Shown here: positions 1-64,000 of the stretch, piece after piece
Position numbering within the stretch: position 1 is the first letter of the stretch
How the letters are laid out: the number at the start of each line of letters is the position of its first letter
Source: an uncultured Selenomonadales bacterium
GTDB lineage: Bacteria; Bacillota; Negativicutes; Acidaminococcales; Acidaminococcaceae
Assembly: GCA_900316935.1 (NCBI GenBank)
Contig: ONEW01000008.1
Location: 1,216 to 65,215 of the forward strand
Direction of reading: 5' to 3'
Length of the DNA: 64,000 bases
Position numbers and translations under genes: made by a program
The notes under the pieces: model-generated
Seen by the model: the letters and a program-made list of their open reading frames with translations, nothing else
What the model was told of the DNA's origin: nothing
Database searches by the model: none

Positions 1-155
1 AACTTGATTTTCTTTCGCTTTTCTCAATGTTCACTTCTCATTATAATGGAACCAGGAAATTTGGCAATGCCCGTTTCCCTTTACTATCTCCCTATTTTAT
101 TGTTTTGTTTTGCATTCTTTTTCATCCCCTTTTCAAATCCGATTGGAGGCCCGTC

Positions 156-1538
156 ATGTCCCTGTCCCGTTCCTGCCGCTGCGCCTTCCTGCAGAAGCTG
201 CCGCAGGCCCTGGCTCCCTTCCTGCATTACGACCGGGCCATCGTGTCCGAGATGCTGGCGATTGCCGTGCCCCTGATTTTCAGCAACATCCTGCAGCAGT
301 TCTACAACACCGTGGACGCCTTCGTCCTCGGCCATTACGCCGACCAGGAAAACTTTGCCGCCATCGGCATCGCGTCGGCGGTCATGAACCTGTTCCTCTT
401 TGCCATCATCGGGTCGTGCACCGGCATTTCGGTCCTCTTCGCACAGCTTTACGGCCGCAAAGATTTCCGCCGTTTCCGCAACGGGCATTTCCAGGCCTTC
501 GCACTGGGTCTCGGCGCCACAGCGATCCTGTCTGCCGTGGCCATCGCCGTCCTGCCGTCCCTGTTGCATGCCGTCCAGGTCCCGGACAGCCTTTTCGCCT
601 ATGTCCACCGGTACCTGTTCTTCATCTTCCTCGGCATGCCGGCCTCCTTCCTGTACAACCTCTACAGCGCCGTGCTCCGCTCCGTGGACCGCACCCGGGC
701 AATCCTCCTCATCCTGTCCGTTTCCGTCGCGGTCAACCTGGCCCTCGACATCTGGTTCATCCGCGACCTGCACCTGGGCGTGACCGGCGCCGCCGTTGCT
801 ACCGTCATATCCCAGTGCCTGTCGGCCCTGCTCAGTTTCCTCTACCTCCGTAAGATGTCCCCTGCCCTGCTGTTCCGCAAAAAGGACTGCCGCTTCGACA
901 AGGCGCTCCTGCAGAAGACCGCCCACTTCGCCTGCGTCACCGGGTTCCACCAATCGGGGCTCTACATCGGCAAACTGCTGGTGCAGGCCGTCGTCAACGG
1001 GGCCGGGACGCCCATCATTGCGGCCTACACGGCAACGACGCGTATCGAAGGATTCGCCAACTCCTTCGGGGACAGCGGCGCTGCCGCCACGTCCGTCGTC
1101 ACGGCGCACCAGTACGGCGCCAGGAACCGCGCCAGGGTGGAAGCCTCGTATCGGGCCTCCTTCCTGCTCTTGGGCGTGCTCGGCCTGGTCTGTTCCGTCA
1201 TCATGTACTTTACGGCCGGCCGGACCATCAGCCTCCTCGTCGACCCGGGCTATACGGACGCCTTTACCAACGCCGTCGACTACCTGAAGATTGTTTCCCT
1301 CTATTACGTGTTCTGCTTCACAGGCAACACCTTTGCCGGCTATTTCGACGGCATCGGCCGCGTGAACATCCCTGTCTGCGGTGCCCTGAGCCACATCACG
1401 ATGCGCCTCATCCTGTCGTGGCTCTTCCTCGCCGACGCCGGGCTGGCTGCCGTCGCCCACGCCACAGGCATCGGTTGGATCTGGGTCAACCTGTTCTGGG
1501 GCTGGATTAAACAGAAATATAATAAAAAAGACATGTAA
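156..1538 (+). CDS. MATE family efflux transporter
   Basis: About 12 hydrophobic segments with MATE signatures (NILQQFYNTVDAFVLG, NLALDIWFI, GAAVATVISQ). GGAGG at 145-149 favours ATG 156 over the track's start at 27. Confidence 0.9.
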   Translation: MSLSRSCRCAFLQKLPQALAPFLHYDRAIVSEMLAIAVPLIFSNILQQFYNTVDAFVLGHYADQENFAAIGIASAVMNLFLFAIIGSCTGISVLFAQLYGRKDFRRFRNGHFQAFALGLGATAILSAVAIAVLPSLLHAVQVPDSLFAYVHRYLFFIFLGMPASFLYNLYSAVLRSVDRTRAILLILSVSVAVNLALDIWFIRDLHLGVTGAAVATVISQCLSALLSFLYLRKMSPALLFRKKDCRFDKALLQKTAHFACVTGFHQSGLYIGKLLVQAVVNGAGTPIIAAYTATTRIEGFANSFGDSGAAATSVVTAHQYGARNRARVEASYRASFLLLGVLGLVCSVIMYFTAGRTISLLVDPGYTDAFTNAVDYLKIVSLYYVFCFTGNTFAGYFDGIGRVNIPVCGALSHITMRLILSWLFLADAGLAAVAHATGIGWIWVNLFWGWIKQKYNKKDM

Positions 1539-1590
1539 TTGTCATAGCAAGAGGGTACGATACAGAAGAAGTCTGAAAGGAGTGATTCCA

Positions 1591-2001
1591 TTGTTATCTA
1601 CGAACACCAAACACCATCATTTGTTCCGGGCCATCGGCGCCCTCGTACTTTCTGCCGCCTTCTGTATGCCTGCCCTGACGGCAGGGGCGGCCAATACCAA
1701 TTCCAAACCCACGCCGTCCATGCGCGAGGTGCAGGAGACGCAGCAGAACCGCCAGCCCGGGTACACACCGGGACAGACGGAAAGCCGCGGGCCGTCCACG
1801 CCAAGCCAGGAGAACGTACGCCGGCAGGGAAACCGGAACGAGACCAACCGGCAGCAGCAGCCGCCGCAGGAAATCAACCGGCAGCCTGTACAGCCGACCC
1901 AGGACAAGGGGCAGCAGCAGAATCAGCCCCGCCCTGAGGAGGGGAGTCAACCCCGCCCTGAGAACGGAAACCAGCAGTCCGTTCAACCGACCCGGCGCTA
2001 A
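1591..2001 (+). CDS. Secreted Gln/Pro/Asn-rich low-complexity hypothetical protein
   Basis: AAGGAG RBS at 1577-1582, TTG at 1591 (GTG 1582 is an alternative). Signal-peptide-like N-terminus (AIGALVLSAAFCMPALTAGA-A), QPRPE repeats, followed by a terminator. Confidence 0.65.
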   Translation: MLSTNTKHHHLFRAIGALVLSAAFCMPALTAGAANTNSKPTPSMREVQETQQNRQPGYTPGQTESRGPSTPSQENVRRQGNRNETNRQQQPPQEINRQPVQPTQDKGQQQNQPRPEEGSQPRPENGNQQSVQPTRR

Positions 2002-2017
2002 AAGCTGAATAACACAC

Positions 2018-2053
2018 AAAAGGAAGACCATCATCCGATGGTCTTCCTTTTTT
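2018..2053. terminator. Bidirectional intrinsic terminator
   Basis: AAAAGGAAGACCATC-ATCC-GATGGTCTTCCTTTTTT between convergent genes. Confidence 0.85.
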
Positions 2054-2060
2054 ATGGAAC

Positions 2061-3497
2061 TTATTTCCGTTTTTCTTCGGTCTGGCCGACCTGGAACTTG
2101 AAGTTGTCAATGAGCGGGCGCATGTCCTCGGCGCCTTCGTTCTTGTCTTCCAGGAGCAGGGCCTGGATCACGATGGCGCATTCCAGGCGTTTCTTCTGGA
2201 TTTTGCAGCCGTACTCGTAGGGAATCGTGATGTCGCCGTTGACGAGGTCCGCGTTGGCGTGGCAGCCTCCGCTGCAGAAGAAACGGGCCCAGCATTCGCG
2301 GCATTTGGGCTTCGTCATTACATGCGTGTTGCGGAACTTTTTGACCAGGTCCTGGCGCACGACGCCCGTATCCAGGGTGCCCATCTTATACTGTTCCCGT
2401 CCCACGAACTGATGACACGGATAGATGTCGCCGGACGGCGTGATGGCAAAGTACTCGTGGCCGGCGCCGCAGCCTGCCAGGCGCTTCGCCACGCAGGGGC
2501 CGTTGTCCAGGGCCACATTGAAGTGGAAGAAGTCGAAGGGTTCCCCTTCGCCACGGCGGCGCTTCAGGTATTCCTCCGCCAGTTTGTCGTACTCCTTGTA
2601 GAGTACGGGCAGGTCTTCCTCCGTGAGGACATAGGGTTCCGTGGTGCCCACGACAGGTTCCATGGAGATTTCCCTGCCCACGTCGAGCATCTTCAGCACT
2701 TCGTCCGCGAAATGGGTGCTGTAGTGCGTATAGGTACCGCGCAGATAGTAGTTCCAGCCCTTGCGGCTCTTGATGATCTTCTTGAATCCGCGCACGGCTG
2801 CCTCGTAGGAACCGGTCTGGTTCGGGAAGGGACGCATGTGGTCGTGCATTTCCTTGCCGCCGTCCAGACTCAGGACGACCATGACGCGGTTGTCATTCAG
2901 GAACTGGATGTTCTCGTCGTTCAGGAGCGTACCGTTCGTCGTCAGGGTCAGTTTGATGTCCTTACCCGTTTCCTTTTCGCGCTGGCGGGCGTAGTGGATG
3001 ATGTCCTGCACCACGCCGAAATTGACGAGCGGTTCGCCGCCGAACAGGTCGATTTCCAGGTTGTGGCGCTTTTTGCTGCCCTTGATGGCGAAATCGATGG
3101 CCTTGCGGCCTGTTTCAGAACTCATGAGTTCCCGGTTGCCGCCGAAGTCACCCGTGCCGGCGAAGCAGTATTTGCACCGCAGGTTGCAGTCGTGGGCCAC
3201 ATGGAGGCACAGGGACTTGAGGACCGGTTCCGTCGCAAACGTTTCCGGTACAGGGAATTCCGGGGAAAACAGCAGGCCCTGGCCCTTCAGCTCGTGCAGC
3301 TCGGCCAGGATTTCGCGCAGTTCCCCTTCGTCATAGGCGTCCTTCAGGGCAGCCACGGTCTCGTCGTCATTCGCGCCATCAAAGACGCCCAGCACATCGT
3401 AGACCGGCCTGTCAATCAGATGCACGGCGCCGCTGTTGACGTCGAGGACGGCCATGGTGCCGTTCACTTCCATTCGGTGGATGAGTTTGTTTTCCAT
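2061..3497 (-). CDS. scfB: SCIFF/ranthipeptide radical SAM-SPASM maturase
   Basis: CNLRCKYC radical SAM motif, SPASM cysteines (CGAG...YPCHQF, CRECWARFFCSGGC), N-terminal RRE-like region, adjacent SCIFF precursor. Start set at MENKLIH (3497). Confidence 0.93.
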   Translation of the reverse strand: MENKLIHRMEVNGTMAVLDVNSGAVHLIDRPVYDVLGVFDGANDDETVAALKDAYDEGELREILAELHELKGQGLLFSPEFPVPETFATEPVLKSLCLHVAHDCNLRCKYCFAGTGDFGGNRELMSSETGRKAIDFAIKGSKKRHNLEIDLFGGEPLVNFGVVQDIIHYARQREKETGKDIKLTLTTNGTLLNDENIQFLNDNRVMVVLSLDGGKEMHDHMRPFPNQTGSYEAAVRGFKKIIKSRKGWNYYLRGTYTHYSTHFADEVLKMLDVGREISMEPVVGTTEPYVLTEEDLPVLYKEYDKLAEEYLKRRRGEGEPFDFFHFNVALDNGPCVAKRLAGCGAGHEYFAITPSGDIYPCHQFVGREQYKMGTLDTGVVRQDLVKKFRNTHVMTKPKCRECWARFFCSGGCHANADLVNGDITIPYEYGCKIQKKRLECAIVIQALLLEDKNEGAEDMRPLIDNFKFQVGQTEEKRK

Positions 3498-3562
3498 ACT
3501 TGTTCTATCAGCCTTTCCAGTTTTCCGTTTCCGGCCGGACATCCCGCGACATCCTTACACGA

Positions 3563-3596
3563 AAACAGCTCCCCGCATCAACAGGGAGCTGTTTAA
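3563..3596 (-). terminator. Stem-loop between scfA and scfB (partial terminator or stabiliser)
   Basis: AAACAGCTCCC...GGGAGCTGTTT inverted repeat. Confidence 0.6.
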
Positions 3597-3617
3597 CATG
3601 CCGGTTTGATTTCCTGA

Positions 3618-3758
3618 TTATTTATGTTCGCAAACCTGGTTGCCAACGGTGCAGGAAGTTTTGCAGGCAGACTGGCAGGATGCCGGGCATTCGCCGCAAC
3701 CGCCGGTCTTCAGAGTCTTATTCAGCATGGCTTTGTTTACGGTCTTGATGTGTTTCAT
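3618..3758 (-). CDS. scfA: Six-cysteine ranthipeptide precursor (SCIFF), 46 aa
   Basis: Manual translation: MKHIKTVNKAMLNKTLKTGGCGECPASCQSACKTSCTVGNQVCEHK, six Cys. AAAGGAGG RBS upstream. Too short for the ORF track. Confidence 0.96.
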   Translation of the reverse strand: MKHIKTVNKAMLNKTLKTGGCGECPASCQSACKTSCTVGNQVCEHK

Positions 3759-3848
3759 GAGTTACCCCTCCTTTGGTTGATGACTTACTTCATTTTACCC
3801 TGTTTCCCCCTATTATGCAAGTAAATTTCGGCTTGGCGCCGCCGGGTG

Positions 3849-4769
3849 TCATTTTTTGTGGAACGGCAGTTTCGCTTCGAACCCGCTCCGTTTGTCCAGC
3901 AGGTTCTGGATGGTGTTGACCGGTACGCCGACACTCTCCAGGTAGCCCGCCGTGTAGCATTTGCGGATGGCGTGGACCATGTCGGCCGTTCCGTTCCCCA
4001 GGTCGTACACACCGATACGCCGCAGTTCGAAGGGCGTCTGCTCAAAAGTCTCCTTCGTGTTGGCGCCGATGCGGCCTGAAAAGCCGTATTCGTATTTGGG
4101 GTACTTTTTCACTTCGGCCAGCACGGCGTCGTTGTACGAGCCGTTCGGGAAGGCGATGCCGTGGATGAACCAGTGCAGACCGCCGTTGCGGCGGGAGAAC
4201 ACGTTCAGCGGCTCGTAGATTTCCCAGGGCAGGTAGTGCGGCGCAATCTTGGCCAGAGGATCGTGGCTCATGGTGTGGGACCCGATTTCCATGCCGGCTT
4301 CGTGCATCTCCTTCAGCATGGGCTTGTCCATGTATTCCTTGAAGCCGTCCTGCGTGAAGGATTTGCCGATATCCTTGCCGATGACGTAGAAATTGCCTTT
4401 GAACCCATATTTCTTGAGGATTGGAAAAGCCACGGTGTAATTGTTCTTGTAGCCGTCGTCAAAAGTGAGCATGATCAGGTTGCTGACATCCTCACCGGCC
4501 ATGAGGGCGGCACGGGCTTCCTGCACCGTGACGGCTTTGTAGCCATTGTCCTTCAGCCACTTCATCTGTTCCTCGAAGAGCTGCGGCGTGATGCACATTT
4601 CGGACGGCCAGCCGGGCGGGACTTCGCTGATGCTGTGGTACATGAGGGCAGGTACGGCATGGTGCCGGTAGACGGCCACGTTCTGTTTCACGATGACTGT
4701 GTAGTACACAGCGGTCGCGGCAAAGAGCACCAGAAGTACAGCGGCCAGCTTTTTCAAGAATTTAAGCAT
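3849..4769 (-). CDS. Membrane-anchored polysaccharide deacetylase (NodB/CE4 family)
   Basis: LMYHSI, LTFDDGY, IGSHTMSH and AFPNG motifs; N-terminal TM. The ATG overlaps the whiA stop. Confidence 0.88.
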   Translation of the reverse strand: MLKFLKKLAAVLLVLFAATAVYYTVIVKQNVAVYRHHAVPALMYHSISEVPPGWPSEMCITPQLFEEQMKWLKDNGYKAVTVQEARAALMAGEDVSNLIMLTFDDGYKNNYTVAFPILKKYGFKGNFYVIGKDIGKSFTQDGFKEYMDKPMLKEMHEAGMEIGSHTMSHDPLAKIAPHYLPWEIYEPLNVFSRRNGGLHWFIHGIAFPNGSYNDAVLAEVKKYPKYEYGFSGRIGANTKETFEQTPFELRRIGVYDLGNGTADMVHAIRKCYTAGYLESVGVPVNTIQNLLDKRSGFEAKLPFHKK

Positions 4770-5709
4770 ATTTGGTGATGTCCATTCCTTTACTTTCAGC
4801 AATCTGCTGGATTTTCTTCAACCGGTGGTTGAGGCCCGATTTGCCTATTTTTCCGTCCATATAGTCCGTCAGCTCGTTCAGCGAGGCATTGGGATGGGCC
4901 AGGCGCAAGTCCGCCGCTTCCTTCAGCAGGTCCGGCAGCAGGTCGTAATCCCCGTGCTCCTGCAGGTAGCGGATACAGGCTGTCTGCAGCACGGCGGCGC
5001 GGATGACCTTGTTCAGGTTCGCCGTTTCACAATTCACCTGGCGGTTGACGTTGTTGCGCATATCCTTTATAATACGCACATTTTCGAATTCCATCAAGGC
5101 CTGATGGGCCCCGATGACGGATAAAAAGTCGATGATGTGGTCCCCGTCTTTCAGGTAGACGATGAAATCGTTCTTGCGGTCCGTCATGCGGGCGTTCAGC
5201 TGGAACCCGTGCATGATTTTCAGGATAAGGCGGGCGAACTCCTGGTTTTCCGTCACGATTTCCAGGTGGTAGTCACTGGACGGGCGGCTGATGGATCCGC
5301 CGGCCATGAAGACACCTCGCAGGAAAGAGCGGCGGCAGCAGCTTTTGCGCAGCAGCACGTCCTTCGGCTCCCCTTCCGCCTCTTCCGACGGCAGGATGCG
5401 CAGTTCCTTCAATGCTTTGGCCACTTCCGGATCAGGCAGGACCTCCACCTGGTACCGGTTGTTCTTTTTTAAGCGCCGGGACCGCGTCACAACGATCTCC
5501 GTGCGCACCTTGTAGTTGCTTTTCAGCATCTGCAGGACGCGCCGTGCCAGGGCCGCATTCTCCGTCGAGAAATGGATGCCCATGTTCATGCCGCGCAGGA
5601 CGATGGCGCCGCTCATGCGCAGCACGCCGAGCAGCTCCGCCTTCTGACAGCAGGGCTTGAGGCCCTCCAGGCGGGCCAGTTCATTTTTTACATCGGATGA
5701 GAAAGACAT
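4762..5709 (-). CDS. whiA: DNA-binding protein WhiA
   Basis: MSFSSDVKNEL, FLRGVFMAGGS, NRQVNCETANLNK, KSGLNHRL; position after rapZ-yvcK. Confidence 0.95.
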   Translation of the reverse strand: MSFSSDVKNELARLEGLKPCCQKAELLGVLRMSGAIVLRGMNMGIHFSTENAALARRVLQMLKSNYKVRTEIVVTRSRRLKKNNRYQVEVLPDPEVAKALKELRILPSEEAEGEPKDVLLRKSCCRRSFLRGVFMAGGSISRPSSDYHLEIVTENQEFARLILKIMHGFQLNARMTDRKNDFIVYLKDGDHIIDFLSVIGAHQALMEFENVRIIKDMRNNVNRQVNCETANLNKVIRAAVLQTACIRYLQEHGDYDLLPDLLKEAADLRLAHPNASLNELTDYMDGKIGKSGLNHRLKKIQQIAESKGMDITKYA

Positions 5710-5760
5710 GCCTTCCCTCCTCCTTGCCAGTAAAAATCCTCCGGCGCCTGCCGGGGCAGG

Positions 5761-7128
5761 TCACGCCTTCTGGTTTTTCTTCATGCGCCGCATGCTGAGG
5801 CGCACGAACAGGTAATCGAAAAACACATAGCCGCGGCCAAAGAGGCGCAGACGGTAAATCAGGGAGATGATGACCATGGCCAGTTTCTGCGGATCGTGGC
5901 GGACCATGTCCTCCTTGCTGATAAGCCGCGTCGGAATCGGCTTGATACCCAGACTTTCAATCTTTTCGATATCGGGCGTCACATATGCCTGCCCCTTGGC
6001 GCGATACATCTTCTTCTGTTCTTCCGAAATCTCCTGGTCGTTGACGATGACATAGTCCAGGAACTGGCTGCCCACGTGGTCGATAAGGGCCTTGACGTGT
6101 TCGTAGGCGCCGTACCCGTCGGTCTCGCCAGGTTGCGTCATGACATTGCAGACGTAAATCTTGAAGGCCCTGCTTTCCTGCACGGCCTGGCGGATGCCCG
6201 GCACAAGCAGGTTCGGCAGGACGCTCGTGTAGAGGCTGCCGGGCCCGAAAATCAGGACATCAGCATCGCGGATGGCTTGCACGGCGCTTTTCGTCGCCGG
6301 CGCGTCGGGCGGCACCATATGCAGGCGGGCGATGTGTTTGCCGGCCTCGGAAATTTCCGATTCCCCCAGCACGGACGTGCCGTCGGTCATGTCGGCCTTG
6401 ATCTGGATGCTTTCCAGGGTCGAGGGAATCACGTGGCCGCGGATCCGCAGAATCTGGGAGGCCGCGTTCAGGCCTTCCTCCATCCCGCCTTCCGTGGCGG
6501 CGATGGCGGCCAGGAACAGGTTGCCCAGGTTGTGCCCCGCCAGGGCGGAGTCCCCCTGGAAGCGGTACTGCAGGACGCGTTCCATCAGGGGTTCGCGGTC
6601 GGCCATGGCGACCAGGCAGTTGCGCAGGTCTCCGGGCGGGATGATGCCCAGTTCCTGGCGCAGGCGGCCCGAAGAACCGCCGTCATCAGCCACGGTCACG
6701 ACGGCCGTGCAGTTGCCCGTGATGTATTTCATGCCGCGCAGCAGGGTGGACAGGCCCGTACCGCCGCCCACGACGGTGACGGCCGGCCCGTTGCTCAGCT
6801 TCCGCTGCGTGAAGATGGTCTCCATGAGGGACCCGTTGTTTTCGGGCATGACGGAATCAATGACGGAGTGCACGATGCGCCGCGTCGCGTAGAACATGAT
6901 GATGAGTCCCGCCGCGATTCCGACGATGCCGGCCAGGATCATGAGGCCGTTGTTGTAGCGGCCCGTGGTCATGTAGCTCATGCGGAAGAGCATTTCTTCC
7001 ACAAAGCCCATGGTCTGGTCGTTGAATAACAATGCCAGGGAGAAGGCGCAGCACAGCACGCCGCCGGAAAACAGCAGCAACCAGCGCTTCAGGTTCATGC
7101 CCGGGCAAAGCCAGCTAATCCAATTCAT
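5761..7128 (-). CDS. yvcK: YvcK/GlmR-family gluconeogenesis/uridine diphosphate-GlcNAc-binding protein with N-terminal TM extension
   Basis: VGGGTGLS, VTVADDGGSSGRLR, PPGDLRNC, GPGSLYTS. Confidence 0.93.
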   Translation of the reverse strand: MNWISWLCPGMNLKRWLLLFSGGVLCCAFSLALLFNDQTMGFVEEMLFRMSYMTTGRYNNGLMILAGIVGIAAGLIIMFYATRRIVHSVIDSVMPENNGSLMETIFTQRKLSNGPAVTVVGGGTGLSTLLRGMKYITGNCTAVVTVADDGGSSGRLRQELGIIPPGDLRNCLVAMADREPLMERVLQYRFQGDSALAGHNLGNLFLAAIAATEGGMEEGLNAASQILRIRGHVIPSTLESIQIKADMTDGTSVLGESEISEAGKHIARLHMVPPDAPATKSAVQAIRDADVLIFGPGSLYTSVLPNLLVPGIRQAVQESRAFKIYVCNVMTQPGETDGYGAYEHVKALIDHVGSQFLDYVIVNDQEISEEQKKMYRAKGQAYVTPDIEKIESLGIKPIPTRLISKEDMVRHDPQKLAMVIISLIYRLRLFGRGYVFFDYLFVRLSMRRMKKNQKA

Positions 7129-7146
7129 ACAAACCTCGTAAAGCCG

Positions 7147-8010
7147 TCAGGCCTTCTTATTCAGATCGCGGTGGTTCAGTTCCACATGGTATGATTTCAA
7201 CCGCAGGTAATCGTAAATCTTGTTGGCGATGAAGACGGACCGGTGCTGCCCGCCCGTGCAGCCGACGCTGATCACGAGCTGGCTCTTCCCTTCCGACTCG
7301 TATTGCGGAATGAGGAAGTCGAGCATCTCGCACTCCCGCTTCAGAAACTCGAACGTCTGGGGGAACTTGCTCAAATAGTCCGCCACAAGCGTGTCATTGC
7401 CCGTCAGGTGCTTCATGGAATCCTCGTAGAAGGGATTCGGCAGGAACCGCACGTCGAGCACGATGTCACTGTCCAGGGGCAGGCCGTGCTTGAAGCCGAA
7501 GGACTGGACCACGATGAGCAGATGCCCTGCCGCCTCTTCACCGCCATACATGCTGCGGATCTTCGTCTTCAGGTCCGCCACGGACATGGTCGATGTATCA
7601 AAGACCTGGTTCGCCAACTCCCGCACGGGCATCAGCGATCTGCGCTCCAGCGCCACACTGGCGGCCAGGCTGTTGTGGCCCTGTTCCAGCGGATGGCGCC
7701 GCCGGGTCTCCTTATAGCGGCGGATCAGCGTCGCGTCGCCGGCATCCATATAGACGACCTCGTACGGAAAGCCGTTGGCCTTCATCTCTTCCAGTATATC
7801 CACGAACTGGTCCGCTGAACCGCCGCGCACGTCGACCACCATGGCCGCGTCGCGGTTCGGCGTCTGCCGGCACAGTTCGGCAAATTTCGGCAGCAGCACG
7901 ATGGGCAGGTTGTCCACGCAGAAATAATTCAGATCCTCGAGCGTGCGCAGTACCTGGGTCTTGCCGGCACCGCTCATGCCTGTCACAATTAAAAACCGTC
8001 CTTGTTCCAT
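7147..8010 (-). CDS. rapZ: RNase adapter RapZ/YvcJ P-loop protein
   Basis: GMSGAGKT, SFGFKHGLP, DVRFLPNP, GCTGGQHRSV. GGAGGAG RBS supports ATG 8010. Confidence 0.95.
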   Translation of the reverse strand: MEQGRFLIVTGMSGAGKTQVLRTLEDLNYFCVDNLPIVLLPKFAELCRQTPNRDAAMVVDVRGGSADQFVDILEEMKANGFPYEVVYMDAGDATLIRRYKETRRRHPLEQGHNSLAASVALERRSLMPVRELANQVFDTSTMSVADLKTKIRSMYGGEEAAGHLLIVVQSFGFKHGLPLDSDIVLDVRFLPNPFYEDSMKHLTGNDTLVADYLSKFPQTFEFLKRECEMLDFLIPQYESEGKSQLVISVGCTGGQHRSVFIANKIYDYLRLKSYHVELNHRDLNKKA

Positions 8011-8149
8011 AGGCTCCTCCCCGGAATCTCCCCCGCCGGCAGTGCATCTCCCGCTCTGCAAGATGTACAGTCCGTCAGTCGCAAAGTTTTCTATAATTTA
8101 AAATTATACCATACCTGTCCGAAGAATGAAATACCCGGCTCCGTTGCAA

Positions 8150-8167
8150 TGTGACAGGATTGTGACA
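8150..8167 (-). promoter_or_regulatory. Direct repeat TGTCACA-N4-TGTCACA (OmpR/PhoB-type box) upstream of the rapZ promoter
   Basis: Exact 7-mer repeat with 11-bp period. TATAAT -10 (minus strand) at 8103-8108. Confidence 0.45.
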
Positions 8168-8268
8168 TCTGCCACGGGTTCCCTGCTTCCTGTTCCGGAC
8201 AATGCATCATCCCCCCACAGGGAAGATGCCCGGATTGTTCCGCAGAAGGCATAAGGAACCCTCTTTTG

Positions 8269-8319
8269 GTTAACCTTTTTATATTTTTGGTTGACGTAAC
8301 TGTTTGCACCCTCTATAAT
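8269..8319 (+). promoter_or_regulatory. BirA operator overlapping the sigma-A promoter of bioX
   Basis: GTTAAC-N15-GTTGAC at 8269-8295. TTGACG(8291)-N17-TATAAT(8314). Confidence 0.8.
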
Positions 8320-8376
8320 GGAATCATCCGGAGTCCCCAGCAACCCGATACCCCCTACAGAAAGGAGCCCTGTCCC

Positions 8377-8904
8377 ATGCAAACGCGGTCCACTGCCAAA
8401 GCGTTATGCCAAATCGGCCTGCTGGCCGTCCTCATTACGGTCAGCGCCATGTTCAAGCTGCCGAGCATCCTGCCCGGCATGGAATTCCAGATTTCCGCGC
8501 CCATCGCCGTCGCCATCTGCGGCGTCTTCGGCATCAGGACCTATATCCTGGCGGGCCTTGTTTCCAGCGCCGTCGGCCTGCTGCTGGGCACGCAGAACAT
8601 CCTGAACGTCGGTATCTCCCTGCTGTTCCGCATCGCGGTGGCAGCGGTCTTCTTCTTTTCCGGGCCGAACCGGTTCTTTTACCTCTTCTCCGGCCCGATC
8701 GGCACCTTCTTCGCCCGCATCGCTTTGAGCGCCGTCGTCGGAAAGGCAGCGTGGGGCCTTGTGGCTGCCGCTGTGCCGGGCATGGTCTTCACCCTGCTCA
8801 CGGCCGGATTCTGCGGCAAGGTCCTGGGCCTGGCCCGCAAGGCGGTCCTCGAGCGGGAGAACGCCTCCGTGCGGCATCCCCTGCAGGAAAACAACGTGCG
8901 TTAA
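8377..8904 (+). CDS. bioX: BioX-like membrane protein (ECF S-component-like)
   Basis: Hydrophobic 175-aa protein with FKLPSILPGMEFQISAPIAVAI, recalled as similar to Lysinibacillus sphaericus BioX. BirA site upstream; AAAGGAG RBS. Confidence 0.72.
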   Translation: MQTRSTAKALCQIGLLAVLITVSAMFKLPSILPGMEFQISAPIAVAICGVFGIRTYILAGLVSSAVGLLLGTQNILNVGISLLFRIAVAAVFFFSGPNRFFYLFSGPIGTFFARIALSAVVGKAAWGLVAAAVPGMVFTLLTAGFCGKVLGLARKAVLERENASVRHPLQENNVR

Positions 8905-8923
8905 GAAAGGGTCCACAGACAGC

Positions 8924-8957
8924 AAAAAGGGAATCCCCTCGCCGGGGTTCCCTTTTT
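8924..8957. terminator. Bidirectional terminator between bioX and bioF
   Basis: AAAAAGGGAATCCCC-TCGCC-GGGGTTCCCTTTTT. Confidence 0.85.
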
Positions 8958-8974
8958 CTATGCCTTGTGCAGAT

Positions 8975-10153
8975 TCAACGGATCTCGTTCCAGGCTTCGG
9001 TCAGTTTCACTACGGCGTAGCGCAGTTGTTCCTCCGTGTGCCCTGCTGTCACGGTGAACCGCAGGCGGCTGGCGCCGGGCGCGACGGTAGGCGGCCGGAT
9101 GGCGGACAACAGGATGCCCGCCCCGCGCAGCTTGAAATCGATGGCCGTCGCCCGACCGGCTTCGCCGGCGAGCACCGGCACAATCGGCGTATTCCCGGGA
9201 ACCACAGGCAGCCCCGCCGCGGCCAGGCCGTCCCGCACAAGGCGTGTGTTGCGGGCCAGGCGCGCCATCAGCCGCGGGGCCTCCTGCTCCAGAATCCGCA
9301 GTGCCGCATGGGCCGCCGCTACATCGGCCGGGCTGAGGAAGGTGCTGAAGATGAAGGGGCGTGATTTATTCTTCAGGTATTCGATGACCTCCGCCCGGGC
9401 AACGACATATCCGCCGACAGAGGCGAGGCTTTTGCTCAGTGTGCCGGCCTGCAGGTCGATAGTGTCCGGCAGGTGGTAATAGGAGGCCGTACCGGCCCCG
9501 TCCGCGCCGATGACGCCTACGGCATGGGCATCGTCGACCATGAGGACGCAGCCGTACTGCTCTTTGAGCTGTACCAGCGCCGGCAGGTCGCAAATGTCTC
9601 CGTCCATGCTGAAGACGCCGTCCGTGACGATAAAGCGCACCCCGCCGGGGGACACCTGCACGGATTGCAGTTTGGTTTCCAGGTCCGCCGCGTCCTTGTG
9701 TTTGTAGACGACGACTTGCGCCTTGCTGATGCGGCAGCCGTCGATGATGCTGGCGTGGTTCAGTTCGTCGCTGAAGATGACGTCGCCAGGCCGGGCCAGG
9801 CCGTACAGGACGCCCAGGTTCGTCATGTAGCCTGTATTGAAGAGCAGGGCCGCTTCGCCGTGCTTGAAGCGCGCCAAATCCCGTTCCAGGGCCGACGCTT
9901 CCGTCACGCCGCCCGTCGTGAGGCGGGCGCCCGTGGAGCCGGATCCACAGCGCAGGGCTGCTTCGGACGCGGCGCGGCGCACGCGTTCATCAAAAGTCAG
10001 GCCCAGATAGTTGTTGCTCGAAAAGACGAGATACCGTTTTCCCGCGGCATCCTTCGCCGTCACGGCGTCCTCGTACTGCAGGTCCGTAATGCGCCGCGCA
10101 AGGCCCTTTTCATGCACGCCGGCCAGTTCCTGCTCAATCCTTTTCTGTAACAT
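8975..10153 (-). CDS. bioF: 8-amino-7-oxononanoate synthase
   Basis: FSSNNYLGL, SDELNHASIIDG, DGVFSMDGD, DDAHAVG, GTLSK(PLP-Lys). Confidence 0.94.
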   Translation of the reverse strand: MLQKRIEQELAGVHEKGLARRITDLQYEDAVTAKDAAGKRYLVFSSNNYLGLTFDERVRRAASEAALRCGSGSTGARLTTGGVTEASALERDLARFKHGEAALLFNTGYMTNLGVLYGLARPGDVIFSDELNHASIIDGCRISKAQVVVYKHKDAADLETKLQSVQVSPGGVRFIVTDGVFSMDGDICDLPALVQLKEQYGCVLMVDDAHAVGVIGADGAGTASYYHLPDTIDLQAGTLSKSLASVGGYVVARAEVIEYLKNKSRPFIFSTFLSPADVAAAHAALRILEQEAPRLMARLARNTRLVRDGLAAAGLPVVPGNTPIVPVLAGEAGRATAIDFKLRGAGILLSAIRPPTVAPGASRLRFTVTAGHTEEQLRYAVVKLTEAWNEIR

Positions 10154-10946
10154 AGCCTTTTGCTCCTGCCGTAATGAAGACGACCTGTTCCTCGTAATAG
10201 TCCCGCAGCGCGTCCAGGTCCGTCTCCGGTTTCACGAAAAAGACGCGGCCGCCGATACCGCAGTTCCGCTGCTTGAGCACAGGGATGCGTCGGTACCCGT
10301 TCTTCACGGAGCCCACGTAGCCCGTCACGTACAGGGGATCGTCGGACCAGCACAGTTCGGCCACGACGCCTTCCCCGCTGGCCACTTTCGAAGCGAGGAC
10401 CAGAGCCTCGCGCACGTGGTCGCCTTGCAGGCCTTTGGCGGCCAGGGCCCGGCGGAACGCATCCGGATCGGCGACGTCCATGTTGCTGACCCGGACGCCG
10501 CGGTTGCCCAGATGGTCCACCCGTCCGCCTGTCACGGCATCCAGGAGCATGGCACCGCGCATGCTGTCCGGCAGGGCCAGGATGGCTGCCACGCCGGCGC
10601 GGGCCGCCGTTTCCGTCACGCCGGCTGCGACCAGTTCGCGGACGGCCACGTCCCGCCCTTCTTCCGCCGTGCGGGACACGCACTCGGAAAAGTCGAGCAT
10701 GGGCTTGTACACGACGCAATCCATGTCGACGAGCTGCAGTTTCAGATTCATGAAATCGGCCTTGCCGCGCTGGTGGGTCGTCGCCCGCTCCAGCATTTCG
10801 TGCAGGCAGGCCTCGATATCCCCTTCCCGGACGATGCGCTCTTCGCCCGAAATATGGCGTCCGCCCCGTTCATGAGGGCCGCCCTGGGCCGCGCGCATCT
10901 TGATGCTGATGAGGGATGCCTTTTCCGGTTCCCGCTCCTGTGCCAT
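10134..10946 (-). CDS. bioW: 6-carboxyhexanoate--CoA ligase (pimeloyl-CoA synthetase)
   Basis: SIKMRAA, HISGEERIV, RGVRVSNMD, REALVLASKV, ELCWSDDPLYVTGYV. Start set at ATG 10946. Confidence 0.9.
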   Translation of the reverse strand: MAQEREPEKASLISIKMRAAQGGPHERGGRHISGEERIVREGDIEACLHEMLERATTHQRGKADFMNLKLQLVDMDCVVYKPMLDFSECVSRTAEEGRDVAVRELVAAGVTETAARAGVAAILALPDSMRGAMLLDAVTGGRVDHLGNRGVRVSNMDVADPDAFRRALAAKGLQGDHVREALVLASKVASGEGVVAELCWSDDPLYVTGYVGSVKNGYRRIPVLKQRNCGIGGRVFFVKPETDLDALRDYYEEQVVFITAGAKGYVTEKD

Positions 10947-11041
10947 CGTACACTGCCTGCTGCTTTTCAGCAAAATCACCACTCCTTTGCCAGATACAGA
11001 CAAAGGCGCCGGCACAAACGCACCGGCGTCCTCCGGTCCGC

Positions 11042-12433
11042 TCAAAACGTACAGGGGTCGGAAAAGGACTTGATGTCCTTGCTCCGCACTTCCGCAAAGA
11101 TTTCTTCCATGGACTGCTCCAGGCGGCTCAGCATGGCATCGATTTCATCCACCGTGGAGCACAGGGGCGGCATGAAGACGATGACATCGCCGATGTTGCG
11201 GATGATGAGGCCGTATTTGCGGGCGTTCTGGCAGATGCCGCCGCCCATCTGGAGCGCCGCGTCGAAGGGCACCTTCCCCGCCTTGTCGGCCATGAGCTCA
11301 ATCCCGCCGAGCATACCGCACTGGCGGGCGTCGCCGACGAATTCCATGGCGTTCAGCGTTGCGAAATGCTGGCGGATGACTTCCATCTTCGGCGGCAGGT
11401 TCTCAATGACATGGTCCTTCTGGAAGATGTCCAGGCTTGCCAGGCCGGCAGCACAGCACAGGTTGTTCCCTGTATAGGAATGACCGTGGTAAAAGGTCTT
11501 GTATTCCGTCGGTTCCCCCAGGAAGGCGTTGTAGATTTCGTCCGTCACCATGGTGGCGCCCAAGGGCAGGTAGCCGGCGCTGATGCCCTTGGACAGGCAC
11601 ATCATGTCCGGTTTCACGCCTTCGTGGTCGCAGGCCCACAGGAGGCCCGTACGGCCGAACCCGACGGCGACTTCATCCACGATGAGGAGGACGTTGTATT
11701 TCTTCGTCAGGTCGCGGATGCCGCGGATATAGCCTTTGGGCTGCATGAGCATGCCGGCGGCGCACTGGCACAGCGGTTCGATGATCATGGCCGCCGTAGT
11801 GTCCGCGTGTTCCTTCAGGTAATCTTCCAGTTCCTTCAGCAGTGTGTCCACGAATTCCTTTTCGTTCTTCACGGGCAGCGTAGTGTGATAGTAGGACGGG
11901 CAGCTGACGCGGTGCGTCTTGAACAGCAGCGGGCTGTAGGCCTTGTGGAACACTGCGACGTTGCCGACGGAAACGGCACCGATGGTGTCGCCGTGGTAGG
12001 AATCGCCCAGGTTGATGAAGGTCTGTTTTTCCGGTTTGCCTTTGTACTGCCAGTACTGGAACGCAATCTTCAGGGCCGCTTCCACAGCCGTGGCACCATC
12101 GTCGACATAGAACACCTTGTTGATGCCTTCGGGCGTCACCTGGACCAGCCGCTCCGCCAGTTCCGCCGACGGTTCGTTGATCAGGCCCAGCAGGGTGCTG
12201 TGTTCGATTTTGCCAAGCTGGGCGATGATGGCATCGTTGATTTCCTTGCGGTTATGACCGTGGATGTTGACCCACAGGCTGGAAATGGCATCCAGGTATT
12301 CCCTGCCGTCCGTGTCGTACAGCTTGACGCCTTCGCCGTGGTCGATGACGAGCTGCGGATTTTCCACCCAGCCCTTCATCTGCGTGAACGGATGCCAGAT
12401 ATATTTTTTATCCAATTCTTCCCATTTATTCAT
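11042..12433 (-). CDS. bioA: 7,8-diaminononanoate aminotransferase
   Basis: IWHPFTQM, DAISSLWVNIHGH, YHGDTIGA, DEVAVGFGRTG, CLSKGISAGYLP. Confidence 0.94.
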   Translation of the reverse strand: MNKWEELDKKYIWHPFTQMKGWVENPQLVIDHGEGVKLYDTDGREYLDAISSLWVNIHGHNRKEINDAIIAQLGKIEHSTLLGLINEPSAELAERLVQVTPEGINKVFYVDDGATAVEAALKIAFQYWQYKGKPEKQTFINLGDSYHGDTIGAVSVGNVAVFHKAYSPLLFKTHRVSCPSYYHTTLPVKNEKEFVDTLLKELEDYLKEHADTTAAMIIEPLCQCAAGMLMQPKGYIRGIRDLTKKYNVLLIVDEVAVGFGRTGLLWACDHEGVKPDMMCLSKGISAGYLPLGATMVTDEIYNAFLGEPTEYKTFYHGHSYTGNNLCCAAGLASLDIFQKDHVIENLPPKMEVIRQHFATLNAMEFVGDARQCGMLGGIELMADKAGKVPFDAALQMGGGICQNARKYGLIIRNIGDVIVFMPPLCSTVDEIDAMLSRLEQSMEEIFAEVRSKDIKSFSDPCTF

Positions 12434-12496
12434 CGGTAATGTCCTCCCCTGTTTTCTCTCTCCGTATCGTGGCCGCCCATAGCGGATGCTGCCTCT

Positions 12497-13228
12497 TTAT
12501 TCCGTTGCTTTGTCCGCCAGTTCCAGGATCCGGTCCAGCTGCACGTTCTGCTCGGCCAGCCTGGCGATCTCTTCCGGATTGCCGAGCTGCGCTTCCGTCA
12601 TCTGCGGCAGTTTGCCCAGGATCGGCAGGCCCGTCAGTTTCCTGTAATAGTACAGGTTACCCTTTTCCAGGTCGCCGGCCTTGGCTTCGTCCCAGCCGTT
12701 GACCAGGAAGCCCAGCACGGGGATCCCCATCTGCTGGCAGTAGAACGCGGTCAGGACCGCATGGTTGACGTTGCCCAGGACCGGTTTGACGACGATGAGC
12801 ACAGGTACGCCCAGGGCCTTGAAATAGTCCTTGACCAGGAAGTCATCCGTAATGGGCGCCGTGATGCCGCCGATACCTTCCAGCACGGTCACCTTGTGGC
12901 TGGCAATGCATTTCCCGGCCAGCCGGAGCATGTTGTCCGGATCCAGGTGCACGCCTGCAAGTTTGCTCGCTTCCGCCGGCGCCAGGGCCGCTTCCAGTAC
13001 GACGGGGATGACTTCGGAGCGCTGTTCCTCCGGGTAGCCGGCGCACTTCATCTGGAATTCCGCATCCGTCGAAACCAGGGTCCCCCCTTCCTTGCGGATG
13101 CAGCCCGATGCAACGGGTTTGTAGATGCCCGGCACGATGCCCCGGTAACGCAGGGCCGCTGCCAGCGCGCCCGTTACGACTGTCTTGCCCATTTCCGTAT
13201 CTGTTGCGGTAATACCAAAAGCAGTCAC
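12497..13228 (-). CDS. bioD: Dethiobiotin synthase
   Basis: TATDTEMGKTVVT, YKPVASG, LEGIGG, LGNVNHAVLT. Confidence 0.93.
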   Translation of the reverse strand: MTAFGITATDTEMGKTVVTGALAAALRYRGIVPGIYKPVASGCIRKEGGTLVSTDAEFQMKCAGYPEEQRSEVIPVVLEAALAPAEASKLAGVHLDPDNMLRLAGKCIASHKVTVLEGIGGITAPITDDFLVKDYFKALGVPVLIVVKPVLGNVNHAVLTAFYCQQMGIPVLGFLVNGWDEAKAGDLEKGNLYYYRKLTGLPILGKLPQMTEAQLGNPEEIARLAEQNVQLDRILELADKATE

Positions 13229-13268
13229 TTGAAAGCCTTCTTTCCTCTGCAGTCAGCCTGCGGCACAG

Positions 13269-13353
13269 GTTAACCACAAAATTTATTCAGTTAACAATTA
13301 GATTATACGACCGGCCCATCAAAGCGTCAACCACAAATTCCCTACAGGTTGAC
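13269..13353 (-). promoter_or_regulatory. Tandem BirA operators flanking the bioDAWF sigma-A promoter
   Basis: GTTAAC-N15-GTTAAC (13269-13295) and GTCAAC-N16-GTTGAC (13326-13353). Minus-strand TTGACG(13330-13325)-N17-TATAAT(13307-13302). Confidence 0.82.
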
Positions 13354-13461
13354 GGAAATTAAAAATTCCCTCAAAACAGGCCGAACGATGTCCTTGCCTG
13401 TTTCGAGGGAATCGGGCGGTTTTTCCGCCGCCAGTCTTGTTGCCGGGGTTCGGCCGGACGG

Positions 13462-14289
13462 TCAGTCCGGTACGGAAACCTGCTTTGTCAGGGCCAGTTC
13501 GATGGCCCGGGCCACGCCGTCGTCGTCATTCGAAGGGACGACGACCTTCGCTGCTTCCCGGGCGGCGTCGTTGGCATTATCCACGGCTACGCCCAGACCG
13601 GCGTTGCGGATCATGACGACGTCATTGCCGCTGTCGCCGATGCACATGATTTCTTCCGGACGGATCTTGTACATCTGCGCCACAGCCTTGACCGCGTTCC
13701 ATTTGTTGACGCCCGGCGCAATCAAGTCAATGAAGTGGTCTTTGGAGCTGACCACGGTCAGGCGGCCGCGGAAGCGTTCCGTCAGGTCGTTGAAGATTTC
13801 CTTGAAGTCGTCGTCACCGGTCATCACCAGCATCTTCGTCGGTGCTTCCGTGATATGGTACAGCTTGTCGCCGACGGGGATTGGCGGCACGTTGGACAGA
13901 CGGCGGTACTCTTCCGACAGGGAATCCGCTTCCTTCACATACAGTTTGTCATTGACGTATGCCTGGATATGGTACTTCCTGGCCTGGCAACAGGCCAGGG
14001 CTTCCAGGGCTGTCTCCAGGGGAATGGGATTGTGGTAATACACTTTATGGGACAGGCTGCCTTCCACCAGGGCCCCGTTATAGGTGACGAGGGGCACATC
14101 GAGTCCCAGCTGTTCGGCGTAAGGCTGGGCCGACACGTACATACGGCCCGTGGCGATGAGGAATACGATGCCGCTGTCCACCGCCTTGCGGATGGCATCC
14201 TTGTTCTTTTCAGAAATGGCGATGCCGCTGCTCAGCAGTGTACCGTCCATATCGCTTGCAATCAGTTTGATGGCCATGGTTTCAATCAT
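13462..14289 (-). CDS. Cof-type HAD-IIB hydrolase
   Basis: ASDMDGTLL, ATGR, ITYNG-like motif, IGDSGNDVVM. Alternative start at 14277. Confidence 0.92.
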   Translation of the reverse strand: MIETMAIKLIASDMDGTLLSSGIAISEKNKDAIRKAVDSGIVFLIATGRMYVSAQPYAEQLGLDVPLVTYNGALVEGSLSHKVYYHNPIPLETALEALACCQARKYHIQAYVNDKLYVKEADSLSEEYRRLSNVPPIPVGDKLYHITEAPTKMLVMTGDDDFKEIFNDLTERFRGRLTVVSSKDHFIDLIAPGVNKWNAVKAVAQMYKIRPEEIMCIGDSGNDVVMIRNAGLGVAVDNANDAAREAAKVVVPSNDDDGVARAIELALTKQVSVPD

Positions 14290-14344
14290 CCTAACTTTTA
14301 TTTCTTTTTGCGCGTCCCTGGCAGGAACGCTTCTTTATCTTACC

Positions 14345-14719
14345 TTATTTGGCGGATTTTGTCATGTCGTTGGCAGGCGTCCGGTACAGGACTTCCACCA
14401 GGACCGTCTGCACGAGGCACAGGACCAGCAGGAACACCATGGTGCCGATGCCGTGGGTGATGCGCCAGCCCGGCAGGTACCGGGCCGTATCGGTCACGAC
14501 GAGGGTGATGCCCACGAGTTCGATGGCCGCCCGGGTCAGCCGCTGGTGCGGCTGCACGCGGCGGACCAGCAGACCGATGAGGGCTGCCGCCAGCCCGGTG
14601 ACGGCCGCGCCCAGGACGGTGCCGCCCAAGGTTACGACCGGTACGAAGGGGGTGAAGTAGACCGCAAGGAACATCACGCTCCCTGTCGTGAGGAACACTG
14701 TAAGGAAATCAAACGCCAT
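14345..14719 (-). CDS. Small 4-TM membrane protein, probably YvlD/phage-holin-4 family
   Basis: Hydrophobic 124 aa, GGAGG RBS. Sits after uvr genes, as yvlD does in Bacillus (inference). Confidence 0.5.
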   Translation of the reverse strand: MAFDFLTVFLTTGSVMFLAVYFTPFVPVVTLGGTVLGAAVTGLAAALIGLLVRRVQPHQRLTRAAIELVGITLVVTDTARYLPGWRITHGIGTMVFLLVLCLVQTVLVEVLYRTPANDMTKSAK

Positions 14720-14796
14720 CCAGAAGGCCTCCTGTCTGATGCAGGGACCGCACGCCGCTGCAGTGCGGTGTTGCAGTCCGGGGTTCGTCTATCTGC

Positions 14797-16632
14797 TTAC
14801 TTTGTCGCCAGCATGTCGGTCTTCTTCACCACGTCGCCATGGAGGAATTCGTAGAGTCGGCGGGCCAGGGGGGCCGTCATGCCGTCCACGGAGGCCAGCT
14901 CCTCTTCCGAGGCATTGCGCATGGCATCGAGGGAAGCAAAGGCTTTCCAAAGCGCCTGGCGCCGTTTGGGGCCGATGCCCCCGATCTGGTCCAGGATGGA
15001 GACCAGGTTGTGTTTGCGCAGGCGTTTGCGATGGTATGTAATGGCGAAGCGGTGCGCTTCGTCGCGGATATGCTGGATGACGTGCAGGGCCGGCGAGGTC
15101 TTTTCCAGCAGGATGCTGTCGCTCCGTCCTTCCAGGAAGATTTCTTCTTCCCGCTTGGCCAGGCCGATGACCTGGACGTCGATGCCCAGGCCGCGGATGA
15201 CCTTCAGGGACGACGAAAGCTGCCCTTTGCCGCCGTCGATGATGATCAGGTCCGGCAGGTCCTCGTAGTCTTTATACCGGCGATACACGACTTCCTGCAT
15301 GGACTTGAAGTCGTCCGGCTTGCCTTCCGTGGAGAGCAGCTTGTAGTGCCGGTAATCCTTCTTACTCGGCGCGCCATATCGGAACACGACCATGGAGGCC
15401 ACGGTCTCGCTGCCCTGGTTGTGGGAGATGTCGAAGCAGTCCATGCGGGCCAGGGGCTTCTCCGCTCCGATGGCGTGCTGCAGGTCTTCGGCGGCCTCTT
15501 CGTCGCTCTCCATCTGCAGCTTGCCTTTGCGCACCTTCTCCTCAATCAGCTTGTGCGCATTGTCGCAGGCCAGCTGCAGGAGTTTCGCCTTGTCGCCGCG
15601 CCGGGGCGCCAGGAGGGAAACCTTGTGCTCCGCCCTCCGGGAGAGCCACTGCGTGAACAGTTCCTGGTCCGCCGCTTCGGGCAGTTCCGGCAGGAGGATC
15701 TCCTTCGGGACGAAGACATCGTCCTTGCTGTAATACTGTTTCAGGAAAGCGGACACTACATCGCGCTCGTCGTCACCTTCGTTGAGCATCATGAAGTCCT
15801 TGCGCCCGACGAGTTTGCCGCCGCGCACGAAAAAAATCTGCAGGCACACGGTATATGCGTCAGCCGCGTAGCCCACGACGTCCATTTCGCCGCCTTCGAG
15901 GACGGCCTTCTGGTTTTCGTCGAGACGCACCAGGTCCTTGAGCTGGTCCCGGTAGCGCGCCGCTTTTTCAAATTCGAGGTTTTCCGCCGCCTCCTGCATC
16001 TTTTCCTTCAGGAACCGGCGCAGCTCCTGCGTCTTGCCGTCCATGACCAGGCAGATGGCCTGTACCTGCCCGTCGTATTCTGCTTTGCTGACCTTGCCGG
16101 TGCAAGGCGCCAGGCAGCGCTTGATATGGTACTGCAGGCAGGGACGGTCCACATTCATATTGCGGCACTGCCGGACGGGGAACAGGGACCGCAGCAGGCG
16201 CATCGTCGAGCGCAGGGCGCCCACGTCCGGATACGGCCCGTAATACCGCGCCCCGTCCCGGGTCACGTGCCGCGTGATATACATGCGCGGGAATTCATCC
16301 TGCAGGGTGATCTTCAGGTACGGATACGTTTTGTCATCCCGTAGCATGATGTTGTACCGCGGCCGGTACTTTTTGATGAGGTTGCACTCCAGGATCAGGG
16401 CCTCGATCTCGCTGTCCGTCATGATGGTCTCGATGTCATCCACATGACTGGTCATGGCCGCGACTTTCGCCGAATGGCGGCCCGAGGCACGGAAATAGCT
16501 GTGTACCCTGTTATGCAGGTTTTTGGCCTTGCCCACGTAAATGATGCGCCCCGTAATGTCGTGCATCAGGTAGACGCCGGGCTTGTCCGGGAGCACGGCC
16601 AGTGCTTTTTCAATTTTCTCGTTGATAACCAT
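14797..16632 (-). CDS. uvrC: Excinuclease ABC subunit C
   Basis: GIY-YIG domain (PGVYLM...IIYVGKAKNL), DISHNQG, IDGGKGQ, C-terminal HhH (GIGPKRR). Confidence 0.96.
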   Translation of the reverse strand: MVINEKIEKALAVLPDKPGVYLMHDITGRIIYVGKAKNLHNRVHSYFRASGRHSAKVAAMTSHVDDIETIMTDSEIEALILECNLIKKYRPRYNIMLRDDKTYPYLKITLQDEFPRMYITRHVTRDGARYYGPYPDVGALRSTMRLLRSLFPVRQCRNMNVDRPCLQYHIKRCLAPCTGKVSKAEYDGQVQAICLVMDGKTQELRRFLKEKMQEAAENLEFEKAARYRDQLKDLVRLDENQKAVLEGGEMDVVGYAADAYTVCLQIFFVRGGKLVGRKDFMMLNEGDDERDVVSAFLKQYYSKDDVFVPKEILLPELPEAADQELFTQWLSRRAEHKVSLLAPRRGDKAKLLQLACDNAHKLIEEKVRKGKLQMESDEEAAEDLQHAIGAEKPLARMDCFDISHNQGSETVASMVVFRYGAPSKKDYRHYKLLSTEGKPDDFKSMQEVVYRRYKDYEDLPDLIIIDGGKGQLSSSLKVIRGLGIDVQVIGLAKREEEIFLEGRSDSILLEKTSPALHVIQHIRDEAHRFAITYHRKRLRKHNLVSILDQIGGIGPKRRQALWKAFASLDAMRNASEEELASVDGMTAPLARRLYEFLHGDVVKKTDMLATK

Positions 16633-16686
16633 GATGTTCTTTCCAGCGGCACGGATACCGGACTGCAAGGGACCGGCCCCGCGCCG

Positions 16687-19551
16687 TCATTCGTATTGCT
16701 TGTTCCGTTTGGCATCCGCCAGGAGCCGTTTCAGATACTGTCCCGTGTAGGATGCCTTGACTTTTGCCAGCTGCTCCGGCGTGCCCGTGCCCACGACGGT
16801 GCCGCCCCGGTCGCCCCCTTCAGGCCCCAGGTCGATCAGGTAGTCCGCCGTCTTGATGACGTCGAGATTGTGCTCGATGACGACGACCGTGTTGCCCGCG
16901 TCAACGAGACGCTGCAGCACGTTGAGCAGCTTGTGCACGTCCGCCGTATGGAGGCCCGTCGTCGGCTCGTCCAGGATATACATGGTGCGGCCCGTGCCGC
17001 GTTTCGACAGTTCCGCCGCCAGCCGGATCCGCTGGGCTTCGCCGCCGCTCAGGGTTGTGGCCGCCTGCCCCAGGCGGATGTAGCCCAGGCCGACGTCCTC
17101 CAAAACCTGCAGTTTGTCCGCAATGCGCTGCCGGTTCTGGAAAAACTCCAGGGCTTCCGTGACGGTCATGTCCAGGACCTGGGCGATGTTTTTTCCTTTA
17201 TAGTGCACTTCCAGGGTGTCCCGGTTGTAACGGGCGCCGTGGCAGACTTCGCACGGCACGTACACGTCGGGCAGGAAGTTCATTTCGATTTTGTTGAGCC
17301 CTTCGCCCTGGCAGGCTTCGCAGCGCCCGCCTTTGATATTGAAACTGAAGCGCCCTTTTTTATAGCCCCGCAGCTTGGCCTCATTCGTGGCCGCAAAGAC
17401 ATCCCGGATAAAGTCGAAGACGCCCGTGTACGTAACCGGGTTGGACCGGGGCGTCCGGCCGATAGGCGACTGGTCGATGTTGATGATCTTGTCGATCTCC
17501 TCCAGGCCGCGGATGGCATCATGGGCCAGGGGCCGCAGGCGCGAGCCGTTCAGCTTCGCCGCCAGGGCCGCGTACAGGATGTCGTTGACCAGCGTGGATT
17601 TCCCGCTGCCCGACACACCTGTCACGACCGTGAAGAGGCCGACAGGGAACGCCACATCGATGTGTTTCAAGTTGTTGCCCCCTGCGCCGAGGATTTCAAT
17701 CCAGCGGCCGTCCGGCTGGCGCCGTTGTTTCGGCACGGGGATGTAGCGGGCTCCGCTGAGGTACTGCCCCGTGATGGATTCCGGCACCTGCATGACCGTT
17801 TCCGCCGTGCCTTGCGCCACGACTTCGCCGCCGTGTTCGCCGGCCCCGGGCCCGATATCGATGATCTGGTCCGCCGCCCGCATGGTTTCTTCGTCGTGTT
17901 CGACCACGAGGACGCTGTTGCCCAGGTCGCGCAGGTGACGGAAGGTCTGCAGCAGGCGGCCGTTATCGCGCTGGTGCAGGCCGATGGACGGTTCGTCCAG
18001 AATGTACAGCACGCCGACGAGGCCGCTGCCGATCTGCGTGGCCAGGCGGATGCGCTGGGCTTCGCCGCCGCTCAGGGTGGCCGCCGCCCGCGCCAGGGTC
18101 AGGTAATCCAGGCCCACGTCATTTAAAAAGTTGAGGCGGGCGTTGATTTCCTTCAACACCTGCTTCGCAATGATCCGCTGTCGTTCCGTCAGTTGCACCG
18201 TGGCGAAAAAGTCGCGGCAGTCCCGCACGGTCATGCGGGTCACCTCGTCGATGTTCTTGCCGCCGACGAGGATGGACAGCACTTCGGGTTTCAGGCGGCT
18301 GCCATGGCAGGAAGGGCAGATGTTGCCGCTCATGAAGGTTTCCAGGTCTTCGCGCATGGCATCGCCCCAGGCTTCGCGGTATTTCTGCTTCAGGATGGGG
18401 ATGACGCCGTCCCAGGTGCGTTCGTACGAGTGCGTCTCGCCGTTCAGATTCGTGTATTCGAAGCGGAAGGTCTGCGTGCCGGCACCGTACTGCAGCATTT
18501 CCTGGTCTTCGGGGGACAGGTCGTTCCAGCAGTTGTCCACCGTATAACCCCACTTCTGCAGCACTGCCGTCAGGTGGCGCATATTGAAGGAGGCCGGATT
18601 ACTGGACAGGGCCTCGATGGCGCCGTCCCGGAAGCTCTTCTCCTTGTCCGGCATGATGCGGTCCCAGTCGTATTCCATGTTCACGCCCAGGCCGCCGCAA
18701 GTCGGGCAGGCGCCGTACGGTGCATTGAAGGAAAACAGGCGCGGCTCGATTTCGGGCAGGCTGATGCCGCAGTCCGGGCAGGCGAACCTTTCGCTGTAGA
18801 CCCGGACTTCGTCGGGGCCGCCGTTTTTGCCCGTGCCCGGCAGCAGGATTTCCACCAGGCCATCGGACAGCTTGAGGGCCGTCTCAACGGAATCGGACAG
18901 GCGCTGGCGGATGCCGTCGCGGACCTTCATGCGGTCGATGACGACGGAAATCCTGTGTTTCTTCTTTTTGTCGAGGCGGATGTCCTCGTCCAGCGTGCGG
19001 ATAGCGCCGTCCACCAGGACGCGCACGTAGCCGGCGCTGCGCATATTGTCAAGAATATCCTTGTGTTCGCCCTTGCGGCCGTACACGAGGGGCGCCATGA
19101 TGATGAACTTCGTCTCTTCAGGCAGGGCCAGTACCTGGTCCACAATCTGCTGCGGCGTCTGGCGCTCGATGAGGCGTCCGCATTTCGGGCAGTGGGGTTC
19201 GCCTGCGCGGGCGAAGAGCAGACGCAGGTAATCGTAAATCTCCGTGACCGTGCCGACGGTGGAACGGGGATTGCGTCCCGCCGTCTTCTGGTCGATGGAG
19301 ATGGCCGGGCTCAGGCCTTCGATATAGTCCACGTCAGGCTTGTCCATCTTCCCCAGGAACTGGCGCGCGTAAGCCGACAGGCTTTCCACGTAGCGCCGCT
19401 GGCCTTCGGCATAGATGGTGTCGAACGCCAGGGATGACTTGCCGCTGCCCGATACGCCCGTAATGACGACGAGCTTGTTGCGGGGAATCTCCAGGTTTAT
19501 GTTTTTCAGGTTGTGCTGCCGTGCACCCTTGATGATCATATTGTCTTGCAT
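16687..19551 (-). CDS. uvrA: Excinuclease ABC subunit A
   Basis: GARQHNLK, two Walker A motifs (GVSGSGKS), two [12 protein letters not shown] signatures, Zn-finger cysteines. Confidence 0.98.
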
Positions 19552-19578
19552 CAGTTCTGACTCCTTGGGAACCCTGCA

Positions 19579-21597
19579 TTAAAACAGGTTCCCTTTCTTT
19601 GCAGGCTGCAGCTTCTCGCCCAGACGGCCCTTCACGATGATGAGGCGGTCCCGCAGCTCAGCGGCCGTCTCGAAGTCCAGGTCCTTGGCGGCTTCGGCCA
19701 TCTTCTTTTCCAGAGACTTGGCCAGCTTGCGCAGGGCCTGGGCCGAGCTCTTCTTCAGCTTTTTGCTGTCGTAGGCCGCCGCCGTGTCCGGATCCTCTTC
19801 CACCTTCGTCAGCTTGATCAGGTGGCGCTGTTCCTTGTAAATGGTCTTCGGCGTGATATGGTGTTCCGCATTGTACGCCTCCTGAATGTCGCGGCGCCGG
19901 TTCGTCTCGTCGATGGCCCGCTTCATGGAATCGGTCAGGCGGTCGGCGTACATGACGACGTGTCCGTTGGCGTTGCGGGCCGCGCGGCCGATGGTCTGCA
20001 CCATGGCCGTGTCACTGCGCAGGAATCCTTCCTTGTCAGCGTCGAGGATGGCGACCAGGGACACTTCCGGCAGGTCCAGGCCTTCGCGCAGCAGGTTGAT
20101 GCCGACGAGGACGTCGAATCCACCGGCCCGCAGTTCGTCGATGATCTGTGCCCGGTCTATGGTCGCAATGTCCGAATGCAGGTAGCGCACGCGGATGTCG
20201 TTCTGTTTCAGGTAATCGGTCAGGTCCTCGGCCATGCGCTTCGTCAGCGTCGTGACCAGGGTCCGTTCGCCGCGGGCAGTGGTTTGGCGGATTTCGCCCA
20301 TGAGGTCGTCAATCTGCCCCTTGATGGGCCGCACCTCGATACGCGGATCCAGCAGCCCCGTCGGGCGGATGATCTGCTCCACCACCTGGTCTGCCTCGTG
20401 CAGCTCGTACTCCGCCGGCGTGGCGGAAATATAGATGACCTGGTTGATCTGGTTGTGGAATTCGTCAAACGTGAGGGGCCGGTTGTCGATGGCCGACGGC
20501 AGGCGGAACCCGTACTGGACGAGCATATCCTTGCGGGCCCGGTCCCCGTGCGCCATGGCACGGATCTGGGGAATCGTCACGTGCGATTCGTCAATGACCA
20601 GCAGGAAGTCCCTGGGGAAGTAGTTCATCAACGTAAACGGGGACTGGCCTGCCTTGCGGTTGTCGATGTGGCGGGAGTAGTTTTCGATGCCATTGCAGTA
20701 CCCGATTTCCTCCATCATCTCCAGGTCGTACTTGGTGCGCTGCTCCAGGCGCTGCGCTTCCAGCAGCTTGCCTTCGGAGCGCAGCTGGGCCAGGCGTTCC
20801 TTCAGTTCCACGCGGATGTCCTTCATGGCCCGTTCCATGTTCTCCTTGCTCGTCACATAATGGGACGCCGGGAAAATGGCCACGTGGGTCCGCTTGTCCA
20901 GCACTTCGCCAGTCAGCACGTCCACTTCCATAATCCGGTCGACTTCGTCATCGAAAAGCTCGATGCGCACGGCCTTTTCGCCGTAGCTGGCGGGAATGAC
21001 CTCGATGACGTCGCCACGGACGCGGAAGGTGCCGCGCTTGAAATCGACATCGTTACGCGTGTACTGGTTCTCCACCAGACGGCGCAGGATCCCGTTCCTG
21101 TCGACCTGCTGGCCGACGCGCAGGGACACGACGGAATCGTAGTAGTCCTGCGGCCCGCCCAGACCGTAAATACAGCTGACAGATGCAACGACGATGACAT
21201 CTTTCCGTTCCATGAGCGCGCTCGTGGCGCTGTGGCGCAGTTTATCGATCTCGTCGTTGATGGACGAGTCTTTTTCGATATAGGTATCCGTCTGGGGGAT
21301 ATAGGCTTCCGGCTGGTAGTAGTCGTAATAAGAGACGAAATATTCCACAGCGTTGTCCGGGAAAAAGGCCTTCAATTCGCTGGCAAGCTGGGCCGCCAGC
21401 GTCTTGTTGTGGGCGATGACCAGGGTCGGCTTCTGCACGCGCTGGATGACTTCGGCCACGGTGAAGGTCTTGCCCGTTCCCGTCGCGCCCAGAAGGACTT
21501 GGGACTTCAGGCCCCTGCGGACGCCGCCGGCCAGCTTTTCAATAGCTTCGGGCTGGTCGCCGGACGGCTTGAACGGTTCTTTGATTTGAAATTCCAT
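19579..21597 (-). CDS. uvrB: Excinuclease ABC subunit B
   Basis: [48 protein letters not shown]-terminal UVR domain. Confidence 0.98.
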
Positions 21598-21622
21598 GGT
21601 CTTGCCTCTGTTCCTTAAAGTT

Positions 21623-22375
21623 TCATTTCAGGATCAACCCGACGGGACAATGGTCGCTGCCCAGGACATCCGTGTAGATGAGGCTGTCCGCAATGCGGTT
21701 CCGCCAGCGGTCGGACACGAGCCAGTAGTCGATGCGCCATCCGGCATTCGTACTGCGGGCGCGGAACCGGTATGACCACCAGGAATAGACACCTTCCCGG
21801 TCGGGGTACAGATAGCGGAAAGAATCCGTGAAGCCCGCCTTGAGCAGTTCGCGGACCTTGTCCCGTTCCTCGTCCGTAAAGCCTGCATTGCCGCGGTTCG
21901 TCTTCCAGTTCTTCAAATCGATGTTTTCCTTGGCCACGTTCAGGTCGCCGCAAAGGAGCACCGGCTTTTTCTTGTCCAGGCCGCACACGTACGCCCGGAA
22001 CGCATCGTCCCAGGTCATGCGGTAATCCAGGCGTGCCAGTTTGTCCTGCGAGTTGGGCGTGTAGACGCAGACCAGGAAGAACTCCGGGTATTCGCACGTA
22101 ATGACACGGCCTTCGTGATCGTGTTCCGCAATACCCAGCCCGTACGTCACGTGCAACGGTTCCTCTTTCGTGAAGACCGCTGTGCCGGAATAGCCCTTCT
22201 TTTCGGCGCTGTTCCAGTACTCATAGTAGCCCGGGAAGGCGAAATCGGCCTGTTCCCGCTGCATTTTCGTTTCCTGGATGCAGAAGATGTCCGCATCCGC
22301 CTCCTTCATAAAATCTGCGAACCCCTTGTTCATGCAGGCCCGCAACCCATTCACATTCCACGAAATCAGTTTCAT
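21623..22375 (-). CDS. xth: Exodeoxyribonuclease III (AP endonuclease)
   Basis: [36 protein letters not shown]. Confidence 0.95.
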
Positions 22376-22409
22376 AAATTCCTTTCTGCAGGGATCCTCC
22401 TCCCCGTCC

Positions 22410-23009
22410 TCAGCGGATGCCGTATCTGGCCGCCACGGTGGCGCGCACTTCGTCGAAAGATTTGACCGGCGGCTGGTTTTCCCTGTGTTCCCCGATCAGT
22501 TTCTCCATCCAGACCATGTGATACCAGCGGCCGAACTTGCAGCCGCTGTCGTGGAACAGGCCGGCCATGCGGAATCCCAGGTGGGCATGGAATTCGGCGC
22601 TGTTCTTCGTCAGGTATTCGTCTTCCTTTTCGGGATAGCCGATGCAGGCGTTCATGTTCAGGACGCCCTGCTCCTTCAAAATGGCTTCCATGGCGCCGTA
22701 GAGCTTGCCGCCCACGCCGGCTTTGCGCAGGTTCCGGTCCACGTAGATGGACAGCTCCACAGACCAGTCGTAGGCACGGCGCGGAATGAATGCGCCGGCA
22801 TAGGCGTAGCCCACGATTCTACCGTCCTTTTCCGCCACCAGGTAGGGATATTTTTCCAGCACATGGCGGATGCGGCCTGTAAACTCTTCCAACGTCGGCA
22901 CCTCGTATTCAAACGAAATGGCCGTCTTTTCCACATACGGCCGGTAGATTTCCAAAATAGCCGCCGCATCCTTTGCGGACGCCGTGCGGATCGTTACATC
23001 GTGTTCCAT
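22410..23009 (-). CDS. GNAT N-acetyltransferase (phosphinothricin-acetyltransferase-like)
   Basis: [34 protein letters not shown]. Confidence 0.85.
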
Positions 23010-23109
23010 CAGAGGTACCTCCCGTAATCTTTATTGTACCAAGAAAGGCAAAGAGGCCGCAACCCCTCCCCGTCCCGGGGAAAGGCTGCGGCATCGTTTG
23101 ATGCAGAAA

Positions 23110-24447
23110 TCAGCTGTTATAGACGTCTTCATCCAGCCGGCCTTCGCTGCGGGCCACGCCGATGGCGGCCACGGAGTCACCCACACAGTTCAGGGCCGTG
23201 ACGAGCATTTCAATCGGGCGGTTGATGGCCAGAATCAGGGAATAGGCAACCAGGGCTGCCTCGTTCGTGATGCCGACGCCCGACAGGATGGTGAACAGGA
23301 TGATGGCACCCGCACCCGGGGCAGCCGGTGTGCCGGCGCTGGCAATAAGGGCCAGGACCATGATGACGATGATCTGGATGAAATTGATGTCGAACCCGGA
23401 GCTGCCGGCAATGAAGAACGTGGCAATGACCTGCATGATGGCCGTGCCGTCCATGTTGATCGTCATGCCCAGGGGCAGGACGAAAGACGCAATCTGCCGA
23501 TCAACGCCGAGGCCGTTGACGTTGGTATCGATGTTCAGGGGCAGCGTCGCCGCGCTGGACGAGGTCGAGAAACCGAAGACGATGACACGGAAGACCTTGC
23601 GGATGAAGGTGATGGGATTCAGGTGCATCAGGGCGCCCACCATGGACGGATATCCGACCAGCAGGTACAGCAGCAGCAGTACGACGCAGATGACGACATA
23701 AGCCACAGCCGGGCGGAGATAGGCAATCCCGTAGGTGGCGAAGGTGCGGCTCAGCAGCATGAAGATGGCCACGGGGCCGAACTTCTTGACGACGTAGTTC
23801 AGGAAGACGACGATGATGTCGCTCGTTTCCTGGCACAGGCGGTAGACGGCACTCTGCTTGTCCATCTTCAGGAAATTCATGGACAGGCCGACGCCGATGG
23901 CCAGGAACACGATGGAGAGGACGGCGTTATTGACGCTCATGGCGGCGCCGATGTTCGCCGGAATGATGTTCAAGATGACGATGAGCGGGTTGGCGCCTGC
24001 CGAACCGGCATGGGCCTTGAGGCCGCTGATCTGCGAAGAGAAGGCGCCCGTGCTGTAGAAGAAGTAGCCGACAGCCCCGGCGATGATCAGGCCGAGGATG
24101 CTCGTAAAGAGGAACCAGCCGATGGTCTTGCCGGCCACACGGCCCAGGGTCGATGCTTCGCGGATCTCACACAGCGCCATGACGATGGATGTGAAGACCA
24201 TGGGCACGATGATCAGCTGCAGCGAACGGATGAACAGCTGGCCGCCGAGATAGAAAATGCCGATGGCCTGGTTGGCGCCTTTCGCCGTAATGTCCTGGAA
24301 CAGGATGTTGTTGATTGTCTGCCACGTGCCGCTCGTGGCGCCCAGGGACTCGCGGGCAGCCATACAGACCAGGCCGAACACGATGCCCAGCACCATGGCC
24401 GCGAGCATCCGGATGGCCAGCTTGTTGTTTTCATTCATTTTGGACAT
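23110..24447 (-). CDS. Dicarboxylate/amino acid:cation symporter (DAACS)
   Basis: FSTSSSAATLP, PLGMTINMDGT, SAGTP, NCVGD. RBS supports ATG 24447. Confidence 0.92.
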   Translation of the reverse strand: MSKMNENNKLAIRMLAAMVLGIVFGLVCMAARESLGATSGTWQTINNILFQDITAKGANQAIGIFYLGGQLFIRSLQLIIVPMVFTSIVMALCEIREASTLGRVAGKTIGWFLFTSILGLIIAGAVGYFFYSTGAFSSQISGLKAHAGSAGANPLIVILNIIPANIGAAMSVNNAVLSIVFLAIGVGLSMNFLKMDKQSAVYRLCQETSDIIVVFLNYVVKKFGPVAIFMLLSRTFATYGIAYLRPAVAYVVICVVLLLLYLLVGYPSMVGALMHLNPITFIRKVFRVIVFGFSTSSSAATLPLNIDTNVNGLGVDRQIASFVLPLGMTINMDGTAIMQVIATFFIAGSSGFDINFIQIIVIMVLALIASAGTPAAPGAGAIILFTILSGVGITNEAALVAYSLILAINRPIEMLVTALNCVGDSVAAIGVARSEGRLDEDVYNS

Positions 24448-24707
24448 GATGAACCCCCTCCAAAGCACTTTCCATGTGCAAAGCAAAGGCTCCTGCGCAA
24501 CCCAGGAGCCTGTAAAATTTGAATACATTATAGCATATTTTTACTTGTAATCCACACTTCTGGAACCAGGTTCTGCCGTGTATACAATATATTTTCCATC
24601 CTCATGGCTTCCTGCCGTGGACCCGCTGCCTTTGACAAAGGTATCCCCCGCCATGCCGCCAGGCCATAAAAAATCTCCCGGGCATTGTTTCCCGGGAGAT
24701 GCAGGAG

Positions 24708-25349
24708 TCAGTTCAGTTTCAACGTTTTGACCCAGTCGGTGACTTCTTTTGCGGAAGCACCGCTCGAGAACCGTCCGCCTTCCTGCCAGTTGCCGCCTTT
24801 GGCTTCCTTCTTCAGCAGGTTGCCCGAATCGCCGAGGCCGGAGCTGACGGAGGTGCAGAACGGAATGACCGTTTTGCCCGTGAAGTCATTGGCTTTGACG
24901 AAGACATCCGTCGGCCAGGCTGCAATGCCCCACCAGATCGGATAGCCGATGAAGACGGTCTTGTAGTCCTTGAAGTTGTCCGGCACAGCCTTCTTCAGCT
25001 TCATGTCGCGCAGGGACGGATTGTCGTGTTCCTTGCTGACACGGCTGCCCTTGTCACGGTAATCCAGGTCCGCATCGGTATACGCCGGGTCAGGCTGGAT
25101 TTCGAACAGGGTGCCGCCCGTCGCTTTGGCGATATCGCCGGCGACGCGTTTCGTGCTGCCCGAGGCGGAGTAATAGACGACGAGCACGTCGCCCTTGCCT
25201 GCCGCCGGTGCTGCGGCCTGTTCGGTCTTTTGTGCCGGAGCCGGAGCCGCGGCCTTTTTCGGTTCGGCGCTGCCGCAGGCAGCCGTCACCATCATCAGGC
25301 TCGTCAGCAATGAGAGGCCTGCGATTTTGCGTAATTTCTTGAAGTCCAT
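24708..25349 (-). CDS. Flavodoxin-like lipoprotein
   Basis: YYSASGST FMN loop, IGYPIWWG, FCTSVSSG. Lipobox VTAA-C after a basic/hydrophobic N-terminus; GAGGAGGT RBS. Confidence 0.82.
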   Translation of the reverse strand: MDFKKLRKIAGLSLLTSLMMVTAACGSAEPKKAAAPAPAQKTEQAAAPAAGKGDVLVVYYSASGSTKRVAGDIAKATGGTLFEIQPDPAYTDADLDYRDKGSRVSKEHDNPSLRDMKLKKAVPDNFKDYKTVFIGYPIWWGIAAWPTDVFVKANDFTGKTVIPFCTSVSSGLGDSGNLLKKEAKGGNWQEGGRFSSGASAKEVTDWVKTLKLN

Positions 25350-25445
25350 AATTTCATACCTCCTCTGACTACATCTTAGCGTGAAAGGTGCCACGATGCC
25401 AATACTTATAGCGTATAGTTGCTGATACGCAGAGTGCATACCGGC

Positions 25446-26171
25446 TCAGTCGCCCAGTTCCCGCCGGGCTGCCGCCAGGAGGGCGCCGTAATCGGCAAAG
25501 GTGCAAGTCGCCAACCGGTTGATGGCCTCCCGTTCGCCGTCGGAATAGGGGTCGTACATGGCGACGGCCTCCATCCCCGCCCGGCGGGCCGCTTCCATGC
25601 CGATGAGGGAATCCTCGAAAACGAGGCACGCCCCGGGCTCCACGCCGAAATGGTGCATCACCTTCAGGTAGACCTCGGGGTTCGGCTTGATTTCGCGCAC
25701 GTCCTCGCGGCTGTAAATGGGGTCGAAATAATCCGTGAACGGGGCTTTGGAACGGATGTTGGGATTCAGGTTGCAATAGACTGCAAGGTTTTTACGCCGC
25801 GTCGTCGTGGCAATGGCCATGCGGAACCCGTGTTCCTTGAACAGCCGCAGGGCCTCTTCGGCGCGGGGTTTGTAGTCCACCTTGTGGACGAGGAAATCCT
25901 GGGCAATGCCGTACCGCAGCGTGTGGATGTCTTCCGGCGCCATGGTGCTGCCGCACTGCTTCCCCAGGAAACGGCAATACGCAAGGTAAGCGTCCGCAGC
26001 GCCGGCAAATTCCCGCAGCCTGGCATCGCGCTGCAGCTGCACCGCGTGTTCCCCGGGCGCCGTACCGCCCAACCGGCGGATCAGTTCCTGGTCCACCTGG
26101 TTCCATACGCCGACGGACTCAATCAACGTGCCGTCCACATCAAACATCAGCACCTTCTTGTTTTTCAGCAT
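25446..26171 (-). CDS. HAD family phosphatase
   Basis: FDVDGTL, ATTT, KPNPEVY, VFEDSLIG. Confidence 0.88.
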   Translation of the reverse strand: MLKNKKVLMFDVDGTLIESVGVWNQVDQELIRRLGGTAPGEHAVQLQRDARLREFAGAADAYLAYCRFLGKQCGSTMAPEDIHTLRYGIAQDFLVHKVDYKPRAEEALRLFKEHGFRMAIATTTRRKNLAVYCNLNPNIRSKAPFTDYFDPIYSREDVREIKPNPEVYLKVMHHFGVEPGACLVFEDSLIGMEAARRAGMEAVAMYDPYSDGEREAINRLATCTFADYGALLAAARRELGD

Positions 26172-26205
26172 CTGCCGCTCCTTTTCCGGATTCCGGCTGC
26201 ACCGC

Positions 26206-26811
26206 TCAAATCTGCGGCTTGCCTTCCATGCGGTTCAGGGCATTGCCCAGACCGTACTTGATGGTTTCGTAAGGGTCTTCCTCCATGCCTTCCTCCCGGA
26301 TCTCATTTTTACGGATATGGCGGGCGATGTACTTGTCGCCATCGGCGTTGTAGGCATAGATGTCGGCATAGGCATATGTATGGACAGCCGTGTCATCGTC
26401 CCACCACATGGGGGTGTAGTTGATGCGCCACATGTCCATGCGCTTCACAACCAGCACGACCAGGACGGGTGAGCCGGCTTCCTTGGCTGCGGCGGCCACC
26501 GTTTCCTTGTCGGGCCGGGCAGTTTTCCGGAACATGTCTTCCACGGCCGTCACACCTTTTTCACTGTTGATCTGCAGATTGTAGCGCGGGCGGTTGTAGT
26601 CCATCTTCACCATGTCCGTGAACCCGGCCACGTCGCTCCGTGTCACGCGGCCCGACTGGTCGAGGAGGACGAACTCGGCCGGCTTCTGTTCGAAGGCGAA
26701 GGCTTTCGCGGTGCCGGCCCCCCCGTCCGCCATACCGGCCGGCAGAATGCCGAGGAAGCCGAACAGGACGGCCGCCAGGCACAGGATTTTCATCAAGGGA
26801 AACTGTTTCAT
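26206..26811 (-). CDS. Exported hypothetical protein
   Basis: GGAGGT RBS, signal-peptide-like N-terminus, genome-like codon usage. Confidence 0.65.
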   Translation of the reverse strand: MKQFPLMKILCLAAVLFGFLGILPAGMADGGAGTAKAFAFEQKPAEFVLLDQSGRVTRSDVAGFTDMVKMDYNRPRYNLQINSEKGVTAVEDMFRKTARPDKETVAAAAKEAGSPVLVVLVVKRMDMWRINYTPMWWDDDTAVHTYAYADIYAYNADGDKYIARHIRKNEIREEGMEEDPYETIKYGLGNALNRMEGKPQI

Positions 26812-26816
26812 GGGAA

Positions 26817-28076
26817 TCACCTCCAGATGTCCACAGCCTTGCCGTTCCCCAACGGAGCCAGCTTCAGACAGGAGGCCAGGGTCTGGCCGATGTCGGAGAA
26901 CGTATGGAACGGTTCCAGCCGCTGGGCTTTAACGGTCCCGCCATAAAACAGGACGGGAACCTTTTCCCGCGTGTGGTCCGTACCTTTCCAGGTCGGATCG
27001 CAGCCATGGTCCGCCGTCACCAGCAGCACATCGTCGGGCCGCAGCAGGGCCAGCAGCTCCGGCAGGCGGCGGTCATACAGTTCCAGTCCCTCGCCGTAGC
27101 CCAAAGCGTCGCGGCGATGGCCGAAACTGGAATCGAAATCAACGAAATTGCTGAAGACCAGCGTGTTGTCCGGCGCGTCCTTGACGGCCTGCACCGTGGC
27201 GTCGAAGATAGGGTCCAGCCCCGCTGCCGGGTAATGTTTCGAAATGCCCCGGTGGGCGAAGATATCGGCGATTTTGCCGATGGCATAGACCTGCCCGCCG
27301 GCCTTCACCATGTTGTCCAGCAGGGTCGGTTCGTGGGCCGGTACGGCAAAATCGTGCCGGTGGGCCGCCACACGCTCGAAATTCCCGGCTTCCGTTCCCA
27401 CGAAAGGACGGGCGATGACACGGGCGATCCTGTAGGGCTGCACCAGCTTGTAGGCCAGACGGCACAGGTCGTAGAGCCGCTCCAGGCCGAAGGTCTCTTC
27501 GTGGCAGGCAATCTGCAGGACGCTGTCTGCCGACGTGTAGACGATGGGTTTGCCTGTCTTCCTGTGTTCTTCACCCAGTTCCTGGATGATTACGGTGCCG
27601 CTGGCATGTTTTTCGCCGAGCACGCCGGGCAGGTTCCCTTCCTTCACGAGGGCATCCATGAGTTCCGGAGGGAAGCATTTCGGCTTGTCCGGAAAATAGC
27701 CCCAGTTGAACCGCACAGGCACGCCGGCGATTTCCCAGTGGCCGCTCAAGGTGTCCTTGCCCTTGCTGATTTCCTCGGCACACGTGTAAGCCGCCTTGAC
27801 ACGGCCGCCGTCCAGCGGGTCCGCCTGGACAGGTTCCCCGGACAAGGGATGCACCAGGATTTTCCCCGTACTCAGTTCATGGGCTTTTTCCAAGCCCAAC
27901 GCAGCCAGATGAGGCAGGAACAGGTACTGCGGCGTACCGTCCGCCTGTTTGCGGTTGGCCGCCATCCAATCCGCGATATGCCCCAGCGTGTCGGCGCCTT
28001 TGTCGCCGAAAGCCTCTGCATCGTGGGCATAGCCGATGCCGAAGGAATCCAATATCGTGATGATGACTCTCGCCAT
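26817..28076 (-). CDS. deoB: Phosphopentomutase
   Basis: [61 protein letters not shown] 28088 is an alternative start. Confidence 0.95.
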
Positions 28077-28168
28077 GTGTTCTGTCACACCTTTCCCCAG
28101 TCTTTATCTTACTGTTACACTTTCATTGTACCGCAATCCGCCCCGCGGTTTGTGTCCTAAGTCTGAAT

Positions 28169-28978
28169 TCAGCGCGCCGCGCCTTGCCAGGCCAGAAGCA
28201 GTTCCAGGGCCCGCCTGGCCACGACCTGGAAGCGCTTTTCCGCCGCACGGTAGACATCGGGCGGTGCCACGGACTCGCTGTCCGTACGCTTGGCCACGAC
28301 ACCGCAGATAGCCCCGGCGCGCAGGCCGAGCACACTGGTCAGGGTGAAGAGCGTAGCCGCCTCCATTTCGTAGTTGCTGCACCCCAGAGTCTGCCATTCC
28401 TTCAGGGAACCCTGCAACCGGCGCACCACGTAGCCGCCAAAGCTGTCGTACCGTTCCTGGCCGGGCCAGAAGCTGTCCGTCGTCACGGTCACGCCCAGCT
28501 TGAAGGGTACCTGCAGCTCTTCCGCCGCCTGGCGCAGGGCCAGAGTCACATCCAGGTCCGGCACAGCCGGATATGCAATGGGGGCATAGGCGCGGGAAGC
28601 GCCGTCCATCCGCACGGCGGCCTTGCTGATGACCACGTCGCCCAGGTTCAGGTCCTCCCGCAGGGATCCCGTCGTCCCCACGCGGATGAAGGTCCTGACC
28701 CCCAGCCGCGCCAATTCCTCCACTGCGAAGGTGATGCACGGTCCGCCCATGCCCGTCGACATGACCAGCACCGGCTGCCCGTTGAGGCGGGCCAGCCACG
28801 ACGTAAACTCCCGGTGCGACGTCACAAACTCTGCTGCCGGATCCAAGGCTTTCGCCAGACCTTCCACGCGGCCCGGATCGCCAGGCACGAGGGCATATTC
28901 CGCCCCTTCGAGCATCTCTTTCGTCAACCCCGTGTGGTACATGACCTCGCCGGGTTTTGCGTAATGTTTTTGCATCAT
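28169..28978 (-). CDS. udp: Uridine phosphorylase
   Basis: VPGDPGRV, HREF, STGMGGP, RVGTTGS, DSFWPGQERY, NYEMEAATL. Confidence 0.92.
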   Translation of the reverse strand: MMQKHYAKPGEVMYHTGLTKEMLEGAEYALVPGDPGRVEGLAKALDPAAEFVTSHREFTSWLARLNGQPVLVMSTGMGGPCITFAVEELARLGVRTFIRVGTTGSLREDLNLGDVVISKAAVRMDGASRAYAPIAYPAVPDLDVTLALRQAAEELQVPFKLGVTVTTDSFWPGQERYDSFGGYVVRRLQGSLKEWQTLGCSNYEMEAATLFTLTSVLGLRAGAICGVVAKRTDSESVAPPDVYRAAEKRFQVVARRALELLLAWQGAAR

Positions 28979-29125
28979 TCGGAGTCCCTCCGTTCCTTAC
29001 ATACCTGTCCTTATTATACCCCAACGGGCCGCCACTTTCCCAGGGGCCGGGAAAATTCCCAGACAGCAAAAAGCAGCCGGCCTGAAAGCCGGCTGCAGGG
29101 TACATCTTCACTCGTTCCGCAGGAA

Positions 29126-30292
29126 TCAGAACCAGCGGACCATGGGCAGGTCGTTGTTCGTACCCTTCGTGAAGAGCAGCTGATGGACATCGATGTAGCC
29201 GATGTAGAAGGCCGCTGCGCAGCCGCACAGGTACAGATCCCACATGCGGACGAATTCTTCGCCGCGGTCGGCCGCCACCTGGGTATGCACCTTTTCGAAA
29301 TTGTGATACCAGCACATAAGGGTGCGGGAATAATGCCGGCGCAGGCTCTCCACATCGAGGAGCTGGAAGCTGCCCATGTAGGCCAGTTTGATGATTTCCG
29401 CCAGGGACGGCAGTGTGCCGCCCGGGAAGATGTATTTGCGCATCCACGGATTGCTGTTGCGTTCATCGCGGCCATCGATGTAGTGCAGCAGGAACAGGCC
29501 CTGGTTTTTCAGTACCTTGTCCACGACGTCCATGTAGGTCTCGTACTGGGAGCGGCCCACGTGTTCCAGCATGCCCACGCTTACGACGCGGTCGAAACGC
29601 TGCCCCGTCGCCGGCAGGTCGCGATAGTCCATGAGGGCGATCTCCACCCGGCCTTCCAGACCCAGCTTCTTGATGCGCTCCTGGCCCATGGCGTACTGTT
29701 CCTTGCTCAGGGTGCAGCCGAAGCCCTTGACGCCGTACTGTTTGGCCGCCTCCATCAGCAGGAAGCCCCAGCCGCAGCCGATGTCGAGAAGCGTCATATC
29801 CTTGGCCAGATACAGTTTGTCCAGGATATGGCGGACCTTGTTCTTCTGGGCCTCTTCCAGCGTATCCGTGTCCTTTTTGAAGAACGCGCAGGAATAGCTC
29901 AGCGTCGGATCAAGCCACAGCTTGTAGAAGTCGTTGCCCAAGTCGTAATGGGAGCTGACCTCTTCCTTCTGCGTCTTCTTATCCTCCGACGGATAGAGCA
30001 GGTAATTGAACTTTTCGCGATCCAGGGCGAACCGGCTCATCTGCTCCAGCAGGCAGCGGATGACCGTGAACAGGTCTCCGTCGATCTCCAGGTCGCCACG
30101 CATGTACGCTTCCCCCAGGGACAGGGACGTCGAGGACAGCAGCTCGCTTTTCGGGATGTCCTTGTGGACGATGACGCGGAACGCCGGCTTGCCTTCGCCA
30201 ATAGTGTACGTTTTCCCATGCAGATCCAGTTCGAACGGGTACTTGTCGAACCGCTGCAGATAATGAACCAGAAAATCATCCAAAATTTGCAC
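29126..30292 (-). CDS. cfa: Cyclopropane-fatty-acyl-phospholipid synthase family methyltransferase
   Basis: HYDLGNDFY, LDIGCGWG, SVGMLEHVG, YIFPGG. GGAGGT RBS points to GTG 30292. Confidence 0.9.
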   Translation of the reverse strand: MQILDDFLVHYLQRFDKYPFELDLHGKTYTIGEGKPAFRVIVHKDIPKSELLSSTSLSLGEAYMRGDLEIDGDLFTVIRCLLEQMSRFALDREKFNYLLYPSEDKKTQKEEVSSHYDLGNDFYKLWLDPTLSYSCAFFKKDTDTLEEAQKNKVRHILDKLYLAKDMTLLDIGCGWGFLLMEAAKQYGVKGFGCTLSKEQYAMGQERIKKLGLEGRVEIALMDYRDLPATGQRFDRVVSVGMLEHVGRSQYETYMDVVDKVLKNQGLFLLHYIDGRDERNSNPWMRKYIFPGGTLPSLAEIIKLAYMGSFQLLDVESLRRHYSRTLMCWYHNFEKVHTQVAADRGEEFVRMWDLYLCGCAAAFYIGYIDVHQLLFTKGTNNDLPMVRWF

Positions 30293-30343
30293 TGCTAAAA
30301 CCTCCATTCCAAGCACGGTGTGCGGGGCCGCCAGGCCGCAGCC

Positions 30344-30751
30344 CTACAGGTCCCAGGGGCGGTATACCCTGTCATCCCGTTTCTGCTGCGCCCTCTTCGA
30401 AATGTAGGAGCCGGCGCGGACGGTGTAACCCTGCCGTTTGACGAGGGCTGCGATCTGGTGGCGGAAAGGGCACGGGCCGTGATGGAAATTGTCCGACACG
30501 ATGCACGAAGCCAGATGGACGACCACCTCATCCTTCGGCGTCCCCTCGCGCTCCAGCAGTTCTGACAGGCGGCCCAGCTTGGCGTTTACACTGTGGCCGC
30601 AGCAGCCGCCGCACGACATGGTCATATAGCGCGTGTCCGCCGGATAGCCCTCAAAACACCCCGTTTTGAGGTAAAAATCATGGGTACACCAAAACCCCGG
30701 GCAACGCTGCAGGGACTGGTCACATTGGATGATGACGACCAATTGGGACAT
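30344..30751 (-). CDS. CGGC-domain Cys-rich protein
   Basis: IIQC...RCPGFWC, SCGGCCG, HLASC, HHGPCP. GGAGG RBS before ATG 30751. Confidence 0.8.
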   Translation of the reverse strand: MSQLVVIIQCDQSLQRCPGFWCTHDFYLKTGCFEGYPADTRYMTMSCGGCCGHSVNAKLGRLSELLEREGTPKDEVVVHLASCIVSDNFHHGPCPFRHQIAALVKRQGYTVRAGSYISKRAQQKRDDRVYRPWDL

Positions 30752-30915
30752 GACATAACCTCCCCGTTTATTCGGAACGCCTTTCCGGCACGAAATACCG
30801 GCACGGCATTCCGCAAATTGAAAGTTTACGAAACAATCCGGACAAAGCGGACCGTTCCCTTCTATTGTAGCCAAAATCGGCGCCGTTGAAAAGCCCTGCA
30901 GGAAAATCCGCAACC

Positions 30916-30946
30916 AAAAAAAGCCCGGTCCGCGCACGGGCCGGGC
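30916..30946 (-). terminator. Intrinsic terminator (minus strand)
   Basis: GCCCGGCCC-GTGCGC-GGACCGGGC-T7. Confidence 0.75.
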
Positions 30947-31000
30947 AATCACGACATTCCAACATGGAGGTTGTTGATTAACATCTGCACCAAGAAATCA
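30916..31000 (-). ncRNA. Candidate small RNA with an anti-Shine-Dalgarno (ACCUCCA) hairpin loop
   Basis: Stem GAUGUU-AA-UCAACA/UGUUGG-AAUGUC (30985-30953); its G-U pairs work only on the minus strand. Followed by a terminator. 5' end uncertain. Confidence 0.4.
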
Positions 31001-31170
31001 GGGAAATTGCTATGCATGGGAAAAATCCCGACAATCCGCCGGTGCCGCGCGGCACGCACCGAAACGCGGAATCGGCTGTGCGCCGGCAGGACGGCGGACT
31101 GCTTGAAACACAAAAAGAGATACTGTTAAAAACTTCCGAAAAAATTTGCGTAATACGGAAAGAGGCAGTT

Positions 31171-32130
31171 TCAGCACCGCCTGAAGAGGATGGTTGAAAA
31201 AGGGCGGACTACGTCCGTATCCTTCGTTATATTCACCGTATCGCCCTGTATGACGACACGGTTGGCAAAAACAGCGCCGTTCACGGACGCGCCGTTCCGG
31301 ATATACAGTGTCCCCTCACAAAAGATGAGGGCTTTCGCAAAATGGACTTCCTCCCCGATGACGAGATCCTCACCGGCGATAATGACGACCCGGTCGGGGA
31401 ACCCGCTATGGTCCTGGAAGATGCCCGTCCTTTGAAAGACCAGTATGCCTGTACCGGTCACGGTTCCGTTCCCTTTCACATTGTAACGGTCCCGGATAAA
31501 GTACATCCTGCGCATCGGGATTCCATCTTTTGCCATGTCACTACCAGACGTAAAGCCGCCCTCGACCCAGTTCCGGAATGAATCGACCTTGAATTCCGGA
31601 AAGGACGCGCCACATGAGCTTGCATACAGCACTCCATTCTTCGCGAGCGTCTCCGCGCCAGATACACTTCCCCGCACCGTCAGCGGTACGAGGGAAGCCT
31701 GCCGGCAGATAAGTTCCGGTAAACGCATCAACAGGTGATGTACCGTATACGCGTTCCCGTCGGCATCTGCAGCAGATGCATGCAAAAGACGAAGCCCCAG
31801 GGGCGTATACCGTTGTACCGCGGTATATGCTCTGACTTTCCTGCCACCCGGGTACAGTTCCCCCAAGGGCAGTCCCAAGTCCGTCAATGGTTCCGTCTTT
31901 TCCCGCTCCAGTTCCCGCAGCATCAGGGAATTGGCAATCACTTCCAATTGTTCCCGGTAGAGGTCCTCCTGCCAGGCCCGCCCTTCGTCCCGCAGCATGA
32001 GTGCCAGGGAGAGTGGTACCGCGCTGAGAATCAGGCACGCCACAAGCAGGGAGATCCCTATAAAACCGTCACAACCGGCCGGCCCGCTTCGAAAGAAACG
32101 GGAACCGGACTTTTCAGGAAACCTGTACAA
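31171..32130 (-). CDS. Pseudopilin-like protein (ComGG/PilX position) with a C-terminal beta-rich domain
   Basis: G|FIGIS prepilin-like site plus hydrophobic helix; last gene of the pilin operon. Confidence 0.6.
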   Translation of the reverse strand: MYRFPEKSGSRFFRSGPAGCDGFIGISLLVACLILSAVPLSLALMLRDEGRAWQEDLYREQLEVIANSLMLRELEREKTEPLTDLGLPLGELYPGGRKVRAYTAVQRYTPLGLRLLHASAADADGNAYTVHHLLMRLPELICRQASLVPLTVRGSVSGAETLAKNGVLYASSCGASFPEFKVDSFRNWVEGGFTSGSDMAKDGIPMRRMYFIRDRYNVKGNGTVTGTGILVFQRTGIFQDHSGFPDRVVIIAGEDLVIGEEVHFAKALIFCEGTLYIRNGASVNGAVFANRVVIQGDTVNITKDTDVVRPFSTILFRRC

Positions 32131-32632
32131 CCGTACCGTTCAGGGAAGCGAGGACTTCGCGGAAGGTACGCCGGCGTCCGCAGACCCGGTCTTCCAGAGT
32201 CAGTGCCACTTCCACTTCCTTGTCTGACAATTTGCGCAGTTTCCAATTTTTGACCAGGACATCCGTATCCGAATTCGGGACAATTCCGATATCTTTCCCG
32301 AACTTCCGGATGCCGCGATACAGGGTGCCCCGCCGTACATAGAAACTGACCATGGTGTGTTCGTCCGACCGGTGGCATTGCACCGTCATCGAAGCGTCAG
32401 CCCGTTCCGGATCACCATACAGGAAGACCTGCACGCTCTGGTCGGATAGTTCGCTTTTTACCAGACTGAGAGAGTATCGTGCAGCCCTGTACAGCCGCAG
32501 ATCCGACAAAACGAGGGACCCGCTCCGCACCAGGGACTGGAAATGGTCCAGGACCACGCAGGGAAGCAGTAAAAGGAGAAACAGCACGAGCTGTACCTGA
32601 AGCAGGATGAAACCGGTTCTTTCTTTCCTCAT
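32114..32632 (-). CDS. Minor pseudopilin (ComGF/PilW-like)
   Basis: RTG|FILLQ plus hydrophobic helix; overlaps its neighbours. Confidence 0.6.
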   Translation of the reverse strand: MRKERTGFILLQVQLVLFLLLLLPCVVLDHFQSLVRSGSLVLSDLRLYRAARYSLSLVKSELSDQSVQVFLYGDPERADASMTVQCHRSDEHTMVSFYVRRGTLYRGIRKFGKDIGIVPNSDTDVLVKNWKLRKLSDKEVEVALTLEDRVCGRRRTFREVLASLNGTVVQVS

Positions 32633-33042
32633 TCTTCCTCCCTTTCTGCAGCAGGCCGTCCCCGCCCCGCATGGAATTCCATACGGTTGGCGACTACCTT
32701 GCCCCTTGCGTCCCGGACCAGGCGGACCTGCAGGAGATGCGGGCCCGCTTCCCGTTTTTCCCCGGTGACCGTGTACCCGGAGGGGAGCAGTGACCCCTTC
32801 CCTTCCTCCGGAATCTGCGGACTTTCACCGGCCGTGCCGGATAAGCTTGGCAGACTGCCGTCCGGATAGGATAAAACGGAAAAACACTGTGCCAGTTCAT
32901 TGTGCCATATCATGGCCTGCGTCGTGCGGTACAGACAGGTCAGTACGGAAGCGGTCAGCAGCATCAGTGCCGCCGTGACCGGCAGCAGTGTCAGCAACAC
33001 AAACCCGCTATTCCGTTTTTCCCTTTGTCCATGCATATGCAT
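32629..33042 (-). CDS. Minor pseudopilin (ComGE-like)
   Basis: RNSG|FVLLT plus hydrophobic helix. Confidence 0.55.
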   Translation of the reverse strand: MHMHGQREKRNSGFVLLTLLPVTAALMLLTASVLTCLYRTTQAMIWHNELAQCFSVLSYPDGSLPSLSGTAGESPQIPEEGKGSLLPSGYTVTGEKREAGPHLLQVRLVRDARGKVVANRMEFHAGRGRPAAEREEE

Positions 33043-33056
33043 ACCGCAGTGACTCC

Positions 33057-33545
33057 TTACCAGTCCGTTACCTTGATCCGTCCTGTAACGGGTTGGATTT
33101 CCACTTGTTTCTTCAGTCCCGGGAATCCCTTCATGGCCAGCGTAAAGATACCGCTTTTGCGAGGGGATCCCTGGGTCGTAAACTGGATTTCCCGGAACGG
33201 CACGGACACAAAATACACCGCCGTGCCGTAATCAGCCAGGAAGTCCCGCCGCCGCACCTCGTTCGTACCACGTAAAATTTGATAGCCGTTGCTTTGGTCT
33301 TTGTACAGGTAGATGCCGGCGGCTTCCCTGGCCGGACGGGACCGGAAAATACTGTCCGAGCGGATCTGCTGCAGGTCGAGCACGAATCCGTTCGTCACCA
33401 TGTCGAGCTGCATCCGCGCCACGTGGCGCAACAGACCGCCATACCCCAGGGTCAGCAACCCTGCGAAAAGGGTAGCGACGGTCACGCCTGACAGCGTTTC
33501 CAAAAGGAGATAGCCGCCCCTCCCGTCTTGTTTTTCTGACATCAT
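33057..33545 (-). CDS. Minor pseudopilin (ComGD/FimT-like)
   Basis: RGG|YLLLE class III signal; C-terminal VEIQPVTGRI resembles FimT/GspH ends. Confidence 0.68.
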   Translation of the reverse strand: MMSEKQDGRGGYLLLETLSGVTVATLFAGLLTLGYGGLLRHVARMQLDMVTNGFVLDLQQIRSDSIFRSRPAREAAGIYLYKDQSNGYQILRGTNEVRRRDFLADYGTAVYFVSVPFREIQFTTQGSPRKSGIFTLAMKGFPGLKKQVEIQPVTGRIKVTDW

Positions 33546-33586
33546 TTCACAATCATTTCAATGTCATTGTTTTGTGTAACCTGCCG

Positions 33587-34018
33587 TCAGGGATTGCCCG
33601 GCTCGTTCGTCCCATTCTTCGTTCCAGCAGGAATGGCGTTGGAATTGATTTCCTCACCAGCCGAATTCTTGCCGGTGATAGAATACTTTTCGCCGTCTTT
33701 ATTCAGTACCAGCGGTTCATTTTTAGCATCCTTCAGGTCGCTGTTCTTCAGATAGTCCGGGAACAGGGCCTGCAAGTCAGGTGGCAAAGTGCCTTTATCC
33801 AGCTTGTACAGGGCGACGGCCTGGTCGGCGGTCATCAGGTCATTCTTCAATTTGGCATCCCGGGCTTTGGCCCCGGCGCCGTCTATGGACGGTATCAGCA
33901 TGGTGGCCAGAACGCCCAGGATGACCGTTACGGCAATGACTTCAATCAGGGTGAAGCCGCCGTTCCTCTTTTTCGTCCTTGAAGAACGAAACAATCTGTT
34001 TTTACTGTTCTGCAACAA
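33587..34018 (-). CDS. Major type IV pilin/pseudopilin (ComGC/GspG-like)
   Basis: NGG|FTLIEVIAVTVILGVLA, canonical N-methylation motif. Confidence 0.88.
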   Translation of the reverse strand: MLQNSKNRLFRSSRTKKRNGGFTLIEVIAVTVILGVLATMLIPSIDGAGAKARDAKLKNDLMTADQAVALYKLDKGTLPPDLQALFPDYLKNSDLKDAKNEPLVLNKDGEKYSITGKNSAGEEINSNAIPAGTKNGTNEPGNP

Positions 34019-34033
34019 AAGATCCCTCCGGTC

Positions 34034-35236
34034 TCATTGATATGCCGGCATCTGCGTCATGACCGAAAACAACGGCGATATCATGACGGCGATGGCCGCG
34101 AAGACCACCGTTGCGATGATCATAACCAGGAGCGGCTCCAAAATGGTCTTGAGTTCCCGGATCCTCTGCATGAGTTCCTGCTCGCGGATCTCAGCCGCTT
34201 CCGACAGCATTTGGGACAAGTTGCCTGAGTTCTCGCCAATCCGGAGGAACTCCAGTGTCACATGGCTGAACAGATTGCCTGCCTGGGTTGCTGACGCGGC
34301 GATTCCGAGGCCGCGGAGGATGCCATCGGCAAACCGGTCCGCCTGCAGCCGCATCTCCCCGTCTTCCACCGTCCTCACCGCGAGGCGTATGGCTTCAGGG
34401 AGCGCGGTGCCGCTCCGGAGGAGCAGGGCCAGCATCTTTACGAACCGCACCTCCAGATAGGGGCGGTGCAGCCCGCGGATACCCGGCAATCTGCAAACCA
34501 GGGATACGAGTTCCTTCCGTTTTTGGTATAGGGCTTTTCCGGAAACGATCAGGACGGCCGCAAGAGCCAGAAAGTGCCGCCCTACCAATCGCTTCAGGAA
34601 AAGCAGATGCCGCAAAAGCTGTGTTTCCGGAACACCCAGGGATGCGTACAGGGTCGTGAACATCGGGAGCAGTTCCACGCTGAAAAAAATCACTGTCGCG
34701 CAGGAGACAACTATCAGAAAAGCAGGATACGCCAGGATACTGCGTACATATTTGCACAATTTGTCTTGCCGCCTGTAATAATCGGACAATGCCTTCAGCA
34801 CTGCATTCAATTCGCCTCCCAGCTCACCAGCTTCGACAACGGCGATGCTTTGGGGGGGAAAGACGCGCGTCTGTTTCTGCATGGCGCCGGAAAGCGGAAG
34901 GCCCTTTTTCAGACCCGCACTCAGACGGCGGGAAACATCACAGAGCTTTACGTTCGGTCCGGAACTCATCACATCCAATGCCTGCGCAATGGAAATTCCT
35001 GCTTCCAGCAGCGTGTAGAGCTGCTGAAAGAATTTGGCCCTTTCTTTGTGGTTGATCGTCTTGCCGGCAAAAAAGGCGGAATCCCTCCAGGAGGACCGCT
35101 CCACCTTTTCAATTCCGATGACATAGCCATAGTTCGCACGGACGAAGTCAGCAACTTCCCGTTCCGAGTCCGCAAATATTTCTCCGGAACAGGTTTTGCC
35201 GGCGGTGCTGCGGGCCCGCCATCGGAACTGCCGCAA
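34034..35236 (-). CDS. Type II secretion/type IV pilus platform protein (ComGB/PilC/GspF family)
   Basis: FFQQLYTLLEAGI, VEAGELGGEL, LAYPAFL, IGENSGNL, LEPLL. AAGGAGGTG RBS, TTG start. Confidence 0.92.
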   Translation of the reverse strand: MRQFRWRARSTAGKTCSGEIFADSEREVADFVRANYGYVIGIEKVERSSWRDSAFFAGKTINHKERAKFFQQLYTLLEAGISIAQALDVMSSGPNVKLCDVSRRLSAGLKKGLPLSGAMQKQTRVFPPQSIAVVEAGELGGELNAVLKALSDYYRRQDKLCKYVRSILAYPAFLIVVSCATVIFFSVELLPMFTTLYASLGVPETQLLRHLLFLKRLVGRHFLALAAVLIVSGKALYQKRKELVSLVCRLPGIRGLHRPYLEVRFVKMLALLLRSGTALPEAIRLAVRTVEDGEMRLQADRFADGILRGLGIAASATQAGNLFSHVTLEFLRIGENSGNLSQMLSEAAEIREQELMQRIRELKTILEPLLVMIIATVVFAAIAVMISPLFSVMTQMPAYQ

Positions 35237-35302
35237 TGTGTCTCACCTCCTTTTGCCTTTCCAAGTATCACGATACCAGAGAAGGCCGGGAAAAGATAGA
35301 GT

Positions 35303-35317
35303 AATTTTCGGAAAATT
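35303..35317. promoter_or_regulatory. CodY box
   Basis: AATTTTCGGAAAATT versus consensus AATTTTCWGAAAATT (one mismatch); about 65-80 bp upstream of the pilus operon start. Confidence 0.65.
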
Positions 35318-35325
35318 GCAAAAAG

Positions 35326-35418
35326 TTATCCACAGATTTGCCATTTTTTCCTTTTTTTTCGCAAAACGCAGGTACGACCCCCTTTTTTGGCCCTACTTAT
35401 CCACAACCATGTGGATAA
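35326..35418. repeat. Cluster of three perfect DnaA boxes
   Basis: TTATCCACA at 35326-35334 and 35397-35405; TGTGGATAA at 35410-35418. Confidence 0.75.
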
Positions 35419-35618
35419 ACAGGACCACCCCCTCCGTACTTCCAGCCCGTCTGCACGGCGCCCTCTCTATCGGCAGCGGCTTTGTGGGCTCCGGGTGAAA
35501 TTTACAAGGGGAAGGCTGCCACAATTCCTTCATCATGTTCCATGAGCGGTTCCGTCCGGACTTCCTGCAGCAGGGCAAGTTCCGCCGCTGTAATCTTGCG
35601 CTCATCCATAGCCATCAT
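35393..35618 (-). pseudogene. Truncated/frameshifted gene remnant after the SDR
   Basis: GAGGAGG RBS overlaps the SDR stop. 38-aa ORF 35618-35502 (MMAMDERKITAAELALLQ...); another frame continues to ...EGVVLFIH and ends in the DnaA boxes. Confidence 0.4.
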
Positions 35619-35623
35619 CCTCC

Positions 35624-36418
35624 TCACATCTTGGAGCAAAAGACACGGCCACAGGTATATCCCCCATCGACGAACAGGTTCTGCCCGACAATAAACCGCG
35701 CTTTATCGCTTGCCAAAAACAATACGGCATCCGCAATTTCGGAAGGTCTTCCTGTACGGGCCGCCGGTATCATGGAAATCTTTTCTTTGTGTTCCGCTTT
35801 GGCAACCGGTGTATTCAAAGACTGCAGCAGGGCCTCTGTTTCAATCAGCCCCGGCCCTACCGCATTGACCCGTATGCCTTTGCGAATCCATTCCAAAGCA
35901 AGCCCTTTAGTCAACATCACCACTGCCGCCTTGGAAGCCGCGTATGTCACAGCTCCCGGCCTGGCATTGGCTGCCGCACCGGATGAAATATTGACAATGC
36001 TGCCTTGCTTTCCAAAAGCAACCCAATACCGGGCCACTGCTTGGGCCATAAAGAAATATCCTTTCACGTTCAGGTCAAATATGGCATCCCATTCACTTTC
36101 TTCCAGATCCAACATAAACCTGGACGGATAGATACCGGCATTGTTCACCAGTACATCAAGCGTTCCCATCGCGGCAGCCGCTTGTTTTACAATGGTAGCA
36201 GCGGCGACCGGTGCTTGCCGCAGGTCAGCTGTCACGCCGTACACTTTCGAAGGAAACTTCCGTTTCCAGTCAGTCATCGTCTGTTGCAGCAAGTCCGGAT
36301 TGAAATCTACCAGAAATACAGCAGCGCCATTTTGCAAAAACTGTTCCGCAATGGCTTTACCGATACCTGCAGCCGCACCTGTAACCAGTACCCCTTTTCC
36401 AGCAAAGGAAATCTCCAT
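35624..36418 (-). CDS. SDR family NAD(P)-dependent oxidoreductase
   Basis: VTGAAAGIG, VNNAGI, YAASK, NAVGPG, VDGG. Lower GC than its flanks. Confidence 0.92.
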   Translation of the reverse strand: MEISFAGKGVLVTGAAAGIGKAIAEQFLQNGAAVFLVDFNPDLLQQTMTDWKRKFPSKVYGVTADLRQAPVAAATIVKQAAAAMGTLDVLVNNAGIYPSRFMLDLEESEWDAIFDLNVKGYFFMAQAVARYWVAFGKQGSIVNISSGAAANARPGAVTYAASKAAVVMLTKGLALEWIRKGIRVNAVGPGLIETEALLQSLNTPVAKAEHKEKISMIPAARTGRPSEIADAVLFLASDKARFIVGQNLFVDGGYTCGRVFCSKM

Positions 36419-36651
36419 CTCCACCGCCTCCTCAATTACAAAGCACACGCTTCACCCGCAATTTAAAATCCCGGGAACCAACAGTAATGGTTGCGCATCT
36501 GATGCCCAAGCTTAAACATTATAATATTATAACTTTAACTTTAATTTTAATGTACTATTGTCCTCGAAAATGTCAATAAAAAATAAAGTTACTCTGTCTT
36601 TTCACAGACGGAATAACTTTATTTGTTTCGGTTTTTACAACTTATATTATT

Positions 36652-37353
36652 TTATCTTGTATACTGTACACGATATTTCCAGTGTTGCGTTTCTGTATAA
36701 TATGTCATGTATTCATACATCTTTCCCAGCGCATCGTATGCGCTCCGTCTAATATGAAGAAGCGGCGCTCCGACAGGCAGGTCCAGCTTGGCTGCCACAA
36801 TCTTGCCGGCTTTGACAGCCCCGATCTCTTCCCGGACGGCATAAAGGTAAAATCCCTGCCGGGCCAGAAACATGGGCATGTCTTCTATGTCGCCGGCTTC
36901 TTTCACAGCTTCCACGGACAAATCCCGCACATAATGTACCAAGTATTGAAACGGATGGTTATTCATGATTCGGACCCGTTCTACAAGCACCACTTTTTCA
37001 TCCGGTGCCGTTTCCAACAGGTTTGCCACCTTCGAGGGCGGCACGATTTCACGAATTCCGATCACTTTACAGACCACCTTGTCCGACTTCTTCATCAGCT
37101 CCATGCGAAACCCGCCCAGCACAGCCGACTGCCAGCTGTTACGGTTTGCCACGAAGGTGCCCTTGCCGGCTTTGCGGATAATGAGTCCGTCATTTTCAAG
37201 CCGCCCCAAGGCCTGGCGGACCGGGGCGCGGCTGACGCCATATTCTTTCTGCAGTTGCAGTTCCGTCGGCAGCAGGCCGTCTTCCTTGTATATGCCCGTT
37301 ACAATCTTTGCTTTTAAATCCGTATAGATTCTGGCATTCAGCGAAACATCCAT
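36652..37353 (-). CDS. GntR family regulator (HutC/UTRA type)
   Basis: LPTELQL...YGVSRAPVRQAL...GKGTFV wHTH; UTRA-like C-terminus. Confidence 0.9.
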   Translation of the reverse strand: MDVSLNARIYTDLKAKIVTGIYKEDGLLPTELQLQKEYGVSRAPVRQALGRLENDGLIIRKAGKGTFVANRNSWQSAVLGGFRMELMKKSDKVVCKVIGIREIVPPSKVANLLETAPDEKVVLVERVRIMNNHPFQYLVHYVRDLSVEAVKEAGDIEDMPMFLARQGFYLYAVREEIGAVKAGKIVAAKLDLPVGAPLLHIRRSAYDALGKMYEYMTYYTETQHWKYRVQYTR

Positions 37354-37542
37354 CGTTCTAATCTGACCCTTCTTATAATCTTCTTGTATTTGATTATAAC
37401 AGATTTTACGGTTTAACATAACTGTTTTCGTGAATCCGTATCCTTTTCGCTATTTTTCCTTGTTATGGATGAAAGACTGGTGCGTGCGCATAAAAAACCT
37501 GCCATCATACGATGGCAGGTCCCTTGTCTCGTTATCGGGGAT

Positions 37543-38307
37543 TCATCGGGACGTATTCCTCCTCACTGTCGGGGCGGACGCGGCACTTTTACCCGTTTCC
37601 CCGGCTTTCCCCTCTCCGGTGCCCCTGCCGCTGGCGGCAGACGTGGCAGCGGGGTCGCCCAACGCTTCCGGGTTCATCAGCCAGCGCCGTACGGAAATGT
37701 AGTAGGCGTGGTACGGTTTTCCGTCCGGACCCTTGACCAGGGCCGGGTTGCGGTATGATTCGTGAAGCTGGATATGCATGTCGCCCTGTTCCCAGTCGAA
37801 GCTGGTGAACCGGTACTGGAGCTGCTTGTCCTTCGTCTGGAAACTCTGCACGGACGGAGCACCGTTACGGGGCGGCCCGAAAAGACCTGTCAGGTTTGTG
37901 ACGGCATCCTTCATGAATGACTGTGCGATTGCCTCGTCATCCGTCTGGAACAGATATTCCAGGCTCTGTATTTTGCCGTAGTGCAAGCCGGCGTAGATTT
38001 TTTCATCCACATGGTTCACGACAGGCTGCGATGTGATGTCCACGACTTCATCCAGCTCAATGCGCTGCGGTGTCTCCTTGACGGTCCGCCACTGCTTCCG
38101 TTTCCCGGACAGGCGTTTGCGGAACACCTCCACCGGGTCCGTGAGCTGCACTTTGTAGAAGCCTTCCGGCACGGTCGTGACCGCCGTCAGCGCCGCCTGG
38201 TAATCAGCGCCGCCTTTCGCCTGGGCCGGCTGCGACGCCAGAATCAGGAATGCAGTGAAGAAGGCTGTCAGGACGGTACCCAGACGGCCTGTGCTATGGT
38301 GTTTCAT
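37543..38307 (-). CDS. Exported hypothetical protein
   Basis: Signal peptide (AQA|K), AAAGGAG RBS, terminator at 37492-37520. Confidence 0.68.
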   Translation of the reverse strand: MKHHSTGRLGTVLTAFFTAFLILASQPAQAKGGADYQAALTAVTTVPEGFYKVQLTDPVEVFRKRLSGKRKQWRTVKETPQRIELDEVVDITSQPVVNHVDEKIYAGLHYGKIQSLEYLFQTDDEAIAQSFMKDAVTNLTGLFGPPRNGAPSVQSFQTKDKQLQYRFTSFDWEQGDMHIQLHESYRNPALVKGPDGKPYHAYYISVRRWLMNPEALGDPAATSAASGRGTGEGKAGETGKSAASAPTVRRNTSR

Positions 38308-38428
38308 GATACAGGCTCCTTTGTATAATTGACTGGTTTTACAGTTTAATTATACCTGCCGCAGCCTGCCTGTTCTGCAAACTTTTTGTTACAAGCAGGA
38401 AGGATTTTCCGCCTGCCTGAGGCAGCGT

Positions 38429-39652
38429 TCAGACGACCTGGAAGATGAAGAACTTCAAATAAAACGTTTCGGGCACGTTCCATAACACAGGGTGATCCGG
38501 TGCCTGTTGGCGCACTTCCACCTGACGGAGGGAGACGCCCGCTTCCTGCGCCGCGTCGCGCAGCATTTCGATGAACAGTTCCTCCGTCATGAAGTGGGAA
38601 CAGGAACAGGTGGCCAGGTAGCCGCCGCGGGGCAGCAGTTTCATGGCCTTCCGGTTGATGTCCTTGTAACCCCCCGTGGCATTGTGCACGGTCTTGCGCG
38701 ATTTTGTGAAGGCCGGCGGGTCAAGGATGATGAAGTCGTAGTCCCTGCAATGGGACGCCTCCAATTCGTCCAGCAAAGCGAAGACATCGGCCTGCCGCAC
38801 GTCCATGACATCAGCCACGCCGTTCTTTTCCGCGTTGGCCTTTGCCATTTTGCAGGCTTCGGCACTCACATCGACGGCGGTCACATGCGCCGCACCGCCT
38901 TTGGCCGCATTGAGGGCGAAGGACCCCGTATGGGTGAAACAGTCCAGGACGTGCTTGCCTCCGGCGATACGCGCCACAGACCGGCGGTTGTACTTCTGGT
39001 CCAGGAAGAAGCCCGTCTTCTGGCCGTTTTCCACGTCCACGTCGTACAAAATGCCGTTTTCGTCAATGGTCGTGATGCACGATGCCGGCACCGGCCCTCC
39101 CGCCAGGGGATACCACCCTTTCCCCTGTTCCAGCCCTTCCAGGACCCGGATTTTGACATCGTTGCGCTCGTAGATGCCGGACACGGTCTCGCCCATGTCC
39201 CGCAGGACTTTGACCATGAGCGGGAACAGGACATCTTTCCGCACCTCGATGCCCAGCGACAACGTCTGGGTCACGAGGATGTCGTTATAACGGTCCACCG
39301 TCAGTCCTGGGAACTGGTCCGCTTCGCCGAAGACGAGGCGGCAGCAGCGGAAATCTTTGCCAGGCATGACTGTGCGGCGGTAGGCGAAGGCGTACTGAAA
39401 GCGGCGTTCCCAAAAGGCGGAGTCAAACTTGTCGTTCGTGTTGCTGGACAGGATGCGGACGCGGATTTTGGAATGGTCGTTCACGAATCCCGTACCCAGG
39501 TATTTGCCTTTCTGGTTCACTACATCGACCAGGTCGCCGTTTTCATAGGTCCCTTCGACCTTCGTCACTTCTTCGCCATACACCCAGGGGTGGCCGGGAC
39601 GGACGGTCCGTTCGGCCTTCTTCGTGATGTAGAATTTCGGATAGGTGCGCAT
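38429..39652 (-). CDS. RlmI-family SAM-dependent rRNA methyltransferase (PUA domain)
   Basis: GHPWVY, GQKTGFFLDQ, LDCFTHTGSF, ILDPPAF, CSCS. Confidence 0.9.
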   Translation of the reverse strand: MRTYPKFYITKKAERTVRPGHPWVYGEEVTKVEGTYENGDLVDVVNQKGKYLGTGFVNDHSKIRVRILSSNTNDKFDSAFWERRFQYAFAYRRTVMPGKDFRCCRLVFGEADQFPGLTVDRYNDILVTQTLSLGIEVRKDVLFPLMVKVLRDMGETVSGIYERNDVKIRVLEGLEQGKGWYPLAGGPVPASCITTIDENGILYDVDVENGQKTGFFLDQKYNRRSVARIAGGKHVLDCFTHTGSFALNAAKGGAAHVTAVDVSAEACKMAKANAEKNGVADVMDVRQADVFALLDELEASHCRDYDFIILDPPAFTKSRKTVHNATGGYKDINRKAMKLLPRGGYLATCSCSHFMTEELFIEMLRDAAQEAGVSLRQVEVRQQAPDHPVLWNVPETFYLKFFIFQVV

Positions 39653-39661
39653 GGTTGCTCC

Positions 39662-40342
39662 TTAATGCTTCGCCGTATCGGCATCGGGCGGTTTCCCGCT
39701 GCCGTCGTTCATGAGGAACAGCAATCCGTCGTGGTACTGCTTCCAGAACGGAGCGAAGACTTCCTTCAGGATCTTGTCCGATATATCGCTGTTGACGGGC
39801 TCGGCAATCCCTTGGAAAATCAGGTTGAACCGATCCAGGAAGGCCTGCATGGCCAGGGTGTTGAAAATCCTGCCCATGGTGATTTCATCCAGGTGCAGGG
39901 GGATGAACCCGTCGTCCCGCAGGGCCTCGTAAGCCTTGGCGGCATCCACGCGCTTTTCCACCTGGTCCGCCACATTGCGGCGGATCAGGCTGTCTGCCAG
40001 TTCCTGCTGCCGCTCATTGACGATGCGGAAGCGCTGTTCCATATTTTCGCGTTGCAAATCCGTCAGATCGGCCCAGGCGGCGTTCTTTTCGTCGAAGGCT
40101 TGCTTCAGCAGGGCCAGCTCCTCGCGCATATAGTGATACAGGGCCAGTGAGCCTAAAGGCACCGAGTAACCCCGCAGGTGGAGGCGCTGGGGGACCAGCA
40201 GGTTCCCCTCCATCCGTTTGAGGCTCGCCGCAATATCCTTGACAGCCTCCTGGTCCTTCTTTTTCTGCATGAACTCGTTCAGGTAGCCCTTATGGCTCAA
40301 TGCCCGGACGATCTCCTGCGCATATTTTTCTGCCTGATGCAT
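39662..40342 (-). CDS. Hypothetical protein (helical)
   Basis: 226-aa ORF in the operon, RBS present, no motif recognised. Confidence 0.7.
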   Translation of the reverse strand: MHQAEKYAQEIVRALSHKGYLNEFMQKKKDQEAVKDIAASLKRMEGNLLVPQRLHLRGYSVPLGSLALYHYMREELALLKQAFDEKNAAWADLTDLQRENMEQRFRIVNERQQELADSLIRRNVADQVEKRVDAAKAYEALRDDGFIPLHLDEITMGRIFNTLAMQAFLDRFNLIFQGIAEPVNSDISDKILKEVFAPFWKQYHDGLLFLMNDGSGKPPDADTAKH

Positions 40343-40387
40343 GTCTCTAAAACCTTGCTTCCTTTTTAAATTTGTGCGCCACAGGCC

Positions 40388-40948
40388 TTATTTCAGCTTG
40401 TCATACTTGGCCTGCTCAATCTTGTAGACATCGTTCCCCTCGATGTCGATGCCCACGATGGCCGGGAAATCGACCACTTCGTAGCGGCGGATGGCTTCCG
40501 GTCCCAGATCTTCGTAGGCAATCATGGTCTCACTGCGGATGGACTGGGAGATGACCGCCGCCGTGCCGCCGATGGCGATGAAATAAACGGCATGGTGCTT
40601 TTTGCAGGCTTCCACAACGGCGTCATTGCGCAAGCCTTTGCCGATCATGCCTTTCATGCCCTGCTCAATCATGGTGGGCGTGTACTTGTCCATGCGGCCG
40701 CTCGTCGTCGGACCGGCACTGCCCACGATTTCACCAGGTTTGGCCGGCGTGGGGCCTACATAGTAGATGACCTGGTCCTGAACGTCGAAGGGCAGCTTTT
40801 CGCCGCGCTGCAGGGCTTCGTACATACGCTTGTGCGCAGCGTCGCGGGCCGTGTAGACAGGTCCCGTGATGCGCACGAAATCTCCGGCATGCAGGTCCTT
40901 CACGACCTCTTCCGTCAAAGGCGTCGTAATGTTCTTGATTTCAGCCAT
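40388..40948 (-). CDS. Fe-S hydro-lyase (fumarate/tartrate family) beta subunit
   Basis: TARDAAHKR, YVGPTP, GPTTSGRMD, IGKG. Confidence 0.92.
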   Translation of the reverse strand: MAEIKNITTPLTEEVVKDLHAGDFVRITGPVYTARDAAHKRMYEALQRGEKLPFDVQDQVIYYVGPTPAKPGEIVGSAGPTTSGRMDKYTPTMIEQGMKGMIGKGLRNDAVVEACKKHHAVYFIAIGGTAAVISQSIRSETMIAYEDLGPEAIRRYEVVDFPAIVGIDIEGNDVYKIEQAKYDKLK

Positions 40949-40964
40949 AATCCTTTCCCCCTTC

Positions 40965-41810
40965 TCAAAGTACCGCTTCCGCACGGCGCGCCGCATGGCA
41001 GTTGAAGATGACCGCGCAAGGCAGTCCGCCGATATGGGTCGGGGCGTATTCGATGTTCACGGCCAGGGCCGTCGTCGTGCCGCCCAGGCCGGCCGGGCCG
41101 ACACCGGTCCTATTGACCAGTTCCAGCAGTTTGTCTTCCAGTTCGGCATATTGCGGATTGGCGTTGTGTTCGCCAATGTTGCGGGCCAGAGCATATTTAG
41201 CCAGCTCCGTGGCCTTTTCCGCATTGCCGCCGACACCCACACCGACCGTAACGGGCGGGCAGGGGTTCGGGCCGGCCGTCTTGACGGCTTCCAGCACGAA
41301 GTTGATGACGCCGTTCAGTCCATCGGCCGGTTTCAGCATGCGCAGCTGGGACATGTTCTCGCTGCCACAGCCTTTCGGGAGGACGACGAGGCGCACCTTG
41401 TCGCCAGGCACGATGCGGCAGTGGATGATGGCCGGCGTGTTGTCCTTCGTGTTCTTGCGTTCGAAAACCGGGTCGTCCACGGACGATTTGCGCAGGTAGC
41501 CGTCGGTGTAGCCTTGGGCCACGCCCCTGTTGATGGCGTCCCACAGGTCGCCGCCCGTAAAGTGCACGTCCTGGCCGATATCGATGTAGACCACCGTCAG
41601 GCCGGTATCCTGGCACATGGGGACGGCTTTCTTCGTCGCCAGCCGGGCGTTTTCGATGATGGTGTCCAGAACTTGCCGTCCCAGCGGGGACTCTTCCTTC
41701 GTTTCCGCCTGTTCCAATTTGGACAGCACACTCGCCGGCAGGTAGTAGCACGAGTCAATGCAGCATTTGGCAACGGCATCGGTCACTTTTTTTACGTCGA
41801 TTTCACGCAT
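40965..41810 (-). CDS. Fe-S hydro-lyase (class I fumarase type) alpha subunit
   Basis: PMCQDTG, LRKSSV, KGCGSEN, NPCPP, HIGGLP, CHAAR. Confidence 0.92.
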   Translation of the reverse strand: MREIDVKKVTDAVAKCCIDSCYYLPASVLSKLEQAETKEESPLGRQVLDTIIENARLATKKAVPMCQDTGLTVVYIDIGQDVHFTGGDLWDAINRGVAQGYTDGYLRKSSVDDPVFERKNTKDNTPAIIHCRIVPGDKVRLVVLPKGCGSENMSQLRMLKPADGLNGVINFVLEAVKTAGPNPCPPVTVGVGVGGNAEKATELAKYALARNIGEHNANPQYAELEDKLLELVNRTGVGPAGLGGTTTALAVNIEYAPTHIGGLPCAVIFNCHAARRAEAVL

Positions 41811-41971
41811 GATCTGTTCCTCCTGTTCCGTCTCTTTTCTGAATCAAGGGAGCCTGGCTCCCGGATGGTCATTATTTATATTTTAATCTATTTGCCGCAA
41901 ATATGCAAAAACCCGCCGGAACCGGATCCGGCGGGTCGGTCTGCTGAAAAATCCGGGCAGCCGTCACCCGG

Positions 41972-43222
41972 TCATTCTTCCATGGGGACGCCGTTGACAC
42001 GCAGGTACGTGCTGCGACGGATTTCTTCGGGATCTCTCTGCTCGCGGGCCACCCCTGTGCCCATCGCCGCTTTGGCGACGGCAGCCGCGACCGCGGGAGC
42101 CACGCGCTTGTCAAAGGCGTTGGGGACGACGTAATCCTCCCGCAGCTCGTTTTCCGGAATCAGTTCGGCAATGGCATGGACGGCGGCCACCTTCATGGCT
42201 TCATTAATTTCGCGGGCCCGGACGTCGATGGCGCCACGGAACACGCCAGGGAACACGTTGACGTTGTTGACCTGGTTCGGCGTATCACTGCGGCCGGTGC
42301 CGGCCACTCTGGCTCCGGCGGCTTTCGCTTCGGCATAGCTGATTTCCGGTACCGGGTTGGCCATGGCAAAGACGACGGGGTCCTTGGCCATGGAACGGAT
42401 CATGTCCTGCGTAAAGGAACCGGGTGCGGACACACCGAGCAGGACATCGGCCCCCTTCACGATATCGGCCAGCCGGCCTTTGCGTCTTTCCTTGTTCGTC
42501 ACTTTGGACAGGGCTTCCTGCACGCGGTCCAGGGGACGGCCGTTGTTGTCGCAGCCTTCGTAGAGGGCGCCGTGGTGCAGCATGACGATGAGGTTTTCCG
42601 CCCCGGCGTCCACCAGCAGGCGGCCGATGGCCGTACCGGCGGCACCGGCACCGTTCAGAACGATCTTCGCCGTGCGGATGTCCTTCTTGACCAGACGCAG
42701 GGCGCCCATGACGGCGGATACGCAGGCAATGGCCGTACCGTGCTGGTCGTCGTGGAACACGGGGATTTCCAGTTCCTTCTTCAGTTCGTCTTCAATGTCG
42801 TAGCACTTCGGCGACTGGATGTCTTCCAGATTGATGCCGGCATAGTTGCCCTGCAGCGCCTTGACGATGACGACGAACTTGTCCTTGTCCGTCTCGTCGA
42901 TGCAGACGGGCACGGCGTCCACGGCACCGAAGCGTTTGAACAGGGCGGCCTTGCCTTCCATGACGGGCATGGCGGCACGGGCGCCGATCTTGCCGAGGCC
43001 CAGGACACGGGTGCCATCCGTGCAGATGGCGACCATGTTGCCGCGGCAGGTCAGGTCGAAGGAGCGGTCCGCCTCTTCCTTGATGGCGAGGCACGGAGCC
43101 GCTACGCCCGGCGTGTAAGCGACGGCCAGGTCATGGTCGTTCTCCAGGGGCACCTTGCCGTGTGTTTCAATCTTACCGTTGTATTTGAGGTGCAGCTGCA
43201 TCGATTCTTCGCGCAAATCCAT
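41972..43222 (-). CDS. NAD(P)-dependent malic enzyme
   Basis: AYTPGVA, DGTRVLGLG, PVMEGK, INLEDI, FHDDQHGTA, NGAGAAG, AMANPVPE. GGAGG RBS before ATG 43222. Confidence 0.94.
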   Translation of the reverse strand: MDLREESMQLHLKYNGKIETHGKVPLENDHDLAVAYTPGVAAPCLAIKEEADRSFDLTCRGNMVAICTDGTRVLGLGKIGARAAMPVMEGKAALFKRFGAVDAVPVCIDETDKDKFVVIVKALQGNYAGINLEDIQSPKCYDIEDELKKELEIPVFHDDQHGTAIACVSAVMGALRLVKKDIRTAKIVLNGAGAAGTAIGRLLVDAGAENLIVMLHHGALYEGCDNNGRPLDRVQEALSKVTNKERRKGRLADIVKGADVLLGVSAPGSFTQDMIRSMAKDPVVFAMANPVPEISYAEAKAAGARVAGTGRSDTPNQVNNVNVFPGVFRGAIDVRAREINEAMKVAAVHAIAELIPENELREDYVVPNAFDKRVAPAVAAAVAKAAMGTGVAREQRDPEEIRRSTYLRVNGVPMEE

Positions 43223-43250
43223 TTCTGTTTCCTCCTTCGGATAAAAAAAA

Positions 43251-43381
43251 TAGTAGCATAGAAGGGAATTAGTGTATGCTACTATTTTATACAATATATA
43301 GTTTAAATGCAAGACCCAGAATGTAAATATTTTGTGGAATCCCTTCGGGGCAAAATCGCGGGTCCGGAAATAGTGTATGCT
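43251..43381 (-). promoter_or_regulatory. Malic enzyme/fumarase promoter with repeated operator
   Basis: TTGCAT(43312)-N17-TAAAAT(43289). Inverted repeat TAGTAGCATA-N14-TATGCTACTA; TAGTGTATGCT at 43270 and 43371. Confidence 0.55.
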
Positions 43382-43395
43382 GTTTCCCTTCCCTG

Positions 43396-43884
43396 TCACA
43401 CCGTATAAAAGTCCACCCGGGGCTTCCGTCCTTTGCTGAGGGTCAGCACGGCGAATCCGGCCCGGCTGCCGTCCCGCGGGCGGGACGGACTGCCGGGATT
43501 GACGATCCACACGCCGTCCTGTTCCTCAAAAACAGGGCGGTGGATATGGCCAAAAATCACGATGTCCTGTTCCAACTTGCGGGCCCACCAGAAGAGCTGG
43601 TTGATGTCGCGCGCATCGCCCACGTACAGATTGCCGTGGGTGACCCAGACCTTGCAGCCTTCCCACTCCAGGAAGGCATCCGGCTTAGCTGTCACCGGTC
43701 CGTGCAGGGCGTCGCAGTTGCCGCAGACGCGGCAGACCGGGAGGCCTGTAGCCTGCTCCAGCAGGTTCGCGTCATCGGCGAAATCGCCGCAATGAATCCA
43801 CCGTTCCACCGGGGGGGTCACAGCCAGCACTTTGCGGATGGAGGCTGCGTCGCCGTGGGTATCACTGATGATTCCTATTTTCAT
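43396..43884 (-). CDS. YfcE/YsnB-family metallophosphoesterase
   Basis: IISDTHG, HCGD, CGNCD, THG, FGHIH, NPGS. Confidence 0.92.
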   Translation of the reverse strand: MKIGIISDTHGDAASIRKVLAVTPPVERWIHCGDFADDANLLEQATGLPVCRVCGNCDALHGPVTAKPDAFLEWEGCKVWVTHGNLYVGDARDINQLFWWARKLEQDIVIFGHIHRPVFEEQDGVWIVNPGSPSRPRDGSRAGFAVLTLSKGRKPRVDFYTV

Positions 43885-43899
43885 GGTCCCGTTCTATCC

Positions 43900-44490
43900 T
43901 CACTTGATCTTCTTCCAATTGGCGATGAGTTTTTTCAGCGCCTTGCCGCGGTGGCTGATGCGGTTCTTCTCTTCCTGCGTGGCTTCGCCCATGCCCTTGT
44001 GCAGTTCTGTGGACCAGACCAGGGGATCGTAGCCGAATCCGTTCTCCCCCAGGGGTTCATGGAGCAGCAGCCCGTCGCAGCAGCCGTCCGACTCGGCGAC
44101 AATCCTGCCATCGGGATTCGCCACGGCCAGGGCACAACGGAAGCGGCAGGTCCGTTTGACCTGGAACTTCATCTGCTGCAGGAGTTTGTTGTTGTTCTCC
44201 TCGTCCGTCGCCTTTTCCCCTGCATAGCGGGCGCTCCGCACGCCGGGGGCGCCGTCCAGGGCCTTCACTTCGAGGCCCGAATCGTCGGCGAGGCAGTATT
44301 CGTGCAGGTTTTTCGCATAATAAGATGCCTTGAGCTTCGCGTTGGCCGCGAAGGTATGGCCCGTTTCATTGGGCTCTACGAGCTGGGGATAGTCGGCCAG
44401 GCATTTGACCGTGACAGGCAGGTCCTTCAGCATTTCCTTGAACTCTGCCGTCTTCCCCAGATTATGTGTGGCAATGACCAGTGTATCCAT
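43900..44490 (-). CDS. rdgB: Non-canonical purine NTP pyrophosphatase (RdgB/HAM1)
   Basis: ATHNLGK, DDSGL, GAPGVRSARY, GFGYDP, KNRISHRG. Confidence 0.94.
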   Translation of the reverse strand: MDTLVIATHNLGKTAEFKEMLKDLPVTVKCLADYPQLVEPNETGHTFAANAKLKASYYAKNLHEYCLADDSGLEVKALDGAPGVRSARYAGEKATDEENNNKLLQQMKFQVKRTCRFRCALAVANPDGRIVAESDGCCDGLLLHEPLGENGFGYDPLVWSTELHKGMGEATQEEKNRISHRGKALKKLIANWKKIK

Positions 44491-44567
44491 GGGAACCTCC
44501 TTTTGGCTGGCGGTCCGGCGGGCCGGTCCCATCGTGCCGTCCCGGGCCGCGTCACATTCACCGGCGC

Positions 44568-45098
44568 TTACTGGAGGAGCGCCTGCATTTCTTCACGCGG
44601 AATCAGGATGTTTTCCTTGTTGTGGAACAGGGCCATACGGCCGCGGCGTTCCACATACAGGGCAATTTCCACGTCGGGCAGTCCCTGAAGGGCTTCCGCG
44701 GCGGTCTTGCGGCCGTTACGGGGCGTCACTTCGAGGGTGACCGTCAGATGGGATGCTTCGCCGCCCGGTACCAGGCGGGCTTCGAAATAATCATCCGTAC
44801 GGGGTGCGGCGGGATGGTTGACACGGCCGCGCATCAGGGCGCCGTCGTACTGTTCGTCGGGCAGGTAGACGCGCACGAAGGCATCCAGGAAGATGGCTTC
44901 GTTGCTGCCGGTGTTCTTGTAGGGCACATCGAAGGAGAAGACGACCTTGTCGTCCGTCCGGGAAACCAGGGCGGCCTTGGTCCGCCTGCCCTTATAGAAG
45001 ACGAGCCGCTTGTCGTCCGCGGCGTGGGAGCGGATCAGATGCAGGGTGAACAGTGCGACCAGGACGATCAGCACCACGATAACTGCTGACACTATCAT
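44568..45098 (-). CDS. Membrane-anchored hypothetical protein (beta-rich)
   Basis: Single N-terminal TM, GGAGG RBS, coupled to the CofE-like gene. Confidence 0.72.
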   Translation of the reverse strand: MIVSAVIVVLIVLVALFTLHLIRSHAADDKRLVFYKGRRTKAALVSRTDDKVVFSFDVPYKNTGSNEAIFLDAFVRVYLPDEQYDGALMRGRVNHPAAPRTDDYFEARLVPGGEASHLTVTLEVTPRNGRKTAAEALQGLPDVEIALYVERRGRMALFHNKENILIPREEMQALLQ

Positions 45099-45111
45099 CT
45101 ATATGCCTCCC

Positions 45112-45753
45112 TCAATCCTTATTATAGTTCTTGATGATGCAGATCGGCGTCTTCTGGCTGGCGTTGCCGAAGGGGTTGTCAATCAGGATCTGTGACACTT
45201 TGGCGGGATCCACGCCTTCGGTCCAGCCGATGATGGCGGCGCGCTTCAAATCATTGACGTCGGCAATGACGGCACCGTAAACACCGCATTCCTTCTTGAT
45301 GGCACTGACCACTTCGAAGGGCTTCACCGGCCCGTAGACGATGTGCTTGTCATAAGGCGGCATAGTGCCCGTCACGTCGTCAATCAGGCGGGCCTGATAG
45401 CCGGCGAGCTGATAGAACACGCCGCGTCTGCCCAGCACCTTGGTGATGGCGCCAACCAGGAAAGCACCCAGCACGCGGGCGCTGCTCTCCGTGTCGATGA
45501 GGGCCTGCATGCAGTACCAGCCGCTGATGCTGCCGTAAGACGGGAAGAAATGGCACAGGATCTTGGCCAGCCAGCCCGGCTTGAATTCCTCGCACCGTTT
45601 GGCCATGCCCTGCGTGATGGCGACCACGCTTTCTGCGGAACAGATTACGTCGTTGGGGCCGAATTTGCCCTTGCCGTACTCCTTGATTGCGTCCACAATG
45701 TTGTCCCGCGACGTCAGGATACGCGTCGGAATGGGAACGATTTCATAACTCAT
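45112..45753 (-). CDS. CofE-like (F420-0:gamma-glutamyl ligase family) protein
   Basis: PIPTRIL, CSAESVVAITQG, IDDVTGTMPPYD, IADVNDL, DNPFGNASQKTP. RBS favours ATG 45753. Confidence 0.72.
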   Translation of the reverse strand: MSYEIVPIPTRILTSRDNIVDAIKEYGKGKFGPNDVICSAESVVAITQGMAKRCEEFKPGWLAKILCHFFPSYGSISGWYCMQALIDTESSARVLGAFLVGAITKVLGRRGVFYQLAGYQARLIDDVTGTMPPYDKHIVYGPVKPFEVVSAIKKECGVYGAVIADVNDLKRAAIIGWTEGVDPAKVSQILIDNPFGNASQKTPICIIKNYNKD

Positions 45754-45795
45754 AAGCTCATCCACCTCTGAAAATTACGCTTCTGTCCGCCCGCA

Positions 45796-46221
45796 TCACA
45801 CCCGGTCTGCGTCCCGGTCCTGCTCGTACAAGGCCTGTATGCGGCTGAACCAGGGTTCGCCGATGCGGGTGATTTTGCCATTCTTGTCCGTAAATACGTT
45901 GACCGTGTCGGCCTCGACCAGCACCTTCCCTGTCGCCACGTGCACGACTGCATAGGAAAAGTGCAGCTTCGCGCGGTTGAACCCGGCGAGCGTCGTCCGC
46001 ACCTCGTATTCATCGTCAAATCGGGCGGAACGGATGTACCGCACATGGATTTCCCGGATGGGGAACAGCATCCCTGCGGCCATCATCTCGTTCAGGTCGA
46101 CGCCGCAGGCCCGCAGATAGGCCACACGGCCCATCTCCAGCCAAGGCAGGTAACGCGAATGGTAGACCACGGCCATGAGGTCCGTCTCTTCGAAGCGGAC
46201 CCGGTCACGAATTGCAATCAT
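45796..46221 (-). CDS. YbgC/FadM-family acyl-CoA thioesterase
   Basis: RVRFEETDLMAVVYHSRYLPWLEMGR hotdog-fold motif. Confidence 0.9.
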   Translation of the reverse strand: MIAIRDRVRFEETDLMAVVYHSRYLPWLEMGRVAYLRACGVDLNEMMAAGMLFPIREIHVRYIRSARFDDEYEVRTTLAGFNRAKLHFSYAVVHVATGKVLVEADTVNVFTDKNGKITRIGEPWFSRIQALYEQDRDADRV

Positions 46222-46284
46222 AGATACCTCCGTTCCCCTTTGCCGGGGTTATAGATTAACTATAATATTATATCAAAAAGATGT

Positions 46285-47019
46285 CTAAAAGTACACTGCC
46301 GGAAAGGGAAACCCGGCCGGTTCCACGGCCACCACCGTGAGACGGCCGCTGGCGACACGGAATTTCACCTCAAGACCGGCGAACCTGAAGCCGTACACCC
46401 GGTCCGGGTCATCCTGGTAATGGGGCCGCGGGTCCTCCCGCAGCACACCCAGCAGGGCATCCCGTTCCGCTTCCGGTACCTGCGCCAGCAGAGCGGGCGG
46501 GAACACCACTTCCAATTCCCGGAAGGGCGTCGTGTCCGTAAATCCGCCCGTTGCCTCGCTGTGGCTGTCCACGGCCGGCAGGTAGGGCTTGATGTCCAGA
46601 ATCGGCGTGCCGTCCATCAGGTCGATGCCGGACACATGGAGCACCGGTCCTTCGGCCGTATCCAGTTCGACCCGTTCCAGGCGCACGGACGAAAGGCCGA
46701 TGCCGTTCGGCCGGAATGGCGAACGCGTCGCAAAGACGCCCATGCGCACGTTGCCGCCCAGCCGGGGCGGACGCACCGTGGCCGCCCAGCGGGAGCGCCG
46801 TGCTTCCGAAAAGTACCAGATGAGCCACAGGTGGCTGTATCCCCCGATACCGCGCAGCGCTTCCGCCTGTGCGTATTCCTTCGTGAAGACAATGCGCCCC
46901 GTCAGCGCTGGCACGACTCCGCTCTGCCGGGGAATCCCGAACTTCGTCGGAAACGCTGTCCGGATATGGGCGATGGGATGCATGACGATGGCCTCCCCGT
47001 CCTGTCGTTTGAAATCCAT
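46285..47019 (-). CDS. tsaA: tRNA t6A37 N6-methyltransferase TrmO/TsaA
   Basis: KFGIPRQSG, VRPPRLGG, GVFATRSPFRPN, DGTPILDIKPY, C-terminal DPRPHY. Confidence 0.92.
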   Translation of the reverse strand: MDFKRQDGEAIVMHPIAHIRTAFPTKFGIPRQSGVVPALTGRIVFTKEYAQAEALRGIGGYSHLWLIWYFSEARRSRWAATVRPPRLGGNVRMGVFATRSPFRPNGIGLSSVRLERVELDTAEGPVLHVSGIDLMDGTPILDIKPYLPAVDSHSEATGGFTDTTPFRELEVVFPPALLAQVPEAERDALLGVLREDPRPHYQDDPDRVYGFRFAGLEVKFRVASGRLTVVAVEPAGFPFPAVYF

Positions 47020-47204
47020 ACGGTCTTCCCGCCTTTCCTTTGTATCTCCTGGTTTATTATAGCCTGTCCGCTGATTCTGCAAAAGGGTATTAATTGTATG
47101 GAAATTGCGAAAAAGTCGTCATAAATAGTTACATTTCATAAAAACTTCACAAACATTACCGTTTTTGAACACAATTAAAATCGCGGATAAGGTATAATAA
47201 AGCT

Positions 47205-47416
47205 GTCAAACGAAGTTATATCCCCAATAACCGTTTGACGTATCCCCAGGTAATTTTGTGGCAGCGATGTTCCCCTACGTCGTTGCCGGAAAAACAGAAT
47301 TACCGATTGTTCTTCAATCATCTCCCTTATCCTTATGCTTCCCCAGCATAAGGACCCCTAAACCGAGATCCCTGAAAAGGGCAAAAAACTCCGTGCTTCT
47401 CCGCACGGAGTTTTTT
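47205..47416 (+). ncRNA. Candidate structured sRNA with multiple UCCCC hairpin loops
   Basis: TATAAT at 47193-47198, five hairpins plus a terminator, UCCCC at 47221, 47243, 47271 and 47340. G-U pairs support the plus strand. Confidence 0.75.
47383..47416. terminator. Bidirectional intrinsic terminator
   Basis: AAAAAACTCCGTGC-TTCTCC-GCACGGAGTTTTTT. Confidence 0.88.
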
Positions 47417-47500
47417 GCGTTTCAGGACATTTTTATACACAAAAATACATCTACTAACCAAAAACAGGTATTTTTTGTACTTACAATTTAAAATCCATTC

Positions 47501-47529
47501 CAAGGCGCCCGCCGGCGCCTTGTTTTTTT
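47501..47529 (+). terminator. Second plus-strand intrinsic terminator
   Basis: CAAGGCGCC-CGCC-GGCGCCTTG-T7. Confidence 0.8.
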
Positions 47530-47544
47530 GCGCCGCCGCACGGC

Positions 47545-47970
47545 TCAGCGCGTTCCCAGATAGATGTTGCTGCGGGCCACGCTCAGGTGCAGCTGGCGTT
47601 CCGCGAGGTCCGTAATGCGTTCCGGCGTGCGCAGTTTTTCAACCTGCAGTTTGAGACGCGCGTTGTCGTTCATCAATCGGCTTTCCTGCATCTGCAGCGT
47701 CACGAGCTGGTTGCCGGTCCGGACCAGTGCGGCGCTGCGGACGATGGCACCGACATACAGGAGGCCGAGGATGGCCGCCAGGACGATCAGGTGGCGGCGC
47801 AGCAGCTTATAGCTGCGTCCCGGGTTGCGGTACGGGACGAAGACGCCCGCTTCCTTGTCCCACATGACCATCTGCCCGCTCCGCAGGTTCTGCCTGCGCA
47901 CTTTCAGGGCCGTATTGCCGTCTGTTCCCGGAAATTCCCGATACGGTGCCGCATTTCGTATGCCCGCCAT
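47545..47970 (-). CDS. FtsL/DivIC-like bitopic coiled-coil protein
   Basis: Basic N-terminus, one TM, heptad coiled coil (LQMQESRLMNDNARLKLQVEKL), FtsL-like RTPERITDLAERQLHL end. ATG 47970 (GTG 47976 alternative). Confidence 0.68.
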   Translation of the reverse strand: MAGIRNAAPYREFPGTDGNTALKVRRQNLRSGQMVMWDKEAGVFVPYRNPGRSYKLLRRHLIVLAAILGLLYVGAIVRSAALVRTGNQLVTLQMQESRLMNDNARLKLQVEKLRTPERITDLAERQLHLSVARSNIYLGTR

Positions 47971-47972
47971 TT

Positions 47973-48422
47973 TCACACCTCTTTCCTATGATTCCGATGC
48001 AGGCTCTGCACATACAGCTCCAGCCATTTCTGCACGAAGGCCAGCTCTGCCGGCTGCAGTTCCTTCAGGTCCGCGACCACGCGGAGCATGTCCGGGTTAT
48101 CCCCCAGCATATCCCGGGCCGCCTCGCCACGGGTCCGCCCGCACACCAGCCACTCCAGGTCATACCCCATGTTGCCGATGGCTTCAATCACATCGACAGG
48201 GACGCCGCTGTCGCCGTGTTCGATGGAGGAAATCTGCGACTGGGTCCGCGCTTCCGCACGGGGTCTGCCCAGGGCCTTGGCCAGCGCCAGCGCAAATTCG
48301 CCCTGGTTCAAGCCTTCGCTGAGCCGGACCTGCCGGATGCGGTCATGGATGGTTTCCCCCCGCGCGGGACCGGCCTTCCGCTTCCGTGCGGCGGAAGGGG
48401 CCTGTCTTTTCCTCGTAACCAT
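47973..48422 (-). CDS. XRE/Cro-C1-type HTH transcriptional regulator
   Basis: DRIRQVRLSEGLNQGEFA...TQSQISSIEHG...YDLEWLVCG. GAGGAGG RBS. Confidence 0.85.
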   Translation of the reverse strand: MVTRKRQAPSAARKRKAGPARGETIHDRIRQVRLSEGLNQGEFALALAKALGRPRAEARTQSQISSIEHGDSGVPVDVIEAIGNMGYDLEWLVCGRTRGEAARDMLGDNPDMLRVVADLKELQPAELAFVQKWLELYVQSLHRNHRKEV

Positions 48423-48451
48423 AGCGGCAGCCCTCCTCGTTTACATTCCTT

Positions 48452-48509
48452 ATTATAATACATTATATTGTAAATTTCAATACTTTTTATATATTTTACA
48501 TGAAAATAT
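48452..48509 (-). promoter_or_regulatory. Sigma-A promoter of the XRE-ftsL-like operon with a nearby inverted repeat
   Basis: TTGAAA(48480)-N17-TATAAT(48457). ATATTTT-N5-AAAATAT at 48491-48509, in a very AT-rich tract. Confidence 0.65.
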
Positions 48510-48597
48510 CCTTATCTTTATTTGAATTCAATATATTTATATCAATTTTAAATTCATTTATATCTTATTTTTATATATCAGATTCTGACCGCAGGAC

Positions 48598-48634
48598 AAA
48601 AAAACGGCTGACGGACAACCTATCCGTCAGCCGT
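48598..48634 (-). terminator. Terminator downstream of tRNA-Arg
   Basis: 12-bp perfect stem ACGGCTGACGGA/TCCGTCAGCCGT followed by a T tract. A second hairpin lies at about 48655-48685. Confidence 0.8.
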
Positions 48635-48696
48635 ACAGATTTCGGCGGGGCGTAAAAAAGCAGGACCGCCTGTCCGGCGGTCCCGCGTATTTTTTC

Positions 48697-48771
48697 TGGT
48701 GCGCCTGAGAGGAATCGGACCTCCGCACCCGGTTCCGGAGACCGGTGCTCTATCCACTGAGCTACAGGCGC
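48697..48771 (-). tRNA. tRNA-Arg (anticodon CCG)
   Basis: GCGCCTG acceptor stem, TAGCTCAGTGGATAGAGC D-arm, CCGGT-CTCCGGA-ACCGG anticodon arm, T-arm GGAGGTCCGATTCCTCT, encoded CCA. Confidence 0.96.
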
Positions 48772-48880
48772 ATGTGGGATTACCATGCTATTATAGCACA
48801 GAACCGGCAGTGTCGCAAATATTTTACACACAGGCCGCCGGCATTTGTTATAATGAGAAAGATATCGAAAGGAGATTGCC

Positions 48881-49597
48881 ATGGAATACAGCGAAACGGA
48901 AGCCCATTTTCTGGTCTGTCCCCATTGCGGACATCGCTTTTTACAGAAACTGAAGGTGAATTTCAACACAGCGGATCACCCGGAAGACAAAGCCGCCGTG
49001 CGGAACGGCTCCGCCTTCGTCGTCCGCTGCCCCCGGTGCGGCCATGAGTGGCACCTGCACTACTCCTTCTTCTACGACCAGCCCGAAGACCTGCTGGCCG
49101 TCTACTGTCTCACGGAAGACAAGGATGCCGCGTCCGTCGCCGACGCCATCCGCCGCAACACACTGCCACCGCAGGCCCGGCCTTCCGTTGTGCCCCGGTG
49201 GCAGCAATACACGTGGCGCGTCGTCCGCACGGAAGAGGAATGCCGGGAAAAGCTCGCCATTTTTGATGCCGGCCTGGACGACCGCTGCATCGAACTCTTC
49301 AAAGTCTTCATTCTGAACCAGCTGCAGGCCCAGGCGCCAGACTTCCATGCCGACGAGGTCTGGTTCGCACGCAATCCGGACAAGCCCGCCGGGGACCCCG
49401 CCCCGTACGTGTTCACCATCGTGGACCTGAAGACCAACCAGGTGGCGCAGACGCCCTTCGACGATGCCATCCGCCCGCTCTATGACCAGATAGCCGTCAA
49501 TTTCGGCGACGACATGGAGCGCCTCTTCTCCCGGGAACCGGTCATCGACCTGACCTGGGCGCGGAACTGCCTGGACGCCATCCAGACCAAGAACTGA
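48881..49597 (+). CDS. CpXC-domain protein
   Basis: CPHCG and CPRCG knuckles with a Y-x-D motif. AAAGGAG RBS; hairpin at about 49615-49665. Confidence 0.8.
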   Translation: MEYSETEAHFLVCPHCGHRFLQKLKVNFNTADHPEDKAAVRNGSAFVVRCPRCGHEWHLHYSFFYDQPEDLLAVYCLTEDKDAASVADAIRRNTLPPQARPSVVPRWQQYTWRVVRTEEECREKLAIFDAGLDDRCIELFKVFILNQLQAQAPDFHADEVWFARNPDKPAGDPAPYVFTIVDLKTNQVAQTPFDDAIRPLYDQIAVNFGDDMERLFSREPVIDLTWARNCLDAIQTKN

Positions 49598-49695
49598 ACA
49601 AAAAAGCCAAGAAATAAGACAGGCGTCTGCCGAAGGAACCATTTCCCGGCAGACGCCTGTCCTGTCTTTGTCTTGTTGTTTGCAGCTGCCGTGCT

Positions 49696-50355
49696 TCAGG
49701 CCTTGTCGGCGGCAAAAAAGTCACGGAGTTCGGCCAGGGAATTAACGATCTGCAAGGGGCGGGCCGCTTCCAGCTCCGCCGGCGTGCCATACCCGTAGGT
49801 GACGCCGATGGCCGGCAGTCCCTGCTGGCGGGCACCGACGATGTCGTGGGATTTGTCCCCCACCATGATGGTGCCTGCGCGGTGGTCCGTCAGGCCCAGG
49901 CGGCGCAGGGCTTCGCCGATGACCTCATCCTTGTGCGAGCCCGTTTCGTCCATGTGGGCGCCGACCATCTCGGCAAAATAGCTGTCCAGGCCGAAATGCT
50001 GCAGAATGATGCGCACAAACCGTTCCGGCTTGGACGAAGCGACGCAAAGGGTGCGCCCCGAGTCCCGCAACCCCTGCAGGAGCCGGCCCACACCGGGAAA
50101 CGGTTTGTTCTCAAAAAGGCCGACCGTTTCATAGCGTTCCTGGAAATAGCCGGTGGCCTGCTTCGCCGTCGCATAATCATAGCCGGCGTATTGCATGAAC
50201 TGTTCCGTCAGCGGCGGGCCGATGAAGAGCTCCAGCTTCTTCAGGTCCGGTTCGGGCCGGCCCATTCTGGCCAGGGCGTACTGGACGGATTTGGTGATTC
50301 CCTCGCCCGACGCGGTCAGCGTGCCGTCGAGGTCAAATAAGATCGTATGGTACAT
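49696..50355 (-). CDS. HAD hydrolase (5'-nucleotidase/phosphoglycolate-phosphatase-like)
   Basis: LFDLDGTL, FIGPPL, ASSK, MVGDKSHD, VTYGYG. Confidence 0.88.
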   Translation of the reverse strand: MYHTILFDLDGTLTASGEGITKSVQYALARMGRPEPDLKKLELFIGPPLTEQFMQYAGYDYATAKQATGYFQERYETVGLFENKPFPGVGRLLQGLRDSGRTLCVASSKPERFVRIILQHFGLDSYFAEMVGAHMDETGSHKDEVIGEALRRLGLTDHRAGTIMVGDKSHDIVGARQQGLPAIGVTYGYGTPAELEAARPLQIVNSLAELRDFFAADKA

Positions 50356-50399
50356 AGGGAAATTTCCATTCCTTGTATCGGGATTGCCGCTCCTGCAGA

Positions 50400-51809
50400 T
50401 CACTCTCCCTGTACGACGGGCTTCCTGAAAGGTTCCTTGTCGACCAGGCGTACCACGAAGAGCGTGATGAGGCAGATGAGCCATTCAAAGTAGATGACGT
50501 GCGGGAAGATACGGATGGACGGAATGAAGGTCCAAGCCACAAGGCCAAGGATACCCACCAGGGTCGTCCAGAAGGCCGTGTTCTTGCGGCACAGGCCGGG
50601 TGCGTAAATAGTGCACAGGAAGACCAGTGTGAAGGCCGTCGTCAGGGACAGGCCGACCATCATCATTTTCACGATACCGACCATGTTGAAGGCCATCCAC
50701 AGCGTGACGATCCCAATCAACAGGACGATGACGCGGTTCGCCCGCAGGTATTTTTCCCGGGAGATGTCCGGATTGATGAACCGCTTGTAGATATCCTGCG
50801 AAACGAGCGTGCTGGCATTCATGAGGATGGTGCACGCCGTCGACACGTCGGCCGCCCACAGGGCTGCCAGCGTCAAGCCCGAAGAGAAGGGGTCCAGGCT
50901 CATGACGATCTGGGGCAGGGCCTTCGTCGGATTGATGTCAGGGAATTCCGCAATGGCCGCCATGCCCAGCATCGCAGACAGGAAGCCGATTGGGAAGATG
51001 AGCAGGCCCGCCAGGAAGAAGCCTTTGCGGGCGGAAGAGACGTCTTTCGCGCTGCAGGCGATCTGTACGGGTCCGGCAGAAATGGCCTGCGTCGTCATGA
51101 CCAGGATCCAGCCGAAGAGCATGATGCCTGTCAGCCCGCCTACGGGGCTCATCCAGTCCAGTCCGGACACGGCGGGCAGTTTCGCCTCGATGCCGGCCAG
51201 GCCGCCGTCACGGGCCAGGATGCGGAACAGGGAGTACAGGATGCCGAGGTAGATGATGGCTACGCTCAGCAGGTTCGAAAGGCCCGACGACCAGAGGCCG
51301 CCGATGGCCGTGATGCCGATGAAGACGATGGCGCTCGTAATCATGCCGGCGCGCATGGAGAACACATCCGGCATCAGGGACGACAGAATGGCGCCGCCCG
51401 CGACGTACTGCAGCGACGTGATGCAGATTAGGATGACGGACAGGCCGATGACACTGATGATGCGCGCCTTTTTGTCGTAGCAGCGCTCGAACAGCTCCGG
51501 AATCGTCGTGCAGTTGAGGGCGCGATACTTGCCGGCTGCCACGAGGCCCATGATGATGGCGCCGATGGCCCAGGCGCCGTTATACCAGCCGGCGGACAGG
51601 CCGAGCTTGGTGGCGCTTTCGGCCACGCCTACCGTAGAGGCGGCACCGACGGCCATGCCCGTGGTGCTGACAGCGACCAGCCAGGGGCCGAATTTGCGTC
51701 CGGCGAACAGATATTCCATAGGGTTCTTTTCCGCCCGGCGTTTGACATAGAACGAAACGCCGAACAGCAGGACGATGTACAAGAGGACGATGGCAAACTG
51801 TATGGACAT
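50400..51809 (-). CDS. Sodium:solute symporter (SSS) family transporter
   Basis: YLFAGRK, GAASTVG, TIPELFERCY, TAIGGL; about 13 TM. Confidence 0.92.
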   Translation of the reverse strand: MSIQFAIVLLYIVLLFGVSFYVKRRAEKNPMEYLFAGRKFGPWLVAVSTTGMAVGAASTVGVAESATKLGLSAGWYNGAWAIGAIIMGLVAAGKYRALNCTTIPELFERCYDKKARIISVIGLSVILICITSLQYVAGGAILSSLMPDVFSMRAGMITSAIVFIGITAIGGLWSSGLSNLLSVAIIYLGILYSLFRILARDGGLAGIEAKLPAVSGLDWMSPVGGLTGIMLFGWILVMTTQAISAGPVQIACSAKDVSSARKGFFLAGLLIFPIGFLSAMLGMAAIAEFPDINPTKALPQIVMSLDPFSSGLTLAALWAADVSTACTILMNASTLVSQDIYKRFINPDISREKYLRANRVIVLLIGIVTLWMAFNMVGIVKMMMVGLSLTTAFTLVFLCTIYAPGLCRKNTAFWTTLVGILGLVAWTFIPSIRIFPHVIYFEWLICLITLFVVRLVDKEPFRKPVVQGE

Positions 51810-51952
51810 GATGTCTCCTTACTCCTTTACCCGGTTCGCGGCAGTCCCGCGCCGGAAAATATTGTTTGCATCTATTATATGGGCTGCAGTATAATTAGTA
51901 AAATAGATAATTTGATTTTTAGTTATTTAATTTTTCGATAGAGGTGACCTCC

Positions 51953-52843
51953 ATGGAGATACGCAACCTGAAGACCTTCATCCTCGTGGCGGAACTGCGG
52001 AGTTTTTCCCAAGCCGCCCAGCGGCTCGGCTACTCCCAGTCCACCGTGTCTTTCCAGATCAAGCAGTTGGAAAAGGAGCTCGGTGTCCACCTGTTTGAGC
52101 GCATCCATCACGATGTCCTGCTCACGGAGGAAGGCCGCAAGGTGCTCCATTACGCCCATCGCGTCGACCTGCTCCGGCAGGATCTGGACGCCGCCCTGTC
52201 CGAAAAGGAACGGATCACGGGCCGCATCACCCTGACCATGGCCTCTTCCCTGGAGCCGCTCTTCTTCGGACCCCTTTTTCCCCGTTTCCGCCGGGACTTC
52301 CCGGGAATCTCCCTCAAGGTGAACACGGCGGACGTGCAGGGCATGCTGCAGCAGCTCAACCGGAACACGACGGACCTCATCTTCGCCTTGGAACAGCCCA
52401 TTTATAATACATCATACGTGCACCTGCAGGAAGTCCGGGTTCCCGTGTGCTTTATCGCCGGCGCCGGGCATCCCCTGGCCGGCCGTAAGGAACTGGTCAT
52501 GGAGGACCTGGTCCGCTACCCCTTCCTGCTGACAGAAAAAGGCATGAGCTACCGCCGTTACATGGAGGAACAGATGGCGGCCCGCTCGCTGGAAATCGAG
52601 CCGGTCCTGGAAACAGGCGAAACACGGCACATCGTGCGCCTCGTCGCCCAGGGTCTGGGCCTGTCCTGCCTCCCGGACTACGCGTTCAGGGAACACGAAA
52701 AAACGGGAGAAATCGTCCGTCTGCCCGTGACGGATTTCCACCTGGATGTATGGCTCCAGCTGCTCCGTCACCGGGACAAATGGCTTTCTCCCGCTTTGGA
52801 ATGTGTCATCGCATTCTGCAAGGAAGTGACCGGTCTGGTCTGA
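51953..52843 (+). CDS. LysR family regulator, divergent from the SSS transporter
   Basis: SFSQAAQRLGYSQSTVSFQIKQLEKELGVHLFER. Confidence 0.93.
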   Translation: MEIRNLKTFILVAELRSFSQAAQRLGYSQSTVSFQIKQLEKELGVHLFERIHHDVLLTEEGRKVLHYAHRVDLLRQDLDAALSEKERITGRITLTMASSLEPLFFGPLFPRFRRDFPGISLKVNTADVQGMLQQLNRNTTDLIFALEQPIYNTSYVHLQEVRVPVCFIAGAGHPLAGRKELVMEDLVRYPFLLTEKGMSYRRYMEEQMAARSLEIEPVLETGETRHIVRLVAQGLGLSCLPDYAFREHEKTGEIVRLPVTDFHLDVWLQLLRHRDKWLSPALECVIAFCKEVTGLV

Positions 52844-52846
52844 CCG

Positions 52847-54025
52847 TCAGTGGTGCAGGACCGGTTTCTGCGTGTAGTTCGGATTCGTGAAGGGTACGTT
52901 CACGGCTTTGGCCACGGCCTCCTTCAAGCCATAGCTGCTGTAGGTGGCACCGGACACCACGGCGGCGCCGGCCACGTCCTGGGACGCGATGATGGCCGGA
53001 ATCAGGCCGGCCGCGACCTGGTCGAAATAGCGTTTCGAATCCTGGTGGGAAACGACGGTGATGTCCGTGATGTTCCCGCCCCGGACGGTGACCTGTACCT
53101 GCGTCGTGCCGCTGAACCCTTTGCCGCTGCCCGTGTAGGTGCCGTCCCGGTAATGCCCCTGCTGCTGCACCGCGACGGACCGCCCGGCCTGAGGCAGGGC
53201 CTGTTCCACCGCGACGTTGCCGGCGAAATACAGCCCCGCGATGCCGAGGGCCGCCGTCGTTCCTGCCACAGCCGGGGCCGGGGCGGTCTTCATGTTATCT
53301 TTGGGGCAGTGGGACACACACTGGAAGCAGTCGATGCAGTTGCCGGAACGGATGGCATCGGTCTGCGCCAGGTCGAGTCCCATGCTGCATTCCCACGTGC
53401 ACAGGCGGCAGGAACCGCAGTTCTTGCGCGGCTTGCGGATGGTGAAGAGCCGTTTCCGTGAAACCAGGCTGAACAGGGCGCCCAGAGGACAGAACCAGCG
53501 GCAGAAACACCGTTCAAAAACAAGGGAGCCGATCAGGATCATGACGAGGTACGCGCCGCCGACGGTAGCGAACAGGGACAGGTCCTGCCAGCCCCGGGGC
53601 GTCGTGTAGACACCGAAGACATACCAGGGGCTCCAGTTATCCGGCAAGGGCATCTGCAGGGACCAGAAGCAGACGAAGATGGCTGCAAGGAAAATGTATT
53701 TCACTTTCTGCAGGAACGCCTCCGTCCGGGGCTGCAGGATGACCTTCTTTTTCGTGAAGCGCCGGGAAAAGGCCCAGAGCAGGTCCCCCATGGCCCCGAA
53801 AGAGCACAGGAACCCGCAGAAGAAGCGCCCCCACAGGACCGTAACGGGGAACACGGCCGCGAGAAGGGCCACGTCGTACGCCATGCGGTTCCAGTCCCAC
53901 GTGCCTGCCGCCAGGGCCCGGTACACGCTGCCCACGGCAGAAAAGGCCAGGGAGAAGAGTCCCGGCATGACCAGAAAGGCCGCCAGCTGGATCACGTGGC
54001 GGAGAAATTGTATTTTACGTTGCAT
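52847..54025 (-). CDS. NapH/NosR-like membrane polyferredoxin with a C-terminal FMN-binding domain
   Basis: GRFFCGFLC and FCRWFCPLG motifs, two CxxCxxCxxxC clusters, then a TM and an FMN_bind domain (GKGFSG...VVSGATYSS). Confidence 0.85.
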   Translation of the reverse strand: MQRKIQFLRHVIQLAAFLVMPGLFSLAFSAVGSVYRALAAGTWDWNRMAYDVALLAAVFPVTVLWGRFFCGFLCSFGAMGDLLWAFSRRFTKKKVILQPRTEAFLQKVKYIFLAAIFVCFWSLQMPLPDNWSPWYVFGVYTTPRGWQDLSLFATVGGAYLVMILIGSLVFERCFCRWFCPLGALFSLVSRKRLFTIRKPRKNCGSCRLCTWECSMGLDLAQTDAIRSGNCIDCFQCVSHCPKDNMKTAPAPAVAGTTAALGIAGLYFAGNVAVEQALPQAGRSVAVQQQGHYRDGTYTGSGKGFSGTTQVQVTVRGGNITDITVVSHQDSKRYFDQVAAGLIPAIIASQDVAGAAVVSGATYSSYGLKEAVAKAVNVPFTNPNYTQKPVLHH

Positions 54026-54950
54026 GAAAATCGTCCTTTCCCAACAGCTGCAGGTTGTCCTTCAGGCCCGGCGTCGCCAGGACATCGTACCCGTCCGTGA
54101 CGAAGACCCCTTCCCAGCCCTGGCGCTGCAGCACCGGCAGGGCTGCCGCAGCCCCCGTCACAAGAAACGCCGTGGCCAGGGCGTCCAGACGGACCGCCGG
54201 CGCACCAGCCAGGGTGACGCTGCACAGGCCGGATTGGGCCGGATTCCCTGTGCGGCAGTCGATGACATGGTGATAGAGCCGGTCCCCGCGCCGCACGTAC
54301 CGTTCATACGTTCCGGAAGTCACGACGGCCCCGTCGTGTACCGTGAACCGCCCCATAATGCGGTCCGTACCGGGCTGGGGATGGCGGATGCCGACAGGGG
54401 CGGATCCGCCCAGGATCCACACGGTGCCGCCCAGATCAATCAGGGCTTCCGTGACTCCCCCTTCCAGCAGGATGTCCCGCACCCGGTCCGCCGCAAATCC
54501 CTTGGCGATGCCGCCCAGGTCAATCTGCTGGCCCGGCCGCCGCAGCATGACCTCCCCCGTTTCCGGCCGGAGCAGGACGTCCGCGTCGTCCACCAAATCC
54601 AGTGCCGCCCGGACGGCTGCCTCCGCAGGAGGGATTCCCGACGCCAGGGCCTGGCGCCAGAGCGCCGTCAGGGGACCGGATGTGACGGCAAAGGCGCCGC
54701 CCGTCATGGCAGCGCAATCCTTTGCCTCGCGGAGCAGGGCCATCGTGTCCGGCTTCAGGGGTGTCCAGGTCCGGCCGGCGGCGCGGTTCAGGCGGGAAAC
54801 CTCACTGTCCTCCTTGAAGACGGACCAGTCATCGTCCCGCTCCCGGACCCATTGCCGGACCGTGCGGAGCAGGACATCGTCCCAGACAGGCGCGGCGAAA
54901 CGGCACACGGTGCCCAGGGCATTGAAGGTGATGCTGTGCCAGCCTTCCAT
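54015..54950 (-). CDS. apbE: FAD:protein FMN transferase (ApbE family)
   Basis: ALGT, SEVSRLN, IDLGGIAKG, DLGG, VTSGTYERY, HHVID, DALATA. RBS before ATG 54950. Confidence 0.9.
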   Translation of the reverse strand: MEGWHSITFNALGTVCRFAAPVWDDVLLRTVRQWVRERDDDWSVFKEDSEVSRLNRAAGRTWTPLKPDTMALLREAKDCAAMTGGAFAVTSGPLTALWRQALASGIPPAEAAVRAALDLVDDADVLLRPETGEVMLRRPGQQIDLGGIAKGFAADRVRDILLEGGVTEALIDLGGTVWILGGSAPVGIRHPQPGTDRIMGRFTVHDGAVVTSGTYERYVRRGDRLYHHVIDCRTGNPAQSGLCSVTLAGAPAVRLDALATAFLVTGAAAALPVLQRQGWEGVFVTDGYDVLATPGLKDNLQLLGKDDFHAT

Positions 54951-55131
54951 TCCGTTCCCTCCCTGTGCCGGGCATACCTGGTTGTCCCGCATTGTGTATC
55001 ACTTATATTTATACCGCATTTTGCGTCCTTCTTCCATAGGGTACACATTGATTTTTCAAATATCCATTTGTAAAATAATAGTACGGACGGTCCATTGACC
55101 TGTTCCGATTCGAAATAGGGCGGGAAACATC

Positions 55132-56502
55132 ATGAATCATCATCCACAGCAAATCATACGCGATTTTACACAGGGGGACGTGCGCAGGCAGCTGATTGCC
55201 TTCTCGCTGCCCCTGTTCCTGTCCCATCTGCTCCAGATTGCCTACAACATGGCTGATATGGTCATCATCGGACAGGTCATGGGCAAAGTGGGCCTGTCGG
55301 CCATTTCCGTCGGCGGCGACATTTACAGCTGCATCACCTTCGTAGCTATGGGCTTCGCCAACGCCGGCCAGATTCTGCTGTCCCAATTCATCGGAGCCGG
55401 AAAGCGGGACCAGCTCGACCGCTTCATGGCGACCATCTTCACCTTTTTCCTGGGCTTCGCCCTCACAGTCAGCATCGCCGGCCTCTTCTTCCTGGAAGAG
55501 ATCCTGCAGCTCATGAACACCCCGCCGGAGGCATACGCCGAAGCGCTGGCCTACGCGCGGGTCAGCCTGGCCGGTATCGTCTTCATCGACATGTATAACG
55601 CCGTCAGCGCCGTTTTACGCGGTATGGGCGACGCCAAGCACCCCTTTTACTTCATTGGCTTTGCGGCTCTCCTGAACATCGTCCTGGACTTGGTCTTCGT
55701 ACCTCTTCTGGGCATGGGTGCCGGCGGCGCGGCACTCGCCACGGTGCTCAGCCAGGGATTGAGCTGCGGCCTCGGCTTCGCCTTCCTGCTGCGCCACCGC
55801 GGAGAATACCATCTCACCTTGTCGCCCCGCCTCTTCTTCACGTGGGACCGGCAGCTCATGGGGCTGCTCGTGTCCCTGGGCTTCCCCATGGCCCTCAAGA
55901 ACGCATCCGTCCAGCTGACCAAGATGTTCGTCAATGCCTGGATCAACGCCTTCGGTGTCGCCGTTTCCGCCTTCGCCGGCATCGGGCATAAACTGAACAG
56001 CGCCCTCAACATGCTGTCCAACTCCGTCAACACGGCCGGCGCCTCCATGATTGGTCAGAACATCGGTGCCGGCAAATACGGCCGGGTGCGGCGCATCATG
56101 GCGGAGACCTTCAAATTCATGAGCGTCCTCGCCTGCCTCTTCGCCGCCGCGGTGTACTTTTTCCCGGATCAGATTTTCGGCCTCTTCACGGCTGACCCTG
56201 AAGTTCTGCGCATCGGCCGGGAATACGTGCCCATCGCCATCCTGCTCGCCCTTGGCTGTGATACCCGCTCGGGCAGCAACGCCCTCCTGAACGGTTCGGG
56301 CAATCCGCACATCAACCTGGCCGTCGCCCTTCTCGACGGCATTGTGCTGCGGCTGGGCTTCAGCATCTTCTTCGGCTTCTACTGCCACATGGGATATTTC
56401 GGCCTGTGGCTCGGCGACGCCGTGGCCGGGTTCACCCCTTTCGTCATCTGCCTCTTCTTCTACCGCTCGGGCGCGTGGAAGAAGGCCGCCGTGCACCGCT
56501 GA
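55132..56502 (+). CDS. MATE family efflux transporter
   Basis: LQIAYNMADMVIIG, GMGDAKHP, NIVLDLVF, GAALATVLSQ, GQNIGAG. Confidence 0.92.
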   Translation: MNHHPQQIIRDFTQGDVRRQLIAFSLPLFLSHLLQIAYNMADMVIIGQVMGKVGLSAISVGGDIYSCITFVAMGFANAGQILLSQFIGAGKRDQLDRFMATIFTFFLGFALTVSIAGLFFLEEILQLMNTPPEAYAEALAYARVSLAGIVFIDMYNAVSAVLRGMGDAKHPFYFIGFAALLNIVLDLVFVPLLGMGAGGAALATVLSQGLSCGLGFAFLLRHRGEYHLTLSPRLFFTWDRQLMGLLVSLGFPMALKNASVQLTKMFVNAWINAFGVAVSAFAGIGHKLNSALNMLSNSVNTAGASMIGQNIGAGKYGRVRRIMAETFKFMSVLACLFAAAVYFFPDQIFGLFTADPEVLRIGREYVPIAILLALGCDTRSGSNALLNGSGNPHINLAVALLDGIVLRLGFSIFFGFYCHMGYFGLWLGDAVAGFTPFVICLFFYRSGAWKKAAVHR

Positions 56503-56669
56503 TTGCGGGCCGGCGGGGTCCGGCCGCCCGCCGCAGCGGAATTGCGGGAATTTTACAAAAAGTTTTACTCCGCGCGGCCGGATTATAGTATAATTTAAAC
56601 AGGATGCAACGTGTCACGGCGTCAGGCAAGGGACCCGGACACGTCCGGATCAGAAAGGAGAGGATCAGC

Positions 56670-57182
56670 TTGACCGAGAAGAGAGTCTATACGGAAGAAG
56701 AAATCGAAACATTGGCGGAAAAGGCGTCCCAAAACGCCATGGAACACTTCAAGCATGGCCTGAACTGTGGGGAATGCGTGCTGCAGGGCTTCCTGGACCT
56801 GGGCATTTCCGATTATCCGAAGGACATCGTCGCCCTCGTCTCCGGCATGGGCGGCGGCATGGGCTTCACACACCATACGTGCGGCGCCGTCAATGCAGGT
56901 CTCGTCGTCATCGGCAGTGAAAAGGGCCGCAGGAATCCCTATGCCAAACCGACCTTTGACGAACGTGTCGACGAGCTCCACCATCCCGGCACAGGCATTT
57001 ACCCCCGCCACGGCGCGTATGTAAGGGACTGCATCCGGGAATACGGCACCATCGAATGCCGCGACCTGTGCTTCCCCTTTGACGAATCGACCCCCGAAGG
57101 CAAAAAGGAACGGGCCCGCAACTGCAGGAAGATCATCGGATTCTGCACCAAGGCTGCCGTCCGGGCTGCCCTGAAACCCTGA
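56670..57182 (+). CDS. C-GCAxxG-C-C family putative redox protein
   Basis: NCGEC, GMGGGMG, CGAVNAG, CRDL, CRKI. RBS supports TTG 56670. Confidence 0.82.
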   Translation: MTEKRVYTEEEIETLAEKASQNAMEHFKHGLNCGECVLQGFLDLGISDYPKDIVALVSGMGGGMGFTHHTCGAVNAGLVVIGSEKGRRNPYAKPTFDERVDELHHPGTGIYPRHGAYVRDCIREYGTIECRDLCFPFDESTPEGKKERARNCRKIIGFCTKAAVRAALKP

Positions 57183-57212
57183 TCCCTATGGAACCGGAAA
57201 GCAGGTGACCCC

Positions 57213-58910
57213 ATGGCCAGCAAATACGTCATCATCGGCGGCGTCGCGGGCGGAGCGTCCGCGGCCGCCCGCCTGCGCCGTCTGGACGAGGCGGCGCATA
57301 TCGTCCTGTTCGAAAAAGGGCCCTATGTGTCCTTTTCCAACTGCAGCCTGCCCTACTACCTGAACCGGCTCGTGCCCGAAAGCGGCAGCCTGGTACTCAT
57401 GAATCCCGAACGGTTCCGGAAGCAGTACAACATCGACGCCCGCACGGAGCAGGAAGTGACCGCCATCAACCGGCAACGCCGGACCGTTTCGGTACGGAAC
57501 CTCCGCACGGGGGAAACCTACGAGGAACCGTATGAAAAACTGGTTCTGGCACCGGGCGGTACGCCTGTCCTGCCCCGCTCCATCGGCGGGTTGGACGGTC
57601 CCAACGTGTTCACCCTCCACACCGTACCCGATGTGGTGAAACTGGACGCCTGGCTGCGCGGCCGGAAAGTCCGGCGCGTCGTCATCGCCGGCGGCGGTTT
57701 CATCGGCTGCGAAGCAGCGGAGTGCCTGCGGGAAGCCGGGTTCGATGTGACCATCATCGAAGCGGCGGACCAGATTCTGGCGCCTTATGATTTCGATCTG
57801 GTCCAGATGCTCCACAAGGAACTGCTGGATCATGGCGTGCAGCTGATCCTGCAGGACGGCGTCCAGGCAATCACGGAAACGGAAGTCCTGCTGCAGAGCG
57901 GCCGCAAAGTACCCGCCGAAGCAGTCATCATGGCCATCGGCGTCAAACCGGACACCCGCCTGGCCCAGGCTGCCGGCCTCATCATCGGCACGACCGGCGG
58001 CATCAAGGTCGACGGGAATTTCCGCACGAACGACCCGGACATCTATGCCGCCGGCGATGCCATCGAGGTCCTGAACCGCCTGAACCACCGGCCCATGCGC
58101 CTCGCCCTCGCCTGGCCGGCCCAGATGGAGGCCCGCGCCGCAGCGGACGCCATCTGCGGCATCAGCCATGAACGGAAAGGGTTCCTGGGATCTTCCGTCG
58201 TGAAGGTCTTCGGCCTCTATGCGGCCCGCACGGGTCTGAACGAGAAAGAGGCTGCGGCCGCCGGGTTCGACTGGGACTACGCCTATGTGATCCCCCTGGA
58301 CAAAGTCGGTGTATTGCCGGGAGCGCGTCCCATCCACCTGAAAGTCCTCTTTGAAAAAGGGACGGGGCGCCTGCTGGGAGCCCAGTCCGTCGGGGCGGAA
58401 GGCGCTGTGCGCCGCATCCACGTGCTGGCTGCCCTGCTCGGCATGAACGGCACCCTGTCGGATCTGCGCGACGCCGAACTGTGCTACGCCCCCGTTACGG
58501 CGACCGCGAAGGACGCCGTCAATATGGCGGGCCTCGTGGGCCTGAACCTGCTCTACGGGCGCTTCCGTCAGGTCCACTTGACCGAAGTGCGGCGCCTTGT
58601 GGAAGAAAAAGCCTGCCTCCTCGACGTGCGCGAAGAAGGGGAATACGCCGCCGGCCACCTGCTCGGCGCCGTCAACCTGCCCCTGAGCCAGCTGCGGCAG
58701 CGCATGGGCGAAGTCCCCAAAGACCGTCCGGTCTATCTCCACTGCCGTTCCAGCCAGCGCAGCTACAACGCCGTCATGGCCCTGCAGAACAGCGGCTGGA
58801 CCAACGTGTACAATATCGCCGGTTCCTACCTGGCCATCTCCCTCTACGAAGCCATGCAGGAAAAACTCTACGGCAAGCCGAAGATTGTGACGGCCTATAA
58901 CTTCAAATGA
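57213..58910 (+). CDS. CoA-disulfide/persulfide reductase-like flavoprotein with a C-terminal rhodanese domain
   Basis: GGVAGG, SFSNCSLPYY (redox Cys), GGGFIG, YAAGD, YAP, DVRE...HCRSSQRSY. Confidence 0.88.
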   Translation: MASKYVIIGGVAGGASAAARLRRLDEAAHIVLFEKGPYVSFSNCSLPYYLNRLVPESGSLVLMNPERFRKQYNIDARTEQEVTAINRQRRTVSVRNLRTGETYEEPYEKLVLAPGGTPVLPRSIGGLDGPNVFTLHTVPDVVKLDAWLRGRKVRRVVIAGGGFIGCEAAECLREAGFDVTIIEAADQILAPYDFDLVQMLHKELLDHGVQLILQDGVQAITETEVLLQSGRKVPAEAVIMAIGVKPDTRLAQAAGLIIGTTGGIKVDGNFRTNDPDIYAAGDAIEVLNRLNHRPMRLALAWPAQMEARAAADAICGISHERKGFLGSSVVKVFGLYAARTGLNEKEAAAAGFDWDYAYVIPLDKVGVLPGARPIHLKVLFEKGTGRLLGAQSVGAEGAVRRIHVLAALLGMNGTLSDLRDAELCYAPVTATAKDAVNMAGLVGLNLLYGRFRQVHLTEVRRLVEEKACLLDVREEGEYAAGHLLGAVNLPLSQLRQRMGEVPKDRPVYLHCRSSQRSYNAVMALQNSGWTNVYNIAGSYLAISLYEAMQEKLYGKPKIVTAYNFK

Positions 58911-59026
58911 CCTTCCCTCTGCCAGGGTACGATGCACCCTGACCGGAAGGACCGTAAAAACACCCCGGTTGTGGCGGCGGATGATGATTCCGCTGCGGCA
59001 GCCGGGGTGCACTTTTGGCGTGTTCT

Positions 59027-59905
59027 TTATTTCTGGGCCCCGAAGTCCGGCGAAAAACGCAGGTACCCTTCAAGGATTTCGGCGCTGGGAACATAATACG
59101 GCCTGCCCTGTTCTGCCAGGCGCGCGATGCGGGCCATATCGCCCCTGGTCAGGCTGAAATCGAAAATGTCGAGATTGGCCCGGATGTGGTCCGGGTTCTT
59201 CGAACCCGGAATGACGACGTGGCCGCTCTGCACATGCCAGCGCAGGATGATCTGGGCATTGGATTTCCCGTATTTGGCAGCCAGTTCCGTGAAAACCGGT
59301 TCCTGTACCAGCTTTGCATCGCCGTGCCCCAGGGGATACCAGGCCATCAGCACGGCGCCGTACCGTGCCATATGCTTCTTCAGCGCCTGTTCAGGATAGT
59401 AGGGATGCGCTTCAGCCTGCAGGACTGCCGGTGGCAGCTCTGCCTGCATCAGGATGTCGTCAATCTTTTCGACCGGGAAGTTCGACAACCCCAGGGAACG
59501 CACTTTGCCGGCCTTAACGGCGCGCTCCATCGCCTGGTAGGCGCCCGCGTAGTCGCCTGCAGGCTGGTGCAGGAACAAGAGGTCGATGTAGTCCGTACCC
59601 AGCCGCTGCAGCGTCGCGTCGATGGCTTTGTCCGCCTCGGCGTACACACTGGGCCACAGCTTGGTGGACAAAAAGATGTCCCCTCTGTCTTTGCCGGATG
59701 CCCGGATGGCACGGCCCACCGCCTTTTCGTTCAGGTAGGCGTTGGCCGTGTCGACGAGTCTGTATCCGTTCTGCAGTGCCGTCCGGACAGCCGCTTCCGC
59801 CTCGTCCGGCTGCATCAGGAACGTGCCGATGCCGACAGCCGGCATCATCGTGCCATTATTCAACGTAAAATCCATGATTTCCTGTGTCTGTCCACCCTGT
59901 TTCAT
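59027..59905 (-). CDS. Aldo/keto reductase (DkgA-like)
   Basis: GIGTF, DTANAY, STKLW, LFLHQP, GLSNF, IPGS. Confidence 0.92.
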   Translation of the reverse strand: MKQGGQTQEIMDFTLNNGTMMPAVGIGTFLMQPDEAEAAVRTALQNGYRLVDTANAYLNEKAVGRAIRASGKDRGDIFLSTKLWPSVYAEADKAIDATLQRLGTDYIDLLFLHQPAGDYAGAYQAMERAVKAGKVRSLGLSNFPVEKIDDILMQAELPPAVLQAEAHPYYPEQALKKHMARYGAVLMAWYPLGHGDAKLVQEPVFTELAAKYGKSNAQIILRWHVQSGHVVIPGSKNPDHIRANLDIFDFSLTRGDMARIARLAEQGRPYYVPSAEILEGYLRFSPDFGAQK

Positions 59906-60017
59906 GTGCAAATCCTCCTTGGGTATCACTATGCTTTCAACAGATGTTCCCGTATCTCATCCAGATACATCTTACCTTGTAATAGACGGATTCATCATAT
60001 TACTATTGCATATTGCC

Positions 60018-60032
60018 ATACGTTTCAAGTAT
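60018..60032. promoter_or_regulatory. LysR recognition site (ATAC-N7-GTAT)
   Basis: Perfect T-N11-A dyad between the divergent AKR and LysR genes. Confidence 0.6.
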
Positions 60033-60073
60033 ACTAAAAGGAAATAATCGTCTGAAGGCAAGGAGGACTCATC

Positions 60074-60916
60074 ATGCTCGAATTATACCTGTTGGAACAG
60101 CTGGACGCCTTCCACCGCTGCGGCACCTTGTCGGCCGCCGCGGAGGAGCTGCACCTTTCCCAGCCTTCCCTGTCGCGCTCTATGCAGAAGCTGGAAGACA
60201 CGCTGGGCGTACCCCTTTTCGACCGGCAGAAGAACCGTCTCGTCCTGAATTCCACCGGCATCGTGGCAGCGGAAGACGCCGGCCGCATCCTTGCTTCTGT
60301 GGCCGCCATGGAGGAACGGATCCGCCTCCACGACAAGAGTCTGCACACTCTGACCGTGGGCAGCTGCGCCCCCGGCCCCCTGATGCGGCTGCTACCCCTC
60401 GTTACCGGCGCGTTTTCCGGTCTGTCCGTCTCTGCCGGCCAGGACACGGCGGAACACCTGCTGCAGGCGCTGCGCGACGGCGCCTGCCAGCTCGCCGTCC
60501 TCCCCCGCCCCGTGGAAGAAGAAGGACTCGTCTGCCGGCCCTATCTCACGGAGCACCTTTACATGTCCATCACGCCGTTCCATCCCGCGGCACCGTATAA
60601 GACCATCTCCTTCGCCCAGGCAGACGGCCAGAACTTCATCATGTACGCCAAGGTCGGCATCTGGGAAGACATTGTGCGGGAAAAGATGCCCCATGCGCAC
60701 TTCCTCAAACAAGAGGACCAGGCCGCCGTGGAGCAGCTCGGCCAGCAGTCCGACCTGCCCCTGTTTTCCACGAACATCACCGTCGAGACGATTCCGGCCC
60801 GGCGCAAAAACCGCATCAACATCCCCTTCAGCGATCCCGAAGCCCGGATCACATTCCACCTGGTATACCGCAAGGCGGACGAAAAACGGTTCCGCCGCTT
60901 CCTCTCCCTCCTGTGA
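60074..60916 (+). CDS. LysR family regulator
   Basis: TLSAAAEELHLSQPSLSRSMQKLEDTLGVPLFDR. Confidence 0.92.
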   Translation: MLELYLLEQLDAFHRCGTLSAAAEELHLSQPSLSRSMQKLEDTLGVPLFDRQKNRLVLNSTGIVAAEDAGRILASVAAMEERIRLHDKSLHTLTVGSCAPGPLMRLLPLVTGAFSGLSVSAGQDTAEHLLQALRDGACQLAVLPRPVEEEGLVCRPYLTEHLYMSITPFHPAAPYKTISFAQADGQNFIMYAKVGIWEDIVREKMPHAHFLKQEDQAAVEQLGQQSDLPLFSTNITVETIPARRKNRINIPFSDPEARITFHLVYRKADEKRFRRFLSLL

Positions 60917-60928
60917 CCGGATAAACGG

Positions 60929-60963
60929 AAGCCCCCGGCAGGCAATCCTGCCGGGGGCTTTTT
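60929..60963. terminator. Intrinsic terminator between convergent genes
   Basis: AAGCCCCCGGCAGG-CAAT-CCTGCCGGGGGCTTTTT. Confidence 0.85.
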
Positions 60964-60997
60964 GCGCCATGATGCTGCCGCACACCGTGCCCTGCTG

Positions 60998-62422
60998 TCA
61001 TTTTACGAAGTCGCCGTTCATGTCGACCAGTTTGCCGGGGTTCATGATGTTGTTCGGGTCCAAGGCCTTCTTGATGGCCTTGATGACCTTCAGTTCCGCG
61101 GCCGGTGTGTTCCTGGCGAACTCTTCCAGTTTCTTGAAGCCGATGCCGTGTTCGCCGCTCATTTTGCCGCCCAGGGCATACACACGCGGGAACAGGTCCG
61201 CATGGAAGGCCTTGATCTTATCAAACCATTCGTCCGGCGTCAGACCTTCCCGGTTCAGGGGCAGAACATGGATGTTACCATCGCCGATGTGGGCGCAGGT
61301 GACGCAGTATAGGCCGTATTTCTTCGTCAGGCCCGGAATCTGGGCCGTCATTTCAGGAATCTTGTCCAGGGGCACGACGAAGTCCTCCGTCTGGAACATC
61401 TTGTCGATGGCCCGGGCTGCTTCGGCGAACTGCTTGCGCAATTTCCAGATGCGGGCGTCGGCCTCGAACTCATCCACAGAACCGTTGGCTTCGGCCAGTT
61501 CGACGAGTTTCTCCATCTTTCGGTCGATATCGTCTTCGTAGAACGATTCCACTGTCACGATGACGTAGCAGCCGCCGTCTTCCACATGGGGGAAGGTCAT
61601 GTCCAGGAACTTGCTGGTCATGGCGATGGCTTCGTTGTCCATGTATTCCAGGCTCGTCGGGTCGATGCCGGCCTTGAGGATCTTGTTCGGCAGAGCCAGG
61701 GCCTTGGCATCGTCCTTGAAGACGCAGACCATGTTGAAGCTGTACGGCGGCAGGGGACGCAGCTTCACCGTCACTTCGGTGATGATGCCCAAGGCGCCTT
61801 CGGAGCCGGCGAAGAGCTGTTCCAGCGCCAAGCCCGTGGAACATTTCTGCAGGCGCGCGCCGGCCGTCAGGATATCCCCCGTCGGGGTGACGACTTTGAC
61901 GGAATAGATCTGGTTGCGCGTGGTGCCGTATTTGACCGCCTTGTTGCCGCCGGCATTATTGGCTACGTTGCCGCCGATGGCGCAGTTCTCGGAACTGGAC
62001 GGATCGCCGGCGTACAGCAGGCCCCTGGCGCGGGCCGCCGCCTGCAGGTCATTCGTCGAAACACCGCACTGGGCCGTGCAGTACAGAGCCTCTTCATTCA
62101 GGTCCAGAATCTTGTTCATCTTTTCCACCTCCAGCACGATGCCGTGGTAGATGGGAATGGCGCCGCAGGCCACGTTGGTACCCGCCGCGCGCGGAGTGAT
62201 GGGAACCAGGAATTCGTTGGCCAGTTTCACGATGGCCGCCACCTGTTCCGTCGTCTCCGGGAACACGACCACTTCCGGCTTGCGGAAGTAATGGGGGTTG
62301 CCTTCTTCGTCCGTCTGGTACTGGGTCAGGGTCTCTTCGTCGCAACGGACGTTCTTGTCCCCTGCGACGGCCTTCAGTTTCGCGATCAGCTCCGGCGTAA
62401 CCGGATTATAATGGGATGCCAT
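60998..62422 (-). CDS. FAD-linked oxidoreductase (GlcD/LctD D-2-hydroxyacid dehydrogenase family)
   Basis: YAGDPSS, IGGNVANNAGG, GSEGALG, HIGDGNIH, SGEHGIG, MNPGK. Confidence 0.92.
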   Translation of the reverse strand: MASHYNPVTPELIAKLKAVAGDKNVRCDEETLTQYQTDEEGNPHYFRKPEVVVFPETTEQVAAIVKLANEFLVPITPRAAGTNVACGAIPIYHGIVLEVEKMNKILDLNEEALYCTAQCGVSTNDLQAAARARGLLYAGDPSSSENCAIGGNVANNAGGNKAVKYGTTRNQIYSVKVVTPTGDILTAGARLQKCSTGLALEQLFAGSEGALGIITEVTVKLRPLPPYSFNMVCVFKDDAKALALPNKILKAGIDPTSLEYMDNEAIAMTSKFLDMTFPHVEDGGCYVIVTVESFYEDDIDRKMEKLVELAEANGSVDEFEADARIWKLRKQFAEAARAIDKMFQTEDFVVPLDKIPEMTAQIPGLTKKYGLYCVTCAHIGDGNIHVLPLNREGLTPDEWFDKIKAFHADLFPRVYALGGKMSGEHGIGFKKLEEFARNTPAAELKVIKAIKKALDPNNIMNPGKLVDMNGDFVK

Positions 62423-62588
62423 GGCGCTTCCTCCTTGTTCATAACAAAAAATCGTCCCGCCATTTTGGCGGGACTCATTATGTCCTACATCATATCACAT
62501 TTTTCATGTATTGAAAAGATGTCATGGCCGCTCTTTCCGGAACATCGCCTGACAGCTGCACCAATGATCAAGATCGGCCGGTACTTTT

Positions 62589-63047
62589 TCACTTTCCGTT
62601 TGCGGCCGGATCGGCATAGACCTCTTTCGCCATATTGAAGACTGCCCAGCCTTTCGGCCAGCCCGTATAGAAGGACAGCTGCGTAATCATCTGGACCATC
62701 TCTTCTTTGGTCACGCCGTTCTTTTTGGCGTTCTGGATATGGTACTTGAGGGAGCTGTCAATGACGCCCATGCCCATAAGGGCGGCCACGGTGATCATGC
62801 TGCGGTCGCGCAGGGACAGCTTGTCGTTGGCGGACCACACTTCGCCGAACAGGATGTCATCGTTGTAGCGCGCAAAATCCGGCGCGAAGCGGCCCAGGTT
62901 GTCCCGACCGGCGGTCTGCACCACCTTTACGGCTTTCGCCGGTTTCGGTGCCTCGACCGCATACGCCACAGCGCACAGGCTGAATCCGGAAACACTCGTC
63001 ATCAGGCTGGAAACCACTGCTGCCAGCATCATCCATACTTTCTTCAT
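62589..63047 (-). CDS. Carboxymuconolactone decarboxylase family protein with a signal-peptide-like N-terminus
   Basis: QTAGR...FGEVWS...RDRSMITVAAL...YTGWPK; N-terminal MKKVWMMLAAVV...AYA. Confidence 0.85.
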   Translation of the reverse strand: MKKVWMMLAAVVSSLMTSVSGFSLCAVAYAVEAPKPAKAVKVVQTAGRDNLGRFAPDFARYNDDILFGEVWSANDKLSLRDRSMITVAALMGMGVIDSSLKYHIQNAKKNGVTKEEMVQMITQLSFYTGWPKGWAVFNMAKEVYADPAANGK

Positions 63048-63132
63048 GATTTTTCCTCCTTGTCGATTCCCTAAAAAAGTCCATCATTGGGGGTTCAGAC
63101 CGGGCCCCTGCATTTCGGCCATCCCATCCGCT

Positions 63133-63456
63133 TCACTGCTTCTGTACCTGGCAGCGCAGGCTGTCCAGCCGCTCAATCCGGTCCTGGACGCGATGCAGGC
63201 TGCGCAGGTGGCGGGTACGGAGCTGTTCCAGCTGCTCCAGGCAGCCTGCCCAATCCTGATCAGCCTCCATAGACAGGTACCGTGCAACTTCTTCCTTGCT
63301 GAACCCGATGCCGTACAGCGTCAGCATCAGGCTCAGGAAGGGTACATCGCTTTCCGAAACACCTTCCGTTAAGCCCTGCCCGCGCTTCCATTCCGCATAT
63401 TCCTGCAGTATCCGGTCCGACACACGGTACCGGGCCCGCAACTCTTTCCCGTCCAT
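63133..63456 (-). CDS. MerR-like small regulator with a degenerate N-terminal HTH
   Basis: LYGIGFSKEEVARYL plus a C-terminal coiled coil (IERLDSL). GGAGG RBS. Confidence 0.55.
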   Translation of the reverse strand: MDGKELRARYRVSDRILQEYAEWKRGQGLTEGVSESDVPFLSLMLTLYGIGFSKEEVARYLSMEADQDWAGCLEQLEQLRTRHLRSLHRVQDRIERLDSLRCQVQKQ

Positions 63457-63568
63457 TGGACACCTCCGTCTGTTCCCGAAAATAAAAATATAAGTGTTCC
63501 GGGATTCTGATTCCCGGGACACTTACATTGTAATGGATACAGACAAAAATAGAAAATGCCTATATATT

Positions 63569-64000
63569 TCATTTTGATATGCCTGAAGTGTATTCCTTAG
63601 CCCGTTCCTGTAAAAATTCCGCAAACAGGCTGACAGGACGCGGCTGCTGCTGATTCTTCTTCCAGGCAATGACGCTGCCGACGGCCAGTACCGGCTCCAA
63701 CGGGATGGCCTGCAGATCCGGCGGGAAGTCGGCATCGAGAGGTGTAATCCCCTTCCCAACGCCGGCCCGCACCATGGCGATTGTGTTGTACAGGGACAAG
63801 TTGATGGTGGCAGGCAGTTTGAGCGTCCCATATATCGGCCCGAACCAGTTTTCAAACACGTTGCGCACAGACAGGCGCCTGGGCATAATGATATCCATTC
63901 CTTCCAGGTCTTCCGGCGTCACGGCCTCTTTATCCGCCATGGGTCGTCCTTGCGCACAAGGAGCCTGTACCGTTCCTTATGGGGCATGTGGACGAAATTG
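63569..64000 (-). pseudogene. C-terminal part of a LysR regulator with a 1-nt frameshift (5' end outside the window)
   Basis: NFVHMPHKERYRLLVRKDDP in one frame joins MADKEAVTPEDL... in another at GAC-CC-ATG (about 63941-63943). The downstream frame has TAA at 63977-63979. Confidence 0.7.

Follow-up and report, generated by a model that had tools for sequence, protein, structure and literature searches.

The window (the whole 64-kb stretch of DNA that we analysed) carries on its minus strand a six-gene operon that we assign to a type IV filament, and the 267-bp spacer upstream of this operon, with a G+C content of 48%, contains three perfect DnaA boxes (Table 1). The operon opens with a platform protein gene whose TTG start codon is preceded by AAAGGAGGTG, continues with the gene for a major (pseudo)pilin of 143 residues, and closes with four small genes for which neither Pfam nor NCBIfam gave a family match. 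Genes elsewhere in the window include uvrC, uvrA, uvrB, whiA, rapZ, fumarase and malic enzyme.

Table 1. Features of the filament locus and its upstream spacer (positions in the window; negative offsets are counted from the TTG start codon)
Feature	Position	Strand	Details
Operon 3' end, GC-rich hairpin and T run (intrinsic terminator)	30917..30971	-	Aligns to L001:8251-8306
Four more operon genes (162, 137, 172 and 319 aa)	31171..33545	-	First three with G↓(Y/F)xLL prepilin-like N-termini
Major (pseudo)pilin	33587..34018	-	Prepilin motif GG↓FTLIEV; Pfam N_methyl; GspG best NCBIfam and PDB match
Type IV filament platform protein (T2SSF; PilC/GspF/ComGB family), 400 aa, operon gene 1	34034..35236	-	Pfam T2SSF 9.4e-47; PDB PilC 8.9e-30
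Candidate main promoter P2, extended -10 TGGTATCGT	35270..35278	-	Predicted start ~35263, 27 nt before TTG
Palindrome AATTTTCCGAAAATT, CodY-box-like	35303..35317		8 bp downstream of proximal box (coding strand)
Candidate minor promoter P1, -10-like TGCAAT directly after proximal box	35315..35320	-	Predicted start ~35306
Proximal DnaA box	35326..35334	+	TTATCCACA on plus strand, TGTGGATAA on coding (minus) strand; -98..-90
Weak box-like TGCGAAAAA	35355..35363	-	2 mismatches; in A-tract-rich stretch between distal and proximal boxes
Distal DnaA box, orientation as proximal	35397..35405	+	TTATCCACA; -169..-161; 71 bp start-to-start from proximal box
Distal DnaA box, opposite orientation	35410..35418	-	-182..-174; inverted pair with the 35397 box, 4-bp spacer
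GntR/UTRA regulator, SDR dehydrogenase and 37-aa ORF; lineage-specific upstream block outside the module	35504..37419	-	

The combination of a T2SSF platform protein with prepilin-type subunits places the operon among type IV filament loci. The order of its genes (platform protein, major pilin, four small pilin-like genes) and its prepilin motifs are shared with comG of Bacilli and with gspF-K of type II secretion systems; unlike these, the operon has no adjacent ATPase gene (comGA or gspE), and all equivalog scores fall under their cut-offs. The sequence-only reading had described a competence-type pilin operon. The pilin operon stands, but the competence label is only partly supported: no comGA-like ATPase gene lies upstream of the operon in any lineage, the platform protein scores 204.9 bits with the GspF model of NCBIfam and 128.8 bits with ComGB (cut-off 240), both below cut-off, ComGC reaches 25.6 against a cut-off of 75, and the nearest relatives of solved structure are PilC for the platform protein and GspG for the major pilin. 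Because no ATPase gene is adjacent, ComGB and ComGC remain below cut-off and GspF, GspG and PilC score higher, the operon is best classified from its protein families as a generic type IV filament (Com/T2SS-like pseudopilus) locus. The sizes of the five genes that follow the platform gene (143, 162, 137, 172 and 319 aa) appear closer to those of GspG-K than to those of ComGC-GG. Where control of comG is known, it is exerted by ComK or by ComX/SigH, not by DnaA.

Both flanks of the operon have features of their own. On its 3' side (window 26817-28978) lie genes for a PNP_UDP_1 purine/uridine nucleoside phosphorylase and a phosphopentomutase-like metalloenzyme; the same two genes are found 3' of the operon in every clade for which the downstream flank was fetched (L002, L005 and L007/L008, of which the last two belong to relatives at 48% identity that lack boxes), either directly after it or behind cfa and CGGC genes, and the filament may be functionally connected to nucleoside salvage. 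On the 5' side, the 37-aa ORF of the upstream block follows right after the SDR stop codon with a strong GGAGG ribosome-binding site of its own, and no obvious terminator separates it from the boxes. The 36-38 kb bin, which holds most of the GntR/SDR block, has a G+C content of 0.497 compared with about 0.59 for the window.

Each of the three boxes matches the consensus 9-mer (TTATCCACA/TTATNCACA) perfectly, whereas the orthologous sites in relatives show zero to two mismatches. As the sequence-only reading had reported, they fall within 93 bp and two of them form an inverted pair 4 bp apart. They are the only perfect copies of TTATCCACA in the window, where ten further copies with one mismatch are scattered. 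At 59% G+C, 0.24 (mononucleotide model) or 0.23 (dinucleotide model) perfect boxes are expected per 64 kb, so that the earlier estimate of 0.5 copies was too high. The cluster lies far beyond chance: given the composition of the window, about 2e-8 clusters of three boxes within 93 bp are expected. Across approximately 105 kb of DNA from the clade (the window together with L001, L002, L005 and L010), all perfect boxes fall in this one spacer. The three-box cluster is not a product of chance. With the weak sites included, three perfect boxes and one or two weak ones lie within about 95 bp, and the weak box TGCGAAAAA recurs at -127/-126 in the window, L002 and L005. The 62 bp between the distal pair and the proximal box have a G+C content of 44% and contain runs of A6, A8 and A6. 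The inverted pair of the window is itself embedded in 18-nt arms (35388-35427, 83% complementary) that give a strong hairpin fold; the flanks that lengthen these arms are peculiar to the lineage of the window.

A cluster of perfect DnaA boxes adjoining a relatively A+T-rich stretch (44% G+C compared with 59% for the window) calls to mind an origin of replication, be it that of the chromosome (whole, or as one part of a split origin) or a relic left by a plasmid or phage. We consider this reading extremely improbable. The DnaA signature RDH[TS]T[VI] does not occur in any of the six frames of the window, and neither dnaA nor dnaN is present among the ORFs scanned against Pfam, as had been noted from the sequence. 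Across the window, GC skew stays below zero and declines steadily without a switch, and the genes on both sides of the boxes are all on the minus strand, in keeping with the earlier observation that gene-strand bias does not change here. Because dnaA and dnaN are missing and GC skew is negative throughout, the site is not an origin of the Firmicutes type. Moreover, there are only three strong boxes, and the spacer contains no run of DnaA-trios (a single TAG follows the box), no AT-rich 13- or 27-mers or other AT-rich unwinding element, its A-tracts apart, and no iterons. The site sits between a terminator and an active promoter, in chromosomal synteny that is conserved in four lineages and includes no rep or mobility genes; in one relative the locus occupies 158-171 kb of a 2.16-Mb contig. 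The view of the sequence-only reading that the boxes form a non-origin site was thus borne out, and the reading as an origin or plasmid relic is largely refuted.

We were interested in how far the boxes extend among relatives of the filament operon. Scanning with the platform protein returned one locus from genome contigs and 66 loci from metagenomes, two of which belonged to the box-bearing clade; further cluster members added only two near-identical spacer variants. By their cluster names the box-bearing lineages fall within Succiniclasticum/Acidaminococcaceae, and they comprise four distinct spacer lineages, described here by offsets from the start codon on the coding strand and by platform protein identity relative to the window: the window type (the window and L083), the L001 type (L001, L009 and L075-77; about 93% identity) and two types that we group as lineage B, namely the L002 type (L002-4 and L082; 66%) and the L005 type (L005/6, L010 and L078-81; 67%). 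The window and L001 types are referred to as lineage A. In the window, the box of opposite orientation begins at -182 and the two of the same orientation at -169 and -98. The L001 type has its boxes at -184, -170 and -99, with a 5-bp spacer in the inverted pair. In lineage B, the opposite box has degenerated to TGATACATA at -181 (two mismatches to TTATNCACA, followed by a 5-bp spacer), while TGTGGATAT at -167 is accompanied by an extra perfect TGTGGATAA at -159, these two being in tandem with a 1-bp overlap, and the proximal box lies at -97 or -96. Also present in the L005 spacer is an inverted repeat with perfect 10-bp arms (TTTTATGTAT-TG-ATACATAAAA, L005:5811-5832), located after the upstream terminator and before the tandem boxes; its right arm holds the degenerate opposite-orientation box.

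Despite these rearrangements the layout is preserved. The proximal box is perfect in the window, L001 and L005 types and has one mismatch in L002 (AGTGGATAA), with eight of its nine columns invariant across the four lineages, and in all of them a distance of 70-71 bp separates the -169/-167 box from the proximal one. For the two same-orientation boxes together, 16 of 18 columns are invariant compared with 43% of spacer columns outside named features (Fisher p = 2e-4), a figure to be read in the light of four lineages from one genus-level clade, two of which are about 90% identical across the spacer and which therefore amount to few independent comparisons. The gene upstream of the boxes differs in three ways: the window, and likewise the independent metagenome contig L083, has a GntR-SDR-small ORF block; the L001 type has a gene encoding a beta-helix protein, together with a terminator; and lineage B, which lacks the GntR/SDR block, has a gene for a hypothetical protein of 233-240 aa and a terminator. 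The homology shared by the window and L001 starts exactly at the distal box, where synteny breaks. Since the upstream gene differs while the distances between boxes and operon are constant, the boxes travel with the filament operon. The layout was kept while one box decayed and another arose, as would be expected under selection on DnaA 9-mers, and the switch of one distal box from an inverted to a tandem arrangement argues that the 9-mer, rather than a dimeric palindrome, is the selected unit. Decay accompanied by gain is what such selection predicts from the alignment, unlike selection on a symmetric operator or an RNA hairpin. The boxes are thus retained at orthologous loci in four lineages down to a platform identity of 66%. 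In contrast, neither boxes nor palindrome occur at twenty-odd loci with a platform protein of 40-49% identity; the G+C content of these relatives is lower, and the two with a fetched flank (L007/L008) share the operon and the genes that follow it. Judged by this distribution, the box module is clade-specific.

The same comparison bears on whether the motif might be recognized by some protein besides DnaA (such as the neighbouring GntR/HutC regulator, at a palindromic operator), might act as an RNA hairpin or terminator, or might be a chance or hitch-hiking sequence. A GntR gene does lie 1.2 kb upstream, and the long arms around the inverted pair of the window would form a strong RNA hairpin. 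The other three lineages, however, keep the boxes without the GntR/SDR block, and the pair of lineage B is tandem and not inverted. On the transcribed strand the hairpin is followed by a run of A, not of U; the other lineages have canonical terminators of their own just upstream; the RNA contigs described below do not include the box region; and Rfam gave no match. The expected counts exclude chance, and the 9-mer is the universal DnaA consensus. On these grounds we rejected the GntR-operator, hairpin/terminator and chance readings, and regard this group of explanations, taken together, as very unlikely.

Aligning the four spacers also brought out putative promoter elements downstream of the boxes. 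A scan of the spacer with consensus promoters gave no match, and the elements were read from the alignment. All lineages retain an extended -10 element, TGnTATnGT, 58-59 bp downstream of where the proximal box starts. Because relatives with 46-49% identity have promoter-like hexamers in the same place, at equal distance from the ribosome-binding site, we take this element to be the ancestral core promoter, the putative P2. A second element with a -10-like TnnAAT (TGCAAT, TGTAAT, TTAAAT or TTCAAT) and nnGkCA 18 bp upstream has the proximal box inside its spacer and is possibly a minor promoter, P1. A further candidate in the window, TTGCAA-N17-TATCTT as a sigma-70 promoter, was dropped, as a 3-bp indel breaks its spacing in lineage B. 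The palindrome between the proximal box and P2 has the form AATTTTCnnAAAAyT, differs from AATTTTCNGAAAATT at one position in each of the four box-bearing lineages, with 12 of its 15 columns invariant, and is absent from the 40-49% clade. It would overlap the -10 and start of P1, or lie near -47 of P2, and it probably binds a second regulator; we found nothing relevant in the literature on CodY in Negativicutes or on Succiniclasticum pili.

We took advantage of seven true rumen metatranscriptome runs that contain the L001-type organism at no less than 99% identity, available as assembled contigs and not as reads. Window-strain RNA from mixed-culture runs (X7 and X25-27) and the runs labelled 'METATRANSCRIPTOMIC WGS RANDOM' (X32-35) were set aside: their multi-kilobase contigs span everything, probably contain DNA and are uninformative on transcript ends. 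No contig in the seven true RNA runs covers L001:3822-3929, the stretch of the three boxes, which is thus an untranscribed region after the terminator of the neighbouring gene and ahead of the operon mRNA. Contigs of the upstream gene end at L001:3754 or 3821, past the terminator of that gene, and contigs of the operon start at L001:3987, 3991, 4000, 4008 and 4029, where the start codon is at 4001. These starts lie 77-119 nt downstream of the proximal box, and those that support P2 fall 1-14 nt before the start codon; two contig ends carry assembled adapter sequence and differ by 9 nt. Single contigs run across the whole operon in X30 (4000-8356, depth 134) and X31 (3991-8270, depth 39), while the depth of the upstream gene is 3.6-4.6 in X30 and at most 2.5 in X31; neither the depth nor the ends of contigs are strong measures, and we use both only as supporting evidence. 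Read in this supporting role, the contigs show that the six genes form a single transcription unit with good expression in the rumen and a start downstream of every box. P2 most likely provides the main start, about 27 nt before the start codon.

One contig end lies further upstream. In run X37, a snap-back contig reads antisense from L001:3972 to 3930 and is joined there to sense sequence from 4012, as would result from cDNA reaching an RNA 5' end near L001:3930. This end (3930, +/-4) lies 20 nt downstream of the proximal box and 7-9 nt after TGTAAT, and on the evidence of this single contig at least some RNA starts near P1.

The RNA contigs brought out three further features of the operon and its 3' flank. 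Those of X30 and X31 run on, unbroken, through the hairpin and T run at the operon's 3' end, which may represent its 3' UTR and terminator rather than a gene of its own. Just past the operon terminator, at L001:8327-8425, contig depth reaches about 480-890 in X30 and 110-180 in X31, with several short contigs branching at a common 30-mer, which points to a very highly expressed downstream unit, unlike the CGGC-domain gene region of the window. In the third pilin-like gene (L001:6414, window ~32790), both rumen RNA contigs miss 5 nt that the L001 DNA has, and gene calls in this region vary by strain (112 aa or 137 aa); the difference is either a frame-changing strain polymorphism or an error in MAG assembly.

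[quoted passage not shown] Three consensus boxes would rank among the strongest DnaA sites in a genome of 59% G+C. We know of no DARS-type element outside Proteobacteria. The core of DARS1 and DARS2 in E. coli consists of boxes I and II in opposite orientation, separated by a 5-bp gap, with box III after box II (PMC6868365), and the present locus recalls it with three boxes, two of which oppose each other across 4 bp in the window and 5 bp in the L001 type, the remaining one pointing the same way as the second; lineage B presents a degenerate opposite box, a 5-bp gap and then two same-direction boxes. DARS1 also lies in a promoter region, that of uvrB (PMC11317965). The likeness to the compact DARS core is nonetheless incomplete: box III should lie near box II in the same direction, whereas in lineage A 62 bp separate the third box from the pair and in lineage B the corresponding boxes overlap by 1 bp, with the opposite-orientation box degenerate. 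No IHF or Fis sites were identified.

The clusters near oriC of B. subtilis (Okumura et al. 2012, PMC3245932) and datA of E. coli share with this locus a non-origin, high-affinity cluster of boxes, and the B. subtilis clusters act on initiation independently of the expression of neighbouring genes (PMC3245932). Those clusters are defined by their effect on initiation and their proximity to oriC, whereas the boxes described here are gene-linked and fewer, three compared with the five of datA. In Bacillus, the position near oriC is kept while the neighbouring genes differ between species (PMC3245932); at the filament locus the boxes accompany the operon, with a fixed distance to its promoter and a variable flank on the other side. 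Because the boxes keep their distance to the operon and the transcript starts downstream of them, a role for DnaA as a transcription factor fits better than titration dependent on position alone. We therefore consider a site devoted to DnaA titration or recharging unlikely, although such a role and control of the promoter are not mutually exclusive.

DnaA is a known transcription factor, with targets that are mostly genes of replication, nucleotide supply, repair and the sporulation checkpoint. In B. subtilis, it activates sda and represses ywlC, yydA and dnaA through clusters of boxes upstream (PMC3245932, PMC4447404), and E. coli DnaA binds close pairs of boxes in promoters (PMC11317965). 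The DnaA-regulated promoters of B. subtilis likewise have several consensus or near-consensus boxes in intergenic DNA, away from oriC and upstream of a transcription unit, and at sda the boxes lie upstream of the core promoter, as they do at the filament operon. The sequence-only reading had placed the boxes upstream of a pilin operon; more precisely, they occupy its spacer, just upstream of the putative promoter elements, and are conserved with the operon and linked to its promoter region in four lineages. In contrast to sda, ywlC, yydA and dnaA, the target here is a type IV filament operon, there are three strong boxes only, the host is a diderm Negativicute and the regulation is predicted. 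None of the DnaA targets given in PMC3245932, PMC4447404 and PMC11317965 is a pilus or DNA-uptake operon, and a full-text literature search for DnaA boxes in connection with competence or pilus genes found no link. Non-origin DnaA boxes in a promoter region are thus of a known kind, and a filament operon as their target is unusual.

These comparisons lead us to propose, with about an even chance of being right, that the three boxes constitute a clade-specific, DnaA-responsive control module of the filament-operon promoter. DnaA would occupy the distal pair, inverted or tandem, together with the proximal box. With P2 as the main start, the centres of the three boxes would lie near -151, -138 and -67 relative to a promoter with an extended -10 but no recognizable -35 element, and DnaA may oligomerize over the 62-bp spacer, bent by its A-tracts, and over the weak box in its middle. 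Such occupancy would alter the recruitment of RNA polymerase. Within DnaA-dependent control we lean modestly towards activation, as at B. subtilis sda, in which case more free DnaA-ATP would give more pilus expression and DnaA would serve as activator or co-activator, possibly alongside the factor that binds the palindrome. We favour this role because consensus boxes are expected to be occupied during most of the cell cycle and yet the operon is strongly expressed, and because sda offers a precedent. The alternative is repression, which might act by occlusion of the minor upstream start P1, where the proximal box lies in the spacer between -35 and -10, or might come from a DnaA oligomer that spans the A-tract spacer. 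High expression in vivo while the consensus boxes are intact can be reconciled with activation and equally with the absence of any effect, and the fact that the box-less relatives at 40-49% identity run the same operon counts against control by DnaA.

A stronger form of this proposal is that DnaA directly switches a DNA-uptake or surface filament operon in rumen Succiniclasticum, such that free DnaA-ATP, as after a stalled fork or delayed initiation, sets the production of pili. We hold this only tentatively, judging it well short of probable. If it were true, it would provide a direct route to the induction of competence by replication stress, as opposed to the gene dosage or dedicated regulators employed by other bacteria. 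Should the boxes control the promoter as proposed, surface filaments, and possibly DNA uptake, would join the processes timed by the replication initiator, in an abundant, little-studied rumen genus whose cultured type species makes the idea testable.

Follow-up and report, generated by a model that had tools for sequence, protein, structure and literature searches.

Small RNAs of the UCCC-motif or C-rich-region type make up a functional kind and not a homology family. In RsaE and RoxS, C-rich regions situated in loops and linkers pair with G-rich Shine-Dalgarno sequences (PMC4409812). Each UCCC motif of LhrC is able to bind a target at its G-rich ribosome-binding site, and a single sRNA may engage several mRNAs (PMC4132741). 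In the case of 6C, conserved C-rich hairpin loops bind G-rich 5′ UTRs and no chaperone is needed (PMC6486639). A member of this kind is taken here to be a discrete, independent transcript that carries at least two C-rich motifs in its loops or linkers and pairs through them with G-rich Shine-Dalgarno regions of target mRNAs, which it represses or alters. The RNA described below was recovered from 12 RNA sequencing runs, is preceded by a conserved −10 box, ends in a terminator and has five such motifs.

In the 64-kb stretch of DNA analysed here (the window), positions 47205–47416, read on the plus strand, constitute a genuine structured RNA gene of ~212 nt. Its minimum free energy is −86.5 kcal/mol, which corresponds to z = −11.25 against 200 dinucleotide shuffles, none of which folded as well. 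The fold had been drawn earlier by inspection of the letters and was reproduced by the minimum-free-energy prediction; the TATAAT, the G at 47205, P1 to P5, the linker, the terminator and the UCCCC copies of the original prediction were all found again on rechecking, with P2 appearing as 11 + 11 bp and a 6-nt bulge. The repetition of UCCCC was supported by counting. TCCCC is found four times in the gene (47221, 47243, 47271 and 47340) where 0.28 copies would be expected from the window, a ~14-fold enrichment (Poisson P = 2e-4), and a fifth CCCC stands beside them at 47355. There is no second 212-nt stretch with four TCCCC on either strand of the 64 kb, and nhmmer revealed no paralogue elsewhere in the window, where the RNA is single copy.

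Three further variants, termed RUG113, L089 and L081, were found in Succiniclasticum-like Negativicutes, each in the same position with a DivIC-like gene on one side and trmO on the other, and the synteny of the neighbourhood is retained. Comparison was therefore made over four distinct sequences from three deep lineages. Among 80 trmO loci, taken as one genome per GTDB species, RUG113 alone has the RNA, the remaining loci being those of Clostridia and others in unrelated contexts. Searches with the DivIC-like protein and its profile gave six clusters, of which P0003 and P0004 provided L081 and L089, while the sixth was FtsL in a dcw cluster and lacked the RNA. Further trmO relatives (P0008, P0009, P0010, P0013 and P0014) were non-syntenic, too short or identical to the window, and when JGI metagenome contigs were scanned for exact matches to two invariant blocks, only the known variants and two chance matches in coding DNA came up. 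As far as could be seen, the RNA is confined to Succiniclasticum-like Negativicutes.

The RNA is better preserved than its surroundings. It is 95% identical to that of RUG113, with flanks that are visibly more diverged, and it is 71–74% recognisable in L089 and L081, whose DivIC-like protein is only 54–56% identical. Contigs at least 95% alike in four other public runs (library type unrecorded) showed zero variants inside the RNA and several just outside. Over the four sequences, 94.7% of the cells at 57 consensus pairs are paired, and double compensatory changes were observed in 16 pairs, compared with 1–5 when the partners were slid and with 0 of 500 shuffles; these statistics are thin because there are only four distinct sequences from three deep lineages. 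In three lineages the plus-strand fold had z-scores of −11.25, −8.88 and −8.34. The positions of five C-runs are conserved, and the runs are exposed in the four lineages, with a probability of being unpaired of 0.93–1.0 for four of them and 0.68–0.97 for UCUCCC; two single-stranded blocks do not vary. Taken together, the conserved loops and compensatory stem changes that the original prediction had named as its check are both present, and the C-rich motifs are the most conserved, exposed elements of the RNA.

The first hairpin, P1 (47205–47239), consists of 8 bp, an AA bulge and 5 bp, and presents the first C-rich motif in the loop AUCCCCA (47220–47226), where the C-run is unpaired with a probability of 0.98–1.0. 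The P1 stem is rewritten in each distant lineage, which forms a hairpin of its own and retains UCCCC in the loop. The following linker GUAUCCCCA (47240–47248), which contains another UCCCC, was observed in the window and, with one C more, in RUG113, and is deleted in L089 and L081; the four predicted UCCCC copies are thus all present in the window, but these two variants lack the copy in the linker at 47243. P2 (47249–47304) is a long bipartite helix of 11 + 11 bp with a 6-nt bulge and with UCCCCU in its loop within UUCCCCUA. The loop portion GUUCCCCUAC (47269–47278), the second C-rich motif, is the same in four of four lineages, and 7 of 21 pairs of the helix show double compensatory changes. 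P3 (47305–47319; GAUUG[UUCUU]CAAUC) is weak; it is present in the window as predicted, but it is without covariation and is broken in L081. It lies inside a 23-nt block, CGAUUGUUCUUCAAUCAUCUCCC (47304–47326), which bears the third C-rich motif (UCUCCC) and is identical in three lineages. In L081 the block has two changes that leave P3 broken, and another register fits. A part of the block, AUCAUCUCCCUUA, resembles the anti-Shine-Dalgarno tail of 16S rRNA.

P4 (47330–47354) has 10 bp and presents the fourth C-rich motif in the loop UCCCC (47340–47344). Four of its eight aligned pairs are doubly compensated, 100% of the cells are paired and the loop sequence CUUCCCC is conserved. The single-stranded stretch CCCCUAAACCGAGAU (47355–47369), which includes the invariant AAACCGAGAU, contains the fifth motif; the GAGAU within it may pair with AUCUC at 47320–47324, both sides being invariant, with zero covariation. 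The short hairpin P5 (47370–47381; CCCU[GAAA]AGGG) has 4 bp closed by the GNRA tetraloop GAAA, and three of its four pairs covary. The gene ends with the intrinsic terminator CUCCGUGC[UUCUCC]GCACGGAG followed by U6 (47383–47416), two pairs of which covary, while the C-run in its loop is found in RUG113 only and is not conserved. As an A6 tract precedes the hairpin, the terminator would also be able to stop a convergent DivIC-like mRNA in this genome.

Upstream of the gene, a −10 box TATAAT (47193–47198) precedes the start of P1 by 6–7 nt in four of four lineages. Its sequence is TATAAT in three lineages and TTTAAT/TAATAT in L089, and the spacing is held though P1 is rewritten. The 5′ end is predicted at the G at 47205, 7 nt downstream of the −10 box, and no −35 box was recognisable upstream of 47193. 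The alignments of the lineages revealed a conserved block at 47134–47180, in which direct TT(T/C)A(T/C)A repeats ~11–12 nt apart (TTTCAT at 47134–47139 and TTCACA at 47146–47151) are followed by GTTnTGRAACAC. The distance from this block to the −10 box is 47 nt in the window and RUG113 versus 37 nt in L089 and L081, a difference of one helical turn. The conserved TTCACA(A) direct repeats suggest an activator site; a palindrome is absent from the block, and the direct repeats are not enriched elsewhere in the window. TTCACAA is the complement of TTGTGAA, the half-site of ResD and Rex. Transcription would start from the RNA's own promoter, with a consensus −10 box and without a −35 box, and would end at the canonical intrinsic terminator.

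The discrete transcript that had been predicted was found in vivo and is very abundant. A discrete contig representing the locus was seen in each of 12 metatranscriptome runs (10 of bovine gut or rumen and 2 of mixed culture) from 8 studies, with the contigs confined to 47215–47396. Contig depths of 1657, 1104, 264, 135 and 78 were obtained against 0–22 for the flanking genes. In runs that covered the flanking genes as well, the depth of the RNA was ~18–160 times theirs. In rumen metatranscriptomes the RNA ranks with the most abundant transcripts of these bacteria, which makes it probable that something central is under its control. Succiniclasticum belongs to the core genera of the rumen and produces propionate, the principal precursor of glucose in cattle, from succinate.

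Depth remains 0 as far as 47196 and begins to rise in the bin 47197–47223; in six runs the leftmost ends of the contigs lie at 47215/47216. On the right-hand side, a fragment end recurs at 47367. An adapter follows directly after 47367/47368 in runs X26, X30 and X40, which belong to three studies, and the contigs of X28, X32, X33, X35, X52 and X53 end at 47366–47368; the farthest reach was to 47384 in X31 and to 47396 in X29. The 47367 end marks either a site of processing or the last position accessible to priming. Since ~99% of the X28 fragments stop at 47367, the predicted part containing P5 and the terminator is scarcely seen, and what is abundant may be a processed form.

The RNA is probably transcribed from the plus strand, a call that rests mainly on sequence evidence because adapter orientation conflicts between libraries. 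The −10 box stands at a fixed distance in all lineages, and the canonical terminator lies on this strand, with a tail of U5 + GU in L089 and L081 versus U4 on the minus strand. A second terminator, plus-only, was located at 47501–47522, and there is no other plus-strand gene upstream. Moreover, the P5 loop is of the GNRA type on the plus strand, reading GAAA, GAGA and GAAA across the lineages, and the fold of the minus strand is weaker (z = −5.6, −5.1 and −4.8). In the plus-strand reading, 16 G-U cells were counted versus 6 A-C cells over the four sequences. The G-U pairs from which the plus orientation had originally been deduced do favour it, but their weight is modest and they do not fix the strand.

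It is unlikely, on the same observations, that the abundant RNA is instead the minus strand, as a stable fragment processed from read-through of the DivIC-like operon toward trmO. Such an RNA would have its 5′ end near 47367 and its 3′ end at the complement of P1 and a U-rich tail, and its loops would show GGGGA/GGA, in an architecture resembling a CsrA sponge, and not C-runs. The right end, fixed at 47367 while the left ends vary, is what would be seen for a run-off 5′ end. A contig of X28 connects 47339–47447 to the DivIC-like gene, and in L081 the P1 complement with GAUUGGUUUU scores as terminator-like. The RNA has the adapter orientation of the minus-strand malic enzyme gene at both of its junctions in X40 and that of the minus-strand trmO in X27, which would place it on the minus strand if those libraries were stranded. 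X26, which comes from the study that also produced X27, ends precisely where the two adapters branch, a sign that this study was unstranded; the orientation in X40 continues to count against the plus strand. X28 is the sole run in which both orientations match the gene strands: the adapters of a plus gene and of a minus gene point in opposite directions, as expected for a stranded library, and the RNA is oriented as the plus gene. A minus-strand RNA would, in addition, require read-through past a strong hairpin and U-tract, and yet it would have to reach ~18–160 times the depth of its parent mRNA. No promoter-like sequence precedes 47367, and L089 leaves no room for one on the minus strand, as the DivIC stop is only 56 nt from the hairpin.

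For the plus-strand RNA, the reading that we favour, at somewhat better than even odds and by analogy with the known systems, is that of a stand-alone trans-acting sRNA of the UCCC or C-rich-region kind, which would pair with G-rich ribosome-binding sites. A cis-regulatory leader on the plus strand is ruled out, as there are zero downstream genes on that strand. According to the favoured reading, the fold comprises P1, P2, P4, P5 and the terminator and presents five UUCCCC-like C-rich motifs, three in hairpin loops and two in single-stranded linkers, together with the invariant anti-Shine-Dalgarno-like stretch CAAUCAUCUCCC. The C-runs would nucleate pairing with the G-rich ribosome-binding sites of several mRNAs, whereupon initiation would be blocked, mRNA decay altered, or both. 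The redundancy of the seeds would allow many targets or multiple contacts per target. The 23-nt block at 47304–47326 is likely the main pairing seed. In duplex energies calculated in silico with crude gene starts, pairing of this block was stronger with 58 translation-initiation regions than with 45-mers from inside genes (p = 3e-12), a preference to be expected of any sequence that contains CUCC.

Individual targets were also considered. The genes that the original prediction listed for a GGGGA in their ribosome-binding regions were named correctly, being those of RapZ, a class III aminotransferase, a phosphopentomutase-like protein, a C_GCAxxG_C_C protein and fumarase beta, but their status as targets is unsupported, as they show only a GGGGA near the start codon. 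The strongest in-window complementarity that can be compared across lineages is that of a thioesterase, whose ribosome-binding site AGGGGAAC is an 8-nt complement of the P2 loop. The thioesterase was rejected as a conserved target, since L081 and L089 have a different GC hairpin in place of this site, and no conserved complementarity was found at the other syntenic gene starts. The fumarase, malic enzyme and dicarboxylate symporter of the window carry G-rich ribosome-binding sites.

The repetition of a single motif also brings to mind CsrB and RsmZ, which titrate CsrA via repeated GGA loops. A multivalent decoy of either polarity, with UUCCCC on the plus strand five times for a C-run-binding regulator or GGGGA/GGGAG on the minus strand six times for a CsrA-type protein, appears doubtful. 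The version that keeps the same RNA and strand, with UUCCCC loops that titrate an RNA-binding protein or sponge a G-rich RNA, is rather improbable. The near-identical UUCCCC, of which three hairpin loops and two linkers each carry a conserved and exposed copy, would suit such a decoy, as would an abundance that is very high relative to mRNAs and fits stoichiometric titration, and P2 and P4 resemble long scaffold helices that mainly present loops. No C-run-binding protein is encoded in the window, however, and no global RNA-binding protein specific for C-runs is known to us from Bacillota or Negativicutes. An invariant 23-nt single-stranded block of anti-Shine-Dalgarno character is more typical of a pairing seed, and proven base-pairing sRNAs have redundant C-rich motifs as a rule as well (PMC4132741, PMC4409812). 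Only if the sponge reading were true would the mechanism be of a new kind; a decoy would then be the first sponge of the CsrB type in the Bacillota/Negativicutes lineage.

It is very improbable that the locus is a non-regulatory structured spacer, such as a transcription insulator or terminator-rich region separating convergent and divergent genes, whose transcript accumulates through nuclease resistance. One bidirectional terminator lies inside it and a second one after it, and contig depth could mirror stability and not function, but the loops and single-stranded blocks are kept more strictly than the helices, in stretches of 10 and 23 nt that an insulator does not need, and the locus has a conserved promoter architecture of its own. 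Least of all is a small protein to be expected from the listed reading frames (38-aa TTG or 77-aa GTG on the plus strand, or a 48-aa ATG frame at 47321–47175 on the minus strand that begins in the invariant block, AUGAUUGAAGAA, right after GGGAG), a coding role being rejected because a 1-nt insertion in RUG113 and a 10-nt deletion with other indels in L089 and L081 break every frame and because the substitutions are pairwise compensatory and not synonymous, while the Shine-Dalgarno-like GGGAG touches the AUG with zero spacer and the sole in-frame ATG (47266) is missing from L089 and L081.

Returning to the trans-acting sRNA, its relation to the known families was examined by covariance models and by architecture. 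Rfam 15 at gathering thresholds gave only tRNA over the whole window, so that the RNA, as predicted, matches no family. RsaE/RoxS (RF01820) had no match in the window at gathering, in 47050–47560 at E ≤ 10 or in L089 and L081 at E ≤ 5, and 6C (RF01066) was absent from all Rfam scans of the window, the locus and the two homologues. A sub-threshold match to FsrA (RF02273) was observed at 47331–47415 on the plus strand with 24.4 bits and E = 0.0076. Membership was dismissed, as the score is far under the gathering threshold of 80 bits and L089 and L081 show only terminator-type chance matches. By eye, no Fur-box-like palindrome was seen upstream of the RNA. An Fe-S fumarase with a GGGGGAA ribosome-binding site is present in the window. 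In keeping with the original statement that none was known from Negativicutes, no such RNA was found in the literature searched, for Succiniclasticum or other Negativicutes. The RNA is best read, by analogy, as a new, uncatalogued family of the known C-rich-seed kind. This would extend a design of Bacilli and Actinobacteria to the diderm branch of Bacillota. The structure alignment of four variants forms a compact family that could be added to Rfam for annotating rumen and gut metatranscriptomes, in which a currently unassigned high-depth contig would gain an annotation.

Among the described systems, the likeness is to RsaE/RoxS, a stand-alone sRNA of Bacillota whose loops and linkers hold several C-rich regions. 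The RsaE/RoxS promoter has an upstream ResD/SrrA site where the present RNA has TTCACA direct repeats, and both RNAs hint at a processed form. RsaE/RoxS is, however, ~100–115 nt long versus 212 nt here, there is no similarity in sequence or covariance model, and the present RNA differs in its five conserved motifs, its two long scaffold helices and its strictly anaerobic Negativicute host. The iron-sparing FsrA and IsrR likewise have C-rich single-stranded regions followed by a terminator. LhrC of Listeria monocytogenes, which is induced through a two-component system, likewise carries UCCC motifs redundantly, namely in a hairpin loop, in a single-stranded stretch and in the terminator loop. 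It is multicopy, ~100 nt long and has three UCCC sites, whereas our RNA is single copy in 64 kb, and the C-run of the terminator loop, which is one of the LhrC sites, occurs here in RUG113 alone. 6C belongs to another phylum, the Actinobacteria, and has two C-loops as against five motifs. Finally, CsrB, RsmY and RsmZ are similarly abundant and their helices show a short motif repeatedly in hairpin loops, but this motif is GGA, bound by CsrA/RsmA, whereas the plus-strand motif of the present RNA is a C-run. GGGG and GGGGA have 0 copies on its plus strand and are present on the minus strand only, so that the resemblance to CsrB is limited to the disfavoured minus-strand reading.

A discretely and strongly expressed RNA occupies the 520-nt gap separating two minus-strand genes. 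Of these, trmO (46285-47022 (-), Pfam TrmO_N/TrmO_C) is transcribed divergently from the element and the DivIC/FtsL-like gene (47545-47976 (-)) convergently. Expression was read from public metatranscriptome contigs aligned to the window; contig depth is a crude measure of abundance and the contigs are directionless. The RNA reached a depth of 1657 in sequencing run X28 (flanks 9-22), 1104 in X30 (~7), 264 in X27 (9-10), 135 in X26 (0) and 78 in X40 (~4), and was the sole assembled part of the locus in X29, X31, X32, X33, X35, X52 and X53. These 12 runs come from 8 studies, ten being of bovine gut or rumen and two from one mixed culture. Every RNA contig is confined to 47215-47396, inside the predicted 47205-47416 (+), and the depth is zero over the promoter region and over 47415-47495. 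Among coding stretches in rumen run X28, the operon of C_GCAxxG_C_C and CoA-disulfide-reductase-like (Pyr_redox_2 + rhodanese) genes (56640-58910 (+), depth ~317) was the top-expressed within the examined part 30001-64000, and the fumarase and malic enzyme cluster (38925-43258) reached ~175.

The sequence first reported for 47193-47416 is correct to the letter, with its five hairpins (P1-P5) and terminator. A consensus -10 box, TATAAT, lies at 47193-47198 (+), and G47205 (+) follows 7 nt downstream. Minimum free energy folding of 47205-47416 returns all of P1-P5 plus the terminator (-86.5 kcal/mol), with z = -11.25 against dinucleotide shuffles and -5.6 for the reverse complement. TCCCC occurs four times in the element (0.28 expected, P = 2e-4); no second 212-nt stretch with four copies was found in the 64 kb on either strand, and GGGG does not occur in the plus strand of the element.

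Four distinct versions of the RNA were found, each time flanked by the DivIC-like gene and trmO: that of the window (identical in locus L106), the RUG113-type (L001, L099, L101; 95% identical), the L089/L090-type (74%) and the L081/L087/L095-type (71%). Comparison of the window with RUG113 shows visibly greater divergence in the flanking intergenic DNA than in the RNA, and in four other public runs the contigs from near-identical organisms have no variants within the RNA and several right outside. No further homologue was obtained among 80 trmO loci of other taxa, in five additional trmO relatives, in JGI metagenome contigs scanned for exact patterns, or by nhmmer across all collected sequences. 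On the present evidence from these searches the family appears narrow.

RNAalifold applied to the four-sequence alignment recovered P2, P3, P4, P5, the terminator and a possible AUCUC/GAGAU helix. The 57 consensus pairs are kept in 94.7% of cells, and 16 of them show pair-keeping changes on both sides: 4 of 8 in P4, 3 of 4 in P5, 4 of 10 in inner P2, 3 of 11 in outer P2 and 2 of 14 in the terminator. Shifting the partners by 1-3 columns left 1-5 such pairs, and none of 500 column shuffles matched the observed values. In L089 and L081, P1 has wholly different stem sequences and retains a hairpin with a UCCCC loop. Two proposed features did not hold: P3 shows no covariation, the two substitutions of L081 disrupting it and suiting another register, and the linker UCCCC copy GUAUCCCCA is missing from both distant lineages. 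The substitution pattern is, as far as thin statistics from only three deep lineages indicate, that of a functional RNA.

The most constrained portions of the RNA are the unpaired ones. The P2 loop GUUCCCCUAC does not vary; conserved as well are the P4 loop CUUCCCC, the P1 loop UCCCC and AAACCGAGAU, preceded by the CCCC at 47355; and a 23-nt block CGAUUGUUCUUCAAUCAUCUCCC (47304-47326) has two changes in L081. The positions of five C-runs are maintained across lineages. In all four lineages the predicted unpaired probability is 0.93-1.0 for four of them, and it is 0.68-0.97 for UCUCCC. The stretch AUCAUCUCCCUUA is similar to the canonical anti-Shine-Dalgarno 3′ tail of 16S rRNA. On the minus strand the invariant block resembles a ribosome-binding site (RBS) with a start codon: a 48-aa ATG reading frame (47175-47321) starts inside it (AUGAUUGAAGAACAAUCG), right behind GGGAG. 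This frame is not conserved and was rejected.

No -35 box was found in the promoter of the element. A conserved block upstream consists of TT(T/C)A(T/C)A direct repeats spaced by 11-12 nt and then GTTnTGRAACAC; in L089 the repeats read GTTCACAAATA GTTCACAGACA GTTCGG. The distance of the block upstream of the -10 box is 37 nt in L089 and L081, and one helical turn longer, 47 nt, in both RUG113 and the window. The repeat is not enriched elsewhere within the window. The promoter looks activator-dependent, of the response-regulator type.

The strand was inferred from adapter sequence remaining on contigs. In X28 a read-2-type junction marks the end of the plus-strand CoA-disulfide-reductase-like gene (57213-58910) and a read-1-type junction the 5′ end of malic enzyme, a minus-strand gene, the pattern expected of a dUTP-stranded library; in X28 and X30, from one study, the RNA is oriented like the plus gene. 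A transcript of the minus strand would agree with X40, where two junctions orient the RNA like the minus-strand malic enzyme gene, and with X27, where it is oriented like trmO. The loose end in X26, from the study of X27, halts right at the divergence point of the two adapters, an argument for this study being unstranded. At malic enzyme the adapter orientations of X40 and X28 are opposed, and at the RNA they agree (41983, 43228, 43258, 58908); either the libraries of the two studies are stranded in opposite senses and contradict each other on the strand of the RNA, or X40 is unstranded. By a rough likelihood estimate the adapters modestly favor plus. The sequence features are one-sided in pointing to plus: the -10 box precedes P1 by 6-7 nt in all lineages despite the altered P1; the plus-strand terminator is canonical, and its minus side has only U4 in L089 and L081; another terminator, plus-only (47501-47522), has nothing else on that strand to terminate; L089 has no room for a minus-strand promoter; the P5 loop is a GNRA tetraloop (GAAA, GAGA, GAAA); and fold z values are -11.3, -8.9 and -8.3 for plus vs -5.6, -5.1 and -4.8 for minus. 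The G-U argument first advanced for orientation points the same way, if modestly (16 G-U vs 6 A-C cells). Taken together, the RNA is probably encoded on the plus strand, and the minus-strand reading of the abundant RNA is unlikely.

On the right, fragments stop at a strikingly constant position, 47367, with adapter directly after it in X26, X30 and X40 and contig ends at 47366-47368 in six further runs (at least 9 runs and 6 studies overall). About 99% of the X28 depth terminates there; longer ends were seen in X31 (47384) and X29 (47396). Left ends fall at 47215/47216 in six runs and also at 47221, 47222, 47225, 47226, 47233 and 47240, and nearly all end positions are in predicted single-stranded places. 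Double-stranded cDNA libraries drop roughly 10 nt from the 5′ end, which in the plus-strand model accounts for 47215 from a start at 47205. Position 47367 would then either mark the last hexamer site ahead of P5 and the terminator, both of them very stable hairpins, or be where the RNA is genuinely processed, in which case the core species would be ~160 nt. The terminator (47383-47416) is flanked by A6 on one side and U6 on the other and would therefore be bidirectional here. One X28 contig of depth 22 links 47339-47447 with the DivIC-like gene, reflecting either DivIC-like mRNA entering the terminator or ~1% sRNA read-through. A second terminator-like hairpin, 47501-47528 (+) (CAAGGCGCCCGCCGGCGCCTTG + T7), lies 85 nt beyond the first and is kept in RUG113; being preceded by A7, it is plus-strand only and probably serves as a backstop shielding the convergent DivIC-like gene from read-through of the strong sRNA promoter.

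Relatives of the DivIC-like protein carry the name Succiniclasticum sp., the nearest trmO is that of 'uncultured Selenomonadales RUG113', and the locus was present in DNA runs of bovine gut/rumen metagenomes and of mixed cultures; the window has 59% G+C. Several neighboring features were observed in passing. A 149-aa protein without Pfam match (47973-48422 (-)) is upstream of and overlaps the DivIC-like gene in all lineages. The trmO gene (46285-47022) looks mobile or mosaic: in L106 the DNA upstream of it is that of the window, yet the TrmO protein is just 75% identical; a 90% identical TrmO (L109:377-1045) has an unrelated context and adjoins an rve-family integrase/transposase gene; and the close relatives of this TrmO are mostly from Clostridia rather than Negativicutes. 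The trmO-thioesterase spacer (46222-46284 (-); L081:4607-4666; L089:4586-4645) holds a small CCCC...GGGG hairpin directly before the thioesterase RBS, present in all lineages with its own sequence in each, which may be an attenuator or mRNA-stability element. A tRNA gene (48700-48771 (-), 65.6 bits) is the sole Rfam family at or above its gathering threshold across the 64 kb.

By its predicted anatomy the RNA is of the UCCC/C-rich-region sRNA type, in which loops and linkers expose several C-runs that would pair with G-rich ribosome-binding sites. Such pairing has been demonstrated for RsaE/RoxS (PMC4409812), LhrC (PMC4132741) and 6C (PMC6486639). Shine-Dalgarno sequences of the window are mostly GGAGG-type, GGGGA being near about 7 of 58 crude gene starts, including those of the RapZ, aminotransferase, phosphopentomutase-like, C_GCAxxG_C_C and fumarase-beta genes. 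Initiation regions are better pairing partners for the invariant block than intragenic 45-mers are (p = 3e-12); this indicates compatibility, not targeting, because any CUCC-containing sequence behaves likewise. The strongest loop complementarity comparable across lineages is not conserved, and all candidate targets of the original prediction are left unsupported. Since the pairing preference is non-specific and the best complementarity not conserved, we regard Shine-Dalgarno pairing overall as only somewhat better than an even chance. That the RNA is instead a protein sponge is improbable, and a cis-regulatory leader is ruled out because no plus-strand gene comes after the element.

The expected novelty was upheld: no Rfam 15 model matched the RNA at threshold, which places it outside RsaE/RoxS, FsrA, 6C and the other curated families. 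A weak FsrA match (24.4 bits vs a threshold of 80) is missing from the homologues, and membership was rejected. Full-text literature searches turned up no work on Succiniclasticum sRNAs and, as anticipated, none on C-rich sRNAs in Negativicutes. The RNA, notable for its rumen abundance, appears to be a new family that would work like the known UCCC/C-rich-region sRNAs, in comparison with which it is larger and more multivalent.

Follow-up and report, generated by a model that had tools for sequence, protein, structure and literature searches.

A putative second FtsL encoded with an XRE-type HTH protein outside the dcw cluster of rumen Succiniclasticum

FtsL is usually a single-copy, unstable subunit of the divisome, and its level limits division. 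How this level is set is a live question (repression by MraZ and proteolysis by RasP in B. subtilis). To our knowledge, the division machinery of diderm Firmicutes is almost unstudied. The 64,000-nt stretch of DNA analysed here (the window) raises the question of what an FtsL-like protein, hereafter FtsL2, may do when its gene lies outside the dcw cluster and directly behind the gene of an HTH protein. The association of an HTH gene with a second ftsL suggests a separately controlled tuning of cell division. With its own regulator, a different tail and a changed glycine, FtsL2 would be a natural comparison for the parts of FtsL that recruit or activate the synthase, and it bears on whether regulation can work by swapping or titrating subunits of the divisome.

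The operon and its neighbouring transcription units

As read from the sequence and its open reading frames (ORFs), the HTH gene and the FtsL2 gene lie in this order on the minus strand, tightly coupled behind a single promoter (Table 1). The strong promoter of the original prediction, TTGAAA-N17-TATAAT, was recovered by a promoter scan (48480..48452, minus strand), where it agrees with 11 of the 12 consensus positions around a 17-nt spacer, and it is conserved in three further lineages besides that of the window (alignment A2). The scan placed eight promoter-like sites in the 1.9-kb region; shuffled sequences would give 2.1. The palindrome ATAAT-nn-ATTAT shows no mismatch in the window and locus L001 and a single one in L005; as an operator it is a candidate, AT-rich palindromes being frequent by chance. 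Concerning the AT-rich region upstream of the promoter, its GC content is 26-32%, against 61-69% in the genes, and across the lineages of alignment A2 this AT-richness is kept, the actual sequence loosely so. No LexA box (GAAC-N4-GTTC, with at most one mismatch) was found in 46513-51704, and the window-wide counts of this box are those of chance.

Table 1. Positions of the features of the HTH-FtsL2 locus in the window
Feature	Position	Strand	Evidence or remark
Convergent structured C-rich sRNA	about 47205-47417	convergent to operon	sequence, alignment A3, RNA contigs
Bidirectional terminator (A-run, 8-bp GC stem, T-run)	47383..47416	.	sequence; conserved in A3
GC-rich hairpin right after FtsL2 stop	47501..47522	.	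T-run on + strand
FtsL2 gene, 141-aa bitopic FtsL paralogue	47545..47970	-	ORF, HMM, alignments, AF2; dN/dS 0.20-0.43
Alternative FtsL2 start, GTG	47976	-	gives 143 aa, ORF 47545..47976
HTH gene, 149-aa Cro/CI (XRE)-type protein	47973..48422	-	ORF, HMM, alignments; dN/dS 0.12-0.28
Shine-Dalgarno GAGGAGGG of HTH gene	48431..48438	-	sequence; AGGAGG invariant in A2
-10 hexamer TATAAT	48452..48457	-	promoter scan; invariant in alignment A2
Candidate operator, palindrome ATAAT-nn-ATTAT over -10 hexamer	48455..48466	.	proposed from sequence and alignment A2
-35 hexamer TTGAAA	48475..48480	-	promoter scan; unchanged in four lineages
AT-rich region between tRNA terminators and operon promoter	48481..48603	-	composition profile
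tRNA-Arg(CCG)	48697-48771		own promoter, two terminators

At the junction of the two genes, the original prediction had the reading frames overlapping by GTGA. The ORFs 47973..48422 and 47545..47976 do share these four bases, but the likely start of FtsL2 is a different codon: the ATG at 47970, which lies two bases past the stop of the XRE gene (TGAAAATG), is most likely the true start, because the homologues are all 141 aa long and begin with MA. A GAGG stands seven bases upstream of this ATG.

Metatranscriptome contigs span 47436-48436 at a depth of 3-10, that is, RNA of the operon is low in ordinary enrichment cultures. One RNA contig (47619-48003) crosses the junction of the HTH and FtsL2 genes, and contig coverage in run X28 ends at 48436, as it should if transcription begins a few bases past the -10 hexamer. 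At the other end, operon-side coverage extends down to 47436, with a depth of 0 over 47369-47435. The bidirectional terminator is the likely 3' end of both the operon transcript and the convergent sRNA. As for the hairpin closer to the FtsL2 stop, it sits in an insertion of about 100 nt that is specific to the lineage of the window.

A single module of operon, sRNA and tRNA-Arg, as had been proposed originally, found no support, each neighbour being an independent transcription unit. A separate promoter and terminator serve the sRNA, whose abundance is 25-500 times that of the operon mRNA; in a ranking of sRNA-mRNA duplexes, the FtsL2 start region came 25th of 58, with no sign of a preferred target. 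The co-occurrence of the pair with the sRNA and tRNA-Arg reads as ordinary synteny, since CpXC and TrmO are also included in it. No mraZ, rsmH or PBP gene adjoins the HTH-FtsL2 pair in the ORF list or by Pfam, which agrees with the absence of neighbouring dcw genes stated in the original prediction.

FtsL2 compared with the FtsL of the dcw cluster

In FtsL2, a single transmembrane (TM) helix (about residues 59-77) is followed by an extended coiled coil, and the C-terminus carries LRTPERITDLAERQLHLSVARSNIYL, with the pattern PERIT...LHL.VARSNIYL. The basic residues YKLLRRH precede the hydrophobic stretch, and the cytoplasmic tail bears a conserved hairpin motif, VMWDKEAGVFVPYR, of about 15-20 residues. 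An AF2 model built on a 46-sequence alignment (mean pLDDT 75.7) has a bitopic, FtsL-type architecture, with a long helix at 52-113 (core pLDDT >95), a second helix at 116-127 and strands at 130-132 and 136-138. In a Foldseek search of the PDB, this model returned FtsL and FtsB chains of divisome complexes only, at non-significant E-values of 1.9-4.8. PDB searches by sequence gave chance matches only (factor H-binding protein) with a narrow FtsL2 profile, and FtsB/FtsL chains at E 0.2-0.8 with a broad one.

The relationship to FtsL came out most clearly at the level of sequence profiles. Word-index searches with FtsL2 and with the HTH protein gave the genus-level family only; the dcw FtsLs were reached by HMMER, with an FtsL2 profile run against 1.84 billion representatives that yielded 181 matches in all. 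The best matches outside the family are all FtsLs, 116-142 aa long (E 1e-25 to 1e-13), and the three whose contexts were checked (P0011, P0012 and P0185) sit in mraZ-rsmH-ftsL-murE clusters. The FtsL-like bitopic coiled-coil protein of the original prediction is thus borne out by a profile that reaches dcw FtsLs at E 1e-25. FtsL2 and the dcw FtsLs of Acidaminococcaceae share 46-52% identity from the TM helix to the C-terminus. On TIGR02209 (ftsL_broad, cut-off 42.45), FtsL2 of the window scores 40.2 and its orthologues 42.8, 42.1 and 38.3, while the clade's genuine dcw FtsLs range from 38.4 to 48.2; since the ranges overlap (38.3-42.8 vs 38.4-48.2), the cut-off splits both groups alike.

Whether FtsL2 might be the only FtsL of its genome was addressed through the dcw cluster. 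The canonical ftsL of Succiniclasticum codes for 127 aa and lies in a mraZ-rsmH-ftsL-murE-murF-mraY-murD-murG-murC cluster, where the ftsL position is taken by a separate gene (P0185); the neighbours of FtsL2 are tRNA-Arg, CpXC, the sRNA and TrmO. The dcw cluster here is without ftsW and ftsI. Judged by the proximity of NCBI protein accessions, FtsL2 and a dcw FtsL occur in the same five MAGs of the P0003-type lineage (MCI2098814/MCI2099261, MDY2869696/MDY2869628, MDY6302714/MDY6303114, MDY6345569/MDY6345219 and MCI6222325/MCI6223418, FtsL2 given first), the paired numbers being near enough to fall in one assembly each. By these accession numbers, FtsL2 is not the sole ftsL. Sample ERZ28621277 also yields contigs for FtsL2 and contigs for the dcw ftsL. 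No other FtsL-like protein was found in the window or in about 150 kb of related loci.

Thirty-seven columns are at least 60% conserved among 42 dcw FtsLs, and most of them are kept in FtsL2, with conservative exchanges at a few others. Two changes stand out: all four FtsL2 lineages have His for the Gly of the LGM motif, which is invariant in 42/42 dcw FtsLs, and another sequence stands in place of the N-terminal MLA..Y (MLARKY) motif that 70-83% of dcw FtsLs share. The class-specific C-terminus ARSNIY(V/L) is common to both groups. The FtsL2 tail is not wholly new, since the dcw FtsL P0011 has a segment, GVYAPRVR, that resembles the FtsL2 hairpin. Compared with canonical FtsL (TIGR02209), FtsL2 therefore has the same size class, a single N-in TM helix, a leucine-zipper coiled coil and PERIT...ARSNIY, but differs in the LGM glycine, in the MLARKY motif and in its conserved cytoplasmic hairpin; it also differs in being an extra copy outside dcw, with its own promoter and HTH partner, in four lineages only.

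Going by its sequence, FtsL2 is a genuine additional FtsL copy, derived from a Negativicutes dcw-cluster ftsL. In a neighbour-joining tree it is monophyletic on a long branch, at a position among the dcw FtsLs that is unreliable for such short proteins; no specific donor lineage is claimed on such a placement.

The HTH protein and the distribution of the pair

The HTH protein consists of a basic N-terminal tail, the HTH and a C-terminal helical domain finishing in WLELYVQSL. Its score on Pfam HTH_3 (PF01381) is 16.3 bits, under the cut-off of 23; the score is lowered by 10 residues inserted between helices 2 and 3, as located by alignment to the 434 repressor, which aligns across the entire HTH. 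A Megamonas protein (WP_008540188), its sole distant homologue, clears HTH_3 with 36.8 bits and shares 35% identity with it over residues 22-146 (E 6e-15), the C-terminal domain being common to both. This homology and the 434 alignment confirm the XRE HTH protein that had been predicted. PHROG repressor families match it weakly, and its AF2 model (mean pLDDT 47) is too low in confidence for a fold search. The Megamonas homologue pairs with an unrelated lipoprotein without a cytoplasmic part, so the shared C-terminal domain is more likely a dimerisation domain than a partner-binding one.

The HTH-FtsL2 pair was found only in four species-level lineages of Succiniclasticum from the rumen (Negativicutes, Acidaminococcaceae). 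In GTDB, the FtsL2 family is present in 3 of 185,579 species genomes, and among the 1.84 billion representatives it forms a single cluster at 50% identity. At least 13 loci from the four lineages all have the order CpXC / tRNA-Arg / HTH / FtsL2 / sRNA / TrmO; the XRE and ftsL-like genes, for which co-occurrence had been put forward as a check, are together in every relative found and in the same chromosomal place. In a metagenome scan with the sRNA 17-mer GGGAGATGATTGAAGAA, only L067 was real among the matches listed, the others being unrelated.

Both genes are under purifying selection (dN/dS in Table 1), and the pair, present in single copy, has kept one core-genome position between lineages separated by a dS of about 1. 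The two ORFs are not due to chance, given the purifying selection on their orthologues and their coverage by metatranscriptome contigs. A mobile-element origin was considered and rejected: phage matches were found for neither protein and plasmid matches were not found for FtsL2, no att-like repeats were found around the locus, and the GC content of the two genes equals that of their neighbours in the composition profile. An empty-site comparison by way of TrmO gave no syntenic context, TrmO being too conserved across Firmicutes (contexts L020 and L021 are not syntenic).

Possible roles of the pair

The reading that we put first, with about even confidence, is that FtsL2 serves as an alternative or modulatory FtsL subunit under separate regulation, and the HTH protein as the regulator of its own operon. 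The HTH protein, whose repressor activity is assumed, would bind its own promoter, with ATAAT-nn-ATTAT over the -10 hexamer as candidate operator, and would limit a promoter that is otherwise very strong to low activity. FtsL2 would insert N-in, as FtsL does; with its conserved coiled coil and C-terminal strand it would occupy the site of FtsL next to DivIC/FtsB and FtsQ. The cell would thereby possess another pool of FtsL-type subunit, under separate control and with a different cytoplasmic tail, which could tune septal cell-wall synthesis. We favour such a subunit over an inert decoy because the periplasmic part of FtsL2 keeps almost all residues of working FtsLs, although it might just as well be dominant-negative on account of its Gly-to-His change and altered N-terminus.

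A partial parallel is offered by MraZ, which is encoded just upstream of ftsL and controls the supply of FtsL, limiting for division (bioRxiv 10.1101/2022.02.09.479790). In both cases the gene of a DNA-binding protein directly precedes an ftsL. MraZ, however, is of AbrB/SpoVT type, is conserved across bacteria and acts on the whole dcw operon, whereas the HTH protein would be a private regulator of a private FtsL copy.

The possibility that comes next, which we hold to be unlikely but worth serious attention, is the decoy of the original prediction: a repressor-gated FtsL2 would bind DivIC/FtsB and FtsQ and, by reason of its changed cytoplasmic tail and its Gly-to-His change, fail to recruit or activate the septal synthase, so that de-repression of the operon would stall division as a LexA-independent stress checkpoint. 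In FtsL2 the N-terminal MLARKY motif is replaced and a glycine invariant in all 42 dcw FtsLs is lost. E. coli FtsL requires its cytoplasmic domain for the recruitment of FtsW. The near-consensus promoter, set against the low RNA depth, fits a repressed gene, and this promoter is without a LexA-type box. A decoy should nevertheless lose its activating surface, yet the coiled-coil/PERIT/ARSNIY region of FtsL2 is entirely conserved. The His need not be disabling either, since E. coli FtsL has Gln at that place, and the tail segment of P0011 shows that something like the FtsL2 hairpin is found in a dcw FtsL. In its fullest form, which we regard as doubtful, FtsL2 would be a silent dominant-negative mimic of FtsL that, on release of the repressor, titrates DivIC/FtsB and FtsQ and halts septation. 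Division would in that case be braked, independently of LexA, by a chromosomally encoded copy of one of the divisome's subunits. A precedent is toxFtsL(D9), a protein with an FtsL-like domain that blocks divisome assembly on expression (PMC10440598). The mechanism of a dominant-negative FtsL2 would be akin to that of this toxin, but domesticated in the core genome.

A checkpoint of this kind also invites comparison with known division inhibitors. YneA of B. subtilis and SosA of S. aureus are small, SOS-controlled membrane proteins that inhibit division, each with the repressor encoded beside it, and their regulated expression is thought to target late divisome proteins. No homology of FtsL2 to YneA (LysM) or SosA was found, Pfam and NCBIfam giving FtsL/DivIC models only; FtsL2 differs from both in sequence, in size and in having no LysM, and is instead homologous to the target complex itself. 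Its regulator is not LexA, since it is without an S24 peptidase domain, and the operon promoter is without a LexA box.

FtsL2 might instead be the DivIC/FtsB of this clade, the normal partner of FtsL, in which case only the neighbouring regulator would be unusual; this we consider improbable. The genes of DivIC/FtsB usually lie outside dcw (PMC10693644), as that of FtsL2 does, and both are small bitopic coiled-coil proteins of divisome type. The NCBI pipeline names the FtsL2 orthologues "septum formation initiator family protein", and two of these orthologues clear the Pfam DivIC model (PF04977, cut-off 28.9) with 37.1 and 32.2 bits, the third scoring 27.1 and the window protein 24.1. The clade's dcw FtsLs, however, score 27.0-28.1 bits on the same model, about as well as FtsL2, so that it does not discriminate between the two. 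No FtsB/DivIC-specific NCBIfam model matched FtsL2. Its affinity in sequence is to FtsL, the 46-52% identity to dcw FtsLs being far above the usual closeness of FtsL and DivIC, and a range of four lineages is far too narrow for a universal, essential partner that would be expected in all relatives. A literature search on DivIC/FtsB in Negativicutes returned nothing usable.

More doubtful still is a pair of toxin-antitoxin type, in which FtsL2 would poison the divisome as a membrane toxin, and the HTH protein would be both antitoxin and autorepressor, neutralising FtsL2 by binding of its C-terminal domain to the conserved cytoplasmic hairpin. The position of the HTH gene first, the 2-nt gap or 4-nt overlap, the strong promoter and the narrow range are traits of type II systems, and both VMWDKEAGVFVPYR and WLELYVQSL are strongly conserved. 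An FtsL-like toxin that causes filamentation is known from the experimentally validated pair toxFtsL(D9):PanA (Ernits et al. 2023, PMC10440598), in which the toxin has 281 aa, a GAF domain and partial similarity to FtsL, and the antitoxin is a Panacea (DUF4065) protein. The likeness lies in a two-gene module of an FtsL-like membrane protein and a small cytoplasmic partner; the present pair differs in that FtsL2 is a complete, conservative FtsL, that its partner is an XRE-type HTH protein, and that its locus is core-chromosomal. Pfam gave no Panacea (DUF4065) or GAF match, and PADLOC a weak generic HTH match only. A single-copy, fixed core position over a dS of about 1, native GC, and the lack of mobile-element signs and of phage or plasmid copies also speak against such a system, as does the Megamonas HTH homologue, which has the same C-terminal domain and a partner lipoprotein without a cytoplasmic part for it to bind.

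Least probable of all, and in our estimate very improbable, is that FtsL2 serves as a membrane sensor or anti-repressor through which the HTH regulator would be informed of envelope or divisome state, by sequestration or regulated proteolysis, as in membrane anti-sigma factors: a soluble DNA-binding protein translationally coupled to a bitopic membrane protein, the conserved cytoplasmic motif of FtsL2, and the cleavage of B. subtilis FtsL by the intramembrane protease RasP would fit it, but the regulator's Megamonas homologue pairs with an unrelated lipoprotein, and further target genes of the HTH regulator were not identifiable.

If FtsL2, as an alternative subunit, should prove to be merely a redundant isoform, the locus would make a modest point of annotation, the orthologues being better named "FtsL paralogue" than "septum formation initiator".

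Organisation and transcription of the HTH-FtsL2 operon

As originally predicted, a two-gene minus-strand operon with a strong promoter and overlapping reading frames is present in the sequence at 47545-48509. Its products are an XRE-type protein (HTH protein) and a 141-aa FtsL-like membrane protein, hereafter FtsL2. The promoter ranks first among the 8 promoter-like sites that a scan found in 1.9 kb (2.1 in shuffles). On its upstream side, about 120 bases at 26-32% GC follow the tRNA terminators, vs. 61-69% for the genes of the locus (composition profile). In the alignment, the two hexamers and their spacer are nearly invariant among lineages, while the remaining AT-rich region drifts. Since all FtsL2 homologues have 141 aa and begin with MA, the ATG at 47970, located 2 bases past the HTH-gene stop and 7 bases past GAGG, is the likelier FtsL2 start; the coupling of the two genes is equally tight with either start codon.

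Features of the HTH-FtsL2 locus and its surroundings
Feature	Coordinates	Strand	Basis
tRNA-Arg(CCG)	48697-48771	minus, same strand as operon	tRNA gene
Two tandem intrinsic terminators after tRNA-Arg(CCG)	48686..48660, 48634..48604	minus	hairpin prediction
Promoter TTGAAA-17-TATAAT	48480..48452	minus	promoter scan, 11/12 consensus positions matched
Ribosome-binding site GAGGAGGG	between promoter and 149-aa ORF	minus	sequence
HTH gene, 149-aa ORF	47973-48422	minus	ORF
FtsL2 gene, 143-aa ORF	47545-47976	minus	ORF; GTGA common to both ORFs
Gly-to-His position (FtsL2 residue 128)	about 47587-47589	minus	alignment with dcw FtsLs
Bidirectional terminator	47383-47416	both	sequence, beyond operon-side RNA coverage
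Convergent structured C-rich RNA	about 47205-47417, abundant part 47233-47363	plus	RNA contigs, fold

In the RUG048 lineage (loci L005-L009 and L018), the HTH-gene stop codon is lost and the ORF gains 17 codons, reaching 166 aa (9546-10046 in L005). It extends 46 nt past the start of FtsL2; the coupling is kept in a changed form. The window lineage alone has an insertion (47420-47530, about 100 nt) separating the FtsL2 stop from the shared terminator. This insertion is absent from the lineages of loci L001, L004 and L005 and includes an extra GC hairpin (47501-47522) with a T-run on the plus strand.

The region was found in four metatranscriptomes of one mixed culture. Two of the runs, X27 and X28, have fragmentary contigs, and there the depth over the operon is 3-10. 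The gene junction is spanned by one RNA contig (47619-48003), and X28 coverage extends from 48436, some bases past the -10 hexamer, to 47436, ending shortly before the bidirectional terminator. The two genes are therefore co-transcribed, at about the level of their neighbours. This seems low for a promoter matching 11 of 12 positions and would be compatible with autorepression, contig depth being a poor measure of expression.

The convergent RNA reaches a depth of 264-2,100 in its abundant part, vs. 3-10 for the flanking genes, and adapters abut position 47233, pointing to a defined end that may result from processing. Its fold (z = -12.8 against shuffles) displays UCCCC in hairpin loops, and its conservation extends to all four lineages carrying the operon. 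The sole Rfam signal is a sub-threshold one for FsrA (24 bits vs. a gathering score of 80), and the molecule resembles C-rich regulatory RNAs of the RoxS/FsrA type, here in Negativicutes. It is real and independent of the operon. As a potential target, the FtsL2 start region ranked only 25th of 58 in a crude duplex ranking. The tRNA-Arg comes with a promoter-like site and two terminators of its own. The idea that tRNA, operon and RNA form one module found no support: the three are simply syntenic, like the CpXC and TrmO genes. The tandem terminators (48604-48686) insulate the operon from tRNA-Arg transcription. The gene for a CpXC-family zinc-ribbon protein (48881-49597, plus strand; Pfam PF14353, 94.8 bits) adjoins the tRNA-Arg on the opposite strand and is syntenic in all lineages.

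FtsL2 and the dcw-encoded FtsL

On NCBIfam TIGR02209 ftsL_broad (cut-off 42.45), FtsL2 of the window reaches 40.2 bits, and on Pfam DivIC (cut-off 28.9) 24.1 bits. [quoted passage not shown] Each orthologue passes different cut-offs, which explains why public records name the family "septum formation initiator family protein", "cell division protein FtsL" or "hypothetical protein". Only five close relatives, every one of them from Succiniclasticum, emerged from a word-index search. A profile built from these, when searched by full HMMER in 1.84 billion representative proteins, gave only 181 matches, in which the FtsL2 family itself is one representative. The next-best matches (E 1e-25 to 1e-13; 116-142 aa) bear the Negativicutes FtsL signature, i.e. 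N-terminal MLARKY and C-terminal LKGPERITsIAEkqLGMSVARSNIYVK. For the three whose context was inspected (P0185, a Succiniclasticum sp. protein that NCBI names FtsL, P0011 and P0012), the gene order is DUF1858(-), mraZ, rsmH, ftsL, murE, murF, mraY, murD, murG, murC, and from the TM helix onwards they share 46-52% identity with FtsL2 of the window as far as its C-terminus. The AF2 model (46-sequence alignment; mean pLDDT 75.7, >95 through the helix core) comprises a small cytoplasmic hairpin, a long helix 52-113 and a short one 116-127, and two short C-terminal strands. Foldseek returned three PDB matches with non-significant E-values (8p1u_C, 8p1u_D and 8hhg_B), all FtsL/FtsB chains from divisome complexes. 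The profile matches and identities bear out the FtsL-like nature of the protein, and these results together led to the name FtsL2, for an FtsL paralogue.

At least in the lineage with NCBI accessions, FtsL2 is an extra copy and not the sole ftsL product. In five MAGs of that lineage, the NCBI accession number of FtsL2 stands directly next to that of the HTH protein, and the dcw FtsL lies 68-1,093 numbers off (MCI2098814/MCI2099261, MDY2869696/MDY2869628, MDY6302714/MDY6303114, MDY6345569/MDY6345219 and MCI6222325/MCI6223418). Judging from how accessions are issued, each pair would represent one genome. Sample ERZ28621277 also yields contigs of both kinds (L006 and L012). The dcw clusters examined (L010-L016, from Succiniclasticum and relatives) lack both a class B PBP gene (ftsI) behind ftsL and an ftsW gene in the murD-murG interval, in agreement with the reported lack of dcw-encoded SEDS/bPBP genes in non-sporulating Negativicutes (PMC10693644). 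In all of them, a divergent DUF1858 gene stands upstream of mraZ.

Residues were compared over 37 alignment columns, each at least 60% conserved among 42 dcw FtsLs. FtsL2 retains most of them, including L89, N103, L106, L113, P116, R118, I119, A123, L127, N135 and Y137. Its N-terminus departs from the dcw type (MA[GDF][IV]R[NK] instead of MLA..Y), and in place of the LGM-motif Gly, present in 42 of the 42 dcw FtsLs, each of the four FtsL2 lineages has His. By alignment, this exchange is the single clearest substitution of the family, the few remaining departures being conservative. Within the cytoplasmic tail, a VMWDKEAGVFVPYR..GRSY segment is conserved; it is not wholly new, since P0011 bears the related GVYAPRVR...SYKLFRRR.

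The HTH protein and the distribution of the pair

The HTH protein matches Pfam HTH_3 weakly (16.3 bits; cut-off 23) and aligns with the 434 repressor throughout the Cro/CI domain, where it has 10 extra residues inserted between helices 2 and 3. Its only distant relative found is a Megamonas funiformis plasmid protein (35% identity, E 6e-15, C-terminal L.P.E..F...WLELYV.SL included), which passes HTH_3 at 36.8 bits and is followed by the gene of a 172-aa lipoprotein, not ftsL-like. This homologue (L142 4962-5872, plasmid NZ_CP048628.1) lacks the insertion and keeps the WLELYV.SL domain; its plasmid carries many Fic/VbhA and HipA toxin-antitoxin genes and many conjugation genes.

The HTH-FtsL2 pair occurs, strictly together as expected from the original prediction, in four species-level lineages of uncultured rumen bacteria: the window's own, RUG113 (80% identity), RUG048 (56%) and Succiniclasticum sp. 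UW_FK_SUCC1_1 (55%). The latter three were the only matches among 185,579 GTDB species genomes. Every locus has the order SSF, HAD, CpXC(-), tRNA-Arg, HTH, FtsL2, sRNA, TrmO, thioesterase. With dN/dS of 0.20-0.43 (FtsL2) and 0.12-0.28 (HTH gene), and dS between lineages of up to about 1, the two genes are under constraint and of long standing in the clade. There is no hint of a recent mobile element: both genes have the GC of their neighbours, neither protein has phage matches, FtsL2 has no plasmid match, the tRNA-Arg has no att-like repeats beside it, and the pair has no defence-system matches.

Predicted function

FtsL2 is best described as a lineage-specific, separately regulated FtsL paralogue, with a function predicted from its sequence. 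The observation was confirmed and its interpretation partly supported: the extra paralogue with its XRE partner stood, the single module found no support. An FtsL paralogue with a regulator, taken alone, is very probable. It shares the family of canonical FtsL without its defining dcw position, and the superfamily of DivIC/FtsB. MraZ control of ftsL counts among the closest known things; with YneA and SosA only the logic is analogous, and the operon promoter has no LexA box. A full-text literature search, of incomplete coverage, found no paper on a second ftsL with a private regulator.

Overall, we lean with middling confidence towards an alternative or modulatory FtsL subunit, because the periplasmic part of FtsL2 is that of a conservative FtsL. 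The HTH protein would autoregulate through the conserved promoter core, with an ATAAT-nn-ATTAT palindrome (48455-48466) as candidate operator, while FtsL2 would enter the membrane like FtsL and take its place beside DivIC/FtsB and FtsQ. The decoy or division checkpoint originally proposed is rather unlikely, despite the changed cytoplasmic tail, the Gly-to-His exchange and the precedent of toxFtsL(D9), an FtsL-like toxin that stops divisome assembly (PMC10440598); toxFtsL:PanA, of which FtsL2 is not a member, would be similar in working under this one reading only. That FtsL2 might be the DivIC equivalent of the clade is improbable, given its close similarity to FtsL and very narrow distribution, although no further FtsL-like protein turned up in the about 150 kb of related loci searched. 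A toxin-antitoxin-like pair, and slightly more so a signalling pair, is highly improbable in view of the stable core-genome position of the two genes and of the Megamonas homologue's partner, which has no cytoplasmic part.
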